Shown here in pieces: positions 1 to 64,000 of a stretch of DNA of 64,000 bases. The stretch lies in NCBI RefSeq assembly GCF_006345805.1, contig NC_043025.1:7068001-7132000 (forward strand), in the 5' to 3' direction. Source of the stretch: Octopus sinensis (lineage: Eukaryota). The notes beneath the pieces are model-generated. The model was not told the origin of the DNA, did not search any database, and saw only the letters and a list, made by a program, of their open reading frames with translations. The translations under genes and the position numbers were made by a program. Within the stretch, counting starts at the first letter, position 1. Every line of letters begins with the position of its first letter.

Positions 1-1024
1 TTGCTCTAGTCCACTCAGCTGTCAAAAATGAGTAAGGCTGCGATGGATTAGGGTGTCAGCACCATGATCGTAAGATTGTGGTTTCAATTCCTGGACCGGG
101 CGACGCGTTGTGTTCTTGAGCAAACCACTTCATTTCACGTTGCTCCAGTCCACTCAGCTGGCAAAAATGAGTAAGGCTGCGATGGATTAGGGTGTCAGCA
201 CCATGATCGTAAGATTGTGGTTTCAATTCTTGGACCGGGCGACGCGTTGTGTTCTTGAGCAAACCACTTCATTTCACGTTGCTCCAGTCCACTCAGCTGG
301 CAAAAAGGGAGCAACCGTGTGATGGATCAGTGACCCAACCAGGTGGGGAATATATGTGCCATGAAACTAGGAAACCGGGCCCCTGATATGTTGGCATGAG
401 TCAAAAAGGTAACTTCACCTTTACCGCCTTCACCAAGTAAGTTCACAAGAGTGCAAAAGGTAACAGATGAGTGGAGATATGGGGGGGGGGGGCTGGGGTG
501 GATGCAGTGAATATCAGTTTGGCTGAGGAGAAGGAAACGAAATAGGTGTGGGTGAGAGAGGAGGAGGAGGTGACAGGGACCAGTAGTAGGGATACAATGT
601 GAAATGTAGTGGGGCTGGTGGGGTAAATGATATCATTTTGCAGCAACTGAGTGAGTAGTACCGCAGGAAATTGATAGCTGGGATAGGTGTTAGAAGATGG
701 GTGTTGCTGGGGGAGGTTTAATAAGATCTCAATTCTGTGGGGCAGGATGGGTCTTCTCAAGCGCAGTATTTCAGCACTTAGCTTGGTCCCTTGTCATTTG
801 TTCCTGAAAACCCCATATTGTAATACCCCACTCCACGACACTATATTATTAATACGTGCTTCCCTACTGTTTTCCTCCCTTTGATCCTCTAGTCGTGATC
901 CCATTTTATTCCATAAATTATGTTACCCCTATACCACGACACATTAACAAACACTAGTATCCTTTTTTTTTTTTTTTGCCTTTTTTGTAGCCATTTGTGG
1001 AAGCACATTGCTTAGTGGTTAGGG

Positions 1025-1677
1025 CAGCGTTTCTCAACCGGGCTTCCCTGGAACCCTAGGGTTCCACAAAAGGTTCCTAGGGGTTCTACGAGAAATAGTG
1101 AGATAAGCTTATGCTAATTTCATGATCGTAGTATTACTACACATGCACACCATATTATTGTGATATTGACATTATCCTATCTATTATGTTCTCCAAAAAA
1201 CATAACAACCATTGGGGATATTTCGTGATGGACACCATATATATATATATATAGTGACGCATATTTGCCATTTGAATATGGCTAACCCCTAAGGGTGGAT
1301 GCTACTGTAGTTTGTAGCCTTGTAGCCCCAGGAAGATATCTCCTCCAGCTGGCTATAGACACACTATCTGTGCCCTCTCAGTATTTGTGAAGGGAAGTCA
1401 TCCTCCCCGTCTTCAACTCATGATACACACAGACTCGAGTTTCAAGGTGTGTTTCAAGGTCCGTGTGTATCATGAGTTGAAGACGGGGAGGATGACTTCC
1501 TTCACAAATACTGAGAGGACACAGATAGTGTGTCTATAGCCAGCTGGAGGAGATATCTTCCTGGGGCTACAAACTACAGTAGCATCCACCCTTAGGGGTT
1601 AGCCATATTCAAATGGCAAAAATGCGTCACGATGTGTTACCACTACTGTTTATAACTCACTCTGAGATTTATCATTG

Positions 1678-1718
<41 letters not shown>

Positions 1719-2194
1719 CGGCTATCTGGCCTCTGTGCCGGTAGCATGTAAAAGACACCATCCAAGCGTGATCGTTACCAGCATCGCCTTACTGGCACGT
1801 GTAAAAGATTCGAGCGAGGTTGTTGCCAGTACCGCCTGACTGGCCCCTGCCTGTTGCACATAAAAGGCACCCACTACACCCTCAGAGTGGTTGGTGTTAG
1901 GAAGGGCATCCAGCTGTAGAAACATTGCCAGATCAGTTTGGAGCTTGGTGCGGCCTCCTGGTTCGCCAGACCCCAGTCAAAACCATCCAACCCATGCCAG
2001 CATGGAAGGCAGATGTTAAACAATGATGATGGTGATGATATATATCATAATTACCATGTGAACTACAATGAAAAAATATGAATTTTGATTTTGATTTTTC
2101 CAGTTTCAGCTCATGAGCTGTGGCCATGCTGGGGCACATTGACATGTAATTTATTTTAAGAGTTATACAAGGGTAAAAAGGTTGAGAAACACTG
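1025..2194. mobile_element. hAT-type MITE with nested insertions
   Basis: TIRs cagcgtttctcaacc / ggttgagaaacactg; 8-bp TSD ggttaggg (1017-1024, 2195-2202); inserted in a tRNA-SINE head. Confidence 0.85.
1254..1630. mobile_element. Long fold-back palindrome (arms about 175 bp), related to the sequence flanking the HHR at 3735-3920
   Basis: 1254-1433 is the reverse complement of 1458-1630; ggacacagat..tatagccagctggag..cctggggct shared with 3831-3880. Confidence 0.85.
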
Positions 2195-2657
2195 GGTTAG
2201 GGTGTTGGATTCATGATTGAAAGACTGTGGTTTCAATCCCTGGACTGGGTAGTCCATTGTGTTCTTGAGCAAAACACTTCACTTCATTATGACACTGTGC
2301 TTGAGGAGATCCATTGAGTCAAGGACACCAACATCAAAGATCAATGGAAACTGCAGTTGTGATCCCTGTGCCAGTGGCACGTAAAAAGCACCATCCAAAC
2401 GTGGCCGATGCCAGCGTCGGCGGCACGTGAAAAGCACCCACTACTCTCTCAGAGTGGTTGGCGTTAGGAAGGGCATCCAGCTGTAGAAACACTGCCAGAT
2501 CAGACTGGAGCCTGGTGCAGCCTTCTGGCTTCCCAGATCCCCGGCCGAACCGTCCAACCCATGCTAGCATGGAGAACGGACATTAAACAACAATGATGAT
2601 GATGATGATGATGATGATTTACATTTGATGGATATTTGTCCTCATCTTTGTTATTCC

Positions 2658-2699
2658 CACAACATTTCGGCTGATATACCCTCCAGCCTTCATCAGGTG
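2658..2699 (-). ncRNA. Minimal type I hammerhead motif in a Penelope-like repeat
   Basis: Minus strand: CAC CUGAUGA A GGCUG(10)CAGCC GAAA UG UU|GUG; stem III probably ACGU with CpG decay. Confidence 0.7.
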
Positions 2700-3734
2700 T
2701 CTTGGGAAAATTTAGAACCTGGGTTCTCATTCCTAAGGTATTTTTTGATATTATTATTATTGTGGAGGCACAATGGACCAGTGGTTATGGCAGTGGACTC
2801 GATTCCCAGACCGGGCGTTGTGAGGGTTTATTGAGCGCAAACATCTAAAGCTCCACGAGGCTCCAGCAGGTGGGGGGTGATCTCTGCTGTACTCTTTCGC
2901 CACAACTTTCTCTCACTCTTTCCTCTGTTGGCCTGCTTGCTTAGCCAGCGGGGTGGCGTTATTTGATGGCTAAAACAATGCGAAGCGCATTGTGACCAGC
3001 GATGTGTAGCAACATCTGATAGACTGGTCAGTCACAGTGATCACAGTGATTATTATTATTATCATCATCATTATTATTATTCAGGTCACTGCCTGGAATC
3101 GAACTCGGAATCTTGGGGTTGGTAGCCCGTGCTCTTAACCACTACACCATATGCCATGTTGCTCCAGTCCACTAAGCTGTAGAAATGAGTTCAGCCAGGA
3201 GAGGGCTGGGCTCCACAAGGCTTTTACCCTACACGTGCTACATGGCTGTAGTACCCCAACAACCCCTAAGGGGTTGAGGGACTTGTCAAACCATTTGTGT
3301 TCCTTATTTAACTCTTACATCCGTTAGTCATCTCGGCTCGAGACCACCAGATGCCTCGGCTGTAGTACCCCATAACCCCTAAGGGATTAAGGGACTTGTC
3401 AGACCATTTGTGTTCCTTATTTAACTCTTACATCCGTTAGCCGTCTCGGCTCGAGACCACCGGATGCCCCCTACTATCAAAAGGAAAAACCGGTGGTGCC
3501 AGCAGAGAGTTCTTTCAAATACAGTCGCTGTATGCATGACTGCGACTCCCGTGTGGGCCTGTACAGTCACAACCAACACTGTACCATCATCAGCAGCTGA
3601 CACGATTTCTTTGGGGAGCAGATCCATGTTCTCTCAAGGGAGGCGCAATTTATAGATCAGTAACTAGTTGTCACTTCGAAAACTTTATATTTCGAATGGG
3701 AATTTGACAACGCCACCTCTAGCCGAACAATTAT

Positions 3735-3779
3735 TCTGTGCTGATGAAGGGAAATAACCCGGAAATCACGATACACAGA
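3735..3779 (+). ncRNA. Type I hammerhead motif with A.G at the base of stem II, at the tip of a long hairpin
   Basis: UCUGUG CUGAUGA A GGG(aaauaa)CCC G GAAA UCACGA UA|CACAGA; stem I extends AACAAU/AUUGUU and GGGAAU/AUUCCC. Confidence 0.7.
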
Positions 3780-4141
3780 TATTGTTTTGAGCTGAGTCGG
3801 GGTGCTAGATTCCCTTGTTCGAAAATATAAGGACACAGATCGTGTCGTATAGCCAGCTGGAGATTATGTCTCCTGGGGCTGAATTACAGCAACATTCATC
3901 CTAAACCAGGACTGCCATGTTATGTTGCAAACAATCTTTACTACATATGTAAATTTATATCGCAGATTCCTCAGTATATTGCAGATTTCTGCGGCTGATA
4001 GATATTTATATTTTTTTAGATTTTAATTATTTCTGTAGTAAAATAAACATTTTCGCGCCTAATAATTATAAATAAATAAAAATAGAGTACAGTACTGCAT
4101 TGTATAATACATTAATTAAAATATATTAAAAGAAAATACGT

Positions 4142-5059
4142 AGGCGCAGGAGTGGCTGTGTGGTAAGTAGCTTGCTTACCAACCACATGGTTCCGGGTTC
4201 AGTCCCACTGCGTGGCATCTTGGGCAAGTGTCTCCTGCTATAGCCTCGGGCCGACTGATGCCTTGTGAGTGGATTTGATGGACGGAAACTGAAAGAAGCC
4301 CGTCGTATATATGTATATATAGGCGCAGGAGTGGCTGTGTGGTAAGTAGCTTGCTAACCAACCACATGGTTCCGGGTTCAGTCCCACTGCATGGCATCTT
4401 GGGCAAGTGTCTTCTGCTATAGCCTCGGGCCGACCAAAGCCTTGTGAGTGGATTTGGTTGACGGAAACTGAAAGAAGCCTGTCGTATATATATATGTGTG
4501 TGTGTGTATATGTTTGTGTTTGTGTGTCTGTGTTTGTCCCTCTAGCATTGCTTGACAACCAATGCTGGTGTGTTTACGTCCCCGTCACTTAGCGGTTCGG
4601 CAAAAAGAGACCGATAGAATAAGTACTGGGCTTACAAAGAATAAGTCCTGGGGTCGATTTGCTCGACTAAAGGCGGTGCTCCAGCATGGCCGCAGTCAAA
4701 TGGCTGAAACAAGTAAAAGAGTAAAGAGAGTCTACCATAGACGAGTAAACAAAGAACTGCACATACTGTATGGAAAATGAAACTCGGGAGGCGAGTGTGG
4801 GGTGTTGTTTTGCATTTATTATAAAATAAATATGCACAAATTATAAAAATAAGGAAAAAATATAGGCATAGGAGTGGCTGTGTGGTAAGTAGCTTGCTTA
4901 CCAACCACATGGTTCTGGGTTCAGTCCCACTGCGTGGTACCTTGGGAAAGTGTCTTCTACTATAGTCTCGGGCTGACCAAAGCCTTGTGAGTGGATTTGG
5001 TAGACGGACACTGAAAGAAGCCCATCGTATATATATGTGTGTGTATATATATATGTATA

Positions 5060-5108
<49 letters not shown>

Positions 5109-5360
5109 ATGTTTGTGTTTGTCCCCCCCAACATTGCTTGACAACTGATGCTGGTGTGTTTACGTCCCTGTAACTTGCTCAAGATGCCACGCAGTGGGAC
5201 TGAACCCGGAACCATGTAGGTTATAAGCAAGCTTGTTAAGCCAAACCGCTAGAATAAGTACTGGGCTTACAAAGAATAAGTCCCGGGGTCGATTTGCTTG
5301 ACTAAAAGGCAGTGCTCCAGCATGGCCACAGTCAAATGACTGAAACATTTAAAAGCGAAA
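4142..5360 (+). mobile_element. Cluster of SINE family A copies (about 410-bp tRNA-like SINE with internal (TA/TG)n and (aaagagt)n tail); at least 20 copies in the window
   Basis: Repeated aggcgcaggagtggctgtgtggtaag...gggttcagtccc...accttgggcaagt...cagcatggccgcagtcaaatgactgaaacaagtaaaagagt. Confidence 0.9.
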
Positions 5361-5863
5361 GAGTACAGTACTGTTTCTACTTTGTGGATTTTCACCTATT
5401 GCAAGGGGCTTTGGAATGTAACGCTCGTGATAGTCAAGGGATTACTGTATACTCTCTTTCTCTTTTACTTGTTTCAGTCATTTGACTGCGGCCATGCTGG
5501 AGCACTGCCTTTAGTCGAGCAAATCGACCCCGGAACTTATTCTTTGTAAGCCCAGTACTTATTCTATCGGTCTCTTTTTGCCGAAACGCTAAGTTATGGG
5601 GACGTAAACACACCAGCATCGGTTGTCAAGCAACAGTGGGGGTGATCAAATACAGACACATAAACACATACATACACACATATATATATACATACATACG
5701 ACAGGCTTCTTTCAGTTTCCGTCTACCAAATCCACTCACAAGGCATTGGTCGGCACGAGGGTATAGTAGAAGACACTTGCCCAAGATGCCATGCAGTGGG
5801 ACTGAACCTTGAACCATGTGGTTAGTAAGTAAGCTACTTACAACACAGCCACTCCTATGCCTA

Positions 5864-5894
<31 letters not shown>

Positions 5895-6458
5895 TATATA
5901 CACATACATATATACGACGGGCTTCTTTCAGTTTCCGTCTACCAAATCCACTCACAAGGCATTGGTCGGCCCGAGGCTATAGTAGAAGACACTTGCCCAA
6001 GATGCCACGCAGTGGGACTGAACCCGGAACCATGTGGTTGGTGAGCAAGCTACTTACCACACAACCACTCCTGCGCCATGATGAAACGAATGATGGGTAG
6101 CTTAGATCTTCCACCCCTGGTAGATTGACTAAAAAAAAAAAAAGCATGAAAGAAGTTAGGACACCAGTTCTGTTGATGTCTCACAGAGATGATGGTATTG
6201 ATGGGTTTTTTTTCCGCCTTGTCCTGGCACAAATCCAAACTGCATCACATCCAAGCTAATTGTTTTCCTAATTAACTGAGCTATTAACGCTTCCTGCTAC
6301 TTTCATAGCTTGGTCGATCAATTTGAGGCCTCACTTTGTTGCTGCTTTCTCCTAGAGTATCTTTGCCCTTGTAGCAGTCAGTGAGGTCTCTGCTATGCCA
6401 GTTGGTGCATGTGACACTTCAGTGGTGTGTGTGTGTGTGTGTGTGTATCATGCTAGAT

Positions 6459-6782
6459 CAGTGGTTTTCAACCAGGGTTCCGCCAGTACAGTCCAGGGGT
6501 TCCACAAGAAGTTACAAAACTGCTAAAATCGGCAGTAATTTTTAATTCTCCTGTGCAGATATACTCTTTACTCTTTTACTTGTTTCAGTCATCTGACCGC
6601 TGCCATGCTGGAGCACCGCCTTTTAATCGAGCAACTCGACCCCGGGACTTATTCTTTTTTTTTTAAAGCCCAGTACTTATTCTATCGGTCTCTTTTGCCG
6701 AACCGCTAAGTAACGGGGACATAAACACACCAGCATCGGTTGTCAAGCAATGCTAGGGGGACAAACACAGACACACACACAT

Positions 6783-6825
<43 letters not shown>

Positions 6826-7086
6826 CGACGGGCTTCTTTCAGTTTCCGTCTACCAGATCCACTCACAAGGCTTTGGTTGGCCCGCGGCTATAGTAGAAGA
6901 CACTTGCCCAAGGTGCCACGCAGTGGGACTGAACCCGGAACCATGTGGTTGGTAAACAAGCTACTTACCACACAGCCACTCCTGCGCCTGTGTGCATAAG
7001 ACTATTAAATTATTGCGCAGGGGTTCCTCTAGCCAGTGGAATGTTTCCTTGGGGTTCCGATCCAGCAAAAAGTTTGAAAAGCACTG
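6459..7086. mobile_element. hAT-type MITE containing a SINE
   Basis: TIRs cagtggttttcaa / ttgaaaagcactg; 8-bp TSD tgctagat. Confidence 0.85.
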
Positions 7087-7143
7087 TGCTAGATCGTTAG
7101 CTCCTACACGCATTTTTTTCTCTCCTTGTTTCTTTTCTGCGTA

Positions 7144-7181
7144 TCTTTCTGTCAAAGAGCGTAGGCTCGAAACGTAAAAGA
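7144..7181 (+). ncRNA. Hammerhead-like motif, variant core (second copy at 7556-7593)
   Basis: UCUUU CUGUCAA A GAGC(guag)GCUC GAAA CG UA|AAAGA; the sister copy has core CUGUAGA. Confidence 0.5.
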
Positions 7182-8459
7182 CTTGTTCTATTTCTATTCC
7201 TGAGCGTTATACTAATACAATTGTTTTTTTGTACTCCATCTGCCTTCGTCTTTTGTTTATTTTCGTAAAGCTTCCCGTTATATATATATATATATATATA
7301 TATACGTATGTGTGTGTATGTATATGTGTATATATATATATGTGTGTATGTATATGTGTATATGTATATATGTATGTGTGTGTATATATACGTGTATATG
7401 TGTATATATATATATGTATGTGTGTATATATACGTGTATATGTGTATATATATATATATGTGTGTGTGTGGGTGTATATATACATATATATATGTATATG
7501 TGTGTGTGTGACTATATATATATATATATACTCTTTCTGTTTATTTTCTCATATTCCTATCTGTAGAAGAGCATAGACTTGAAACGTAAAAGACTTTCTC
7601 ACCTTCCCAAGTGTCAAACTAATACACCTGCTTGTTGTTCATACCCCTGTCTTCGCCTTTTGTTTTACTGTTAATTTATAGGCGCAAGTGTGGTTGTGTG
7701 CTAAGAAGCTTGCTTCTCAACTACATGGTTCTGGGTTCAATCCCACTGTGTGGCACCTTGGGCAAGTGTCTTCTGCTATAGCCTCGGGCTAACCAAAGCC
7801 TTGTGAGTGGATTTCGTAGATGGAAACTGAAAGAAGCCCGTCGTATATATGTATATATATATATATGTATGTGTGTGTGTATATTTGTGTGTCTGTGTTT
7901 GTGCCCCCAACATCGCTTGACAACCGATGCTGGTGTGTTTACGTCCCCGTAACTTAGCGGTTAGGTAAAAGGAGCTCGATAGAATAAGTACTAGGCTTAC
8001 AAAGAATAAGTCCTGGGGTCGATTTGCTCGACTAAAGGTGGTGCTCCAGCATGGCCACAGTCAAATGACTTACACAAGTAAAAGAGTAAATAAGCATTAC
8101 ATTTGACAGGATAATCCGGATGCTTAAAAACGGTTATTGCCAGTCTTCTGTGCTGGCATGGGTGGAAGGGAGCCAGCAGGACCCGACGAGTTGGACGACC
8201 GCGTCGTCGCAAGATCCATGTTTGTTTTGGCAGGGTCTCCACGTGAAGATGTCCTTCCTAATGTCAACCACCTCGGTGGTCTGAGTGCATTTTTGACGGC
8301 AACAACACTTGGAAGATTGCCAAGTGACTTGCAAGGAGAAACAGACAACATCAACAAGAACAACAAAGCAAAAAAAAACAAAGAACAAAACAAAATTGTC
8401 GGACTGGTTAGGAGTGTAGAAGAGAGGGAGGTGGCTTTATTCCAGGAATTGGGGAACAA

Positions 8460-9690
8460 AACAAGGACACATTAGACAATGTAGTCTTTGATACACTGTG
8501 TCTGAATGATAGGCAGGATGGTCACAGCTGGAATTCATTTCTTCATAGGTCTGCTGGACCACGTCAGACCTGGGGCTAAACAACATCAACAAGGAAGGAC
8601 ACATTGAATGATGTAGTCCTTGATACACTATGCATGGATAAAAGGCAGGATGGTCTGCTGGACCATGTCTGGCCTGGGGCTAAATATCAACAAAGAAGGA
8701 CACATTGAATGATGTAGTCCTTGATACACTATGCATGGATAAAAGGCAGGATGGTCACAGCTGAAATTCATTACATCATGGGTCTGCTGGACCACGTCTG
8801 ACCTGGGGCTAAACAACATCAGCAAGGAAGGACACATTGAATGATGTAGTCCTTGATACACTATGCATGGATAAAAAGCAGGATGGTCACAGCTGGAATT
8901 CATTACATCATAGGTCTGCTGGACCACGTCTGACCCGGGGCTAAACAACATCAACAAGGAAGGACACATTGAATGATGTAGTCCTTGATACACTATGCAT
9001 GGATAAAAGGCAGGATGGTCACAGCTGGAATTCATTACATCATAGGTCTGCTAGACCATGTCTGACCCGGGGCTAAACAACATGAGCAAGGAAGGACACA
9101 TTGAATGATGTAGTCCTTGATACACTATGCATGGATAAAAGACAGGATGGTCAGAGCTGGAACATCCTTGTTCATAGGTTTGCTGGATCAGGATTGACTT
9201 AGGGCTAAACAATAAGGAAGGTCACATTAGATAATGTAGTCCTAGGTGCACTATGCCTGCATAAAAGACAGGGTGGTCACAGTTGGAATATCTTTGATCA
9301 TGACTGACCTGGAGCTAAACAGCATCAAGAAGGAAGGGCACATTGGATAATGTGGTCCCAGATACACCATGTCTGAATGAAAGACAGGATGGTCACAGCC
9401 AGAACAGCTTTGATCATAGGTCTGCTGGATCAGGGCTGGCCTGGGGCTAAACAGCATCAAGAAGGAAGGGCACATTGGATAATGTGGTCCCAGATACACC
9501 ATGTCTGAATGAAAGACAGGATGGTCACAGCCGGAACAGCTTTGATCATAGGTCTGCTGGATCAGGGCTGGCCTGGGGCTAAACAACAACATCAACAAGG
9601 AAGGACACTTTGGGACAGTGTAGTCCTAGATAGACTGTGACAGAATCTCTATGTGGAATGTCTTTGATCACAGGTCTGCTAGAACAGAAC
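8460..9690. repeat. Tandem array, about 132-bp unit, about 9 copies
   Basis: ggacacatt at 8465, 8597, 8698, 8830, 8962, 9094...; inverted relative at 11030-11144. Confidence 0.9.
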
Positions 9691-9691
9691 T

Positions 9692-10905
9692 GACCACCAC
9701 CTCCTCCTCCTCCACTGCCACCATTTCCTTCTCCTTGTCTTCCCCTCTCCTCCTACCACTACTACTACACTTTCTACCTTCACTTCACACAGCAAACTCC
9801 ACCACCAGCACCACCACCACAGCCATTGTCACTACCACCACCGCTACTAATTGTTACCATTGCCATCACACCACCAATACCTACTACTGCTACTACTACT
9901 ACTACCACTACCACCACCACTACTACTACTACTACCACCACTACTACTACCATCACCACCACCACTACTACTACCACCATCACCACTACTACTACCACCA
10001 TCAACACCACTACTACTACTACCACCACCATCACTACTACTAGTACTACTACTACCACCACCACCACCACTACTACTACTACTACCACCATCACCACTAC
10101 TACTACTACTACTACTACTGCTGTTACTGCTGCTGCTGCTACTACTACTACTACTATTACTACTACTACTGCTGCGGCTGTTGCTGCTGCATCATCACTA
10201 CCACCACCACACTTCTTCCATACACTATCTCCACCACCATCACACCTCAACCATTAACCACCACTTTTTCCTTCTTGTCTTCCCCTCTCCTCCTACCACT
10301 ACTACGACACTTTCTACTTTCACTTCACACAGCAAACTCCACCACCACCACCACCAGCCATCATTCACTACCACCAACCATTGCCATCACACAACCAATT
10401 ACTACTGCTATTACACAACCGCCACCACCACATTGCTTCTATACACTATCTCCACCACAACCATCACCACCACACTGCTTCTATACACTATCTCCACAAC
10501 CACCACCACAACCACCACCACCACAACCACCATCACCACAACCACCACCACCATCACCACAACCACCACCACCATCACCACAACCACCACAACCACCATC
10601 ACCACAACCACCATCACCACACTGCTTCTATACACTATCTCCACAACCACCACCACAACCACCATCACCACCACCACAACCACCACCACCATCACCACAA
10701 CCACCACCACCATCACCACAACCACCACAACCACCATCACCACAACCACCATCACCACACTGCTTCTATACACTATCTCCACCACCACTACCACCACCAC
10801 AACCACCACCACACTGCTTCTATACACTATCTCCACAACCACCACCACACTGCTTCTATACACTATCTCCACTACCATCACACCAGGACCATTAACCACC
10901 ACCAC
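9692..10905. repeat. (CAC/TAC/CAT)n low-complexity tract
   Basis: Trinucleotide-rich sequence producing spurious poly-T/P/H/V ORFs. Confidence 0.95.
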
Positions 10906-11144
10906 CTACGTCAGTTTAGCCAGTTCATGAATTTCTCCCGGTGGACACCAAGTACAGTGACCAGTGATACAAGTGACTTAACCTTGGTCAGTGGACTGAA
11001 AATAAAAGGTTGATGGCGGCGGTAGCAGTTGTTTAGCCCCAGGTCTGTCCTGATCCAGTTGACCTATGAGCAAAGATGCTCCAGCTGTGACCGTCCAGCC
11101 TTTTATTCAGACATAGTGTATCTAGGGCTACAATTCATATAATG

Positions 11145-11244
11145 NNNNNNNNNNNNNNNNNNNNNNNNNNNNNNNNNNNNNNNNNNNNNNNNNNNNNNNN
11201 NNNNNNNNNNNNNNNNNNNNNNNNNNNNNNNNNNNNNNNNNNNN
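11145..11244. other. Assembly gap (100 N)
   Basis: Run of exactly 100 N, a typical scaffolding spacer of unknown true size. Confidence 1.
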
Positions 11245-11728
11245 TTTCTGGGATCTCCCAGATAAGGGATACTTTGTCATCAGAGACAAATAGGGAAAAT
11301 GAGAATGGTAAATATATCTATTAATAAGAAGAAATATATATATTAATAAAGAATATATATATTAGTATATATATTAGTAAAGAAATATATATATTATTAA
11401 GATGACGATGCAGAGGAAGGGAGGTACTGAACGTTGATTTGTTTGCGTCTTTTTTCTTGGGATGTCTGGGGATGTCTGCTATATCAGGATTTTAACCCAC
11501 ATGGATCTACGCAGGATTGCACCTAAGGACTTGCACTCATAGATCTACGCAGGATTGCACCTAAGGGCTCATGCTCTGGTTTCTGTAACTTCAGAAAGTT
11601 CAACAATGAACATTTATTGCTTCTTTCTTCTTATTTCTTTCCATCTCCTTATTCTTTTATTTCCTTCCTCTATGTTGTCATCTCATTAATATATACCATT
11701 CTTATTTTCCATATTTTTTTCCCTGTTT

Positions 11729-11793
11729 GTCTCTGAAGACAAAATATCCCATACTTGGGGATACCAGGGATACCCCAGAAACAGCTGTCAGAT
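11729..11793 (+). ncRNA. Hammerhead-like motif with irregular stem II (inverted sister at 11245-11290 cut by the gap; 3' half at about 22555-22580)
   Basis: GUCU CUGAAGA ... GAAA CAGCUG UC|AGAU; the sister reads GUCU CUGAUGA ... GAAA on the minus strand. Confidence 0.55.
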
Positions 11794-11935
11794 TTTAATT
11801 TTCTTCCTATAATAATATTGTATACAACTTGAGATGTTTGCCTTGCCTTAATGTTTGCTGTCCTGTTTAACAATTATATATCCGCTGCATTGGAAATCTG
11901 CAATGGCTCCATAACTACCATCTTAGCTCTAACCT

Positions 11936-12270
11936 GTGAAGGCGTATGGCTCAGTGGTTAGAGCGTCGAGCTTACGATCGTGAGGTTGTGAGCTCGAATT
12001 CCGGACCGGGCTGCATGTAGTGTTCTTGAGCAAGACACTATTTCACGTTGCTCCAGTTCACTCAGTTGTAGAAATGAGTTGCGATGTCACAGGTCCCCAA
12101 GCTGTATCAGCCCCTTTGCCTTTCCCTTGGATAACATCAGAGGTATGGAGAGGGGAGGCCGGTATGCATGGGCGACTGCTGGTCTTCCATAAACCACCTT
12201 GCCCAGACTTGTGACTAGGAGGGTAACTTTCTAGGTGCAATCCCATGGTCATTGACTGAAGGGGGTCCCG
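11936..12270 (+). mobile_element. tRNA-derived SINE family B
   Basis: A box tggctcagtgg, B-box-like gagctcgaattcc; 11-bp TSD agctctaacct. Confidence 0.9.
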
Positions 12271-12385
12271 AGCTCTAACCTTGGAGCCTTAGTAATCCGT
12301 TACAACCTAGTATACCTAATTGTTTAGATCACTTATGAATTAAACCCCCATACTTTGTGTATATATATATATATATATATATAGC

Positions 12386-12416
<31 letters not shown>

Positions 12417-12719
12417 CTTTCACATTCAAAGTGGAGATGCATCTGTGTACTCGTGTCTCTATGTCTGCATATCTGCTTCGTTAATGTTCTGTTCTTAATT
12501 TTCTAAGGTGGTGAGTTGGCAGAATCATTAGAACACTGGCCAAAATTCCACCGAGGTCAACTTTGCCTTTCATCCTTTTGTAGGGGGGTCAATAACTTAA
12601 GTACCAGTCAAGTACTGGGGTTGATGTAATCAACTATTTCCCTCCTCCGAAATTGCTGCCCCTGTGGCAAAATTTGAATTATTATTATTATTATTATATT
12701 AGTAGTAGTATTATTATTG

Positions 12720-12756
<37 letters not shown>

Positions 12757-13809
12757 GATGAAGGTGGCGAACTGGCATGATTTTTAGCATGTCAGGAAAA
12801 ATGCTCTGCAGTATTTGATCTGTCTTTACATTCTAGTTCAAATTCCACTGAGGTCAGCTTTGCCTTTCATTCTTCCAGGGTCGATAGAATAAGTACCAGT
12901 CGAACACCGGCGTCAATGTAATCAACTTACCCCCTCTCCCCCCAAAATTGCTGCCCTTGTAAAATTTGAACCCAGTATTTTTTTTTTCATTTTTTTAATT
13001 ATTGATCCACTTTGTTGTAACCTTTATCTAACACCCCAACACACACGTGCGCATGCTCTGAGTTCAACAGACACTGATATTTACAAGAGTAGTTGCTGCT
13101 CTGACCGTCTATGTCAGTAAATGTGTAACTTTGTGTATGTTTAGTCCCTTGTTTGTTGGTTTATTATAACCAGGTCATGTATTAATCGGTTACTGTGTTG
13201 TCTCCACTTTGGTCCTCCTATGGAGAACTATTTGTTTCACTAACGTACTCCTTTGAGAGTGTGTCTTTGTTTGTGTATGTCTGTGTGTGAGAGAATATAT
13301 CAGAGGTTTTCGTTGAGCCTCACTGGAAAAAATAAAAATGATATTTGGTCACTGGTAGAGAGAGAGGGAAAGAGAATGTCTGGATGTGTATACTCTCTCT
13401 GTACTCTCTTTTACTTGTTTCAGTCATTTGACTGCGGCCATGCTGGAGCACCGCCTTTAGTCAAGCAAATCGACCCCGGGACTTATTCTTTGTAAGCCTA
13501 GTACTTATTCTGTCAGTCTCTTATGCCAAATCGCTAAGTTACGGGGATGTAAACACACCAGCATTGGTTGTCAAGCGATGTTGGGGGAACAACACACACA
13601 CACATACATATATGTATATATATATATACATAAACATATATACGACGGGCTTCTTTCATTTTCCATCTACCAAATCCACTCACAAGGCTTTGGTCGGCCC
13701 GAGGCTATAGTAGAAGACACTTGCTCAAGGTGCCACGCATTGGGAATGGACTCGGAACCATGTAGTTGGTAAACAAGCTACTTACCACACAGGCCATATA
13801 TGGGGGCAT

Positions 13810-14098
13810 GCACTATTTCAGTGCGTCATGGCATGCACCGTTTGTCGGTATATTTCCTGGTCTTTCCGTTTGACCCATTGAGCAGAGTGCCAACTAGCAC
13901 CCATCTCCATGTGATGAGGACTTCATCTGCTGTGGCCAACCAACACAAGCCATCAACCCAGCTGGATCCTCAGTGAAAAGAACATGGTAAGTGGAGTCTA
14001 ACTCGGAAAATTGGGCAACATGGTGTAACAGTTTGAGCTGGCACTTTACAATCATACCAGTAACAGGACATATCCCAGTTTCAGAGAAGAATTGTTGG
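13810..14098 (-). mobile_element. Decayed RTE-X-like LINE 3' fragment
   Basis: ETGICPVT..I..CQLKLLHHVAQFSELD..YHVL..EDPAG; paralogous to 15715-16012. Confidence 0.65.
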
Positions 14099-14873
14099 GT
14101 GTACATATGTATATATATATATCATCATCATCATTGTTTAACGTCCGCTTTCCAAGCTAGCATGGGTTGGACGATTTTGACCGAGGGCTGGCGAACCAGA
14201 TGGCTGCACCAGGCTCCAATCTTGATCTGGCAGAGTTTCTACGGCTGGATGCCCTTCCTAATGTCAATCACTCCGAGAGTGTGGTGGGTGCTTTTACGTG
14301 CCAGTCAGGTGGTACTGGCAATGACCTCGCTCGAATCTTTTTACACGAGCCACCAGGATTTGGCGACGTTGGTAACGATCATGCTTGAATGTTGCCCTTT
14401 TACGTGCCATGGGTATGGAAGCCAGTTAGCTGCTCTGGCAACGATCATGCTCGGATGGTGCTCTTGGCAACCTAGTAGCACAGGCACAAGTGCCAGTAAG
14501 GCGACACTGGTAACAATCACACTCGAATAGCCTCTCTGTCAACGATCACACTCGTATGGTGCTCTTTGTATGCCACTAGCACGGATGCCAGTCATCGAAT
14601 TGATTTTGATTTTGATATATATATATATATATATAGAGATTGAGTTGGGTATATAATACTACGTGCTAAAATCAGAGTCAAGGCTAGCCACCTTATTAAT
14701 ATTATTATAATGGTAATAATACATTTTGTTTTTGGTTTTGGTTTGCAAGATTCTTTATGTGAGTTCATGTGTTGAAGCATATTTTGTTGTCTGGGGAGAG
14801 TCATTTTCTTTTTGTGCCTTATAATTTAACACACTCACTGGTAAAATTTCCACTCATTTATTTATATATTTTT

Positions 14874-14910
14874 CTAAAATTTTCGTTGCATCTTGCAACC
14901 TTTTCAATAG
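14874..14910 (-). ncRNA. Hammerhead core variant with U3-A8 covariation
   Basis: Minus strand: CUA UUGAAAA G GUUGCA(aga)UGCAAC GAAA AU UU|UAG. Confidence 0.55.
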
Positions 14911-14926
14911 TTATGAAATAGTGGAA

Positions 14927-14987
<61 letters not shown>

Positions 14988-15714
14988 AGAGAATGATTCT
15001 CTTCAGACACAACAGGTAATACATCTATACACACACGCACACAAGCACACACACACATATGTATATATACACACACATACATATGTACATTTAATATATA
15101 TATATATACACATACATATATATCAGGTTTGATGTGGGGGTGTGTTCTGTTACAGGCCATGTCTAACTTAATAGCACCACCTGGTTGCTATATATACCTA
15201 TATATGTTCACATGCGTGTATATATGTATATAATGTATGGTGGAAATTTTACACACACACACACACACACACACGCGTATATATACACACTAAAAGAGAA
15301 TGATTCTCTTCAGACACAACAGGTAATAATACATCTATACACACACAAACACACACACATATGTATATATACCCACACATACATATGTCATTTAATATTA
15401 TATATACACATACTATATATCAGGTTTGATGTGGGGGCGTGTTCTGTTGCAGGCCATGTCTAACTTAATAGCACCACCTGGTTGCTACATATACCTATAT
15501 ACACACTAAAAGAGAATGATTCTCTTCAGACACAACAGGTAATAATACATCTATACACACACACACACACACACACATATGTATATATACACACACATAC
15601 ATATGTACATTTAATATATATATATATATACACACACATACATATGTACATTTAATATATATATATATATATACACATACATATATATCAGGTTTGATGT
15701 GGGGGCGTGTTCTG

Positions 15715-16012
15715 TTGCAGTGCATCGCTGCATTCACTAACCGTTGGCATCTGCTCAAGTTGTCCTGGGAAACGCTCTGAGCAGTATCCCAGTCAATCCC
15801 CATCTGCAAGATACCCCCTCCTTTGTCATGACCACGAAACATGTGACCGACCAACACGAGCCATCAACCCAGCTGGACCTTTGCTGAGAAGAACATGGTA
15901 AGCATAGGCTAACTCGGAAAATCAAGCAACATGCTCAAAGAGTCTGGGGCTGGTGCCCCCTCGAATCATACAAGTAATGGGACATATCCGAGTTTTTGAA
16001 TAGAGTTGAGGG
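15715..16012 (-). mobile_element. Decayed RTE-X-like LINE 3' fragment
   Basis: RLFEHVA*FSEL..AYHVL...GPAG...VGR...W...GIDW..A...RLVNAAM. Confidence 0.65.
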
Positions 16013-17271
16013 TTGGATATGAAATTCTTCTGGGGTCAACTTTGTCTTTCATTCTTTTGGGGTTGATAAAATAAAGTACCTATTTCTTCATTGCCCACAA
16101 GGGGCTAAACATAGAGGGGACAAACAAGGACAGACATAGGTAGTAAGTCGATTACATCGACCCCAGTGCGTAACTGGTACTTAATTTATCGCCCCCGAAA
16201 GGATTAAAGTCAAAGTCGACCTCGTCGTAATTTGAACTCACGACGTAACAACAGACGAAATACCTATTTCTTTATTACCCACAAGGGTCTAAACATAGAG
16301 GGGACAAACAAGGACAGACATAGGTATTAAGTCGATTATATCGACCCCAGTGCGTAACTGGTACTTAATTTATCGACCCCGAAAGGATGAAAGGCAAAGT
16401 CGACCTCGGCGGAATTTGAACTCACAACGTAACGACAGATGAAATACGGCTACGCATTTCGCCCGGCGTGCTCACGTTTCTGCCAGCTCGCTGCCTTTTA
16501 TAAAATAAAGTACCGTTCGAGTACCGGGGTTGCTGTAACTGACTAACTCCCTCCCCCAAAATTTCAGGCCTTGTGCCAAAATTAGAAAGGGTTGTATATA
16601 TATGTATATATATATATATATTTGCTTGTGTGCTTTGCTTTCCTGTGTTGTCTTGCTGTTGTATATGTATGTTGTCTGGAAACCATTATGATCTCCACTT
16701 TTGTAATTTGTCCCCCGCCCCAGATGCTCACCTCACCCACTGCCCTGAGGGCGGATAAACAAGTGTTCACCATCATCATCATCGCCATCGCCATCACAAA
16801 TACTATGACTGCCACCATCATCATCATCTTCATCACTTTCATTTTCACCACCACCACCATCATAATCACCCACGTCATCATCATCATCTTCATCGTCACC
16901 ACCACCACCACCACCATCATAATCACCCACATCATCATATCATCATCTTCATTGTCATCACCACCACCACCAGCACCACTACAATCATCATTAACATTGT
17001 CGCAACCACCACTAATACCACCACCACCACCACCACCACCATCACAATCAACACCACTTGTCTATGTGGACCATGCTTGTCCTATTAAGGAAGGTTTTAC
17101 TGCCCATGTTACAGCATCCTCTCATCTCTCTCACACCCTTTTGTTGTAGCATCTTGCAGTTTTGTGCAGTTAGAGGTGTTTCGGGGGTGGTGCAGAAAGT
17201 TTGTCAACACCACTCAACATAACGTGAAGAGTTGGAAACTATTAGCTCAGCACTCCTTTCATATGATGTTC

Positions 17272-17468
17272 TTGCGGGGAGGACAACTTCACATGTTTCT
17301 GCCTTATTCGAACTCATCAGTTGCGGGGAGGACAACTTCACATGTTTCTGCCTTATTCGAACTCATTAGTTGCGGGGAGGACAACTTCACATGTTTCTGC
17401 CTTATTCGAACTCATCAGTTGCGGGGAGGACAACTTCACATGTTTCTGCCTTATTCGAACTCATCATT
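17272..17468. repeat. 49-bp tandem repeat x4 carrying a degenerate hammerhead core on the minus strand
   Basis: Unit reverse complement CUGAUGA guucgaauaaggca GAAA caug ugaaguug. Confidence 0.85.
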
Positions 17469-17604
17469 GAAGCAATGCCATCTTCCATAATTCTTGAGGC
17501 CCACTGCTTTGTGTTTATATCTTTTTCATTTATTTATTTATTTTCTTCCCTTGATCTTTTGAGTGAAGTAAATGCAGGTGGGGGAGGCTGTTTTTACGGG
17601 TGGT

Positions 17605-18215
17605 ATTTTTCCCCCTCACATCAAGGGAGGCACAAATTTCGCTGCAATTCTTTTCATTCGCAAATCCTTGTTCAAAATTCGTTAGCAGGGGCTCCTGGGC
17701 ACACCTATTTCCTTACTACCCACAAAGGGCTAAACACAGAGGGGACAAACAAGGACAGACAAAGGGATCAAGTCGATTACATCGACCATGTGCGTAACTG
17801 GTACTTAATTTATCAACCCCGAAAGGATGAAAGGCAAAGTCGACCTCGGCGGAATTTGAACTCAGAACGTAACGGCAGACGAAATACAGCCCAGCATTTC
17901 GCCCGGCGTGCTAACGATTCTGCCAGCTCTCTCCTGGGCACACCTGTCATATCAAAAAGTTCATCAGTTGTTCGGTGATGCTCTTCCAAGATCAGTTCCT
18001 GAATTTTCATGTTGTTTCTATTCATTCAGGCGGTTGGCGGTCATCCTGAACAAGGTTGGTCTTTGAGTGACCATTCCTAAAGCATGGCAACCACTTGTAA
18101 ACTCGTGTTTTGCTTATGGCAGTGCCCTTATATGCTGTTTGACGCATGACAACTGTTTCGGCCACCGTTTTCCCCAGCAGAAAACAGAATTTCATGGAAG
18201 CGTGCCACATAGCAG
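17605..18215 (-). pseudogene. Decayed mariner transposase N-terminus, split by a SINE
   Basis: KFCFLLGKTVAETVVM..TAYK...SKTRVYKW, KIQELILE...DELFDMTGV, RIL.KDLRMKRIAAKFVP; 15-bp TSD ctcctgggcacacct around the SINE. Confidence 0.85.
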
Positions 18216-18325
18216 TACAGCTTTTGTTGATGCTACTGGTTGGCAGGCTGAATCTTTCGGGTACTTCCTTGTATGTATGTATATATATACATGTATGTAT
18301 ATATGTGTGTGTGTGTGTATATAAG

Positions 18326-18671
18326 TAAAGGCACGTGGCTCAGTGGTTAGAGTGTCGAGCTTACGATCGTGAGGTTGTGAGCTCGAATCCCGGACCGGGC
18401 TGCGTGTTGTGTTCTTGAGCAAGACACTTTATTTCACGTTGCTCCAGTTCACTCAGCTGTAGAAATGAGTTGCGACGTCACAGGTACCAAGCTGTATCGG
18501 CCCCTTTGCCTTTCCCTTGGACAACATCGGTGACGTGGAGAGGGGAGACCGGTATGCATGGGCGACTGCTGGTCTTCCATAAAAAAAAAAAAACAACCTT
18601 GCCCAGACTTGTGCCTCAGAGGGTAACTCTCTAGGTGCAAACCCATGGTCAGTGTCTGACCGAAGGGGGTC
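18326..18671 (+). mobile_element. tRNA-derived SINE family B
   Basis: Same consensus as 11936-12270. Confidence 0.88.
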
Positions 18672-18715
18672 AAAAAAAAAAATATTATGTGTGTGTGTGT
18701 GTAACAATTAGTTGG

Positions 18716-18790
18716 TTGTCATAATAAAACTCAGAGTTTCGGATGCCAGGGCTGATGTCTGCTCTGGCATCTCATCAGTTATTGAGACAA
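18716..18790 (-). ncRNA. Type I hammerhead ribozyme
   Basis: Minus strand: UUGUC-uc-AAUAA CUGAUGA GAUGCCAGAGC(8)GCCCUGGCAUC C GAAA CUCUGAG UU|UUAUU-au-GACAA. Confidence 0.85.
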
Positions 18791-19107
18791 AAACGCTATA
18801 AAAAGAAAAAGGAAAGCTTTGAATAAAGCGAAATTACTCCAATAGGCATGGGGGGAAGTGAAACTCCATTCATAGAATCCACATATGCACATGTAATGAT
18901 GATTGTAGTGGTGCTGGTGGTGGTGATGACAATGAAGAAGATGATGACATGGGTGATTATGATGGTGTATGTATAACTTAGAATAACTTAGAAAGGTTTT
19001 GGCTAGTATTGGCCCAGCCCATGTCTAACTTAATAGCACCACCTGGTTGCTATATATACCTATATATGTTCACATGCGTGTATATATGTATATAATGTAT
19101 GGTGGAA

Positions 19108-19146
<39 letters not shown>

Positions 19147-19198
19147 GCACACAAACAAGAGAATGATTCCCTTCAGACACAACAGGTAATAATACATC

Positions 19199-19233
<35 letters not shown>

Positions 19234-19998
19234 GCACACAAACAAGAGAATGATTCCCTTCAGACACAACAGGTAATAATACATCTATACACACACACAC
19301 ACACACAAATGTATATATACACACACATACATATGTACATTTAATATATATATATACACATACATATATATCAGGTTTGATGTGGGGGCGTGTTCTGTTG
19401 CAGGCCATGTCTAACTTAATAGCACCACCTGGTTGCTACATATACCTATATATGTTTACATGCGTGTATATATGAATATAATGTATGGTGGAAATTTTAC
19501 ACACACGTATATATACACACTAAAAGAGAATGATTCTCTTCAGACACAACAGGTAATAATACATCTATACACACACACACACAAATGTATATATACACAC
19601 ACATACATATGTACGTTTAATATATATATACACATACATATATATCAGGTTTGATGTGGGGGCGTGTTCTGTTGCAGGCCATGTCTAACTTAATAGCACC
19701 ACCTGGTTGCTACATATACCTATATATGTTCACATGCGTGTATATATGTATATAATGTATGGTGAATTTATGGAATGAAGTCCCATTAATCCCATCAATT
19801 CTTCCATTTTAAATAAAATTGATAGGATTTACGGAACTTCTTCCTTCCATAAATTCAACATACATTATATACAAGTACTACTTTCATATCTTTGCAAATT
19901 TACACCTGTAAACTCCCAGCAAAGTATGAGAATCAACATTAGAAATCTTTTTAGGAAACCTCCCGATTAAGGATGACCCCACATTCCACCTTTATACA

Positions 19999-20074
<76 letters not shown>

Positions 20075-20144
20075 TATATATATATATATATATATGCATA
20101 TATATATACATATATATATACATATATATATAACATATATATAC

Positions 20145-20179
<35 letters not shown>

Positions 20180-20478
20180 ACATATATATATAATATATAT
20201 ATATCTTTTACTCTTTACTCTTTTACTTGTTTCAGTCATCTGACTGCGGCCATGCTGGAGCAGCGCCTTTTGGTCGAGCAGATCGCCCCGGGACTTATTC
20301 TTTGTAATCCCAGTACTTACTCTATCGGTCTCTTTTGCCGAACCGCTAACTTATGGGGACATTAACAGACCAGCATCGGCTGTCAAGCGATGTGTGGGGG
20401 ACAAACACAGACACACAACACACACACACGCATGCATGCATACATATATATATATATATGTATATGTATGTTGTATGA

Positions 20479-20520
<42 letters not shown>

Positions 20521-20542
20521 GTATATGTATGTTATGTATGAG

Positions 20543-20575
<33 letters not shown>

Positions 20576-21280
20576 TATATATATGTATATATATGTATAT
20601 GTATGTATGTATGAGTATATATATATATCGTCGTCATCGTTTAACGTCTGCTTTCCATGCTAGCATGGGTTGGACGATTTTGACTGAGGACTGGTGAACC
20701 AGATGGCTGCACCAGACTCCAATCTTGATCTGGCAGAGTTTCTACAGCTGGATGCCCTTCCTAACGCCAACCACATATACATACATATATATGCATATAC
20801 ATATATATATACACATATATATATATATATACATATATATACATACATATATATATACATATATACAACGAGCTTCTTTCAGTTTCCGTCTACCAGATCC
20901 ACTCACAAGGCTTTGGTCGGCCCGAGGCTATAGTAGAAGACACTTGCCCAAGGTGCCACGCAGTGGAAATGAACCCGGAACCATGTGGTTGGTAAGCAAG
21001 ATACTTACCACACAGCCACTCCTATGCCTATTTATATATAAAATACTACAATTAGCCGTCATTTTTGACGGCACAGGGTCAGCTAGTTACTATTCAATAT
21101 ACATAAATATATATATATGTGGTTGTGTGGTAAGTAGCTTGCTAACCAACCACATGGTTCCGGGTTCAGTCCCACTGCATGGCATCTTGGGCAAGTGTCT
21201 TCTACTATAGCCCCGAGCCGACCAATGCTTTTTGAGTGGATTTGGTAGACGGAAACTGAAAGAAGCCTGTCGTATATATG

Positions 21281-21338
<58 letters not shown>

Positions 21339-21659
21339 TTTATATATATATGTGTGTTTGTGTGTTTGTGTGTCTGTGTTTGTCCCCCTAGCATTGCTTG
21401 ACAACTGATGCTGGTGTTTTTACGTCCCCGTCACTTAGCGGTTCGGCAAAAGAGACCGATAGAATAAGTACTGGGCTTACAAAGAATAAGTCCCCGGGTC
21501 GAGCTGCTCGATTAAAGGCGGTGCTCCAGCATGGCCGCAGTCAAATGACTGAAACAAGTAAAAGAGTGAAAAGAGTAAAGAGTAATACCAGAATAAGCAC
21601 ATGAATGTGGAACAAGGTGGGTCAAAATGGTACTCGAATACCAGAGGTAGAGCAATATG

Positions 21660-21848
21660 CTTTATTATTAAAGCTGCAAAGACTTCAAAAAATATCACAA
21701 AAAAACTGCTATTCTGAGTTTCACGTTCCCATTTGTCTGGCAGTTGCAATTCAGAAGGGATCCATTCTGAGTCACAACTGCCTGATGAACAGGGAACGTG
21801 AAACTCTGAGTATCATTTTTTTTTCGATGTTTTAGCAACTTTAATAAC
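21660..21848. mobile_element. Fold-back element with a degenerate hammerhead in each arm (related copy 23060-23200)
   Basis: Inverted arms ttattaaagctgc/gcaactttaataa; consensus of arms AACUGU CUGAUGA AC(A/G)GGAAYGU GAAA CUCUGAG UA|ACAGUU. Confidence 0.7.
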
Positions 21849-21915
21849 AGAGTGTATGTACATGTATATCTATATCTATATATGTGTGTGTATATATATA
21901 TTTGTGTATATATAA

Positions 21916-21965
<50 letters not shown>

Positions 21966-22000
21966 ATATATGTATATATATGTGCTGCTCTTAAATAAAT

Positions 22001-22033
<33 letters not shown>

Positions 22034-22146
22034 TGAATTTCTAAATGTCTCAAAGAGACATGAGCAGTGGTGGAGAGTGATAGAGTGGTGGTGGAGCAAT
22101 AGTGGGTGGTGGTTGACAGTATACAGCCACTATCTCTCTCTCTCTC

Positions 22147-22188
<42 letters not shown>

Positions 22189-22253
22189 TTTACTTTTTTT
22201 AAACTTTTTTACTTGTTTCAGTCATTTGACTGCGGCCATGCTGGAGCACCACC

Positions 22254-22287
<34 letters not shown>

Positions 22288-22944
22288 TATATATTGAAAT
22301 TCTTGGTGTATAAAGCCGCAAAGCTTTCTAGCTTTGTTTACTTTTAAATGAAGATATAAAGAGCATAAGCATGAAACCACTGGTAGCCTACATAATAAGT
22401 TAACTTATATTGCTTTTATAATGACATGCGCATTAAACAGCACATTGCTATTGAGTGTTTTATTACGTATATGATACTATTTTTTAATTTCGATAACATA
22501 TATATATAATTGTTATAGAGGACAAAAAATTCAAAGTGTCACAACTATTTCCGGATATCCCAGAAACAGCTGTAAAGCTTTGAATTTTTTCCAATAATGA
22601 TATTGTATATGACTTGAGATGTTTGCTTTGCCTTAACGTTTGTTGTCCTCTTTAACAATTATTTGTCTGCTATATTGGAAATCTGCAAGGGCTCCATAAC
22701 TACCGTCTTGGCTATAATAACCTTGGAGCCCTAGTAATCCGTTACAGCACTTACCTAGCATAGCTATCGTTTAGATCACCTGTGAATTGAAATTTTACCT
22801 TCTCCCATCTGATACAATAAATGAATTAATTGCATTGCAATTATAAGCATTTATGTATTTGCCTTTTGGGTGCTTCACTGGCAGTATATTGGATAACTGA
22901 TATCCCATAGTGGGTTATACTCATAACCCCTATTTTACTTTGTA

Positions 22945-22986
<42 letters not shown>

Positions 22987-23210
22987 GTAAGTACATAAAT
23001 GCAAAAACCAACATAAATGAAAAAATAATGCTCAAATGCCAAAGATATAACAATATGCTTTTATTAATGCTGCAAAAATTTTCGCAAACTGTTAATCATT
23101 TTCACGTTCCCATTCATTGGACAGTCGCACAAGTGTCTGATAAACAGGAATGTGAAACTCTGAGTAACAGTTCATGGAGATTATTGCAGCTTTAATAATA
23201 ATTATATATA

Positions 23211-23319
23211 TATATAATTAGGGTTCAGTAAAATAATTTACTTTACCACACACCGAACTTTTAGAAATAGTTTTAGAAATGTGGTAAAGTAAATTATTTT
23301 ACTGAACCCTAATTATATA
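23211..23319. repeat. Perfect 40-bp inverted repeat (fold-back)
   Basis: 23211-23250 is the reverse complement of 23280-23319. Confidence 0.9.
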
Positions 23320-23416
23320 AGGTAATGTTTTAAATATACCGTAAATGGTCTTCTTACATACTGAACACTACTTGGTAAAATTAATTAATAATTAATTGAT
23401 TTTACCCTTTTATTAT

Positions 23417-23456
<40 letters not shown>

Positions 23457-23755
23457 GTGAAGGCGCATGGCTTAGTGGTTAAGGTGTTCTACTCACGACT
23501 GTGAGGTTGTGGGTTCGATTCCCAGACCAGGCGTTGCATTGTGTTCTTGAGCAAAGCACTTCATTTCACCTTGTTGCTCTGTGATCATTTCAACATGTGA
23601 CATGTGGAACCCGTTGCACCTGTACAGGTAATGTTGATCTGATGGAGGGAGTGAGCTTGTGTCTACACAAACATTTGATCACTATAAACAAATCATCTGT
23701 GTGGTTGATTGGTAAGAAATTATTGAACCCTCATATTGTCTAATGATGGGAGAGT

Positions 23756-23806
<51 letters not shown>

Positions 23807-24276
23807 CAGGCTTCTTGCAGTTCTGTCTATCAAATTCACTTGCTACACTTCGGTTGGCCTGAGGCTATAGTAAAAGACACCTGCCCAAGGTGCCATGGGG
23901 TGGGATGGAACCTAGAATCATGCAAGGAGGGAGGGAAATAGGGGACATGAACAAGAGGGAGAGAGTGCATGGTGAATGGAGAGCAGGGGTGTGGACCAGC
24001 AAGAGTGAGTGAGAACACGAGAGAGGGAGAGCAAGAGGGAGGGAAAGTAAAAGAGCAGAGTAAGAAGGGAGAGATTCTATAGTTGGCATTGTAGGGTTGG
24101 TGTGAGAGGCCAGATCTGGCCAGTTTGAACATAAAACTGGCAGAGTATTTGGGCCAGATCTGGCCAGTCGGAACATAAAACTGGCAGAGTATTTGGGCCA
24201 GATGTGGCCTTTTTGAATGCTAAAGGGTTAACGTTATTCCATTAAGCAATGAATTTTGTTTCTCTGTCTTTTCCAG

Positions 24277-24342
24277 GATGCTTGTCGTCTGCAGAAAATT
24301 ATGATGGACAAGAAGAAAGAACTGGAAAAATTTGAAGTAAAG
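24277..24342 (+). CDS. PBRM1: Polybromo-1 exon, C-terminal helix of bromodomain 3 (DACRLQKIMMDKKKELEKFEVK)
   Basis: ttttccag| acceptor, |gtaagt donor, 66 nt, phase 0-0; resembles recalled human PBRM1 BD3 end (RVLKLQQVMQAKKKEL); in frame with the next exon. Confidence 0.85.
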
Positions 24343-25316
24343 GTAAGTGCTGCCACCTTGCAAAGGTTCCTTGTGTCTATGTCGTTTTGTCTTTTATTAC
24401 TGTTTTTATAGAGATAGGGTGAGTAGATGGATGTGGCGACTGGAAGAATCAGAATGGTGTAGCCTACACAAAAGGAAGTCTTCTTATTTCTTTACTACCC
24501 ACAAGGGGCTAAACACAGAGGGGACAAACAAAGACAGACAAACGGATTAAGTCGATTATATCGACCCCAGGGCGTAACTGGTACTTATTTAATCGACCCC
24601 GAAAGGATGAAAGGCAAAGTCGACCTCGGTGGAATTTGAACTCAGAACGTAGCGGCAGACGAAATACCTATTTCTTTACTACCCACGAGGAGCTAAACAC
24701 AGAGGGGACAAACAAGGACAGACAAATGGATTAAGTCGATTATATCGACCCCAGGGCGTAACTGGTACTTATTTAATCGACCCCGAAAGGATGAAAGGCA
24801 AATTTGACCTTGGCGGAATTTGAACTCAGAACGTAGCGGCAGACGAAATACCGCTAAGCATTTCGCCCGGCGTGCTAATGATTCTGCCAGCTCTTCTGTG
24901 CTGTAAGTTCTCAGATGCAAACAGGATCCACTTTGATGGGTCGTCTTTTAGAGGTTTCATAAAATAAAGTACCAGGACTTCATTGAGGTCTCTGAAAAAT
25001 TCTTGGCTTTGTACCTAATTCAGGGATGATGATGACGATGATTATTATTATTATTGTTATTATTATTATTATTATATTATTATTATTATTATTGCGCAAA
25101 GCTAGCAGAATCGTTAGCATGCTGGACAGAAATGCCTTATGGTGTTTTGCCCGTCACTACATCCCGAGTTCAAATTCCGCCGAGGTTGACTTTGTCTTTT
25201 ATCCTTTTGGGGGTCAATAAACCAAGTACCAGTTTCACACTGGGGTCGATGTAACCAACTTAATCCCCTCCCCCCAAACTGCCCTTGTGGCAAAAAATTT
25301 GAAATTGTCATCATCA

Positions 25317-25360
<44 letters not shown>

Positions 25361-25367
25361 GTCATCA

Positions 25368-25405
<38 letters not shown>

Positions 25406-25617
25406 TATTATTATTAAGGTAGCAAGCTGGCAGAATTGTTAGCACGCTGGAGGAAAATCATAATGGCATTTTGTTCTGAGATCAAACTCCTCAGTGATCG
25501 ACTTTGCCTTTCATCCTTTCAGGGTTGATAAAATATGTACCAGTTATGCAATGGGGTCATTGTAATCAACTATCGTCTGCCCTAAAAGTTTTAGCCCTTG
25601 TGCCTTTAATACAAAAG

Positions 25618-25662
<45 letters not shown>

Positions 25663-25911
25663 TATTGTTGTTGTTGTTAAGGCAGCAAGCTGGCAGAATC
25701 GTTAGCATGCCAGGCAAAATACTCAATGGCATTTCATTGGTCTTTGTTCTGGGTTCAAATTCCACCAAGGTTGACTTTGCCTTTCATCCTTTTGGGGCCA
25801 ATAAATTAAGTACCAGTGAAACACTGGGTTCAATGCAATCAATTACCCCCCTCCCCTGGAAGTGCTGGCCTTGTGCCTTTAGCAAAAGCCATTATTATTA
25901 TTATAATATTA

Positions 25912-27585
25912 TTGAGTGAGAGAGCAGTGCATGCCATCAAAGTGACACTGGGGTACAAATATACAAAGCCCAATATACCCCATCATGACTACCCTGTCTG
26001 ATAAGAGTACACCAGGCACATGCATCACAACCATATGTGCGCGACATGGTAATCTCATATCAAGATAAACAGCGCATGACCTTGCAGGTGGGGCCCAGTT
26101 AGAATTTTCTTCAGGTTGAGTAGCCCATCCCACTCAAAAGGTCCCTGAATAAGGGTTGTTTAAGGATGTTGAAAGAACCACCCATGTTTCCAAAGGTGAA
26201 TTATTCAAACCCCAAAGAATCCCTCTCAACACATGGCTATGATGCTCCCCCACTACTTCTGCTCGTGATCAGAGATGCACATATCGTCAGCCACTAACGG
26301 ACATGCTCAACTGGTTAAGGTCAAACAACTGATAAGCAAATCTGTGGTATTGAGCAGAATATTTGCTGTAGCCCATCTTTTATACCCAGACAAAACAATG
26401 TACATGATAACACTTCCAATCATTTAAGATCAGAAGCCATGAGAGCCACTGCCTGGTACTGCATCAGGGCATTAGCAAATCTGTGGTATTGAGCAGAATA
26501 TTTGCTGTGGCCCATCTTTTATACCCAGACAAAACAATGTACATGATAACACTTCCAATCATTTAAGATCAGAAGCCATGAGAGCCACTGCCTGGAACTG
26601 CATCAGGGCATTAGCAAATCTGTGGTATTGAGCAGAATATTTATGTAGCCCATCTTTTATACCAAGACAAAACAATGTACATGATAACACTTCCAATCAT
26701 TTAAGATCAGAAGCCATGAGAGCCACTGCCTGGTACTGCATCAGGGCATTAGCAAATCTGTGGTATTGAGCAGAATATTTGCTGTAGTCCATCTTTTATA
26801 CCCAGACAAAACAATGTACATGATAACACTTCCAATCATTTAAGATCAGAAGCCATGAGAGCCACTGCCTGGTACTGCATCAGGGTATTAGCAAATCTGT
26901 GGTATTGAGCAGAATATTTGCTGTGGCCCATCTTTTATACCAAGACAAAACAATGTAAATGATAACATTTCCAATCATTTAAGATCAGAAGCCATGAGAG
27001 CCACTGCCTGGTACTGCATCAGGGCATTAGCAAATCTGTGGTATTGAGCAGAATATTTGCTGTAGCCCATCTTTTATACCCAGACAAAACAATGTACATG
27101 ATAACACTTCCAATCATTTAAGATTAGAAGCCATGAAAGCCACTGCCTGGTACTGCATCAGGGCATTAGCAAATCTGTGGTATTGAGCAGAATATTTGCT
27201 GTAGCCCATCTTTTATACCAAGACAAAACAATGTACATGATAACACTTCCAATCAGTTAAGATCAGAAGCCATGAAAGCCACTGCCTGGTACTGCATCAG
27301 GGCATTAGCAAATCTGTGGTATTGAGCAGAATATTTGCTGTAGCCCATCTTTTATACCAAGACAAAACAATGTACATGATAACACTTCCAATCAGTTACG
27401 ATCAGAAGCCATGAAAGCCACTGCCTGGTACTGCATCAGGGCATTAGCAAATCTGTGGTATTGAGCAGAATATTTGCTGTAGCCCACCTTTTATACCAAG
27501 ACAAAACAATGTACATGATAACACTTCCAGTCAGTTAAGATCAGAAGCCATGAGAGCCACTGCCTGATACTGCATCAGGGTATTT
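25912..27585. mobile_element. About 560-bp interspersed element with a terminal 139-bp segment repeated about 9 times
   Basis: Body shared with 39177-40050; period 139 (agcaaatctg at 26335, 26474, ...). Confidence 0.85.
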
Positions 27586-28725
27586 ATTATTATTATCATC
27601 ATTATTATTATTATTATTCTGGCAGAATTGTTAGCCCACTGGGCGAAATGCTTAGCAGTATTTCATCCATCCTTACATTCTGAGTTCAAATGCTGCCAAG
27701 GTTGATTTTGCCTTTTATTCTATTGGATTCAATAAAACAAGTACCAGCTGAACACTGGAGTTGATATAATTGTCATTCCCTTCTCCTGAAATTGCTGGCC
27801 TTGTGCCAAAATTTGAAATTATTGTTGTTGTTGTTTTTGAGTTCGCAGAATTGTGAGTATCGGAAAAATGCCTTGTTGTGTTATATCTGATGGTCCTTTA
27901 CATTTCAAGTTCAAATCATCTCAAGGTCCAGTTTGCCTTTCATCCGCTCAAGGTCACTAAATAAGGAACCCCTGTAAAGGAGAACCATTAGGACATTGAA
28001 CAGAAGTCCTTGCAGTATCTGTTCTGGTTCTTTACCTTCTGAGCTTGAATCCCACCATTGGCCTACATAGACAGTCATCTTAATCCGTCACTTGGTTCAA
28101 CCTTTTAGCATTTAAACTGACCGATACTGACCTAAATACTCCAGCTGTTTTATGCTCTCAAATTGGCCAGATTTGGCCTTTGATACCAACTGTAAAGTGT
28201 TGGAGGCGCAATGGCCCAGTGGTTAGGGCAGCGGACTCGCGGTCATAGGATCGCGGTTTCGATTCCCAGCCCAGGCGTTGTGAGTGTATATTGAGCGAAA
28301 ACACCTAAAAGCTCCACGAGGCTCCGGCAGGGGATGGTGGTGATCCCTGCTGTACTCTTTCACCACAACTTTCTCTCACTCTTACTTCCTGTTTCTGTTG
28401 TACCCTTATTTCAAGGGGCCAGCCTTGTCACTCTCTGTGTCACGCTGAATATCCCCCGAGAACTACGTTAAGGGTGCACGTGGGGACAAACAGAGGGAAC
28501 AAACAAGGACAGACAAACGGATTAAGTCGATTATATCGACCCCAGTGCGTAACTGGTACTTAATTTATCGACCCTGAAAAGATGAAAGGCAAAGTTGACA
28601 TCGGTGGAATTTGAACTCAGAACATAGCAGACGAAATACCATTAAGCATTTCACCTGGTGAGCTAACGTTTCTGCCAGCTCACCCCCTTTAAATATAAGA
28701 TATATTGAAATATCTATGAATATAT

Positions 28726-29134
28726 ACTCTCTTTTACTTGTTTCAGTCATTTGACTGCGGCCATGCTGGAGCACCGCCTTTTTAGTCGAGCAAATCGACT
28801 CCGGGACTTATTCTTTTTGTAAGCCCAGTACTTATTCTATCGGTCTCTTTTGCCGAACCGCTAAGTGACGGGGACATAAACACACCAGCATTGGTTGTCA
28901 AACAATGCTAGGGGGACAAACACAGACACAGAATCATATACACACACACTTATATATATATACATATATACGACAGGCTTTTTTCAGTTTCCGTCTACCA
29001 AATCCACTCACAAGGCATTGGTCGGCCCGGGGCTGTAGCAGAAGACACTTGCCCAAGATGCCACGCAGTGGGACTGAACCCGGAACCATGTGGTTGGTTA
29101 GCAAGCTACTTACCACACAGCCACTCCTGCGTCT
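28726..29134 (-). mobile_element. SINE family A, full length
   Basis: Reverse-complement match to the family consensus. Confidence 0.9.
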
Positions 29135-30491
29135 ATATGTATAAATATATATCTGGGTATGCGACAGTTTATCAGAAGACTCAGTACAAATGTAGAATAC
29201 TCTGTATTACATCATAACTGAAAAGCTCCAGTGAATATTTCAAAAGAAAAGCTGACTCAGTTTACTATCTGGTGATCAGAGATGAGTAATTCTGAGTACT
29301 AGAAATTGGTGCCTTTCTCTGTGTGTGTGATTGTCATCATCATCATCATCATCATCATCATTGTTTAATGTCCGCTTTCCGTGCTGGCATGGGTTGGATG
29401 GCAGAAACGTTAGCACGCTGGGTGAAATGCGTAACCGTGTTTCGTCGGCCGTTACGTTCTGAGTTCAAATTCCGCCGAGGTCGACTTTGCCTTTCATCCT
29501 TTCGGGATCGATAAATTAAGTACCAGTTACGCACTAGGGTCGATATAATCGACTTAATCCGTTTGTCCTCTCTGTGTTTAGCCCCTTGTGGGTAGTAAAG
29601 AAATAGCTATTTCGTCTGTGTTCTGAGTTCAAATTCCACCGAGGTCGACTTTGCCTTTCATCCTTTCGGGGTTGATAAATTAAGTACCAGTCACGCACTG
29701 GGGTCGATATAATCGACTTAATCCGTTTGTCTGTCCTTGTTTGTCCTCTTTGTGTTTAGCCCCTTGTGGGTAGTAAAGAAATAGCTATTTCGTCTGTGTT
29801 CTGAGTTCAAATTCCACCGAGGTCGACTTTGCCTTTCATCCTTTCGGGGTTGATAAATTAAGTACCAGTCACGCACTGGGGTCGATATAATCGACTTAAT
29901 CCGTTTGTCTGTCCTTGTTTGTTCCCTCTGTGTTTAGCCCCTTGTGGGTAGTAAAGAAATAGGTTTGATTGAGGACTGGCAAGGTTTCTACAAACTGGAT
30001 GCCCTTTCTAATGCCAACTACTCTGAGAGTGTGGTGGGTACTTTTTACATACAACTGGCAGGGGAACCAGGCAAGCAGCACTGGCATCAGTCATGCTCGA
30101 ATGGAGATATAGGCCTTAATCTGAACCAACAGGAACTCCAAACACTCCGAGAGTGTAGTGGGTGCTTTTACGTGCAACCAGCATGGGAGCCAGTCAGGTG
30201 GCACTGGCATCGACCACGCTCGAATGGTGCTTGCAGGACTTGCACCGGTCATGTTCGAATGGAGATATAGTTAATAATCTGAACAATAGGTACTCAAAAC
30301 ATGGTAGAGCACTTACATTATGATATGGGGACAGGGTCAAGATTTTACTACTTCCAGTTTCACCAGATAAATAGCATAATAATATGCAGCAATGTGTAAT
30401 AAAATGGTAATTCTTGCGAAAACCATCATCTCAATCTCTGTTGATCAAGCAGCTAGGTCCTGTCATGTTCAGTGTAAGTTAATGGTAAAAA

Positions 30492-30832
30492 CGCGAAGGC
30501 GCATAGCTCAGTGGTTAGAGCGTCGAGCTTACGATCGTGAGGTTGTGAGCTCGAATCCCGGACCGGGTTGCGTGTTGTGTTCTTGAGCAAGGCACTTCAT
30601 TTCACGTTGCTCCAGTTCACTCAGCTGTAGAAATGAGTTGCGACGTCACAGGTGCCAAGCTGTATCGACCTTTGTCTTTCCCTTGGATAACACTGATGGC
30701 GTGGAGAGGAGAGGCTGGTATGCATGGGCGACTGCTGGTCTTCCATAAACAACCTTGCCCGGACTTGTGCCTGGGAGGGCAACTTTCTAGGTGCAATCCC
30801 ATGGTCTGTGTCGTGACCGAAGGGGGTCTCCG
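30492..30832 (+). mobile_element. tRNA-derived SINE family B
   Basis: Same consensus; 11-bp TSD aatggtaaaaa. Confidence 0.9.
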
Positions 30833-31271
30833 AATGGTAAAAAGATAAGTTATAAATATTATTTTCCTTGGTCCAATCATAAGCGATATTTTAAATGCAT
30901 TCTACTATTTTTACAATGTCGTTAGTTAATTAGTTGTGAAACAGATGAGTTGGTGGTCCTGTGCATACAAACTAGCTGCACAGAGATGATGTTTAGTCCT
31001 ACCCCTTCTGCAAGGAGTTATGTGGAAATGTATGTGGTCCTGGATGGTTTTCCTACCCGAAAAGTTATTTCTTCAGATAGATCTATTCCATTTGGGTTTG
31101 CCAGAATTATAACGAAATACTTGTGAAAGTGGCTGCTTCTGCTATTTGCTTCGTGCGCAGACAGGATGGGATGCCGAATGCACTTTTGCTGAAGAGCAAG
31201 AAGCTGAAACCAAGAAACAAAACGGACACAATAATAAAAAAAGAAATACATTCCTACTTACATAGTTTATT

Positions 31272-31698
31272 CTTTTACTCTTTTACTCTTTTACTTGTTT
31301 CAGTCATTTGACTGCGGCCATGCTGGAGCACCGCATTTAGTCGAGCAAATCGACCCCGGGACTTATTCTTTGTAAGCCCAGTACTTATTCTATCAGTCTC
31401 TTTTGTCGAACCGCCAAGTGACGGGGACGTAAACACACCAGCATCGGTTGTCAAGCAATGCTAGGGGGACAAACACAGACACACAAACACACACACGCAT
31501 ACACACACATACATATATATATATATACATATATACGACAGGCTTCTTTCAGTTTCTGTCTACCAAATCCACTCACAAGGCTTTGGTCGGCCCGAGGCTA
31601 TAGCAGAAGACACTTGCCCAAGATGCTACGCAGTGGGACTGAACCCGGAACCATGTGGTTGGTAAGCAAGCTACTTACCACACAGCCACTCGTGCGCC
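31272..31698 (-). mobile_element. SINE family A, full length
   Basis: Reverse-complement match to the family consensus. Confidence 0.9.
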
Positions 31699-32029
31699 TA
31701 TATTTAATGACTGATTTACCAATTTGGCACTTAAGATTTAACGAGATTAAATTTTAATTTTCATGTGTCTTTTTGGTATCTTGTTCATTCTGCTTTGTGT
31801 CCATTCAGCTTTTTGGCCTTGGCTTCTTGTCTTTTGGCAAAAGCACATTCGGCGTCCCACCGGCACAAGTACCATGTACATGACACTAGCATTGGGCACA
31901 TCTGTGATTCCACTTGGCTTGACGGGTCTTCTCAAGCACAGCATATTGCTCAACATGTGCAGGGTGCTTATTATGAGCCACCAGCATGAGCACTAGTTGC
32001 ATGACACTGGCATCGGCCACGGCTGTGAT

Positions 32030-34250
32030 TTCACTTGGTTTGATGGGTCTTCTCAAGCATAGCATATCACCAAAGGTCTCAGTTACATGTCATTGCTTCC
32101 ATGAGGCCCAATGTTTGAAGATCAGGCTTCATCACCTCGTCTCATACCTATTTCTTTACTACCCACAAGGGGCTAAACACAGAGGAGACAAACAGGGATA
32201 GACAAAGGGATTAAGTCGATTACATCGACCCCAGTGCGTAACTGGTACTTATTTAATCGACCCCGAAAGGATGAAAGGCAAAGTCGACCTCGGCGAAATT
32301 TGTACTCAGAACAAACAAGGACAGACAAACGGATTAAGTTGATTACATCAACCCCAGTGCGTAACTGGTACTTAATTTATCGACCCCGAAAGGATGAAAG
32401 GCAAAGTTGACCTCGGCGGAATTTGAACTCAGAACATAGCGGCAGATGAAATACCTATTTCTTTACTACCCACAAGGGGCTAAACACAGAGGGGACAAAC
32501 ATGGACCAGACATAGGTATTAAGTCGATTACATCGACTCCAGTGCGTAACTGGTACTTAATTTATCGACCCCAAAAGGATGAAAGGCAAAGTCGACCTCG
32601 GCGGTATTTGAACTCAGAACGTAGCGGCAGATGAAATACCACTAAGCATTTCACCTGGTGTGCTAATGTTACTTATTTCTTTACTACCCACAAGGGGCTA
32701 CACACAGGGGGGGTCAAACAAGGACAGACAAACGGATTAAATCGATTACATCGACCCCAGTACGTGACTGGTACTTAATTTATCGACCCCGAAAGGATGA
32801 AAGGCAAAGTCGACCTTTGAACCTCGTCTCATGTCTTCCTGGGTCTACCCCTTCCACAGGCTCCCTCCACAGTTAGGGATCGACACTTCTTGTTTGAGCT
32901 GTCCTCATCCATACACATCACATGACCGTACCAGCACAGTCGTCTCTCCAGCACCCCACATCTAATGCCTCTTATGCTCGTTTCTCTCTGAAGATTCACC
33001 GTCCTATGTACACACTGACACTACCGATCCAGTGGAGCATACTAGCTTCATTTTTTCAAATGTACAATCTGCCTTTGTTACCAGCAGAGGTAGGAGCTCT
33101 CTGAACTTTGCACAACCTATTCTTATTCTAGGGGCTACACTCTTGGAACATCCACCTCTGCTACTGACTTGGTCACCTAGGTAACAGAAACTATCAGCTT
33201 CTCGTAATTTTCCCCACTGCACCTCTGCTACTGACTTGGTCACCTAGGTAACAGAAACTATCAGCTTCTCGTAATTTTCCCCACTGCACCTCTGCTACTG
33301 ACTTGGTCACCTAGGTAACAGAAACTATCAGCTTCTCGTAGTTTTCCCCACTGCACCTCTGCTACTGACTTGGTCACCTAGGTAACAGAAAGCATCAGCT
33401 TCTTGTAGTTTTCCCCTCTGGCATTTGATACATATTTCTCCTGCAGTTGCCTAACCAGGAATATAGCACCAGTTGTGCTCCTGCCTGACACAAATGCGAA
33501 CTGCATCTCACCTACATTAACCCTCTCCCTAATTAATTGAGCTATGGCCCTTTCTGTGACTCTCCATCACCTGGTCCAGCAGTTTGATGCCTCTAATTAT
33601 TCCTGTCTAAGGTGTCAGCTTTGCCTTTGTAGCAGTTAATTGTAGTACTGCTACACCAATTGTTGGGTATGACTCCCTCATGAACCACCTGATTTACAAT
33701 ACGGGGCCAGTGAAATCGGAATCGAAATTGAACCAATCCTATGACTGGCACCCGGCAGATGCCAGGACCCCTGGACTGGAGATACGTAAAAAGCACTATC
33801 CGAATCGTGGCCGAAGCCAGTGCCGCCTCGACTGGCTTCCGTGCAGGTGGCACGTAAAATGCACCAATCCGACTGTGGCCGATGGCAGCCTCGCCTGGCA
33901 CCAGTGCAGGTGGCACGTAAAAAGCACCCACTACACTCACGGAGTGGTTGGCGTTAGGAAGGGCATCCAGCTGTAGAAACACTGCCAGATCAGACTGGAG
34001 CCTGGTGCAGCCTTCTGGCTTCCCAGACCCCAGTTGAACCGTCCAACCCATGCTAGCATGGAGAACGGACGTTAAACGAAGGAGAGAAGGAGAGAGTGGC
34101 TAGACCATAACTCACACCGCCAGATATTTTAAGCAAGCATCTCAGTGGAGATTCCTGATGGGCTGGGGGTTTCCCTGTCTTCATGTCCTTAATTGCTTTA
34201 TCTACTAAGCTACTGTCATTTCGGATAGCTGGTTGGGTCAACATTTGGCA
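32030..34250 (-). mobile_element. Internally deleted RTE-clade LINE, interrupted by SINEs
   Basis: Ordered RT remnants: AIKDMKTGK, GVIPNNWCSS..CYKGKAD, DSFCYLGD...RIRIGCAKFRELLPLL (64-bp segment repeated), RLCWYGHV...GRGRPRKT. Confidence 0.85.
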
Positions 34251-34352
34251 GATTGTTCCTATAAATTGTTTTTTATACATTCTACGAACTGCTTGAATCT
34301 TACTAGCTTCTTACACTTAGATCCTTAAATCTTACAATTATATATTAATATA

Positions 34353-34545
34353 TTTCTCCGTCCGGGTTGCGGACCGTGGAATAAGCTGCCGGACGAGATA
34401 GTGAAGATGCCGACGACCGCTCGGTTCAAAGTCTCTCTTGACCAGAAATGGCCTGAACACCACCCTGTACATAACTCCATGTCCCCCTACATGGCCTTGC
34501 TTTTTGCTTTTTGAGCCAAAAAATTTAACTTAACTTAACTAACTT
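34353..34545 (+). mobile_element. CR1/L2-clade LINE 3' end
   Basis: FSVRV.(frameshift)PWNKLPDEIV..PT..RFK.SLD..W followed by a (taact)n tail. Confidence 0.75.
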
Positions 34546-34584
34546 ATATATGTGTGTATGTATGTATGTATGTGTGTATATATG

Positions 34585-34992
34585 TGTGGAGAACTTGTGA
34601 ATGGAAGGAGACTCCGGCAGAAACCAAGGCTGCGATTTAAGGACTGTGTCAAGTCCTCATTAAAGGCCTGTGATATGCAGGACACTGACTGGGAGAACAA
34701 TGCCTGTCATCGCCACAGATGGAGGAAGCAGGTTAAGGAGGGGATCGACACTTTTGAGAGAGCACGTATCCAGCATGAAGAACTTAAGCGAGCTGCGCGA
34801 AAGCGCACGGCTCGTATAGTGAATGGGGAAAGTTTGGTCTGCAATGTTTGCAGTTGTGTATGCTTGTCAAGAGCAGGGCTCATTAGCCACCAACGGAGCT
34901 GCAAATGCAAAATATAAGTTAGTCCTAGAGTGCACAATGTTCCTGAAGGTCAGCAATGGTCTTCCTCGGTCACGAGTGGACGGCCATCATAT
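34585..34992 (+). mobile_element. RTE (BovB-like) LINE 3' end, 5'-truncated, open frame
   Basis: GELVNGRR..QKPRLRFKDCVK...WE..A.HR.RWR...CNVC..VCLSRAGLISHQRSC terminal zinc-finger motif typical of RTE ORFs. Confidence 0.88.
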
Positions 34993-35433
34993 ATAAATAC
35001 TGTTGAATTTTACTCATAAGGTATTGGAATCTTACATATACCATTCTGCCTAAAAAATAGATCTACAAATTCAATATCCCTACATATCTCACATCTATTT
35101 TCTTTCCTCCACCCCACTCTCTATTTTGTCATCATCATTTAGCGTCCGCTTTCCATGCTAGCATGGGTTGGACGGGTCAACTGGGGTCTGTGAAGCTGGA
35201 AGGCTTCGTCAGGCCCAGTCAGATCTGGCAGTGTTTCTACGGCTGGATGCCCTTCCTAACGCCAACCACTCCGCGAGTGTAGTGGGTGTTTTTTACGTGC
35301 CACCTGCACAGGTGCCAGACAGAGCTGGCGAACGGCCATGAACGGATGGTGCTTTTACGTGTCACCGGCACGGGGCCAGGCGATGCTGGCAATCCTATCT
35401 AAATTAATTATTACTTAACTATCCTCTCACACC

Positions 35434-35485
35434 GTCTCTGATGAAGGGATATAATTGATAAATATCCTGGAAACAGGTGTAAGAC
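35434..35485 (+). ncRNA. Type I hammerhead motif with A.G at the base of stem II, sense strand in a PBRM1 intron
   Basis: GUCU CUGAUGA A GGGAUAU(9)AUAUCCU G GAAA CAGGUG UA|AGAC. Confidence 0.7.
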
Positions 35486-35562
35486 CATCTATCTATAGAT
35501 GTTCTAATATCTACACAGCCTTGGTTTTTCATCTTATTACGCAAAAAAATTCTTATATATAT

Positions 35563-35728
35563 AGGCGCAGGAGTGGCTGTGTGGTAAGTAGCTTGTTTAC
35601 CTACCACATGGTTCCGGGTTCAGTCCCACTGCGTGGCACCTTGGGCAAGTGTCTTCTACTATAGCCTCAGGTCAACCAAAGCCTTGTGAGTGGATTTGGT
35701 AGACGGAAACTGAAAGGAGCCCATCGTA

Positions 35729-35779
<51 letters not shown>

Positions 35780-35981
35780 TTGTGTCTGTGTTTGTCCCCC
35801 TAGCATTGCTTGACAACCAATGGTGGTGTGTTTATGTCCCCGTTACTTAGCGGTTCGGCAAAAGAGACCGATAGAATAAGTACTGGGCTTACAAAAGAAT
35901 AAGTCCCGGGGTCGAGTTGCTCGATTAAAGGCGGTGCTCCAGCATGGCCGCAGTCAAATGACTGAAACAAGTAAAAGAGTA
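35563..35981 (+). mobile_element. SINE family A, full length (further + copies about 36358-36795, 37227-37612)
   Basis: Match to the family consensus. Confidence 0.9.
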
Positions 35982-36522
35982 ATATATATATACAAGTCCT
36001 TTGAGCTGATTCTCTGAGGCGGAATATTAACAGCTAGTACAGTTTCAAGTCTATACTCATAAATATTAAATGTTCTCCCACCCTCATCACAGCATCACCG
36101 TCTTCTCCACTCCTTTTTTCTCTCTCCTTCTCCTCTCCCTCTTTCCTTTCCCCCTCCCCTTCTCTCCCACATATCTTCCCATTTCCCCTCCCCCCCCACC
36201 TGGGGTAGGTAGCCAGGCTTCCCTACTAATGCACGATGCCTTTTTCTGTCCCTCACTGCTATTCCCTACCTTGGTTGAAGTGTCGCGTCCCTGCAAGTCA
36301 TTTGGGGGACCTCACCAGTGCTGATGCCAAGCAAAAAAAAAAAAAAAAAGAATGAAAGGTGCAGGAGTGGCTGTGTGGTAAGTAGCTTGCTTACCAACCA
36401 CATGGTTCCGGGTTCAGTCCCACTGCATGGCACCTTGGGCAAGTGTCTTCTACTATAGCCTCGGGCCGACCAATGCCTTGTGAGTGGATTTGGTAGGCGG
36501 AAACTGAAAGAAGCCCGTCGGA

Positions 36523-36573
<51 letters not shown>

Positions 36574-37608
36574 ATGTGCTTGTGTGTCTGTGTTTGTCTC
36601 CCTAGCATTGCTTGACAATCGATGCTGGTGTGTTTACGTCCCCGTTACTTAGCGGTTCGGCAAAAGAGACCGATAGAATAAGTACTGGGCTTACAAAAGA
36701 GTAAGTCCCGGGGTCGAGTTGCTCGATTAAAGGCGGTGCTCCAGCATGGCCACAGTCAAATAACTGAAACTAGTAAAAGAGTAAAGAGTAAAGAAAAAAA
36801 GCATCCAGTATATTCTGGGTGGATGTTGCGAGTGGTTGGCATTAATAAGGGTGTCCGGCTGTAGAAACCATGCTGAAGCAAACAGCAGAGGGTCAGCAGA
36901 GGGTCAGCTTCATGCTAGTTGACAAGAGGGATTACTCTGAGAAGGGTGGCGGGAGCATTTCAAGTTCTGGTAGAGGGATCTACTTGGCTACTCACACCTA
37001 GTAGGGGGAGAAAAAAGGAAAGGAGGAGAAAATGATCAGAGAGAGAGAGAGAGAGTGAGAGAAAAAGAGAAAGACAGACAGTGACAGAGAGAGAGACAGA
37101 CTGACAGTAACAGAGAGAGAGAAAGAGGAGAGAGAGAGAGAGATTACTGTTGTTTATTAATTAAGCGTGTATGACATAAATGTTTTCTCTCTTCATACAC
37201 CTGAAAACATATATATATATATATATGGAGTGGCTGTGTGGTAAGTAGCTTGCTTACCAACCACATGGTTCCAGGTTCAGTCCCACTGCGCGGCATCTTA
37301 GGCAAGTGTCTTCTGCTATAGCCTCGGGCCGACCAATGCCTTGCGAGTGGATTTGGTAGATGGAAACTGAAAGAAGCCTGTTGTATATATGTATATGTAT
37401 GTGTGTGTATGTGTTTGTGTGTGTTTATCCCCCTAGCATTGCTTGACAACCGATGCTGGTGTGTTTACATCCCCGTCACTTAGCGGTTCGGCAAAAGAGA
37501 CTGATAGAATAGAAAAGAGACAAAAAGAAAAAGTCTCGGGGTCGATTTGCTCGACTAAAGGCAGTGCTCCAGCATGGCCGCAGTCAAATGACTGAAACAA
37601 GTAAAAGA

Positions 37609-37650
<42 letters not shown>

Positions 37651-37818
37651 ACTTATGTGCATGTGTGTGTGTCTAAGATATTTTTTGTGAATTTTTCTTG
37701 GCTTATTTTATATATATATATTTTTTCGTTTTCTTCTTCACCACCATCATTATCATCATGATCAGCATCATCATCATCATCCTAAACATTTATGCCATTT
37801 TGTTCTTGTTCTCATTAG

Positions 37819-37998
37819 AAAATGGACCGTGACAGCTGGGATGACGAACAGACGCCACGAAGCCTGAAGTCTCGCAAGAGTCTGCTCGGTTCCGGTGATT
37901 TCGAGAAAAAGAAACTGCTGCGAAGAAGCAATGCTGTTACAGAGAACACTCTTCAGAAACGCCTTTGGGCGCTCTACAAATCTGTTTACGATTTCTGT
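37819..37998 (+). CDS. PBRM1: Polybromo-1 exon, BD3-BD4 linker and start of BD4 (KMDRDSWDD...QKRLWALYKSVYDFC)
   Basis: cattag| and |gtaagt, 180 nt, phase 0-0. Confidence 0.9.
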
Positions 37999-38094
37999 GT
38001 AAGTACTACCCTAGCGTGCGCTTACGCATGCATTTGTGCAACGCATTGGTTGGTGGTCAGGGTGTTGCACTTGTTATGATATGGTTGTGGTTTC

Positions 38095-38512
38095 GGATCT
38101 TTTCGGTTTGAACGGCAGTTTTTTCTAGCGGTGTCATATGAAATTGTCATCCATAATTATGACCCTAGTATCGATCTATTGCATTTCAATCTGTTTTAGG
38201 GTTTGGGGTGGGGGGAGGGGTATCTTTTTTTCCTTCAGAAATGTAAATAAACCCAATCTGTTTCTTAAACGAGGGACATAGTCATACGGCACAGAATGTT
38301 ATTTACCTCAATGGACATCATTGATTGGTTGAAATTGCAGAAATTGAAAGGAAAAAAGAAACAGCAAATATCTTACAAACTATAGAATTTTCTCAATAAA
38401 GCCAAGAGAAAAAAGATGTTTTATAAACACATTATACCAGTATACGAAGTTTAAAAGTGTTTTGTTATGGGGAAATTATTTTTAAAAACTGCCCTTCAAA
38501 CCGAAAAGATCT
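38095..38512. mobile_element. Non-autonomous DNA transposon, 8-bp TSD (superfamily unresolved)
   Basis: About 28-bp TIRs ggatcttttcggtttgaacggcagtttt; TSD gtggtttc; second copy at 56841-57245. Confidence 0.85.
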
Positions 38513-39176
38513 GTGGTTTCAATTCCTGGACTGGGAAATGTGTTGTGTTCTTGGGCCAAACACTTCATTCCATGTTGCTCTACTTCACTCATGTGGAAAT
38601 GAGTTCCAGCAATAATAGCTGGGGAGTTACCTCTGTGATGGACTAACATCCCATCCAGGAGATGTGGAGTGTTGTGATCTCGGTCACTTGTGTGGTATAG
38701 AAACTGGTTTAAACTCTGACCTTATGAATCCTAGGACTCATGACAGACCAAAGTAGGTGTGTGTCTCATATTGTGTGAGGGTCATACTGCCAACAAATAC
38801 ATTCACTGGATTGGGTCCACTTCAGTTTTTTTTCTAGTCAAAAGTTTTCATCACACATCCGTGATCGTTTCCAATGATTTAAAATCCTGTAACTTGTGCT
38901 TTGTTTGGCATTATAATTCTCACAAGTTACTATATATATATTTGTGTTTGTATGTGTGAATTGATAGCATGCTGGGCAAAATTCTTTGTGGAATTTCACC
39001 TGTCTTTACTTTGTGAATTCAGATTCTGCTGAGGTTAACTTTGACTTTTGTGCTTTCGGGGTCGATAAAATAGTACCTGTTAAGCACGGGGATCAGTGTA
39101 ATCAACTCAACCCCTACTCCAAAATAGCTGGCCTTGTGCCAAATTTTAAAATAATTTTTATTATTATTATTATTAT

Positions 39177-40050
39177 TGAGTGAGAGAGCAGTGTATGCCA
39201 TCAAAGTGACGCTGTAGTAAAATATACGAAGCCTAGTATACCTATCATGACTACCCATCTGATAAGGGTCCACCAGGCACATGCATCACAACCATATGTG
39301 TGCGACATTGTGATCTCATATCAAGATAAACAGCACATGACCTTGCAGGTGGGGCCCAGTTAGAATTTTCTTCTGGTTGAGTAACCCATCCCACTCAAAA
39401 GGTCCCTGAATAAGGGTTGTTTAAGGATGTTGAATGAACTACCCAGGTTTCCAAAGGTGAATTATCCAAACCTCCAAGAATTCCTTTCAACACATGGCTA
39501 TGATGCTCCCCCACTACTTCTGCTCATGGTTGGAGATGCATAAATCGTCAGCCACTAAGGGACATGCTCAACTGGTTAAGGTCAACAACTGACAAGCAAA
39601 TCTGTGGTATTGAGCAGAATATTTGCTGTAGCCCATCTTTTATACCAAGACAAAACGATGTACATGATAACACTTCCAATCAGTTAAGATCAGAAGCCAT
39701 GAGAGCCACTGCCTGGAACTGCATCAGGGCATTAGCAAATCTGTGGTATTGAGCAGAATATTTGCTGTAGCCCATCTTTTATAACTGACAAAACAATGTA
39801 CATGATAACACTTCCAATCAGTTAAGATCAGAAGCCATGAGAGCCACTGCCTGGTACTGCATCAAGGCATTAGCAAATCTGTGGTATTGAACAGAATATT
39901 TGCTGTAGCCCATCTTTTATACCCAGACAAAACAATGTACATGATAACACTTCCAATTAGTTAAGATCAGAAGCCATGAGAGCCACTGCCTGGTACTGCA
40001 TCAGGGCATAGAAGCCATGAGAGCCACTGCCTGGTACTGCATCAGGGCAT
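39177..40050. mobile_element. Second copy of the same element with about 3 terminal 139-bp units
   Basis: Units at 39595, 39734, ... Confidence 0.85.
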
Positions 40051-40320
40051 TTATTATCATCATTATTTAAGGCAGCAAGCTAGTAGAATCGTGAGCACAG
40101 CAGGCAAAATGCTTAGCGGTATTTCGTCCATCCAAGTTCTGAGTTCAAATTCTGCTGGGGTCAACTTTGCCTTTCATCCTTTTTGGGTGTTGATAAAATA
40201 AGTACCAGTGAAACACTGGGGTTCATGTAATCGACTTGTCCCTTCCCCACAGATTTCAGGCCTTGTGCCTTCAGTAGAAAGGATTATTATTATTATTATT
40301 TTTACTGATTTATTTTGTAG

Positions 40321-40452
40321 GATACAAATGACAGATATCTGCGAGAAATCTTCATGACCCTCCCCCTTAAGAGGGATTATCCTGACTACTACCGAGTGAT
40401 TATGGAACCCATAGACATGTCTACGATTGAGATTAAAATCAAAACTGACAAG
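40321..40452 (+). CDS. PBRM1: Polybromo-1 exon, BD4 (DTNDRYLREIFMTLPLKRDYPDYYRVIMEPIDMSTIEIKIKTDK)
   Basis: tttgtag| and |gtaaac, 132 nt; bromodomain ZA-loop motif YPDYY..I.EP.D. Confidence 0.97.
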
Positions 40453-40545
40453 GTAAACCCGTGTTCTTACTGTTGTTGTTGTTGTCGTTGTTGTTGCTGT
40501 TGTTGTTGTTACTGAAGATCTCTCCTGCCTCATCTTGTTTTGCAG

Positions 40546-40724
40546 TACATCAGTGAACTGAAGCTTATTGCCGACTTTGAGCTGATGTTCAACAATGCGC
40601 GGCACTACAACGAGGAGGACTCCCAGGTGTACCATGACGCCAACACACTGGAGCGTGTCTTGAAGAACAAGTGGAAGTCCCTGTTGGCTCACCAGGACAC
40701 TATCAAGAAGGCCCCCGGCAAAAG
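40546..40724 (+). CDS. PBRM1: Polybromo-1 exon, BD4 C-half (YISELKLIADFELMFNNARHYNEEDSQVYHDANTLE...APGK)
   Basis: ttgcag| and |gtacgt, 179 nt, phase 0-2; matches recalled human NARHYNEEGSQVYNDA. Confidence 0.97.
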
Positions 40725-41530
40725 GTACGTCTGTCCCTCTTTCTTCCCACCCTCCGTCTGCGTGTGTGTGTGTGTCTCTGAGTACCGATGGAAGTGTCTG
40801 TGACCTCATCACCAGGATAGTATCATGATGGCCCCTTGCAAAAGGCGAGTCTGTCCCTCTTTCTCTCCCCCCCCCTCTGCATGTGTGTCTCTGAGTACTG
40901 ATGGAAGTCTCTGTGACCTCATTACCAGGATAGTATCATGATGGCCCCTGGCAAAAGGTGCGTCTATCCCTCTTTCTTCCCCCATCTGCGTGTGTGTGTC
41001 TCTGAGTACCGATGGAAGTGTCTGTGACCTCATCACCAGGATAGTATCATGATGGCCCCTGGCAAAAGGTGCGTCTGTCCCTCTTTCTCCACACCCCCCT
41101 GCATGTGTGTCTCTGAGTACCGATGGAAGTGTGAGTGACCTCATCACCAGGATAGTATCAAGAAGGCCCCTGGCAAAAGGCGCGTCTGTCCCTCTTTCTC
41201 TCCTCCCCCCTCTGCATGTGTGTCTCTGAGTACCGATGGAAGTGTCTGTGACCTCATCACCAGGATAGTATCATGATGGCCCCTGGCAAAAGGTGCGCCT
41301 GTCCCTCTTTCTCTCCCCCCTCTCTGCATGTGTGTCTCTGAGTACCGATGGAAGTGTCAGTGACCTCATCACCAAGATAGTATCATGATGGCCCCTGGCA
41401 AAAGGTGCGTCTGTCCCTCTTTCTCCCCACCCTCCGTCTGCATGTGTGTATGTCTCTGAGTACCGATGGAAGTGTGAGTGATCTCATCACCAGGATAGTA
41501 TCATGATAGCTCCTGGTTAGAAGGTTACAC
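40671..41530 (+). repeat. Tandem array (111-120 bp, 8 units) derived from the BD4 exon 3' end and donor
   Basis: caccagga..tatca.ga.ggcccc.ggcaaaagg at 40691, 40811, 40924, 41035, 41146, 41259, 41371, 41489. Confidence 0.92.
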
Positions 41531-42085
41531 CACTTCATGTTCCTGTCTCCTATTCTATCTGTATCTGCGTGTGTGTGTATGTGTGTTTGTGGTATACCTG
41601 TCTACGTGTGTGCGTATGTGTTTGTGGCGTGTCTGTCTACATGTAAATGACTATGTATGTGTGTGAGGTATCTATGTTTATATAAATGCCTGGACTGTAT
41701 AGCTGTGTGTGTGTGTGGTATATTTCTTCATGTATGTTCATGTGTGTGTAGTTTCCTTGTTTCAGTCATTTGACTGCAGCCATGCTGGAGCACCGCCTTT
41801 AATCAAACAAATCAGTCCCAGGACTTATTCTTTGTAAGCCTAGTACATATTCTATCAGTCTCTGTTGCTGAAGCGCTAAGTTACGGGGACGTAAACACGC
41901 CAACATTGGTTGTCAAGCGATGGTCGTGGGGACAAACACACACACACAAATACATACATACATATATATATACAATGGGCTTCTTTCAGTTTCCATTTAC
42001 AAAGCTTTATATATATGTGTATGTGTGTGTGTGTGTGTGTGTGTGTATTGTCAGTTGATTAATGCAAATTAATTTGTTGTTTCAG

Positions 42086-42215
42086 TAAATCCCGGTCCAA
42101 GTGTGTGTCCCCGCTGTGCATGAAGTTACAAGATCTGTTTGATACCATCAAAGACCATGCTGACTCCCGTGGACGTATGCTGTCGGCTCCTTTCCTCAAG
42201 TTACCACTGAAAACT
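42086..42215 (+). CDS. PBRM1: Polybromo-1 exon, start of BD5 (SKSRSKCVSPLCMKLQDLFDTIKDHADSRGRMLSAPFLKLPLKT)
   Basis: tttcag| and |gtgagt, 130 nt, phase 2-0; matches recalled human DKRGRRLSAIFLRLP. Confidence 0.95.
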
Positions 42216-42315
42216 GTGAGTAGTAGTAGTATTAGTAGTGTACCTGCTTGTTACTCTATTTTAAACTGAAACAAGTAAAAGAGTATATCATCATATATGC
42301 ATATATATATATATA

Positions 42316-42887
42316 TAAACAAATTCAAAATGCGATAAAATAAAATTAATTATTATCGCTGGTGTTTCTAGCACAGGCCATATATTATTCATATATAAGT
42401 ATATTAAAGGCGAAGTATGTACTAGAAACACAGAAGCTTGATAAATTTAGTGAAATGAAGATAAAAACTTTTACTAACTCTGTTCATCTTAGACTGCAGT
42501 TTCGCCTTTTTCAGCAATAAAAATATTTATTTACTCAGGTAGGCTCTTCAGTAAGATTCCTGTTATTATGAAGCGCAACTCGATAGACACATGTGCGTCT
42601 ACTAATTTGCTCTTTCTAACTAATCAGATCACTGCGTAAACGCAGAACGAACCCGACAAACTTGGGATTTCTGGTATATAGTCTAACACTCAAAATTTAT
42701 CGAGAAATATGTAAACAAATTCAAAATGCGATAAAATAAAATTAATTATTATCGCTGGTGTTTCTAGCACCGGCCATATATTATTCATATATAAGTATAT
42801 TAAAGGCGAAGTATGTACTAGAAACACAGAAGCTTGATAAATTTAGTGAAATGAAGATAAAAACTTTTACTAACTCTGTTCATCTTA
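42316..42887 (-). mobile_element. Retrozyme-like or non-autonomous Penelope-type element, 396-nt monomer present 1.44 times
   Basis: 176-bp direct repeats 42316-42491 and 42712-42887 (one mismatch seen), internal HHR, one end at the HHR cleavage site, other end in (TA)n. Confidence 0.75.
42486..42557 (-). ncRNA. Type I hammerhead ribozyme, canonical
   Basis: Minus strand: AUCUUA CUGAAGA GCCU(33-nt loop)AGGC GAAA CUGCAG UC|UAAGAU; 6-bp stem I, 4-bp stem II, palindromic stem III, GUC triplet. Confidence 0.9.
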
Positions 42888-42949
42888 TAATTATCTGTCT
42901 ATCTATCTACGTGTGTATATATAATTATGTGTCCCCCCCCCTTCTTCAG

Positions 42950-43117
42950 GAATATCCCGACTACTATGAGGTTATCAAGAGGCCAATAGACATGCAACGT
43001 ATCCAGCAACGGGTTGCATCGAATCAGTATGAATCCGTCGATGACATGGTTGCAGATTTTGTGCAGATGTTTGACAATGCCTGCAAATATAACGAACCAG
43101 ACTCGTTAATCTATAAG
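42950..43117 (+). CDS. PBRM1: Polybromo-1 exon, BD5 (EYPDYYEVIKRPIDM...FDNACKYNEPDSLIYK)
   Basis: cttcag| and |gtaagt, 168 nt; canonical bromodomain motifs. Confidence 0.97.
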
Positions 43118-43759
43118 GTAAGTGTAGTCACGGATTTATTATTTTTGTTGCTGTTGTTGATTTTTTAAACTTTTTTGTTACCTGATAATGGTTTCAGCCA
43201 TGTTGGATTTCTTGCCATGCTGGAGCACCCATAATCTTCTTCAAGAAATGTTTTTAAAACATAGTGTGCAGATAGGCGCAGGTGTGGCTGTGTGGTAAGA
43301 AGCTTGCTTCCTAACCATGTGGTTCCAGGTTCAGTCCCACTGCGCAGCACCTTGGGCAAGTGTCTCGTGAGTAGACTTGATAGATAGAAACTGGAAGAAA
43401 TCTATTATGTACACACACACACACATATATAGGTGCAGGTATAGCTCTGTGATAAGAAGCTTGCTTCTGAACCACATGGTTCTTGGTTCAGTCCCACAGC
43501 ATGGCACCTTGAGTAAATGTCTTCTACTATAGCTTCAGGCCAACTAAAGCCTTGTGACTGGATTTGGTAGACAGAAACTGGGAGAAGCATGTCATATGTA
43601 ATGTGTGTGTGTGTCTGTCTTTCCCCTACCACCATTTGACAACCGGTGTTAGTGTGTTTACATCGTTGTAACTTAGTAGTGCAGCAAAAACATTGATAAA
43701 ATATGTACCAGGTTTACACAAAAAATAAGTACTAGAGTCAATTCATTCGACTAAGGCTG

Positions 43760-44240
43760 CATCAGGCCCAGTCAGATCTGGCAGTGTTTCTACGGCTGGA
43801 TGCCCTTCCTAACGCCAACCACTTCGTGAGTGTAGTGGGTGCTTTTTACATGCCACCAGCACAGATGCCAGACGAGGCTGGCAAACGGCTATGATCGGAT
43901 GGTGCTTTTTACGTGCCACCGGCACGGGGGGCCAGGCGAGGCTGGCAAACAGCTGCGATCGGATGGTGCTTTTTACATGCCACCAGCACAGATGCCAGAC
44001 GAGGCTGGCAAACAGCTACGATCGGATGGTGCTTTTTACATGCCACCAGCACAGATGCCAGACGAGGCTGGCAAACGGCTACGATCGGATGGTGCTTTTT
44101 ACGTGCCACCGGCACGGGGGCCAAGCGAGGCTGGCAACAGCCACAATCGGATGGTGCTTTTCATGTGCCACCGGCACGGGGGCCAGGCAAGGCTGGCAAA
44201 TGGCCAGAATCAGATGGTGCTTTTTACGTGCCACCGGCAC
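43760..44240 (-). mobile_element. RTE-tail SINE/LINE 3' end (family C) with internal about 60-bp repeats; also about 1720-2040, 2340-2615, 14120-14600, 33705-34080, 35130-35395, 47070-47440
   Basis: ggatgcccttcctaacgccaaccac core, repeated ggatggtgctttttacgtgccacc units, (gat)n tail in other copies. Confidence 0.8.
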
Positions 44241-44424
44241 AAAAATAAAGCCCAGTTATTCTTTCCAGCTTAATATGATGGTGCCATTTCTGCTGTACCA
44301 ACCTGAGGCACACACTTGCAATATTGTTTCGTGTTCAATTTTTTTATATATTTGAAGAATTGTTTGTTTCATATTTGCTTATTCTTTATTCTGTTTTTTT
44401 TTATTCTTTCTCTGATGGTCCCAG

Positions 44425-44562
44425 GATGCATTGACATTGCAAAGGGTTTGCTTGGAAAAGAAACTGGAACTTAGTCTGGACGGTGTCAATGAGGTGCCAG
44501 ATATCCAAGCCATTGTCCAAGAACTGATGACAAACCTCTTCATCTCTGTCTACAACTACCAG
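44425..44562 (+). CDS. PBRM1: Polybromo-1 exon, BD5 end and BD6 start (DALTLQRVCLEKK...QELMTNLFISVYNYQ)
   Basis: cccag| and |gtcagt, 138 nt; matches recalled human DALVLHKV...QELIHNLFVSV. Confidence 0.96.
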
Positions 44563-44976
44563 GTCAGTTGCGTTCCGCTTCCCTTGTTTCCCTTCCTTCA
44601 CCACCCCTACTTCACCCTTAATTTACTTAACCCCATCTGGCATCAATCATGCAATCATTGTTCCCCTAGATGTAAATCCCAATGACATCATCATGAACAT
44701 CCAGTCGCACTTCTTGCGTGGTTTCCTGTGACTCTCTGGTGCCATCCAGTTCTATTGTCTACCATTCCTCACATTTGGCATTTCAGAAGACTTGTGATTT
44801 ATGTTGTCACAAATCTGCGCAGGAGTGGCTGTGTGGTAAGTAGCTTATTTACCGACCACATGGTTCCGGGTTCAGTCCCACTGCGTGGCACCTTGGGCAA
44901 GTGTCTTCTACTATAGCCTCGGGCCGACCAAAGCCTTGTGAGTGGATTTGGTAGATGGAAACTGAAAGAAGCCAGT

Positions 44977-45018
<42 letters not shown>

Positions 45019-45657
45019 CGCGGGCATGGCTGTGTGGTTAGGGAGCTTGCTTCCTGGCTATATGGTTTCGGGTTCAGTCCCACTGCGTGGCACTTTGGGT
45101 AGGTGTCTTCTGCTATAGCCCCGAGCCAACCGGAGCTTTGTGATTGAATTCGGTAGGTGGAAGTTACTGCCGTGTGTGTATGTGTGAGTATAGCTGCTCA
45201 GTGCCTCTCCGAAAGAGAGAGAGAGGGATGTATGTATGTGTTTGTGTGTCTGTGTTTGTCCCCCGAGCATTGCTTGACAACTGATGCTGGTGTGTTTATG
45301 TCCCCGTTACTTAGCGGTTCGGCAAAAGAGACCGATAGAATAAGGACTGGGCTTATAAAAGAATAAGTCCCAGGGTCGAGTTGCTCGACTAAAGGTGGTG
45401 GTCCAGCATGGCCGCAGTCAAATGACTGAAACAAGTAAAAGAGTAAAGAGAGATATAGGGCTCGGCTTGCATCTCCTTCAAGCTCTTCCTTGTATAGGCT
45501 CTCACAAAAGAATACCACTAACCCTTTCCTCTTTAGCTCTACAACAACACTCTGCAAAATCTGACTTTATCGTCTTTGACGGTGTCTTATATTGGATGAA
45601 GGTTTCCATACAATCACTCATTGATCACCGAGATTGTGATTTCAATTCCTAGGCCAG

Positions 45658-46510
45658 GTAGACACTGGGTCTCAATGAAGAAATGACAGGACTGGGAGTT
45701 GTGGTGATTTGCTGTACTTGATAAGACATGTTATGAAAGGATCTTTAGACACTGGGTCTCAATGAGGAAATGACAGGGGACTGGGAGATGTGGTGATTTG
45801 CTGTACTTGATAAGACATGTTAAGAAAGGATCTTTAGACACTGGGTATCAATGAGGAAATGACAGGGGACTGGGAGATGTGGTGATTTGCTGTACTTGAT
45901 AAGACATGTTAAGAAAGGATCTTTAGACACTGGGTCTCAATGAGGAAATGACAGGGGACTGGGAGATGTGGTGATTTGCTGTACTTGATAAGACATGTTA
46001 AGAAGGATCTTTAGACACTGGGTCTCAATGAGGAAATGACAGGGGACTGGGAGATGTGGTGATTTGCTGTACTTGATAAGACATGTTAAAAAAGGATCTT
46101 TAGACACTGGGTCTCAATGAGGAAATGACAGGGGACTGGGAGATGTGGTGATTTGCTGTACTTGATAAGACTGTTAAGAAAGGATCTTTAGACACTGGGT
46201 CTCAATGAGGAAATGACAGGGACTGGGAGATGTGGTGATTTGCTGTGCTTGATAAGACATGTTAAAAAAGGATCTTTAGACACTGGGTCTCAATGAGGAA
46301 ATGACAGGGGACTGGGAGATGTGGTGATTTGCTGTACTTGATAAGACATGTTAAAAAAGGCTCTTTAGACACTGGGTCTCAATGAGGAAATGACAGGGGA
46401 CTGGGAGATGTGGTGATTTGCTGTACTTGATAAGACATGTTAAAAAAGGATCTTTAGACACTGGGTCTCAATGAGGAAATGATAGGGGACTGGGAGTTGT
46501 GGTGATTTGT
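45658..46510. repeat. Tandem array, about 89-bp unit, about 9.5 copies
   Basis: gacactgggtctcaatga... repeated with period 87-89. Confidence 0.92.
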
Positions 46511-46829
46511 TGTTTTCAAATTCTGCCAAAATCGACATTTGCCCTGCATCCTTTCAGGGTCAATAAAATAAATACCAGTGAAACACTGGGGTCAATGTAA
46601 TCATCTCATCCCCCCTCCCCCAAGCTGCCCTTGTAGTAAAAATTTGAAATAATTATGAATTCATGCATATGCTTTGTGTGTTGTCAATGTTATCAGCCAC
46701 ATACATGTTACTGTTTTATTTTCTTGTGGTGGGGGGCATGGAGGTTAAAGACATCACTCTTGGATTGGTGGTGATTGGTTTGTCATTCCTTTTATTTTCT
46801 TAAATTTTTTTAATTTTTTTTTTTTTTAG

Positions 46830-46918
46830 GACGAAGAAGGTCGTTGCTATAGCGATTCTTTTGCCGAACTTCCAGAACGAGATCCTGACGAGGAGCTGGA
46901 GAGTGGAGAGCCGAAAGA
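46830..46918 (+). CDS. PBRM1: Polybromo-1 exon, BD6 (DEEGRCYSDSFAELPERDPDEELESGEPK)
   Basis: poly-T ag| and |gtaagt, 89 nt, phase 0-2; human DDEGRCYSDSLAE. Confidence 0.96.
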
Positions 46919-48599
46919 GTAAGTGGATTTATAGAAGATAATCCCTTGTGTTGGTGGATGGGTTTTGTTTGTAGGAGGGAGAGGGGTGGAGCAGGACTCG
47001 TGGGATTAGCAGAAAAGTTATGGTGGTCAGTGCAAGAGAGGCAGTGACCATTAGCCTTAATAAGTCCTTCATCATCATCATCATCGTTTAGCGTCCGCTT
47101 TCCATGCTGGCATGGGTTGGACGGTGCAACTGGGGTCTGGGAAGCCAGGAGGATGCACCAGGCCCAGTCTGATCTGGCTGGATGCCCTTCCTAATGCCAA
47201 CCACTCCATGAGTGTAGTGGGTGCTTTTTACGTGCCACCGGCACAGGTGCCAGACGAGGATGGCAAATGGCCACGATCGGATGGTGCTTTTTACGTGCCA
47301 CCTGCACAGGTGCCAGACAAGTCTGGCAAACGGCCACGGTCGGATGGTGCTTTTTACGTGCCACCGGCACGGAGGCCAGGCGAGGCTGGCAAACAGCCAC
47401 AATCGGATGGTGCTTTTTACGTGCCACCGGCACAGGGGCCAAAACAGGAAAAATAGTGATAGGCATAAGTAGGATTTTCATCATGGTCAATACAAAAGAA
47501 ATCGTGACTGTAGCCTTAGCAGAACCTTTCTTGATGGTCAAAGCAGGAGAGGTACTGACTATGGCATTTGTAAGACCTTCATAGCGGTCAACATGAGAAA
47601 GGTAGTATCTATAGCATTTGTAGGACTTTCATCATGGTCAGAGTAAAAGAGATTGTGACTGTGGCTTAGCAGGACCTTTCATGATGGTCAAAGCAGGAGA
47701 GGTACTGACTATGGCATTTGTAAGACCTTCATAGCAGTCAGTGTGAGAGCAATAGTGTGTATGGCATTAGTAGGACCTTTATCATGGTCAGAGCAAGAGA
47801 GATCATGACTGTGGCCATAGCAGGACCTTTTTTGATGGCCAAACCATGTGGTCTGGGAGTTGAGTCCCACGGTGTTGTATCTTGGGCAGGTGTCTTCTAC
47901 TATAGTTTCCAGCTGACCAAAACCTTGCTAGTGGGTTTGGTAAATGTAAACCGAAAGAAACGTCGTGTGTGGTCTTGACATTGTGTGACAGTTGTAAATG
48001 AGTGTCACTGTCATACAAGCGGTGTCGTTCATTTCCAATCTCTTGTGGGAACGTGTCTGGCTCTGGGGGCAATTTTACTTTGCTTGGAAACAGGTGATGG
48101 CTTGTGACAGGAAGAGCGTTTGACCGTTGAAATCTCTGCCTCAAATGAAGTCAGTCCAACCTGTACAAATATGGGAAAGTGGTCGTTAAATGACAATGAC
48201 TATGATGTTAACGACAATGATGATGATGATGATGATGAAGATGGTCCTCTTTTTATTTGCCAGCCCTTTCCTGTATTAAAAGTAACGACATTTTTAATTC
48301 CACTGTCTCAAGAGTGCAACATTCTCTGGCAATGTAAACAACGCCACCTTTATTATTTTTTTTTATCTCAGATGATCTCTTGTAAGGAGCAGAGATTACA
48401 TTTTACAACACACACACACACACACACATAACAGCTTCTGTAAGGTTTCCATCTATCAGTTTCACTCTCAAGGTATTGGTTGCTCTGGGACACTTGTCCA
48501 ATGTGCTATACAGTGGGACTGAACTTACGATCACCTGATTACAAAGCAAACTTGTTAACCATACAGCCACGCCATGTAATGTATTTCAATTAAAACAAC

Positions 48600-48999
48600 T
48601 CTTTTACTTGTTTCAGTCATTTGACTGCGGCCATGCTGGAGCACCACCTTTAGTCGAGCAAATCGCCCCTGGGACTTATTCTTTGTAAGCCCAGTACTTA
48701 TTCTATTGGTGTCTTTTGCTGAACCGCTAAATGACGGGGACGTAAACATACCAGCATCAGTTGTCAAGCAATACTAGGGGGACAACCACAGACACACAAA
48801 CCCATACACACACACACATATATATACATATATACGACAGGCTTCTTTCAGTTTCCATCTACCAAATCCACTCACAAGGCATTGGTCAGCCCGGGGCTAT
48901 AGCATAAGACACTTGCCCAAGATGCCACGCAGTGGGACTGAACCCGGAACCATGTGGTTGGTAAGCAAGCTACTTACCACACGGCCACTCCTGCGCCTA
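48600..48999 (-). mobile_element. SINE family A, full length
   Basis: Reverse-complement match. Confidence 0.9.
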
Positions 49000-49134
49000 G
49001 TTAAGCATACTGTAGCCTTTAGCATGCACCGTTTCCATTGCTAACATTTGGATACCACTTGTACACCGTGTTCTATGCTGTTCACTGAAATGAACGTAAT
49101 GTTCACTTAATGTTTATTTCCATTCTGTTCACAG

Positions 49135-49177
49135 GAAACCATTAACGTTCGACCAGATAAAAAGAAACTTGAATAAG
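49135..49177 (+). CDS. PBRM1: Polybromo-1 small exon, BD6 (EKPLTFDQIKRNLNK)
   Basis: tcacag| and |gtgagt, 43 nt, phase 2-0; human PPLTFDIIRKNVEN. Confidence 0.93.
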
Positions 49178-49349
49178 GTGAGTTTTTTTTTTTTTATCAT
49201 TGTTTCCTTTCGGGGTCAGTAAAATAAGGACCAGTTGAGCATTGGGGTTGATGTAATCCAATTATGCCCTTCCCTAGAAATTCCAAGCCTTCTGCTTGTA
49301 ATAAGAAAAGATTCTTTTTGTTGTTATTTACGCCAAACCAAATGCTTAA

Positions 49350-49570
49350 CCCTTTCATTACTGTATTTCTGTTGAGATGCTCTGTGTTTCTTTCAATTAC
49401 TTTAAATATAACAAAGAATTTAGTAAAATAACTTAGTTATCATTCAGTTAGTGTTAGGAACATAAATTGTGACTAAGGTTTGGTGGAAGATTTTAATTCA
49501 AAACTTATGAAAACAAGACATTTGTACTACAGAGCCAGATGTGGTTTCAGCTGGGTTGGTATCAAAAGGG
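49350..49570. mobile_element. piggyBac-type MITE
   Basis: TTAA|CCCTTT...AAAGGG|TTAA; same family at 61989-62210 and 62235-62457. Confidence 0.8.
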
Positions 49571-50018
49571 TTAATGGCGTTTGTCCGTCTTTATGTTCTG
49601 AGTTCAAATTCCATTGATGTCAGCTTTGCCTTTCATCCTTTCAAAGTCGATAAAATAAGTACCTGTTGGATACTGGGGGCAATGAAATCCCCTTTAGTCG
49701 AGCAAATCGACCCCGGGACATATTCTTTGTAAGCCCAGTACTTACTCTATCGGTCTCTTTTGCTGAACCGCTAAGTTACGGGGACGTAAACACACCAGCA
49801 TCGGTTGTCAAGTGATGTTGGGGGGGGGGACAAACACAGACACACAAACATATACACACACACACGCACATATATATATAATATATATATATATATACAC
49901 ACACATTTTATATATGTGTATATATATATATATATATGCATGCACACGCACACATACACTATATTGTAATATAATATTGTATAACATAAACATATCTGTG
50001 TTTTCTTTTTTTTAACAG

Positions 50019-50105
50019 GGTCGTTATGTCAGAGTTGACCGATTCCAAGAAGATATGTTCAAGGTCTTTGACCGTGCCAGGCAGTTGAGCAGAACTGATT
50101 CTCAG
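50019..50105 (+). CDS. PBRM1: Polybromo-1 exon, BD6 (GRYVRVDRFQEDMFKVFDRARQLSRTDSQ)
   Basis: taacag| and |gtcagt, 87 nt; human RYRRLDLFQEHMFEVLERARRMNRTDS. Confidence 0.96.
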
Positions 50106-50129
50106 GTCAGTACTCACATATATACACAC

Positions 50130-50136
50130 AAAATCT

Positions 50137-50173
<37 letters not shown>

Positions 50174-50176
50174 CTC

Positions 50177-50238
<62 letters not shown>

Positions 50239-51090
50239 ACTTACCTTTCAGTCATTATTTTTTCTGCATCTTCAACCTAATTACTTTCTCTTCCACTCTC
50301 TCCTTCTTTCACCTCTCTCTTTCACCTCTCTCTTCCACTCTCTCCCTCTTTCACCTCTCTCTTCCACTCTCTCCCTCTTTCACCTCTCTCTTCCACTCTC
50401 TCCCTCTTTCACCTCTCTCTTCCACTCTCTCCCTCTTTCACCTCTCTTTCACTCTCTCCCTCTTTCACCTCTCTCTTCCACTCTCTCCCTCTTTCACCTC
50501 TCTCTCCCTCTTTCACCTCTCTCTTCCACTCTTTCACCTCTCTCTTCCACTCTTTCACCTTTCACCCTCCTCTCCCTCTTTCACCTCTCCCTTGTACTCT
50601 CTCCCTCTTTCACCTCTATTCCACTCTCCTTTCACCTCTCTTCCACTCTCTCCCTCTTTCACCTCTCTCTTCCACTCTCTCCCTCTTTCACCTCTCTCTT
50701 CCACTCTCTCCCTCTTTCACCTCTCCCTTGTACTCTCTTCCACTCTCTCCCTTTTCACCTTTCACCCTCCTCTCCCTCTTTCACCTCTCTCTTGTACTCT
50801 CTCCCTCTTTCACCTCTCTCTTCCACTCTCTCCTTCTTTCACTCTCTCCTTCTTTCACCTCTCTCTTCAACTCTCTCCCTCTTTCACCTTTCACCCTCCT
50901 CTCCCTCTTTCACCTTTCTCCCTCTTTCACCTCTCTTCCACTCTCTCCCTCTTTCACCTCTCTCTTCTACTCTTTCTGTCATCCTCCGTTTTTTTCTTTC
51001 CATTTTTCTCTCTTCCTGTCTCTCAGTCTCTCTCTCTTTGTCTCTCTCTCTCTCTCTCTCTCTTCCCTGTCTCACCTTCCTCTGTTTCTC
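50130..51090. repeat. Pyrimidine-rich (CT) minisatellite filling the intron
   Basis: ctctccctctttcacctctctcttcca-type units. Confidence 0.9.
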
Positions 51091-51104
51091 TCCTCTCACC
51101 ACAG

Positions 51105-51323
51105 CTCTACGAAGACGCCGTTGAGATGCAATTGTTCTTCATCAAAATCCGTGATGAGCTGTGCAAGAATGGTGAGATTCTGCTGACGCCAGCCCTCAGC
51201 TACACAGAGAAACACCTCCAGGCAGCACTGGAGGCTGAGAAGAAGGAGAAGTTACCAAAGGAACAGCAAGACGAAGAGAAGAAACGCAACTTGGAGTCTG
51301 ACGAGAAAATAGCGTCAGCATCG
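51105..51323 (+). CDS. PBRM1: Polybromo-1 exon, BD6 end and linker (LYEDAVEMQLFFIKIRDELCKNGEILLTPALSYTEKHL...)
   Basis: ccacag| and |gtaagt, 219 nt; near-identical to recalled human YEDAVELQQFFIKIRDELCKNGEILLSPALSYT. Confidence 0.98.
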
Positions 51324-52228
51324 GTAAGTTGTCCGGGGGGTGGGGTAGAGCTGAGCGGGAGGGGTGCACAATACAGTAATTCCGGGGCTGACGTTTGTGG
51401 CAGGTCCTGCAGATCGCTCATTGTTTTCCAGGGACATTCCACTTCTGAAGTACCTGTGCCACTCAAAAATTGTACACGGCCCTTTGCTTCATCACCGTAA
51501 GCTTGCCAAAGCATGCTCAGTGTCTCTCTGTAGCAGACTTCCCAAGTTTAATACAAGATGTCACGTTGGCTCTTTGTTCCTGTCCATGAGACAAAAATCA
51601 CAGACCACGGCAGACTTGTGGTCGCAAAAACACAAATTTCACAACTTGTAAAGTAAACACAGCAACGTCACTCAGCACACCACTGCCTCATGAAGGTCAC
51701 TGCTCGCTCTCACTGCGCATGCAACCATGTGCTGCCCTCTGTTGGCATGCTGCAGAACTAGCCCGGGAACTAGTTGATACCATACACAGTATTACTACTG
51801 TAGCTAGAGGGGAATGGGGGAGGAAGCCCCCCCCCCCCCCGGCACCACTTCTATGAGGGCGGCACCACTTTTGGGTCTGCTGTAGGAAATGTGTATTTTT
51901 ATATGGGGGTCCTAGGGGTTGCAAGCTGAAGGGCCGCCCTGGGCAGCACACACTCTAGCTGCACGAGTGTGTAGTATGTTCCATAATAGTGGGTTCTCAA
52001 ACTTTTTGATATCTGAGCCAGATACGGAACCTAAAAGGGGCTGCACTGAAAAAAGTAAAACACAAATCAAAGAAAATCTTATTACATTTATTGAGGGAAG
52101 AGCTGTTTGGGGCCACCGGAAGAATGCCTGAGGGTTGCATGTGGCCCTGAGAGATACAGTTGAAGAACTGCTGTATATGCTGTTGTTTTTATGTTATAAT
52201 TTAGGGGCCTTTTTCATGTCTTTTGTAG

Positions 52229-52302
52229 GAGAGAATGGAAGCCAGCATCAAATATCGGGACCAAATCTATAGCATTGGAGATTTTGTCTACATAGAACCT
52301 AG
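52229..52302 (+). CDS. PBRM1: Polybromo-1 exon, start of BAH1 (ERMEASIKYRDQIYSIGDFVYIEPR)
   Basis: ttgtag| and |gtaagt, 74 nt, phase 0-2; human YHVGDYVYVEP. Confidence 0.94.
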
Positions 52303-52539
52303 GTAAGTTAGTTGCCCTAACCCACTGCCCTGCACTCTCGCTGTCTCTCTTGCTCGGTCTTTCTCTCTCTCTCTCTCCCCCCCCTGTCTCTTTTCCTCCC
52401 ACTCTTTGCTCCTCTCCATACCTTACCCTCTCCTTTTCTCTCCCTCCTTCTCCAAGTCTCTCTTTCTCCCCTTCTGCTTCTCTCCTCTCTCTACCCCTCT
52501 CTTTCACCTCTCTCTCTCTCTCTTCCCTCCTGTTTTTCT

Positions 52540-53260
52540 CTCCTTTCTGATCCTCCCCCCACTCTTTTGACTCCTTTCTTGTCTCTCCCCTCCACTCTCT
52601 CCTCTACCCTTTCTCTTTTTTCTCCTCTCTTCCCTCCCCTCTCCTTTCTGATCCTCCCCCACTCTTTTGACTCCTTTCTTGTCTCTCCCCTCCACTCTCT
52701 CCTCTACCCTTCTCTTTTTTCTCCTCTCTTCCTCCCCTCTCTTTCTGATCCTCCCCCACTCTTTTGACTCTTTCTTGTCTCTCCCCTCCACTCTCTCCTC
52801 TACCCTTTCTCTTTTTTCTCCTCTCTCCCTCCCCTCTCCTTTCTGATCCTCCCCCACTCTTTTGACTCCTTTCTTGTCTCTCCCCTCCACTCTCTCTCTA
52901 CCCTTTCTCTTTTTTCTCCTCTCTTCCCTCCCCTCTCCTTTCTGATCCTCCCCCACTCTTTTGACTCCTTTCTTGTCTCTCCCCTCCACTCTCTCCTCTA
53001 CCCTTTCTCTTTTTTCTCCTCTCTTCCCTCCCCTCTCCTTTCTGATCCTCCCCCACTCTTTTGACTCCTTTCTTGTCTCTCCCCTCCACTCTCTCCTCTA
53101 CCCTTTCTCTTTTTTCTCCTCTCTTCCCTCCCCTCTCCTTTCTGATCCTCCCCCACTCTTTTGACTCCTTTCTTGTCTCTCCCCTCCACTCTCTCCTCTA
53201 CCCTTTCTCTTTTTTCTCCTCTCTTCCCTCCCCTCTCCTTTCTGATCCTCTCTCCCCACT
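52540..53260. repeat. Pyrimidine-rich tandem array, about 100-bp unit, about 7 copies
   Basis: ctttctgatcctcccccactcttttgactcc repeated. Confidence 0.9.
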
Positions 53261-53456
53261 CTTTCAATTCCTCTTCCCTCCCTCCCTCCCTCCAAATCTC
53301 TTTCTCCTCTCCCTCTTCCTTTTCTGTCTTTCCCTCTTCCCCTCTCTTTTCTTCCTCCCTCCCTCCCTCCCTCCCACATCTTCCTCTCCCCTCCCCTCTC
53401 CTTCCTCTAATCTCAGGACATCCACAATCCATCATGTCTCATTTGTGTCTTTACAG

Positions 53457-53595
53457 AGAGAATGGTCTCGAGCCACACATTATGTGCATTGAGAAGCTGT
53501 TCCATGATAATGCTGGTCTGCCGGCCCTTCATGGTAACTGGTTTTATCGACCGAATGAAACATTCCATCTGGCCACAAGGAAGTTTCTAGAAAAG
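53457..53595 (+). CDS. PBRM1: Polybromo-1 exon, BAH1 (ENGLEPHIMCIEKL...GNWFYRPNETFHLATRKFLEK)
   Basis: ttacag| and |gtacct, 139 nt, phase 2-0; WFYRPNETFHLATRKFLEK identical to recalled human sequence. Confidence 0.98.
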
Positions 53596-53790
53596 GTACC
53601 TCTTGCTGTTCTTGTTTTTGTGTGTGTTCATATACATGTATGTGTGTATGTATGTATGTATGTATGTAATTCAAACATATATGGGATGGCCATAATAGGA
53701 CATCCGACTCACTAGAAAGAGCAGCTAAACTCCAAACCACTAATAGTTGTAATTCTGAAATGGAAAGAGAAATAAAAACGTTTACCCTAT

Positions 53791-53885
53791 CTTTTCTGGA
53801 CTATGCATAGTTTCGGCAATCTTTTGTAAATAAAATTAATTTAATTAATCTATTTACCACTGGCGTTGCCTCATCAGCAGAAAAG
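53791..53885 (-). ncRNA. Type I hammerhead ribozyme, canonical
   Basis: Minus strand: CUUUUCUG CUGAUGA GGCAA...UUGCC GAAA CUAUGCAUAG UC|CAGAAAAG; 8-bp stem I, extended stem II (GUAAAUA/UAUUUAC), GUC triplet. Confidence 0.92.
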
Positions 53886-54077
53886 CCAAGGACTACCATG
53901 TATTCACGAGGCGATAATGAGCATGCCTCGAGTCTATTTGCTATAAATTTTCAAAATCCACCACGCTCGCGCGGTTTACTCAGCAGTAAATATAAACTGC
54001 CGATTTAATTTCAAAATTAGCCAAAAAATCATTAATTAATAAATTAAAAATATGTATGTATGTATAGACACACTCAC

Positions 54078-54295
54078 AAGGGGCCGTGCTGAAAAGCTCC
54101 TGGCTTTGGATGAAAGGAAATACATGAGGATCAGTTAGTTATGATTTTATCCTACATATTCCCCTCTCAGATTCACACACTCATTGCAGCGGTCCTTCAG
54201 TTTTTCTAAGTCCTGTAAAAGAACTCAGAACTGTGGTCCTCCAACCAGGCCTTTCATGATACCCTTAAAACCAGGAACTTTTCAGCAGCCCTTAA
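54078..54295. mobile_element. Mariner-derived MITE
   Basis: TIRs gctgaaaagctcctgg / ccaggaacttttcagc; internal minus-strand RCNECVNLRGEYV (mariner C-terminus). Confidence 0.7.
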
Positions 54296-54402
54296 TATAT
54301 ATATATAAATATATATAATATATATAATATATATATAAATATATATATATTATAAAATATATATATATATAAATATATATATATAAATATATATATATAA
54401 AT

Positions 54403-54476
<74 letters not shown>

Positions 54477-54485
54477 AATATATAT

Positions 54486-54522
<37 letters not shown>

Positions 54523-54854
54523 AATAATTTACAAGATAAGGGAAAAAGAAAAATTCTAATGCCAAATATACCGAAAAAAGACAAAACTTTTCAATAACCA
54601 TTATAATTTATGCGTCTCGAAACAAACCGATAGAAATTTCTAAAAAATTCGTTATTACCGTATTGGTCCAATTGCTCATAAATATATATATATATATAGG
54701 TGAGAAAGTTTCTACAAAAACTATGTTACTATATACAAAATTTTATAACATTTTTCTAACATAACGACTTAAATATATTCTTTAACCTTATAAAATAAGC
54801 CGTCTGTAGTTTTTTCACTCTTTTCTATTTTATATATATATATATATATATATG

Positions 54855-55254
54855 CTCTTTTACTTGTTTCAGTCATTTGACTGCGGCCATGCTGGAGCAC
54901 CGCCTTTAGTCGAGCAAATCGACCCCGGGACTTATTCTTTGTAAGCCCAGTACTTATTCTATCGGTCTCTTTTGCCGAACCGCTAAAGTGATGGGGACGT
55001 AAACACACCAGCATCGGTTGTCAAGCAATGCTAGGGGGACAAACACGCACACACAAACACACACACATACATATATATATATATTTATACATATATACGA
55101 CAGGCTTCTTTCAGTTTCCGTCTACCAAATTCACTCACAATGCATTGCTCGGCCCGGGGCTATAGCAGAAGACACTTGCCCAAGATGCCACACAGTGGGA
55201 CTGAAACCGGAACCATGTGGTTGGTTAGCAAGCTACTTACAACACAGCCACTCC
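54855..55254 (-). mobile_element. SINE family A, near full length
   Basis: Reverse-complement match. Confidence 0.9.
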
Positions 55255-55291
55255 ATATATATATATATATATATAATTATATATATATAAT

Positions 55292-55345
<54 letters not shown>

Positions 55346-55618
55346 ACCTGCTAATACTTTACATGTACCATAGATGGATGGATATCCATCCATCCTATCT
55401 ATCTTTCTATCTATCTAACTATATATCCTTAGATAGATAGCTAGAAGGATAGATAGATAGTTAGCTAGAGGGATAGATAAATAGATGGATGGATGGATGG
55501 AATTTAGTATTTTTTAACAAGATTAGAATTGTCTTTGACTTTTGAAGTTTTGATCAGCTCACTCATTAATGATGATGGTTTTTTCATATGTTTTGTTTGT
55601 TTTCTCGTTATATTTCAG

Positions 55619-55723
55619 GAAGTGTTCAAGAGTGAGTTCTCCACCACCATTCCACTGTCTCAGTTGTTAGGACCAAAATGCTATGTCATGTTTGTGAAAG
55701 ACTATTTCAAGATGAAACCACAG
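55619..55723 (+). CDS. PBRM1: Polybromo-1 exon, BAH1 (EVFKSEFSTTIPLSQLLGPKCYVMFVKDYFKMKPQ)
   Basis: tttcag| and |gtgagg, 105 nt. Confidence 0.96.
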
Positions 55724-56463
55724 GTGAGGTGCCATTCTGTCCTTTTCAAACTCCATCCATCCGACCCTTTATTCCTTGGTGACCCTGTGCTAGTTATTTG
55801 CTAGATGAAACCATAGATGAGGTGTCATTCTGTCCTCCCTTTCAAACCCCATCCATCTGACCCTTTATTCCTTGGTGACCTTGCGCTAGTTATTTGGTAG
55901 ATGAAACCATAGATGAGGTGTCATTCTGTCCTCCCTTTCAAACCCCATCCATCTGACCCTTTATTCCTTGCTGACCCTGTGCTAGTTATTTGCTAGATGA
56001 AACCATAGATGAGGTGCCATTCTGTCCTCCCTTTCAAACCCCATCCATCTGACCCTTTATTCCTTGGTGACCTTGCGCTAGTTATTTGGTAGATGAAACC
56101 ACAGATGAGGTGTCATTCTGTCCTCCCTTTCAAACTCCATCCATCTGACCCTTTATTCCTTGGTGACCTTATACTAGTTATTTGCTAGATGAAACCATAG
56201 ATGAGGTACCATTCTGTCCTTTTCAAACTCCATCCATCTGACCCTTTATTCCTTGGTGACCCTGTGCTAGTTATTTGCTAGATGAAACCACAGATGAGGT
56301 GCCATTCTGTCCTCCCTTTCAAACCCCATCCATCTGATCCTTTATTCCTTGGTGACCTTGCACTAGTTATTTGGTAGATGAAACCACAGATGAGGTACCA
56401 TTCTGTCCTCCCTTTCAAACCCCATCCATCTGACCCTTTATTCCTTGGTGATCTTGCGCTAGA
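55710..56463 (+). repeat. Tandem array (93-96 bp, 8 units) derived from the BAH1 exon 3' end and donor
   Basis: gatgaaacca at 55711, 55804, 55900, 55996, 56092, 56188, 56281, 56377. Confidence 0.93.
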
Positions 56464-56840
56464 TGTCTTGCAGAAGAGGTGAATAGATACCTGAGAAAGA
56501 AAGAGATATGAGGTCCAGGTACGAGGTGAATATGAGAAGCAGAATAGGATAGAAGAGCAGAAAAGGTGGATGTGTAGATAAGTGCACTGAAAGAAAATAG
56601 TGTGATAAATGATTATAGATAGAGAATGAGTTGGATGTAGAGGATGTCAGTTCAGTGGAGAAGTGAAAGAAGGGTAATATATAAGATTGATGGAAGAGAG
56701 AATGTCAGAAGATGAAATGTAGGGGAAGACTTGACAGAACCTCAATTCTGCTGAGGTGGGTGGGTCTTCTCAAACACAGCATATATGACATTCATCTCTG
56801 TCCCCTGTCATCTACCCCAAGAGGCTCTTTTACCATTTCA

Positions 56841-57245
56841 GGATCTTTTCGGTTTGAACGGCAGTTTTTTCTAGCGGTGTCATATGAAATTGTCACCCAT
56901 AATTATGACCCTAGTATCGATCTATTACATTTCAATCTGTTTTAGGGTTAGGGGTGGGGGGAAGGGTATCTTTTTTTCTTCACAAATGTAAATAAACCCA
57001 ATCTGTTTCTTAAACGAGGGACATATTCATACGGCACAGAATGTTATTTACCTCAATGGACGTCATTGATTGGTTGAAATTGCAGAAATTGAAGAAAAAA
57101 ACCCCACAAATATCTTATAGAATTTTCTCAATAAAGCCAAGAGAAAAAGATGTTTTATAAACACATTCTACCAGTATACGAAGTTTAAGATTTTTTAGTT
57201 ACCTAGAAATTATGTTAAAAACTACCGTTCAAACCGGAAATATCC
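56841..57245. mobile_element. Second copy of the GGATC-terminated MITE
   Basis: Same TIRs and body as 38095-38512; TSD ccatttca/ccacttca. Confidence 0.85.
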
Positions 57246-57426
57246 CCACTTCATCCTCTCTCTCTTCATTATTGAAAATGACAGAAATGCATTGCCTTTA
57301 ATTTGTGACACAAAATATATAAATACACAACAGCATTTATTATAAGGATGACTTTTTCCTTTTCCCTTTTTTTTGTCCCTTTTGGTTTTTGTTCTTCTAA
57401 AGCTTTTTGCCTGCTGATTTATTTAA

Positions 57427-57837
57427 CCCTTTAGTGTTCAGATTATTCTATCAAACACAATGCTTATTGATTCCCATTGATTTGAATTCATCATCATCAT
57501 CATCATCATCATTTAGCGTCCGCTTTCCATGCTAGCATGGGTTGGACGGTTCAACTGGATTCTGTGAAGCTGGAAGGCTTCGTCAGGCCCAGTCAGATCT
57601 GGCAGTGTTTCTATGGCTGGATGCCCTTCCTAACGCCAACCACTCCGTGAGTGTAGTGGGTGCTTCTTACGTGCCACCCGCACAGCATTTAATCATGCAT
57701 TATCTCATATCTTCAAGATCTTGATTGTATAATTACTTAATGTAGAATAACATTGTAGGGTAGGTGTGAGAGCCTGGATCTGGTCAGTTTGAACATAAAA
57801 CAGATTAACTATTTTGGCCGGTTTAAATACTAAAGGG
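57427..57837. mobile_element. piggyBac-type MITE (different family) interrupted by an RTE-tail SINE
   Basis: TTAA|CCCTTTAG ... CTAAAGGG|TTAA. Confidence 0.7.
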
Positions 57838-57914
57838 TTAAATGTGTAAACTTGTTTCTTTTCTGCTCTTTGTCTCTCTCTCTCTAACCACCCCCCATTG
57901 TATCTTTGTTTCAG

Positions 57915-57989
57915 GGATTTGCTGATAAAGATGTTTATGTTTGTGAATCACGCTATAATGCCCGGCACAAAGCATTTAAAAAGATCAAG
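57915..57989 (+). CDS. PBRM1: Polybromo-1 exon, BAH1 end (GFADKDVYVCESRYNARHKAFKKIK)
   Basis: tttcag| and |gtaacg, 75 nt; human DVFVCESRYSAKTKSFKKIK. Confidence 0.96.
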
Positions 57990-58128
57990 GTAACGTTTTA
58001 AAATTAACAAAACACCTGTAAAGGGAACTGGTTGCTTCTTTACACTTTTGGGGTGCAACTTGGGTGCAACACAATTTCCTTTCTTTTTGTTTCTAGAAAC
58101 TACCAGTCAGGAACGGAAAGCAATATAT

Positions 58129-58484
58129 AGGCGCAGGAGTGGATGTGTGGTAAGTAGCTTGCTAACCAACCACATGGTTCTGGGTTCAGTCCCACTGCGT
58201 GGCACCTTGGGCAAGTGTCTTCTACTATAGCCCCGGGCCAACCAAAGCCTTGTGAGTGTATTTGGTAGACGGAAACTGAAAGAAGCCTGTCGTATATATG
58301 TATATATATGTGTGTCTGTGTTTGTGTGCTGGTGTGTTTACATCCCCGTCACTTAGCGGTTCGGCAAAAAGAGACCGATAGAATAAGTACTGGGCTTACA
58401 AAGAATAAGTCCCGGGGTTGATTTGCTCGACTAAAAAAAAGGCGGTGCTCCAGCATGGCCGCAGTCAAATGACTGAAAAGAGTA
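58129..58484 (+). mobile_element. SINE family A (further copy 59489-59903)
   Basis: Match to the family consensus. Confidence 0.9.
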
Positions 58485-58775
58485 ATTCTTTATTTTCTGT
58501 TTCGATAATGAAACACGATGGTATGCTGGCATCCACCTAGTTCAACACAGCAAGGCTGAATTCAAACGTTTGTAAGCTTTACAACAATTCAGCAGCAGTA
58601 GACCAGGTTAAATCCTAAGCGTCTGGGACGGGAGAATAGGCTGATCACAGGATTCAAAATATACGTCCTTTCTCTTCTATCGCCATGTCTCAAATCCCCG
58701 AACGCTATTCAGGAACGGTATGGAATTTATTCTTCAGTCTCTAGCGCATGTGCATGATGGAACTTCCTTATGCCT

Positions 58776-59040
58776 TTCCAGAAGGTTCTAGAAGGTTCCA
58801 ACCCCGCACACGCACACTGAAGGAGGACATTCCGCACACGCACACTGAAGAATGACGTTGCGTGTGCACACACTGGAACATGACGTCACTACAAAGGTGA
58901 CGTTCCGCACACGCACACTGAAGAATGACGTTGCATGTGCGCACACCGGAACATGACGTCACTACAAAGGTGACGTTCCGCACACGCACACTGAAGAATG
59001 ACGTTGCGTGTGCGCACACTGGAACATGACGTCACTACAC
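58776..59040. promoter_or_regulatory. Perfect 5-unit heat-shock element followed by 73-bp repeats, each with a CRE palindrome
   Basis: TTCcaGAAggTTCtaGAAggTTC (58776-58798); TGACGTCA at 58881, 58954, 59027; motif match only, function untested. Confidence 0.45.
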
Positions 59041-59458
59041 ACCTTTTCTCTCTCGGTGGGTTCTGAAACTGAAGCATGCTAGGGAAACGGTTGGGGTATT
59101 CAAGGTTTGTATTATCACCGGAATTTTGAAGCAATCACAACCAGTTAAATGTAGCTTACCGTCATTGTTTAATGTCCGTTTTCCATGTTGGCATGGGTTG
59201 GACAGTTTGACAGGAATTATCCAGTCTGTTGTGGCATGGTTTCTTCACTTGATGCGCTTCCTAATGCCGACCACTTCAGAGATTCTCAGTATAGAAAACA
59301 GTAGTGCTCCAATGATTCGAGCTTAGACCCTGATGTCTTTAGGAGGGACCAATTCCACGGGCTAAAGAGTGGCTACAACAGGAATCCAGGTGAGCAGATG
59401 TGGAGGCAATTATGTGGATAAACAAATTAAATATAACAGATTGAGTTTGATATACAAA

Positions 59459-59489
<31 letters not shown>

Positions 59490-60374
59490 GGCGCAGGAGT
59501 GGCTGTGTGGTAAGTAGCTTGCTTACCAACCACATGGTTCCGGGTTCAGTCCCACTGCGTGGCACCTTGGGCAAGTGTCTTCTGCTATAGCCCCGGGCTG
59601 ACCAATGCCTTGTGAGTGGATTTGGTAGACGGAAACTGAAAGAAGCCCGTCGTATATATGTGTATATATATATATATATATATGCATGTGTGTGTTTGTG
59701 TGTCTGTGTTTGTCCCCCTAGCATTGCTTGACAACCGATGCTGGTGTGTTTACGTCTCCGTCACTTAGCAGTTCGGCAAAAGAGACCGATAGAATAAGTA
59801 CTGGGCCTACAAAAGAATAAGTCCCGGGGTCGAGTTGCTCGACTAAAGGCGGTGCTCCAGCATGGCCGCAGTCAAATGACTGAAACAAGTAAAAGAGTAA
59901 AAGATATATATATGTGTGTGTTTGTTTGTCCCCCTCCCTACAACATCCATGACAACCAATGCTGGTGTGTTTACGTCCACATAGCTTAGTGGTTTGGCAA
60001 AAAAGACCAATAGAATAAGTACCAGGCTTACAAAGAATAAGTCCTGGGGTCGATTTGCTTGACTGAAGGTGGTGCTCCAGCATGGCTACAGTCAAATGAC
60101 TGAAACAAATAAAAGAATATATAACTATATATACACACACATGCACACACAAACACATATGCACACATACACCCATACACACACATATATATGTATACAC
60201 TTTATTTGTGGGTTAACAAGGCAACCAATGGTTTTATGCAAAGGCATCTTCACAATTGTTCAAATGTAATACATTGAAGTATTAGTACTCTTCTCCATTT
60301 TGGACTAGAATACCATAGTATACATATGTGTGTTTGTATTTATTTATTTTCCTGTTTTTTTTTTATCTTTTCAG

Positions 60375-60536
60375 GTGTGGCAGGTGCCAGCCAGTGAGTC
60401 GGTAAAGCTGAATGCACGAGAGCATGTTGTCTCACCTGTGAGGGTGGCATCCGTGTTTGCTGATAAATCCAAAGAGACTGAGAAGGATGACTTAGATGAT
60501 GGCGGCACATTCAACGTCTTGGACAAGAACAGAGAG
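60375..60536 (+). CDS. PBRM1: Polybromo-1 exon, BAH1-BAH2 linker (VWQVPASE...VRVASVFADK...NRE)
   Basis: tttcag| and |gtgagt, 162 nt; human VVRVASVFA. Confidence 0.95.
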
Positions 60537-60723
60537 GTGAGTTGGAGGAGGAGAGAGAGGGGGACGACAATGGGGTAGATATTTGGGTGGAGATAAAGCA
60601 TGCAGGGGAGAAGGAAGCCATTCTGGTATCACTGTATCACAGTTCTAAAAATTTTGTGCTCGGATTGTTGGTTTTTTTTTTTAACCTCCAGGTCAGTGGG
60701 GGTGGGTTTGTAAGTGGTACAGA

Positions 60724-61316
60724 AGGCGGCGAGCTAGCAGAAAGGTTGGCACGCCGGGCGAAATGCGTAGTCGTATTTCGTCTGCCGTTATGTTCTGAGT
60801 TCAAATTTCGCCGAGGTCGACTTTGCCTTTCATCCTTTCGGAGTCGATTAAATAAGTACCAGTTACGCACTGGGGTCGATATAATTGACTTAATCCGTTT
60901 GTCTGTTCTTGTTTGTCCCCTCTGTGTTTAGCCCCTTGTGGGTAATAAAGAAATAGGTACTTCGTCTGTGTTTACGTTCTGAGTTCAAATTCCGCCGAGG
61001 TTGACTTTGCCTTTCATCCTTTCGGGGTCGATTAAATAAGTATCAGTTACGCACTGGGGTCGATATAATTGACTTAATCCGTTTGTCTGTTCTTGTTTGT
61101 CCCCTCTGTGTATGGCCCCTTGTGGGTAGTAAAGAAATAGGTACTTCGTCTGTGTTTACGTTCTGAGTTCAAATTCCGCCGAGGTTGACTTTGCCTTTCA
61201 TCCTTTCGGGGTCGATTAAATAAGTACCAGTTACGCACTGGGATCGATATAATCGACTTAATCAGTTTGTTTGTCCTCTCTGTGTTTAGCCCCCTGAGGG
61301 CAATAAAGAAATAGGT
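60724..61316 (+). mobile_element. tRNA-derived SINE family D as a head-to-tail multimer (others about 16078-16495, 24485-24893, 29398-29963, 32146-32820; monomer 17707-17930)
   Basis: B box gagttcaaattcc, central gcctttcatcctttcggggtcgat..aagtaccag (resembles the MetaSINE domain as recalled), about 184-bp units; ggtacaga on both flanks. Confidence 0.85.
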
Positions 61317-61746
61317 ACAGAGGGGATAGAAGAAGGGGGAGGAGGAAGAGTTGGAGGAGTGGGTGGGTCCTGCAGAAGACAAATAGGAGGAGTCATGTGA
61401 AAGAGAAAGAAAGAGGAGGTGGAGCAAGCGACAGTGGAGGTGGAGATAAAGCAGGCAGGGGAGAAGGAAGCAGAGTGTAAGAAGGGGGAGGAGGAGCAGG
61501 AATGACGCACAGTAGGTGGAGGAAACGGAGTAGGAGCAGCTGGTAGAGGAGGAGAAGGAAGCGTAATAGCAGAGGGGGGGGAAGAATATTTAGAGGAGGA
61601 GAAGACGAAGAGTTGGAGGTGTGGGAGAAGTAACACACTTCATTAGAGTGTGAGGGGAGATATTTAGGGAGAGAAGCCGGGGTGGCTGCACACATGCACA
61701 CACACACATATGAATGCACTGACATGCATGGTTCGTTTCATTGCAG

Positions 61747-61834
61747 AACGTTGAACTGGAGATGTATGGCCCGGAATATGCTGGAAGTGTCTACTATGAG
61801 CAGTACAACACACCGAGTGGATGTTATAAGCTAG
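61747..61834 (+). CDS. PBRM1: Polybromo-1 exon, start of BAH2 (NVELEMYGPEYAGSVYYEQYNTPSGCYKLG)
   Basis: ttgcag| and |gtaagt, 88 nt, phase 0-1; human VPVEM...HYFEQL...LKVG. Confidence 0.92.
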
Positions 61835-61988
61835 GTAAGTCACTGTTTCTACCACACAGTTGGATGGTGGTGGTGGTGGTTGCGGTTGCAGTGGTGGTGT
61901 GAGCGAGGAGGGGAGACAAAAACTGGAATTTCGTAAACTTTGTTACATTCTCTATCCACAATGTTTTTCAGTCTCAGAATTAACTTAA

Positions 61989-62457
61989 CCCTTTCCTTAC
62001 CGTATTTCTGTTGAGATTCTCTGTGTTTCTTTCAATTAATTTTAAATATAACAAAGAATTTAGTAAAATAACTTATTTATCATTAAGCTAGTGTTAGGAA
62101 CATAAATTGTGACTAAGGTTTGGTGGAAGATTTTAATTCAAAACTTAGGAAAACAAGACATTTGTACTACAGAACCAGAGGTGGTTTCAGCTGGGTTGGT
62201 ATCAAAAGGGTTAAAAATATCATGGTGACTTTAACCCCTTTTGTTACCATATTTCTGTTGAGATGCTCTGTGTTTCTTTCAAGTGATTTTAAATATAACA
62301 AAGAATTTAGTAAAATAATTTGGATATCATTCAGCTAGTGTTAGGAACATAAATTGTGACTAAGGTTTGGTGGAAGATTTTAATTCAAAACTTATGAAAA
62401 CAAGACATTTGCACTACAGAGCCAGAGTTGGTTTCAGCTGGGTTGGTAATGAAAGGG
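61989..62457. mobile_element. Two adjacent piggyBac-type MITEs
   Basis: Each flanked by TTAA with CCC/GGG termini; near-identical bodies. Confidence 0.8.
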
Positions 62458-62929
62458 TTAAAAGGTACCTGTACCTGTGGAATACTTGGGCATTTGTCAT
62501 GTAAATCAATGATTTTGGAAGCAGTTCTGTTAATTAAGCAACTTAGAATTGATCACTTTTCTTCAAAACCATTGCAAATTTGTTTCCTTTATATTAACAC
62601 CAGCTTTAGTTTTGTTGCTTTTTGTTTTTCTTGTTTCTTGTTGTTTATATGGAGTTACTTTTCTCACATCTCCACCCCCTTTGTCTTCTCCTCTACCTGT
62701 TCTTCTTCCCTCCTCCTATTACACTTCCTCCACCACCTGCTCCTACTCACTATACCTCACTTCTGTTCCTTTCTCCCCTGCATACTCTACTTCCACTCCT
62801 CCCCTTTAACATGCTCCTCCCCTTTAACATGCTCCTCCTCCACCATTGCCTGCTCTACCTCCTCTTGCTTCCTCTTTCACAGGCTCCTCCTACTCTGCAT
62901 TATCCACCCACTCCTTTTCCTCCTCCACT

Positions 62930-63505
62930 ATATGCTTCTCATCCTTCAACCACACCCACTCCCCTCCAACAACACCTTCCTCCTCCAACCCCCCTTTCCT
63001 CCCTGTTGCACTTCACCTCTTCTACATCCACATGCCTCCACCCCCTTCACCACATACTTCTCATCCTTCAACCACACCCACTCCCCTCCAACAACACCTT
63101 CCTCCTCCAACCCCCCTTTCCTCCCTGTTGCACTTCACCTCTTCTACATCCACATGCCTCCACCCCCTTCACCACATACTTCTCATCCTTCAACCACACC
63201 CACTCTCCTCCAACCACACCTTCCTCCTCCACCCCCTTCACCACATGCTTCTCATCCTTCAACCACACCCACTCCCCCCAACAACACCTTCCTCCTCCAA
63301 CCCCCCTTTCCTCCCTGTTGCACTTCACCTCTTCTACATCCACATGCCTCCACCCCCTTCACCACATACTTCTCATCCTTCAACCACACCCACTCCCCTC
63401 CAACAACACCTTCCTCCTCCAACCCCCCTTTCCTCCCTGTTGCACTTCACCTCTTCTACATCCACATGCCTCCACCCCCTTCACCACATACTTCTCATCC
63501 TTCAA
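62930..63505. repeat. C-rich tandem repeat (about 120-bp higher-order unit)
   Basis: cttctcatccttcaaccacacccactcc... repeated; source of spurious long ORFs. Confidence 0.88.
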
Positions 63506-63585
63506 CCCCCCCCCCATTTCCTCCTTATTCATTGTCACATCCTCTACAACGTCTCTCACTCTCTCTTTCTCTCCTTCCTCTCCAG

Positions 63586-63661
63586 GTGATTGTGTCCACA
63601 TAAAATCTACTGAAGAGAAACCATTTATTGCCCGCATCGACAAAATATGGGTGACGGCAGG
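63586..63661 (+). CDS. PBRM1: Polybromo-1 exon, BAH2 (GDCVHIKSTEEKPFIARIDKIWVTAG); gene continues past the window
   Basis: ctccag| and |gtcagt, 76 nt, phase 1-2; human GDCVFIKS...RIEKVWV. Confidence 0.94.
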
Positions 63662-64000
63662 GTCAGTGTCCTTTTTCTTGTCTGACCTTTACATAATTGT
63701 TTATTTGTTTTTTTTCCATTTGTTCTTAAATTATTCCCCTATCCCAGAAAAGTCGCCCTCACCCCATATAAACTTTCTGCATATGTTACTGTACATGTTA
63801 TTCACTTCTATGAACTTCACTTATCTTATATACACCCCAGATATAGTTTTATATATACACTACTATGTACCATCGCAAATTATACATATACGTACCCCAT
63901 ACACCCCCTACAGGGTGTTCTGGTTAAATTTGACAGTTTGCATATAAAGGAAAGAAAGCACTGTATTCTGTTGTGTCTGGGGAGGGTCATTTTCTTTTTG

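Follow-up and report, generated by a model that had tools for sequence, protein, structure and literature searches.

We analysed a window of 64,000 nt of Octopus sinensis DNA (contig NC_043025.1, positions 7,068,001 to 7,132,000 of the forward strand); coordinates given below without a locus name are counted from its first letter. A host gene with bromodomain exons runs along the plus strand here: one exon ends at 42215, and the exon at 42950–43117 encodes part of the bromodomain (PF00439, E 1.3e-19). The 734-nt GT-AG intron between them (42216–42949) contains, on the minus strand, a 572-nt insertion (42316–42887) that amounts to 1.44 units of a retrozyme family. The splice joint from 42215 to 42950 was present in contigs of three of the four runs described below. 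Taken by itself the window copy is ordinary, an antisense intronic insertion, and because of this orientation the ribozyme strand is not part of the host pre-mRNA. Neighbouring intronic DNA carries two tandem arrays, one at 40689–41553 (seven copies of ~112-nt units) and one at 43838–44250 (about six copies of ~63-nt units).

One full unit of 396 nt, 33% GC and numbered from the predicted ribozyme cleavage site, occupies 42492–42887 on the minus strand. Its first part (unit 1–176, 42712–42887) is the 5′ copy of a 176-nt direct repeat and starts at most 2 nt from the cleavage position; the 3′ copy (42316–42491, same strand) ends at 42316, which is the family's fixed end. As had been reported for this DNA, the repeats lie 396 bp apart with one mismatch; in the minus-strand reading they first differ at unit position 117 and next at 177. 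The insertion had been called young on the near-identity of the repeats, a reading that we retain. Next to the fixed end, and assigned to neither strand, is a (TA)n run at 42301–42315, the putative target site. Three further minus-strand features were mapped within the unit: an internal ACAUAU motif (unit 176–181, 42707–42712) in a predicted 12-nt loop, which is the putative priming site; a hairpin just upstream of the fixed end (unit 133–160, 42728–42755, with a second copy at ~42332–42359); and a long hairpin (unit 61–129, 42759–42827), predicted in a family consensus of 13 sequences. In the consensus fold of unit 1–181 from 13 sequences, none of the 29 predicted pairs showed changes on both sides.

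The monomer proved to be non-coding, as claimed: a frame scan of the full unit gave only two ATG frames, of 32–33 codons, and the longest ATG frame inside the window copy has 33 codons. A tRNA search of the window's unit found none. This unit folds better than its shuffles, with z of −2.5 as a linear molecule and −3.7 as a circle (25 shuffles); five other family units gave circular-fold z values of −0.7 to −1.6, and the isolated hammerhead region folds no better than shuffles (z −0.3).

The type I hammerhead ribozyme expected on the minus strand was recovered at 42486–42557 as a match to Rfam Hammerhead_1 (RF00163; 36.5 bits against a cut-off of 34, E 1.8e-7). A local scan reported it; a whole-window Rfam scan with fast filters reported no hammerhead. 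Stem I is 6 bp, the core is formed by CUGAAGA and GAAA, stem II is 4 bp and is extended by a second helix, and stem III is 2 bp closed by a palindromic loop. Predicted cleavage falls after GUC, between 42491 and 42492 on the minus strand, a position that we take from the established hammerhead numbering. Because this site is unbroken in the inserted DNA, it must have been read across during copying. Where stem III is short and palindromic, cleavage is hindered in monomers and permitted in dimers (PMC4209133), and the weak palindromic stem III found here suggests cleavage as a dimer. Since the window copy has a single complete hammerhead, no monomer is expected to be released from it by double cleavage; it is likely the product of 1.44 turns and a dead end.

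We searched the 2.72-Gb genome for exact matches to family motifs. The 16-nt hammerhead 3′ motif had 648 (control 1), the hammerhead 5′ motif 441 (control 41), and the end motif of the window's own subfamily 197 (control 0). Our main tallies rest on 130 loci: 38 from a search that scored the best 40 of 768 candidates, 49 further loci from the first 100 of the 197 end-motif matches, and 43 family loci among 48 taken from the first 100 of the 441 hammerhead-motif matches, the other five of the 48 being chance matches. Fourteen additional loci were also viewed. The locus thus belongs to a multicopy family with a ~400-nt tandem unit and a conserved type I hammerhead, and the alternative of single-copy sequence falls away. 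Complete units are 396–411 nt with 33–35% GC, subfamilies are ~92–99%, 87%, 82% and 75% identical to the window's unit, and copies range from 30 nt to 19 units long, with loci carrying up to 9 and 19 hammerheads. At least two canonical cores were present in 32 of 99 hammerhead-bearing loci, two of the 32 being separate duplicates and not tandems. In locus L033, a copy runs from unit position 29 round to 31, an exact permuted unit, which is present twice by local duplication. Another proposal, that the unit might be only the terminus of a longer coding Penelope-like element, found no support: no such junction was seen in the 130 loci with 0.5–4.5 kb of flank, and a Penelope-like protein match lay inside the element in none of the 130. 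By its sequence the family, dispersed, non-coding and with at least 648 hammerhead copies, is a metazoan non-LTR retrozyme.

Contigs of all four runs guessed to be RNA contain family sequence, some of it spanning the cleavage position; these contigs match the variants of other copies, and they carry information on neither strand, ends nor circularity. The unique part of the host intron had no coverage in the contigs of the four runs.

Conservation of the ribozyme was assessed in two ways. In 13 units chosen across subfamilies, 91.9% of cells in the ribozyme pairs were paired and four pairs had changed on both sides; the covariation score exceeded that of all 500 shuffles and of all slid controls. 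Related sequences can beat shuffles without any structure, so more weight goes to the slid control and to a tally of the core. In that tally of 174 hammerheads, the core was canonical in 144 and carried U4C in 29, the palindromic stem III was unchanged in 169, and the cleavage triplet was GUC in 88 and GUA in 82 (170 together); the free core position was variable. Judged by these patterns of change, the predicted ribozyme fold is under selection. The 29 U4C copies are confined to eight loci in two lineages, one comprising L030, L035, L083 and the 19-unit array (L056), the other L049, L052, L053 and L075. U4C lowers activity in vitro, yet permits viroid infectivity (PMC3088659); with such lineages spreading nonetheless, strong cleavage may not be required.

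The 3′ end of copies, on the ribozyme strand, is fixed at unit position 176–181, where the element runs into (TA)n. By a strict rule this end was found in 114 of 130 loci, 100 of them passing directly into (TA)n and 14 with the motif's internal C still in place ahead of the TA run, a pattern that internal priming would predict. Nine more loci ended at the fixed site on reading, for about 123 of 130; six of the remaining 3′ ends lay elsewhere and one ran into a gap. The fixed end is retained in subfamilies that are only 75–87% alike. Other 3′ ends fall at U-rich plus AU motifs, at positions of about 31, 100 and 232, with two exceptions near the cleavage site (L067 and L144); in L067 (4324–4680) the copy ends at the cleavage site in three tandem 17-nt junction repeats. 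Alternative 3′ ends differ by ~5 nt or ~76 nt, as against the optional 30–40-bp "tail" that lies between two start sites in Penelope-like elements. The original prediction had the element end in (TA)n. The adjoining run is real, but it represents the putative target, present on both sides, and not a tail: in 76 of 94 loci a (TA)n run is also found no more than 30 nt from the 5′ end. Target duplications of metazoan non-LTR retrozymes, where present, exceed 4 bp. One clear target duplication was observed, of 38 nt (L106), and (TA)n hides others; five other duplication hits among the 130 loci were simple repeats.

By contrast with the fixed 3′ end, 5′ ends are scattered. We compared their positions with the cleavage site in two samples defined by motifs, using hand-curated start positions; the window copy belongs to neither. 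Sample 1 has 58 ends (66 loci, less nine without the motif in the terminal unit, plus a second copy at L064), and sample 2 draws on 37 of 43 loci, six having been dropped for gaps, inverted structure, non-standard ends or membership in a distant subfamily. Ends within 3 nt of the site numbered one in sample 1 (0.91 expected) and one in sample 2 (0.42 expected), or 2 of 95 with 1.3 expected. Copying crossed the site 52 times in sample 1, where the compound locus L049 was counted with two crossings, and 36 times in sample 2, giving 88 crossings against two stops. Copies had been proposed to end at their own cleavage site; that rule does not hold, since the other 5′ ends are unrelated to the site. 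For the window copy itself, 42887 is indeed the first base after GUC, but the flank ends in TA, so that the junction could be unit position 1, 2 or 3, and with 5′ ends at the site no more frequent than chance its apparent start there is a coincidence at the level of the family. What the ends show is the reverse: copying begins within the unit and carries on past the cleavage position. A pile-up of 5′ ends just after the cleavage site, noted among the 38 loci, was rejected, as neither motif-defined sample showed a significant excess; the 38-locus search, which took the best 40 of 768 candidates, favoured near-full units. The 5′ ends of L105, L134, L198, L199 and L200 fall at the foot of stem II, 13–18 nt upstream of the cleavage site; others appear to gather along the 3′ edges of predicted hairpins (about 254–262 and 305–319), as if reverse transcriptase had stalled at structure.

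Comparison of variants within and between loci bears on the template. Across 46 loci, the divergence of repeats is 1.7% within a locus and 4.7% against the median other copy. Among copies of the window's group, the two repeats agreed in 112 variant cells and disagreed in 83; most of the disagreements were single changes, and five private variants were among those that agreed. Both repeats of the window copy carry a variant that, among 68 loci, occurs in this one alone. In the 82% subfamily, 52 variant cells were fixed in all covering units of a locus, some of them private to one locus, and 42 occurred in some units only, five of these in more than one unit; no variant recurred at the same unit position in two loci of this subfamily. 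Variants common to all units of a locus point to a monomer bottleneck followed by re-multimerisation, as would occur round a circle. Gene conversion or assembly polishing could also yield homogeneous units. Two observations complicate the picture. The lone mismatch between the window's repeats, at position 117, is a family polymorphism present in nine loci; a single circle could account for it only through recurrent change or switching of templates. Haplotypes form a mosaic along the 19-unit array, which shows that arrays also expand later at the DNA level. At position 126, three loci seemed to carry a variant in the upstream repeat only; this was set aside, being an alignment artefact in L051 and L082, the two that were re-read.

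The family bears the marks of Penelope-like spread that had been predicted: a fixed 3′ end, 5′ truncation, partial tandems, a bias to (TA)n and, in the oldest subfamily, inverted arms. By a count from their structures, 23 of 40 loci of that subfamily have inverted 5′ arms; the 38 loci most similar to the window copy (from the best 40 of 768 candidates) have none. We looked for a possible helper and found an abundant coding Penelope-like family, the best 130 of 15,536 candidates being scored. Four copies (L175–L178; for example L175:1667–4693, plus strand) have open frames of 952–1009 codons with a reverse transcriptase domain (PF00078), a Zn-finger-like linker and a weak GIY-YIG match below the cut-off; a further open frame lies at L064:3600–6150 (plus strand). 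The linker suggests the Neptune or Nematis type. About 100 nt from its fixed 3′ end, with (TA)n beyond, the coding family has a minimal hammerhead-like motif with an unusual core. Comparison of the four intact elements with the unit gave TA-repeat or weak 25-nt matches only. The coding family is evidence of suitable machinery in the genome; a helper role for it is not implied. A coding relative was not found through shared stem III (eight related short hammerheads) or through the most divergent subfamily, and the six of 130 loci with a nearby Penelope-like fragment showed no consistent junction. Candidate fusions at L105, L034 and L088 were rejected because the flanks are ends of other TA-targeting families, as was the frame beside the L064 copy, which is on the opposite strand with a TA run between.

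Other hammerhead families were noted along the way. A second, with a long stem II and 2,240 candidates (L179–L192, L088:4200–4364 and the flank of L034), ends at either of two 3′ positions in (TA)n and also has inverted arms. A third has a compact type I hammerhead (L085, L207–L209, L211 and L214), with an inverted arm in L207. A fourth scores above the Rfam cut-off (L108 and L111–L114), L111 being in a large inverted repeat.

We interpret the octopus family as a non-LTR retrozyme for which a Penelope-like enzyme nicks (TA)n and copies a probably circular 400-nt RNA from a fixed internal site, and give this reading a probability of roughly 60%. The cycle is anchored in the dispersed copies themselves, observed with one fixed end at 176–181, variable 5′ ends and (TA)n on both sides. 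Loci with at least two hammerheads would be transcribed, and the RNA cut into monomers and ligated into circles, as in known retrozymes. The nicked (TA)n end would pair with the ACAUAU motif beside the conserved hairpin and prime reverse transcription. Copying across the cleavage position is observed, and a re-ligated circle may be the reason for it; such a template would permit more than one turn, giving direct repeats and multimers with identical units. Synthesis would stop at scattered places, and the product would presumably be joined to the far side of the TA run by short matches. For the longest array, at least, the observed mosaic adds a last step of DNA-level expansion. In its fullest form the proposal is that a (TA)n-specific Penelope-like reverse transcriptase is primed by pairing of the nicked target with the ACAUAU loop on a ribozyme-made 400-nt circle and rolls from a tenth of a turn to at least eight turns, so that the ends of copies record the whole cycle; this we offer tentatively, at somewhat less than even odds.

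In the main rival reading, the same reverse transcriptase, target and internal priming would instead serve a non-autonomous Penelope-like element copied from linear, uncut multimeric transcripts, with arrays growing by unequal crossing-over and the hammerhead acting elsewhere or only trimming RNA. Much would fit: the anole element mainly uses uncleaved RNA in vitro (PMC11167929), head-to-tail multimers arise from non-autonomous Chlamys elements (PMC8557442), and eight of nine Xenopus retrozyme dimers showed no cleavage in vitro (10.64898/2026.07.22.740005), to which the octopus family adds the haplotype mosaic of its 19-unit array, the continued spread of U4C lineages and a window mismatch that is a family allele. 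A linear multimer would, however, need a monomer bottleneck at each insertion, since variants are nearly always in all units of a locus; it would also have to accommodate the lack of any variant inherited at a fixed unit position across loci, and a canonical hammerhead kept with compensatory changes across subfamilies. We consider a linear template somewhat unlikely.

Cleavage could also have shaped the window copy more directly, if hammerhead cleavage had generated the 5′ end of a linear template RNA and the enzyme ran off that end. The copy starts at unit 1–3, as does L172 of another subfamily, and 5′ ends are mildly in excess in positions 1–45 (12 of 58 in sample 1, 7.6 expected, p 0.073; 6 of 37 in sample 2, 3.3 expected, p 0.11). 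Yet stops within 3 nt of the site are at chance level, at both exact starts element and flank have TA microhomology, the copy in L009 begins 2 nt and those in five loci 13–18 nt upstream of the site, and the window copy itself read through an intact site 396 nt earlier. Run-off can fit single copies, not the rule of the family, and for the window copy we judge it improbable. Spread purely in DNA, by a satellite or a Helitron-like rolling-circle transposon with an incidental hammerhead, would explain why a single end is fixed, next to a hairpin, why targets are AT-rich and arrays tandem, and why a target duplication is usually not visible; arrays do expand in DNA. Against it, selection acts on the RNA catalytic fold of one strand and truncation is polar, toward the 5′ side of the ribozyme strand. 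Helitrons have TC and CTRR termini, and the fixed end of the family lacks them. Inverted 5′ arms, moreover, have been described for Penelope-like elements (PMC8557442, 10.1101/2021.04.23.441226). We regard DNA-level spread as highly improbable, and retain the Penelope-like copying of a probable circle as our reading.

Animal retrozymes, and Penelope-like elements as their proposed helpers, are already known; in the papers compared here, priming and integration are left open. For the priming and insertion of a retrozyme, the octopus family provides a record of unusual clarity, naming a putative priming site, target and template form together with a candidate enzyme family in one genome. If the full cycle is true, this genome would hold direct evidence that a cellular circular RNA undergoes rolling-circle target-primed reverse transcription, and the family would be a parasite able to use a helper without sharing any sequence homology with it. 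In the literature searched, which covered few subscription papers or repeat libraries, we found no octopus or cephalopod retrozyme, and, with the same coverage, no report in which the ends of retrozymes map to (TA)n and priming is internal.

The closest relatives in kind are the metazoan non-LTR retrozymes, which form circles and for which copying by Penelope-like reverse transcriptases has been proposed (PMC7229834); the word "cephalopod" is absent from the main text of that paper. The octopus family has the unit size (about 170–400 nt), tandem arrangement, hammerhead, non-coding nature and low GC by which that paper describes them. Both have short non-coding low-GC tandem units (mussel repeats are 350–390 bp), with one canonical type I hammerhead per unit and forms from dimers to long arrays, and both occur alongside Penelope-like elements with minimal hammerheads (PMC7229834). 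The octopus family differs in its mapped ends (the fixed internal end, (TA)n and inverted arms) and its long stem II extension; on the other hand, cleavage and circles are shown for the retrozymes of that paper and predicted for the octopus family. The vertebrate retrozymes of Li, Clavereau and Pollet (2026, 10.64898/2026.07.22.740005) likewise occur as dispersed monomers and rarer multimers, and Penelope-like mobilisation is proposed there too. The window copy, with its one hammerhead, falls outside their rule that an "active" retrozyme has two consecutive hammerheads; the family falls within it. They report that 24 of 57 Xenopus retrozyme families match known elements, with 21 of 22 being Penelope-like elements; by contrast, no homology of the octopus unit to a coding element was found, and no mollusc is among their samples.

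Among Penelope-like elements, the group comprising Neptune, Naiad and non-autonomous Chlamys elements such as MRC1 (Craig et al. 2021, PMC8557442) has much in common with the octopus family: 5′ truncation, partial tandems, inverted 5′ copies, insertion into microsatellites, which mask target duplications, and head-to-tail non-autonomous copies. Unlike the octopus family, Naiad and most Chlamys elements are described there without hammerheads, and non-autonomous Chlamys elements share 3′ sequence with their partners, where none was found for the octopus unit in comparison with one coding family. In the Poseidon element of Anolis (Frangieh et al. 2024, PMC11167929), the reverse transcriptase initiates internally on its RNA, in a stem-loop, and extends on both strands; hammerhead cleavage is not needed, and uncleaved RNA is used. 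An internal start downstream of the hammerhead, a stem-loop, AT-rich DNA and read-through of an uncleaved ribozyme are likewise features of the cycle proposed for the octopus family. The two differ in that Poseidon is an autonomous element with no homology between start site and target, whereas the octopus unit is non-coding and its putative start motif resembles (TA)n. Because the putative priming site, target, template and enzyme family can all be named, the cycle proposed for the octopus family could be tested in a single in vitro assay of the anole type.
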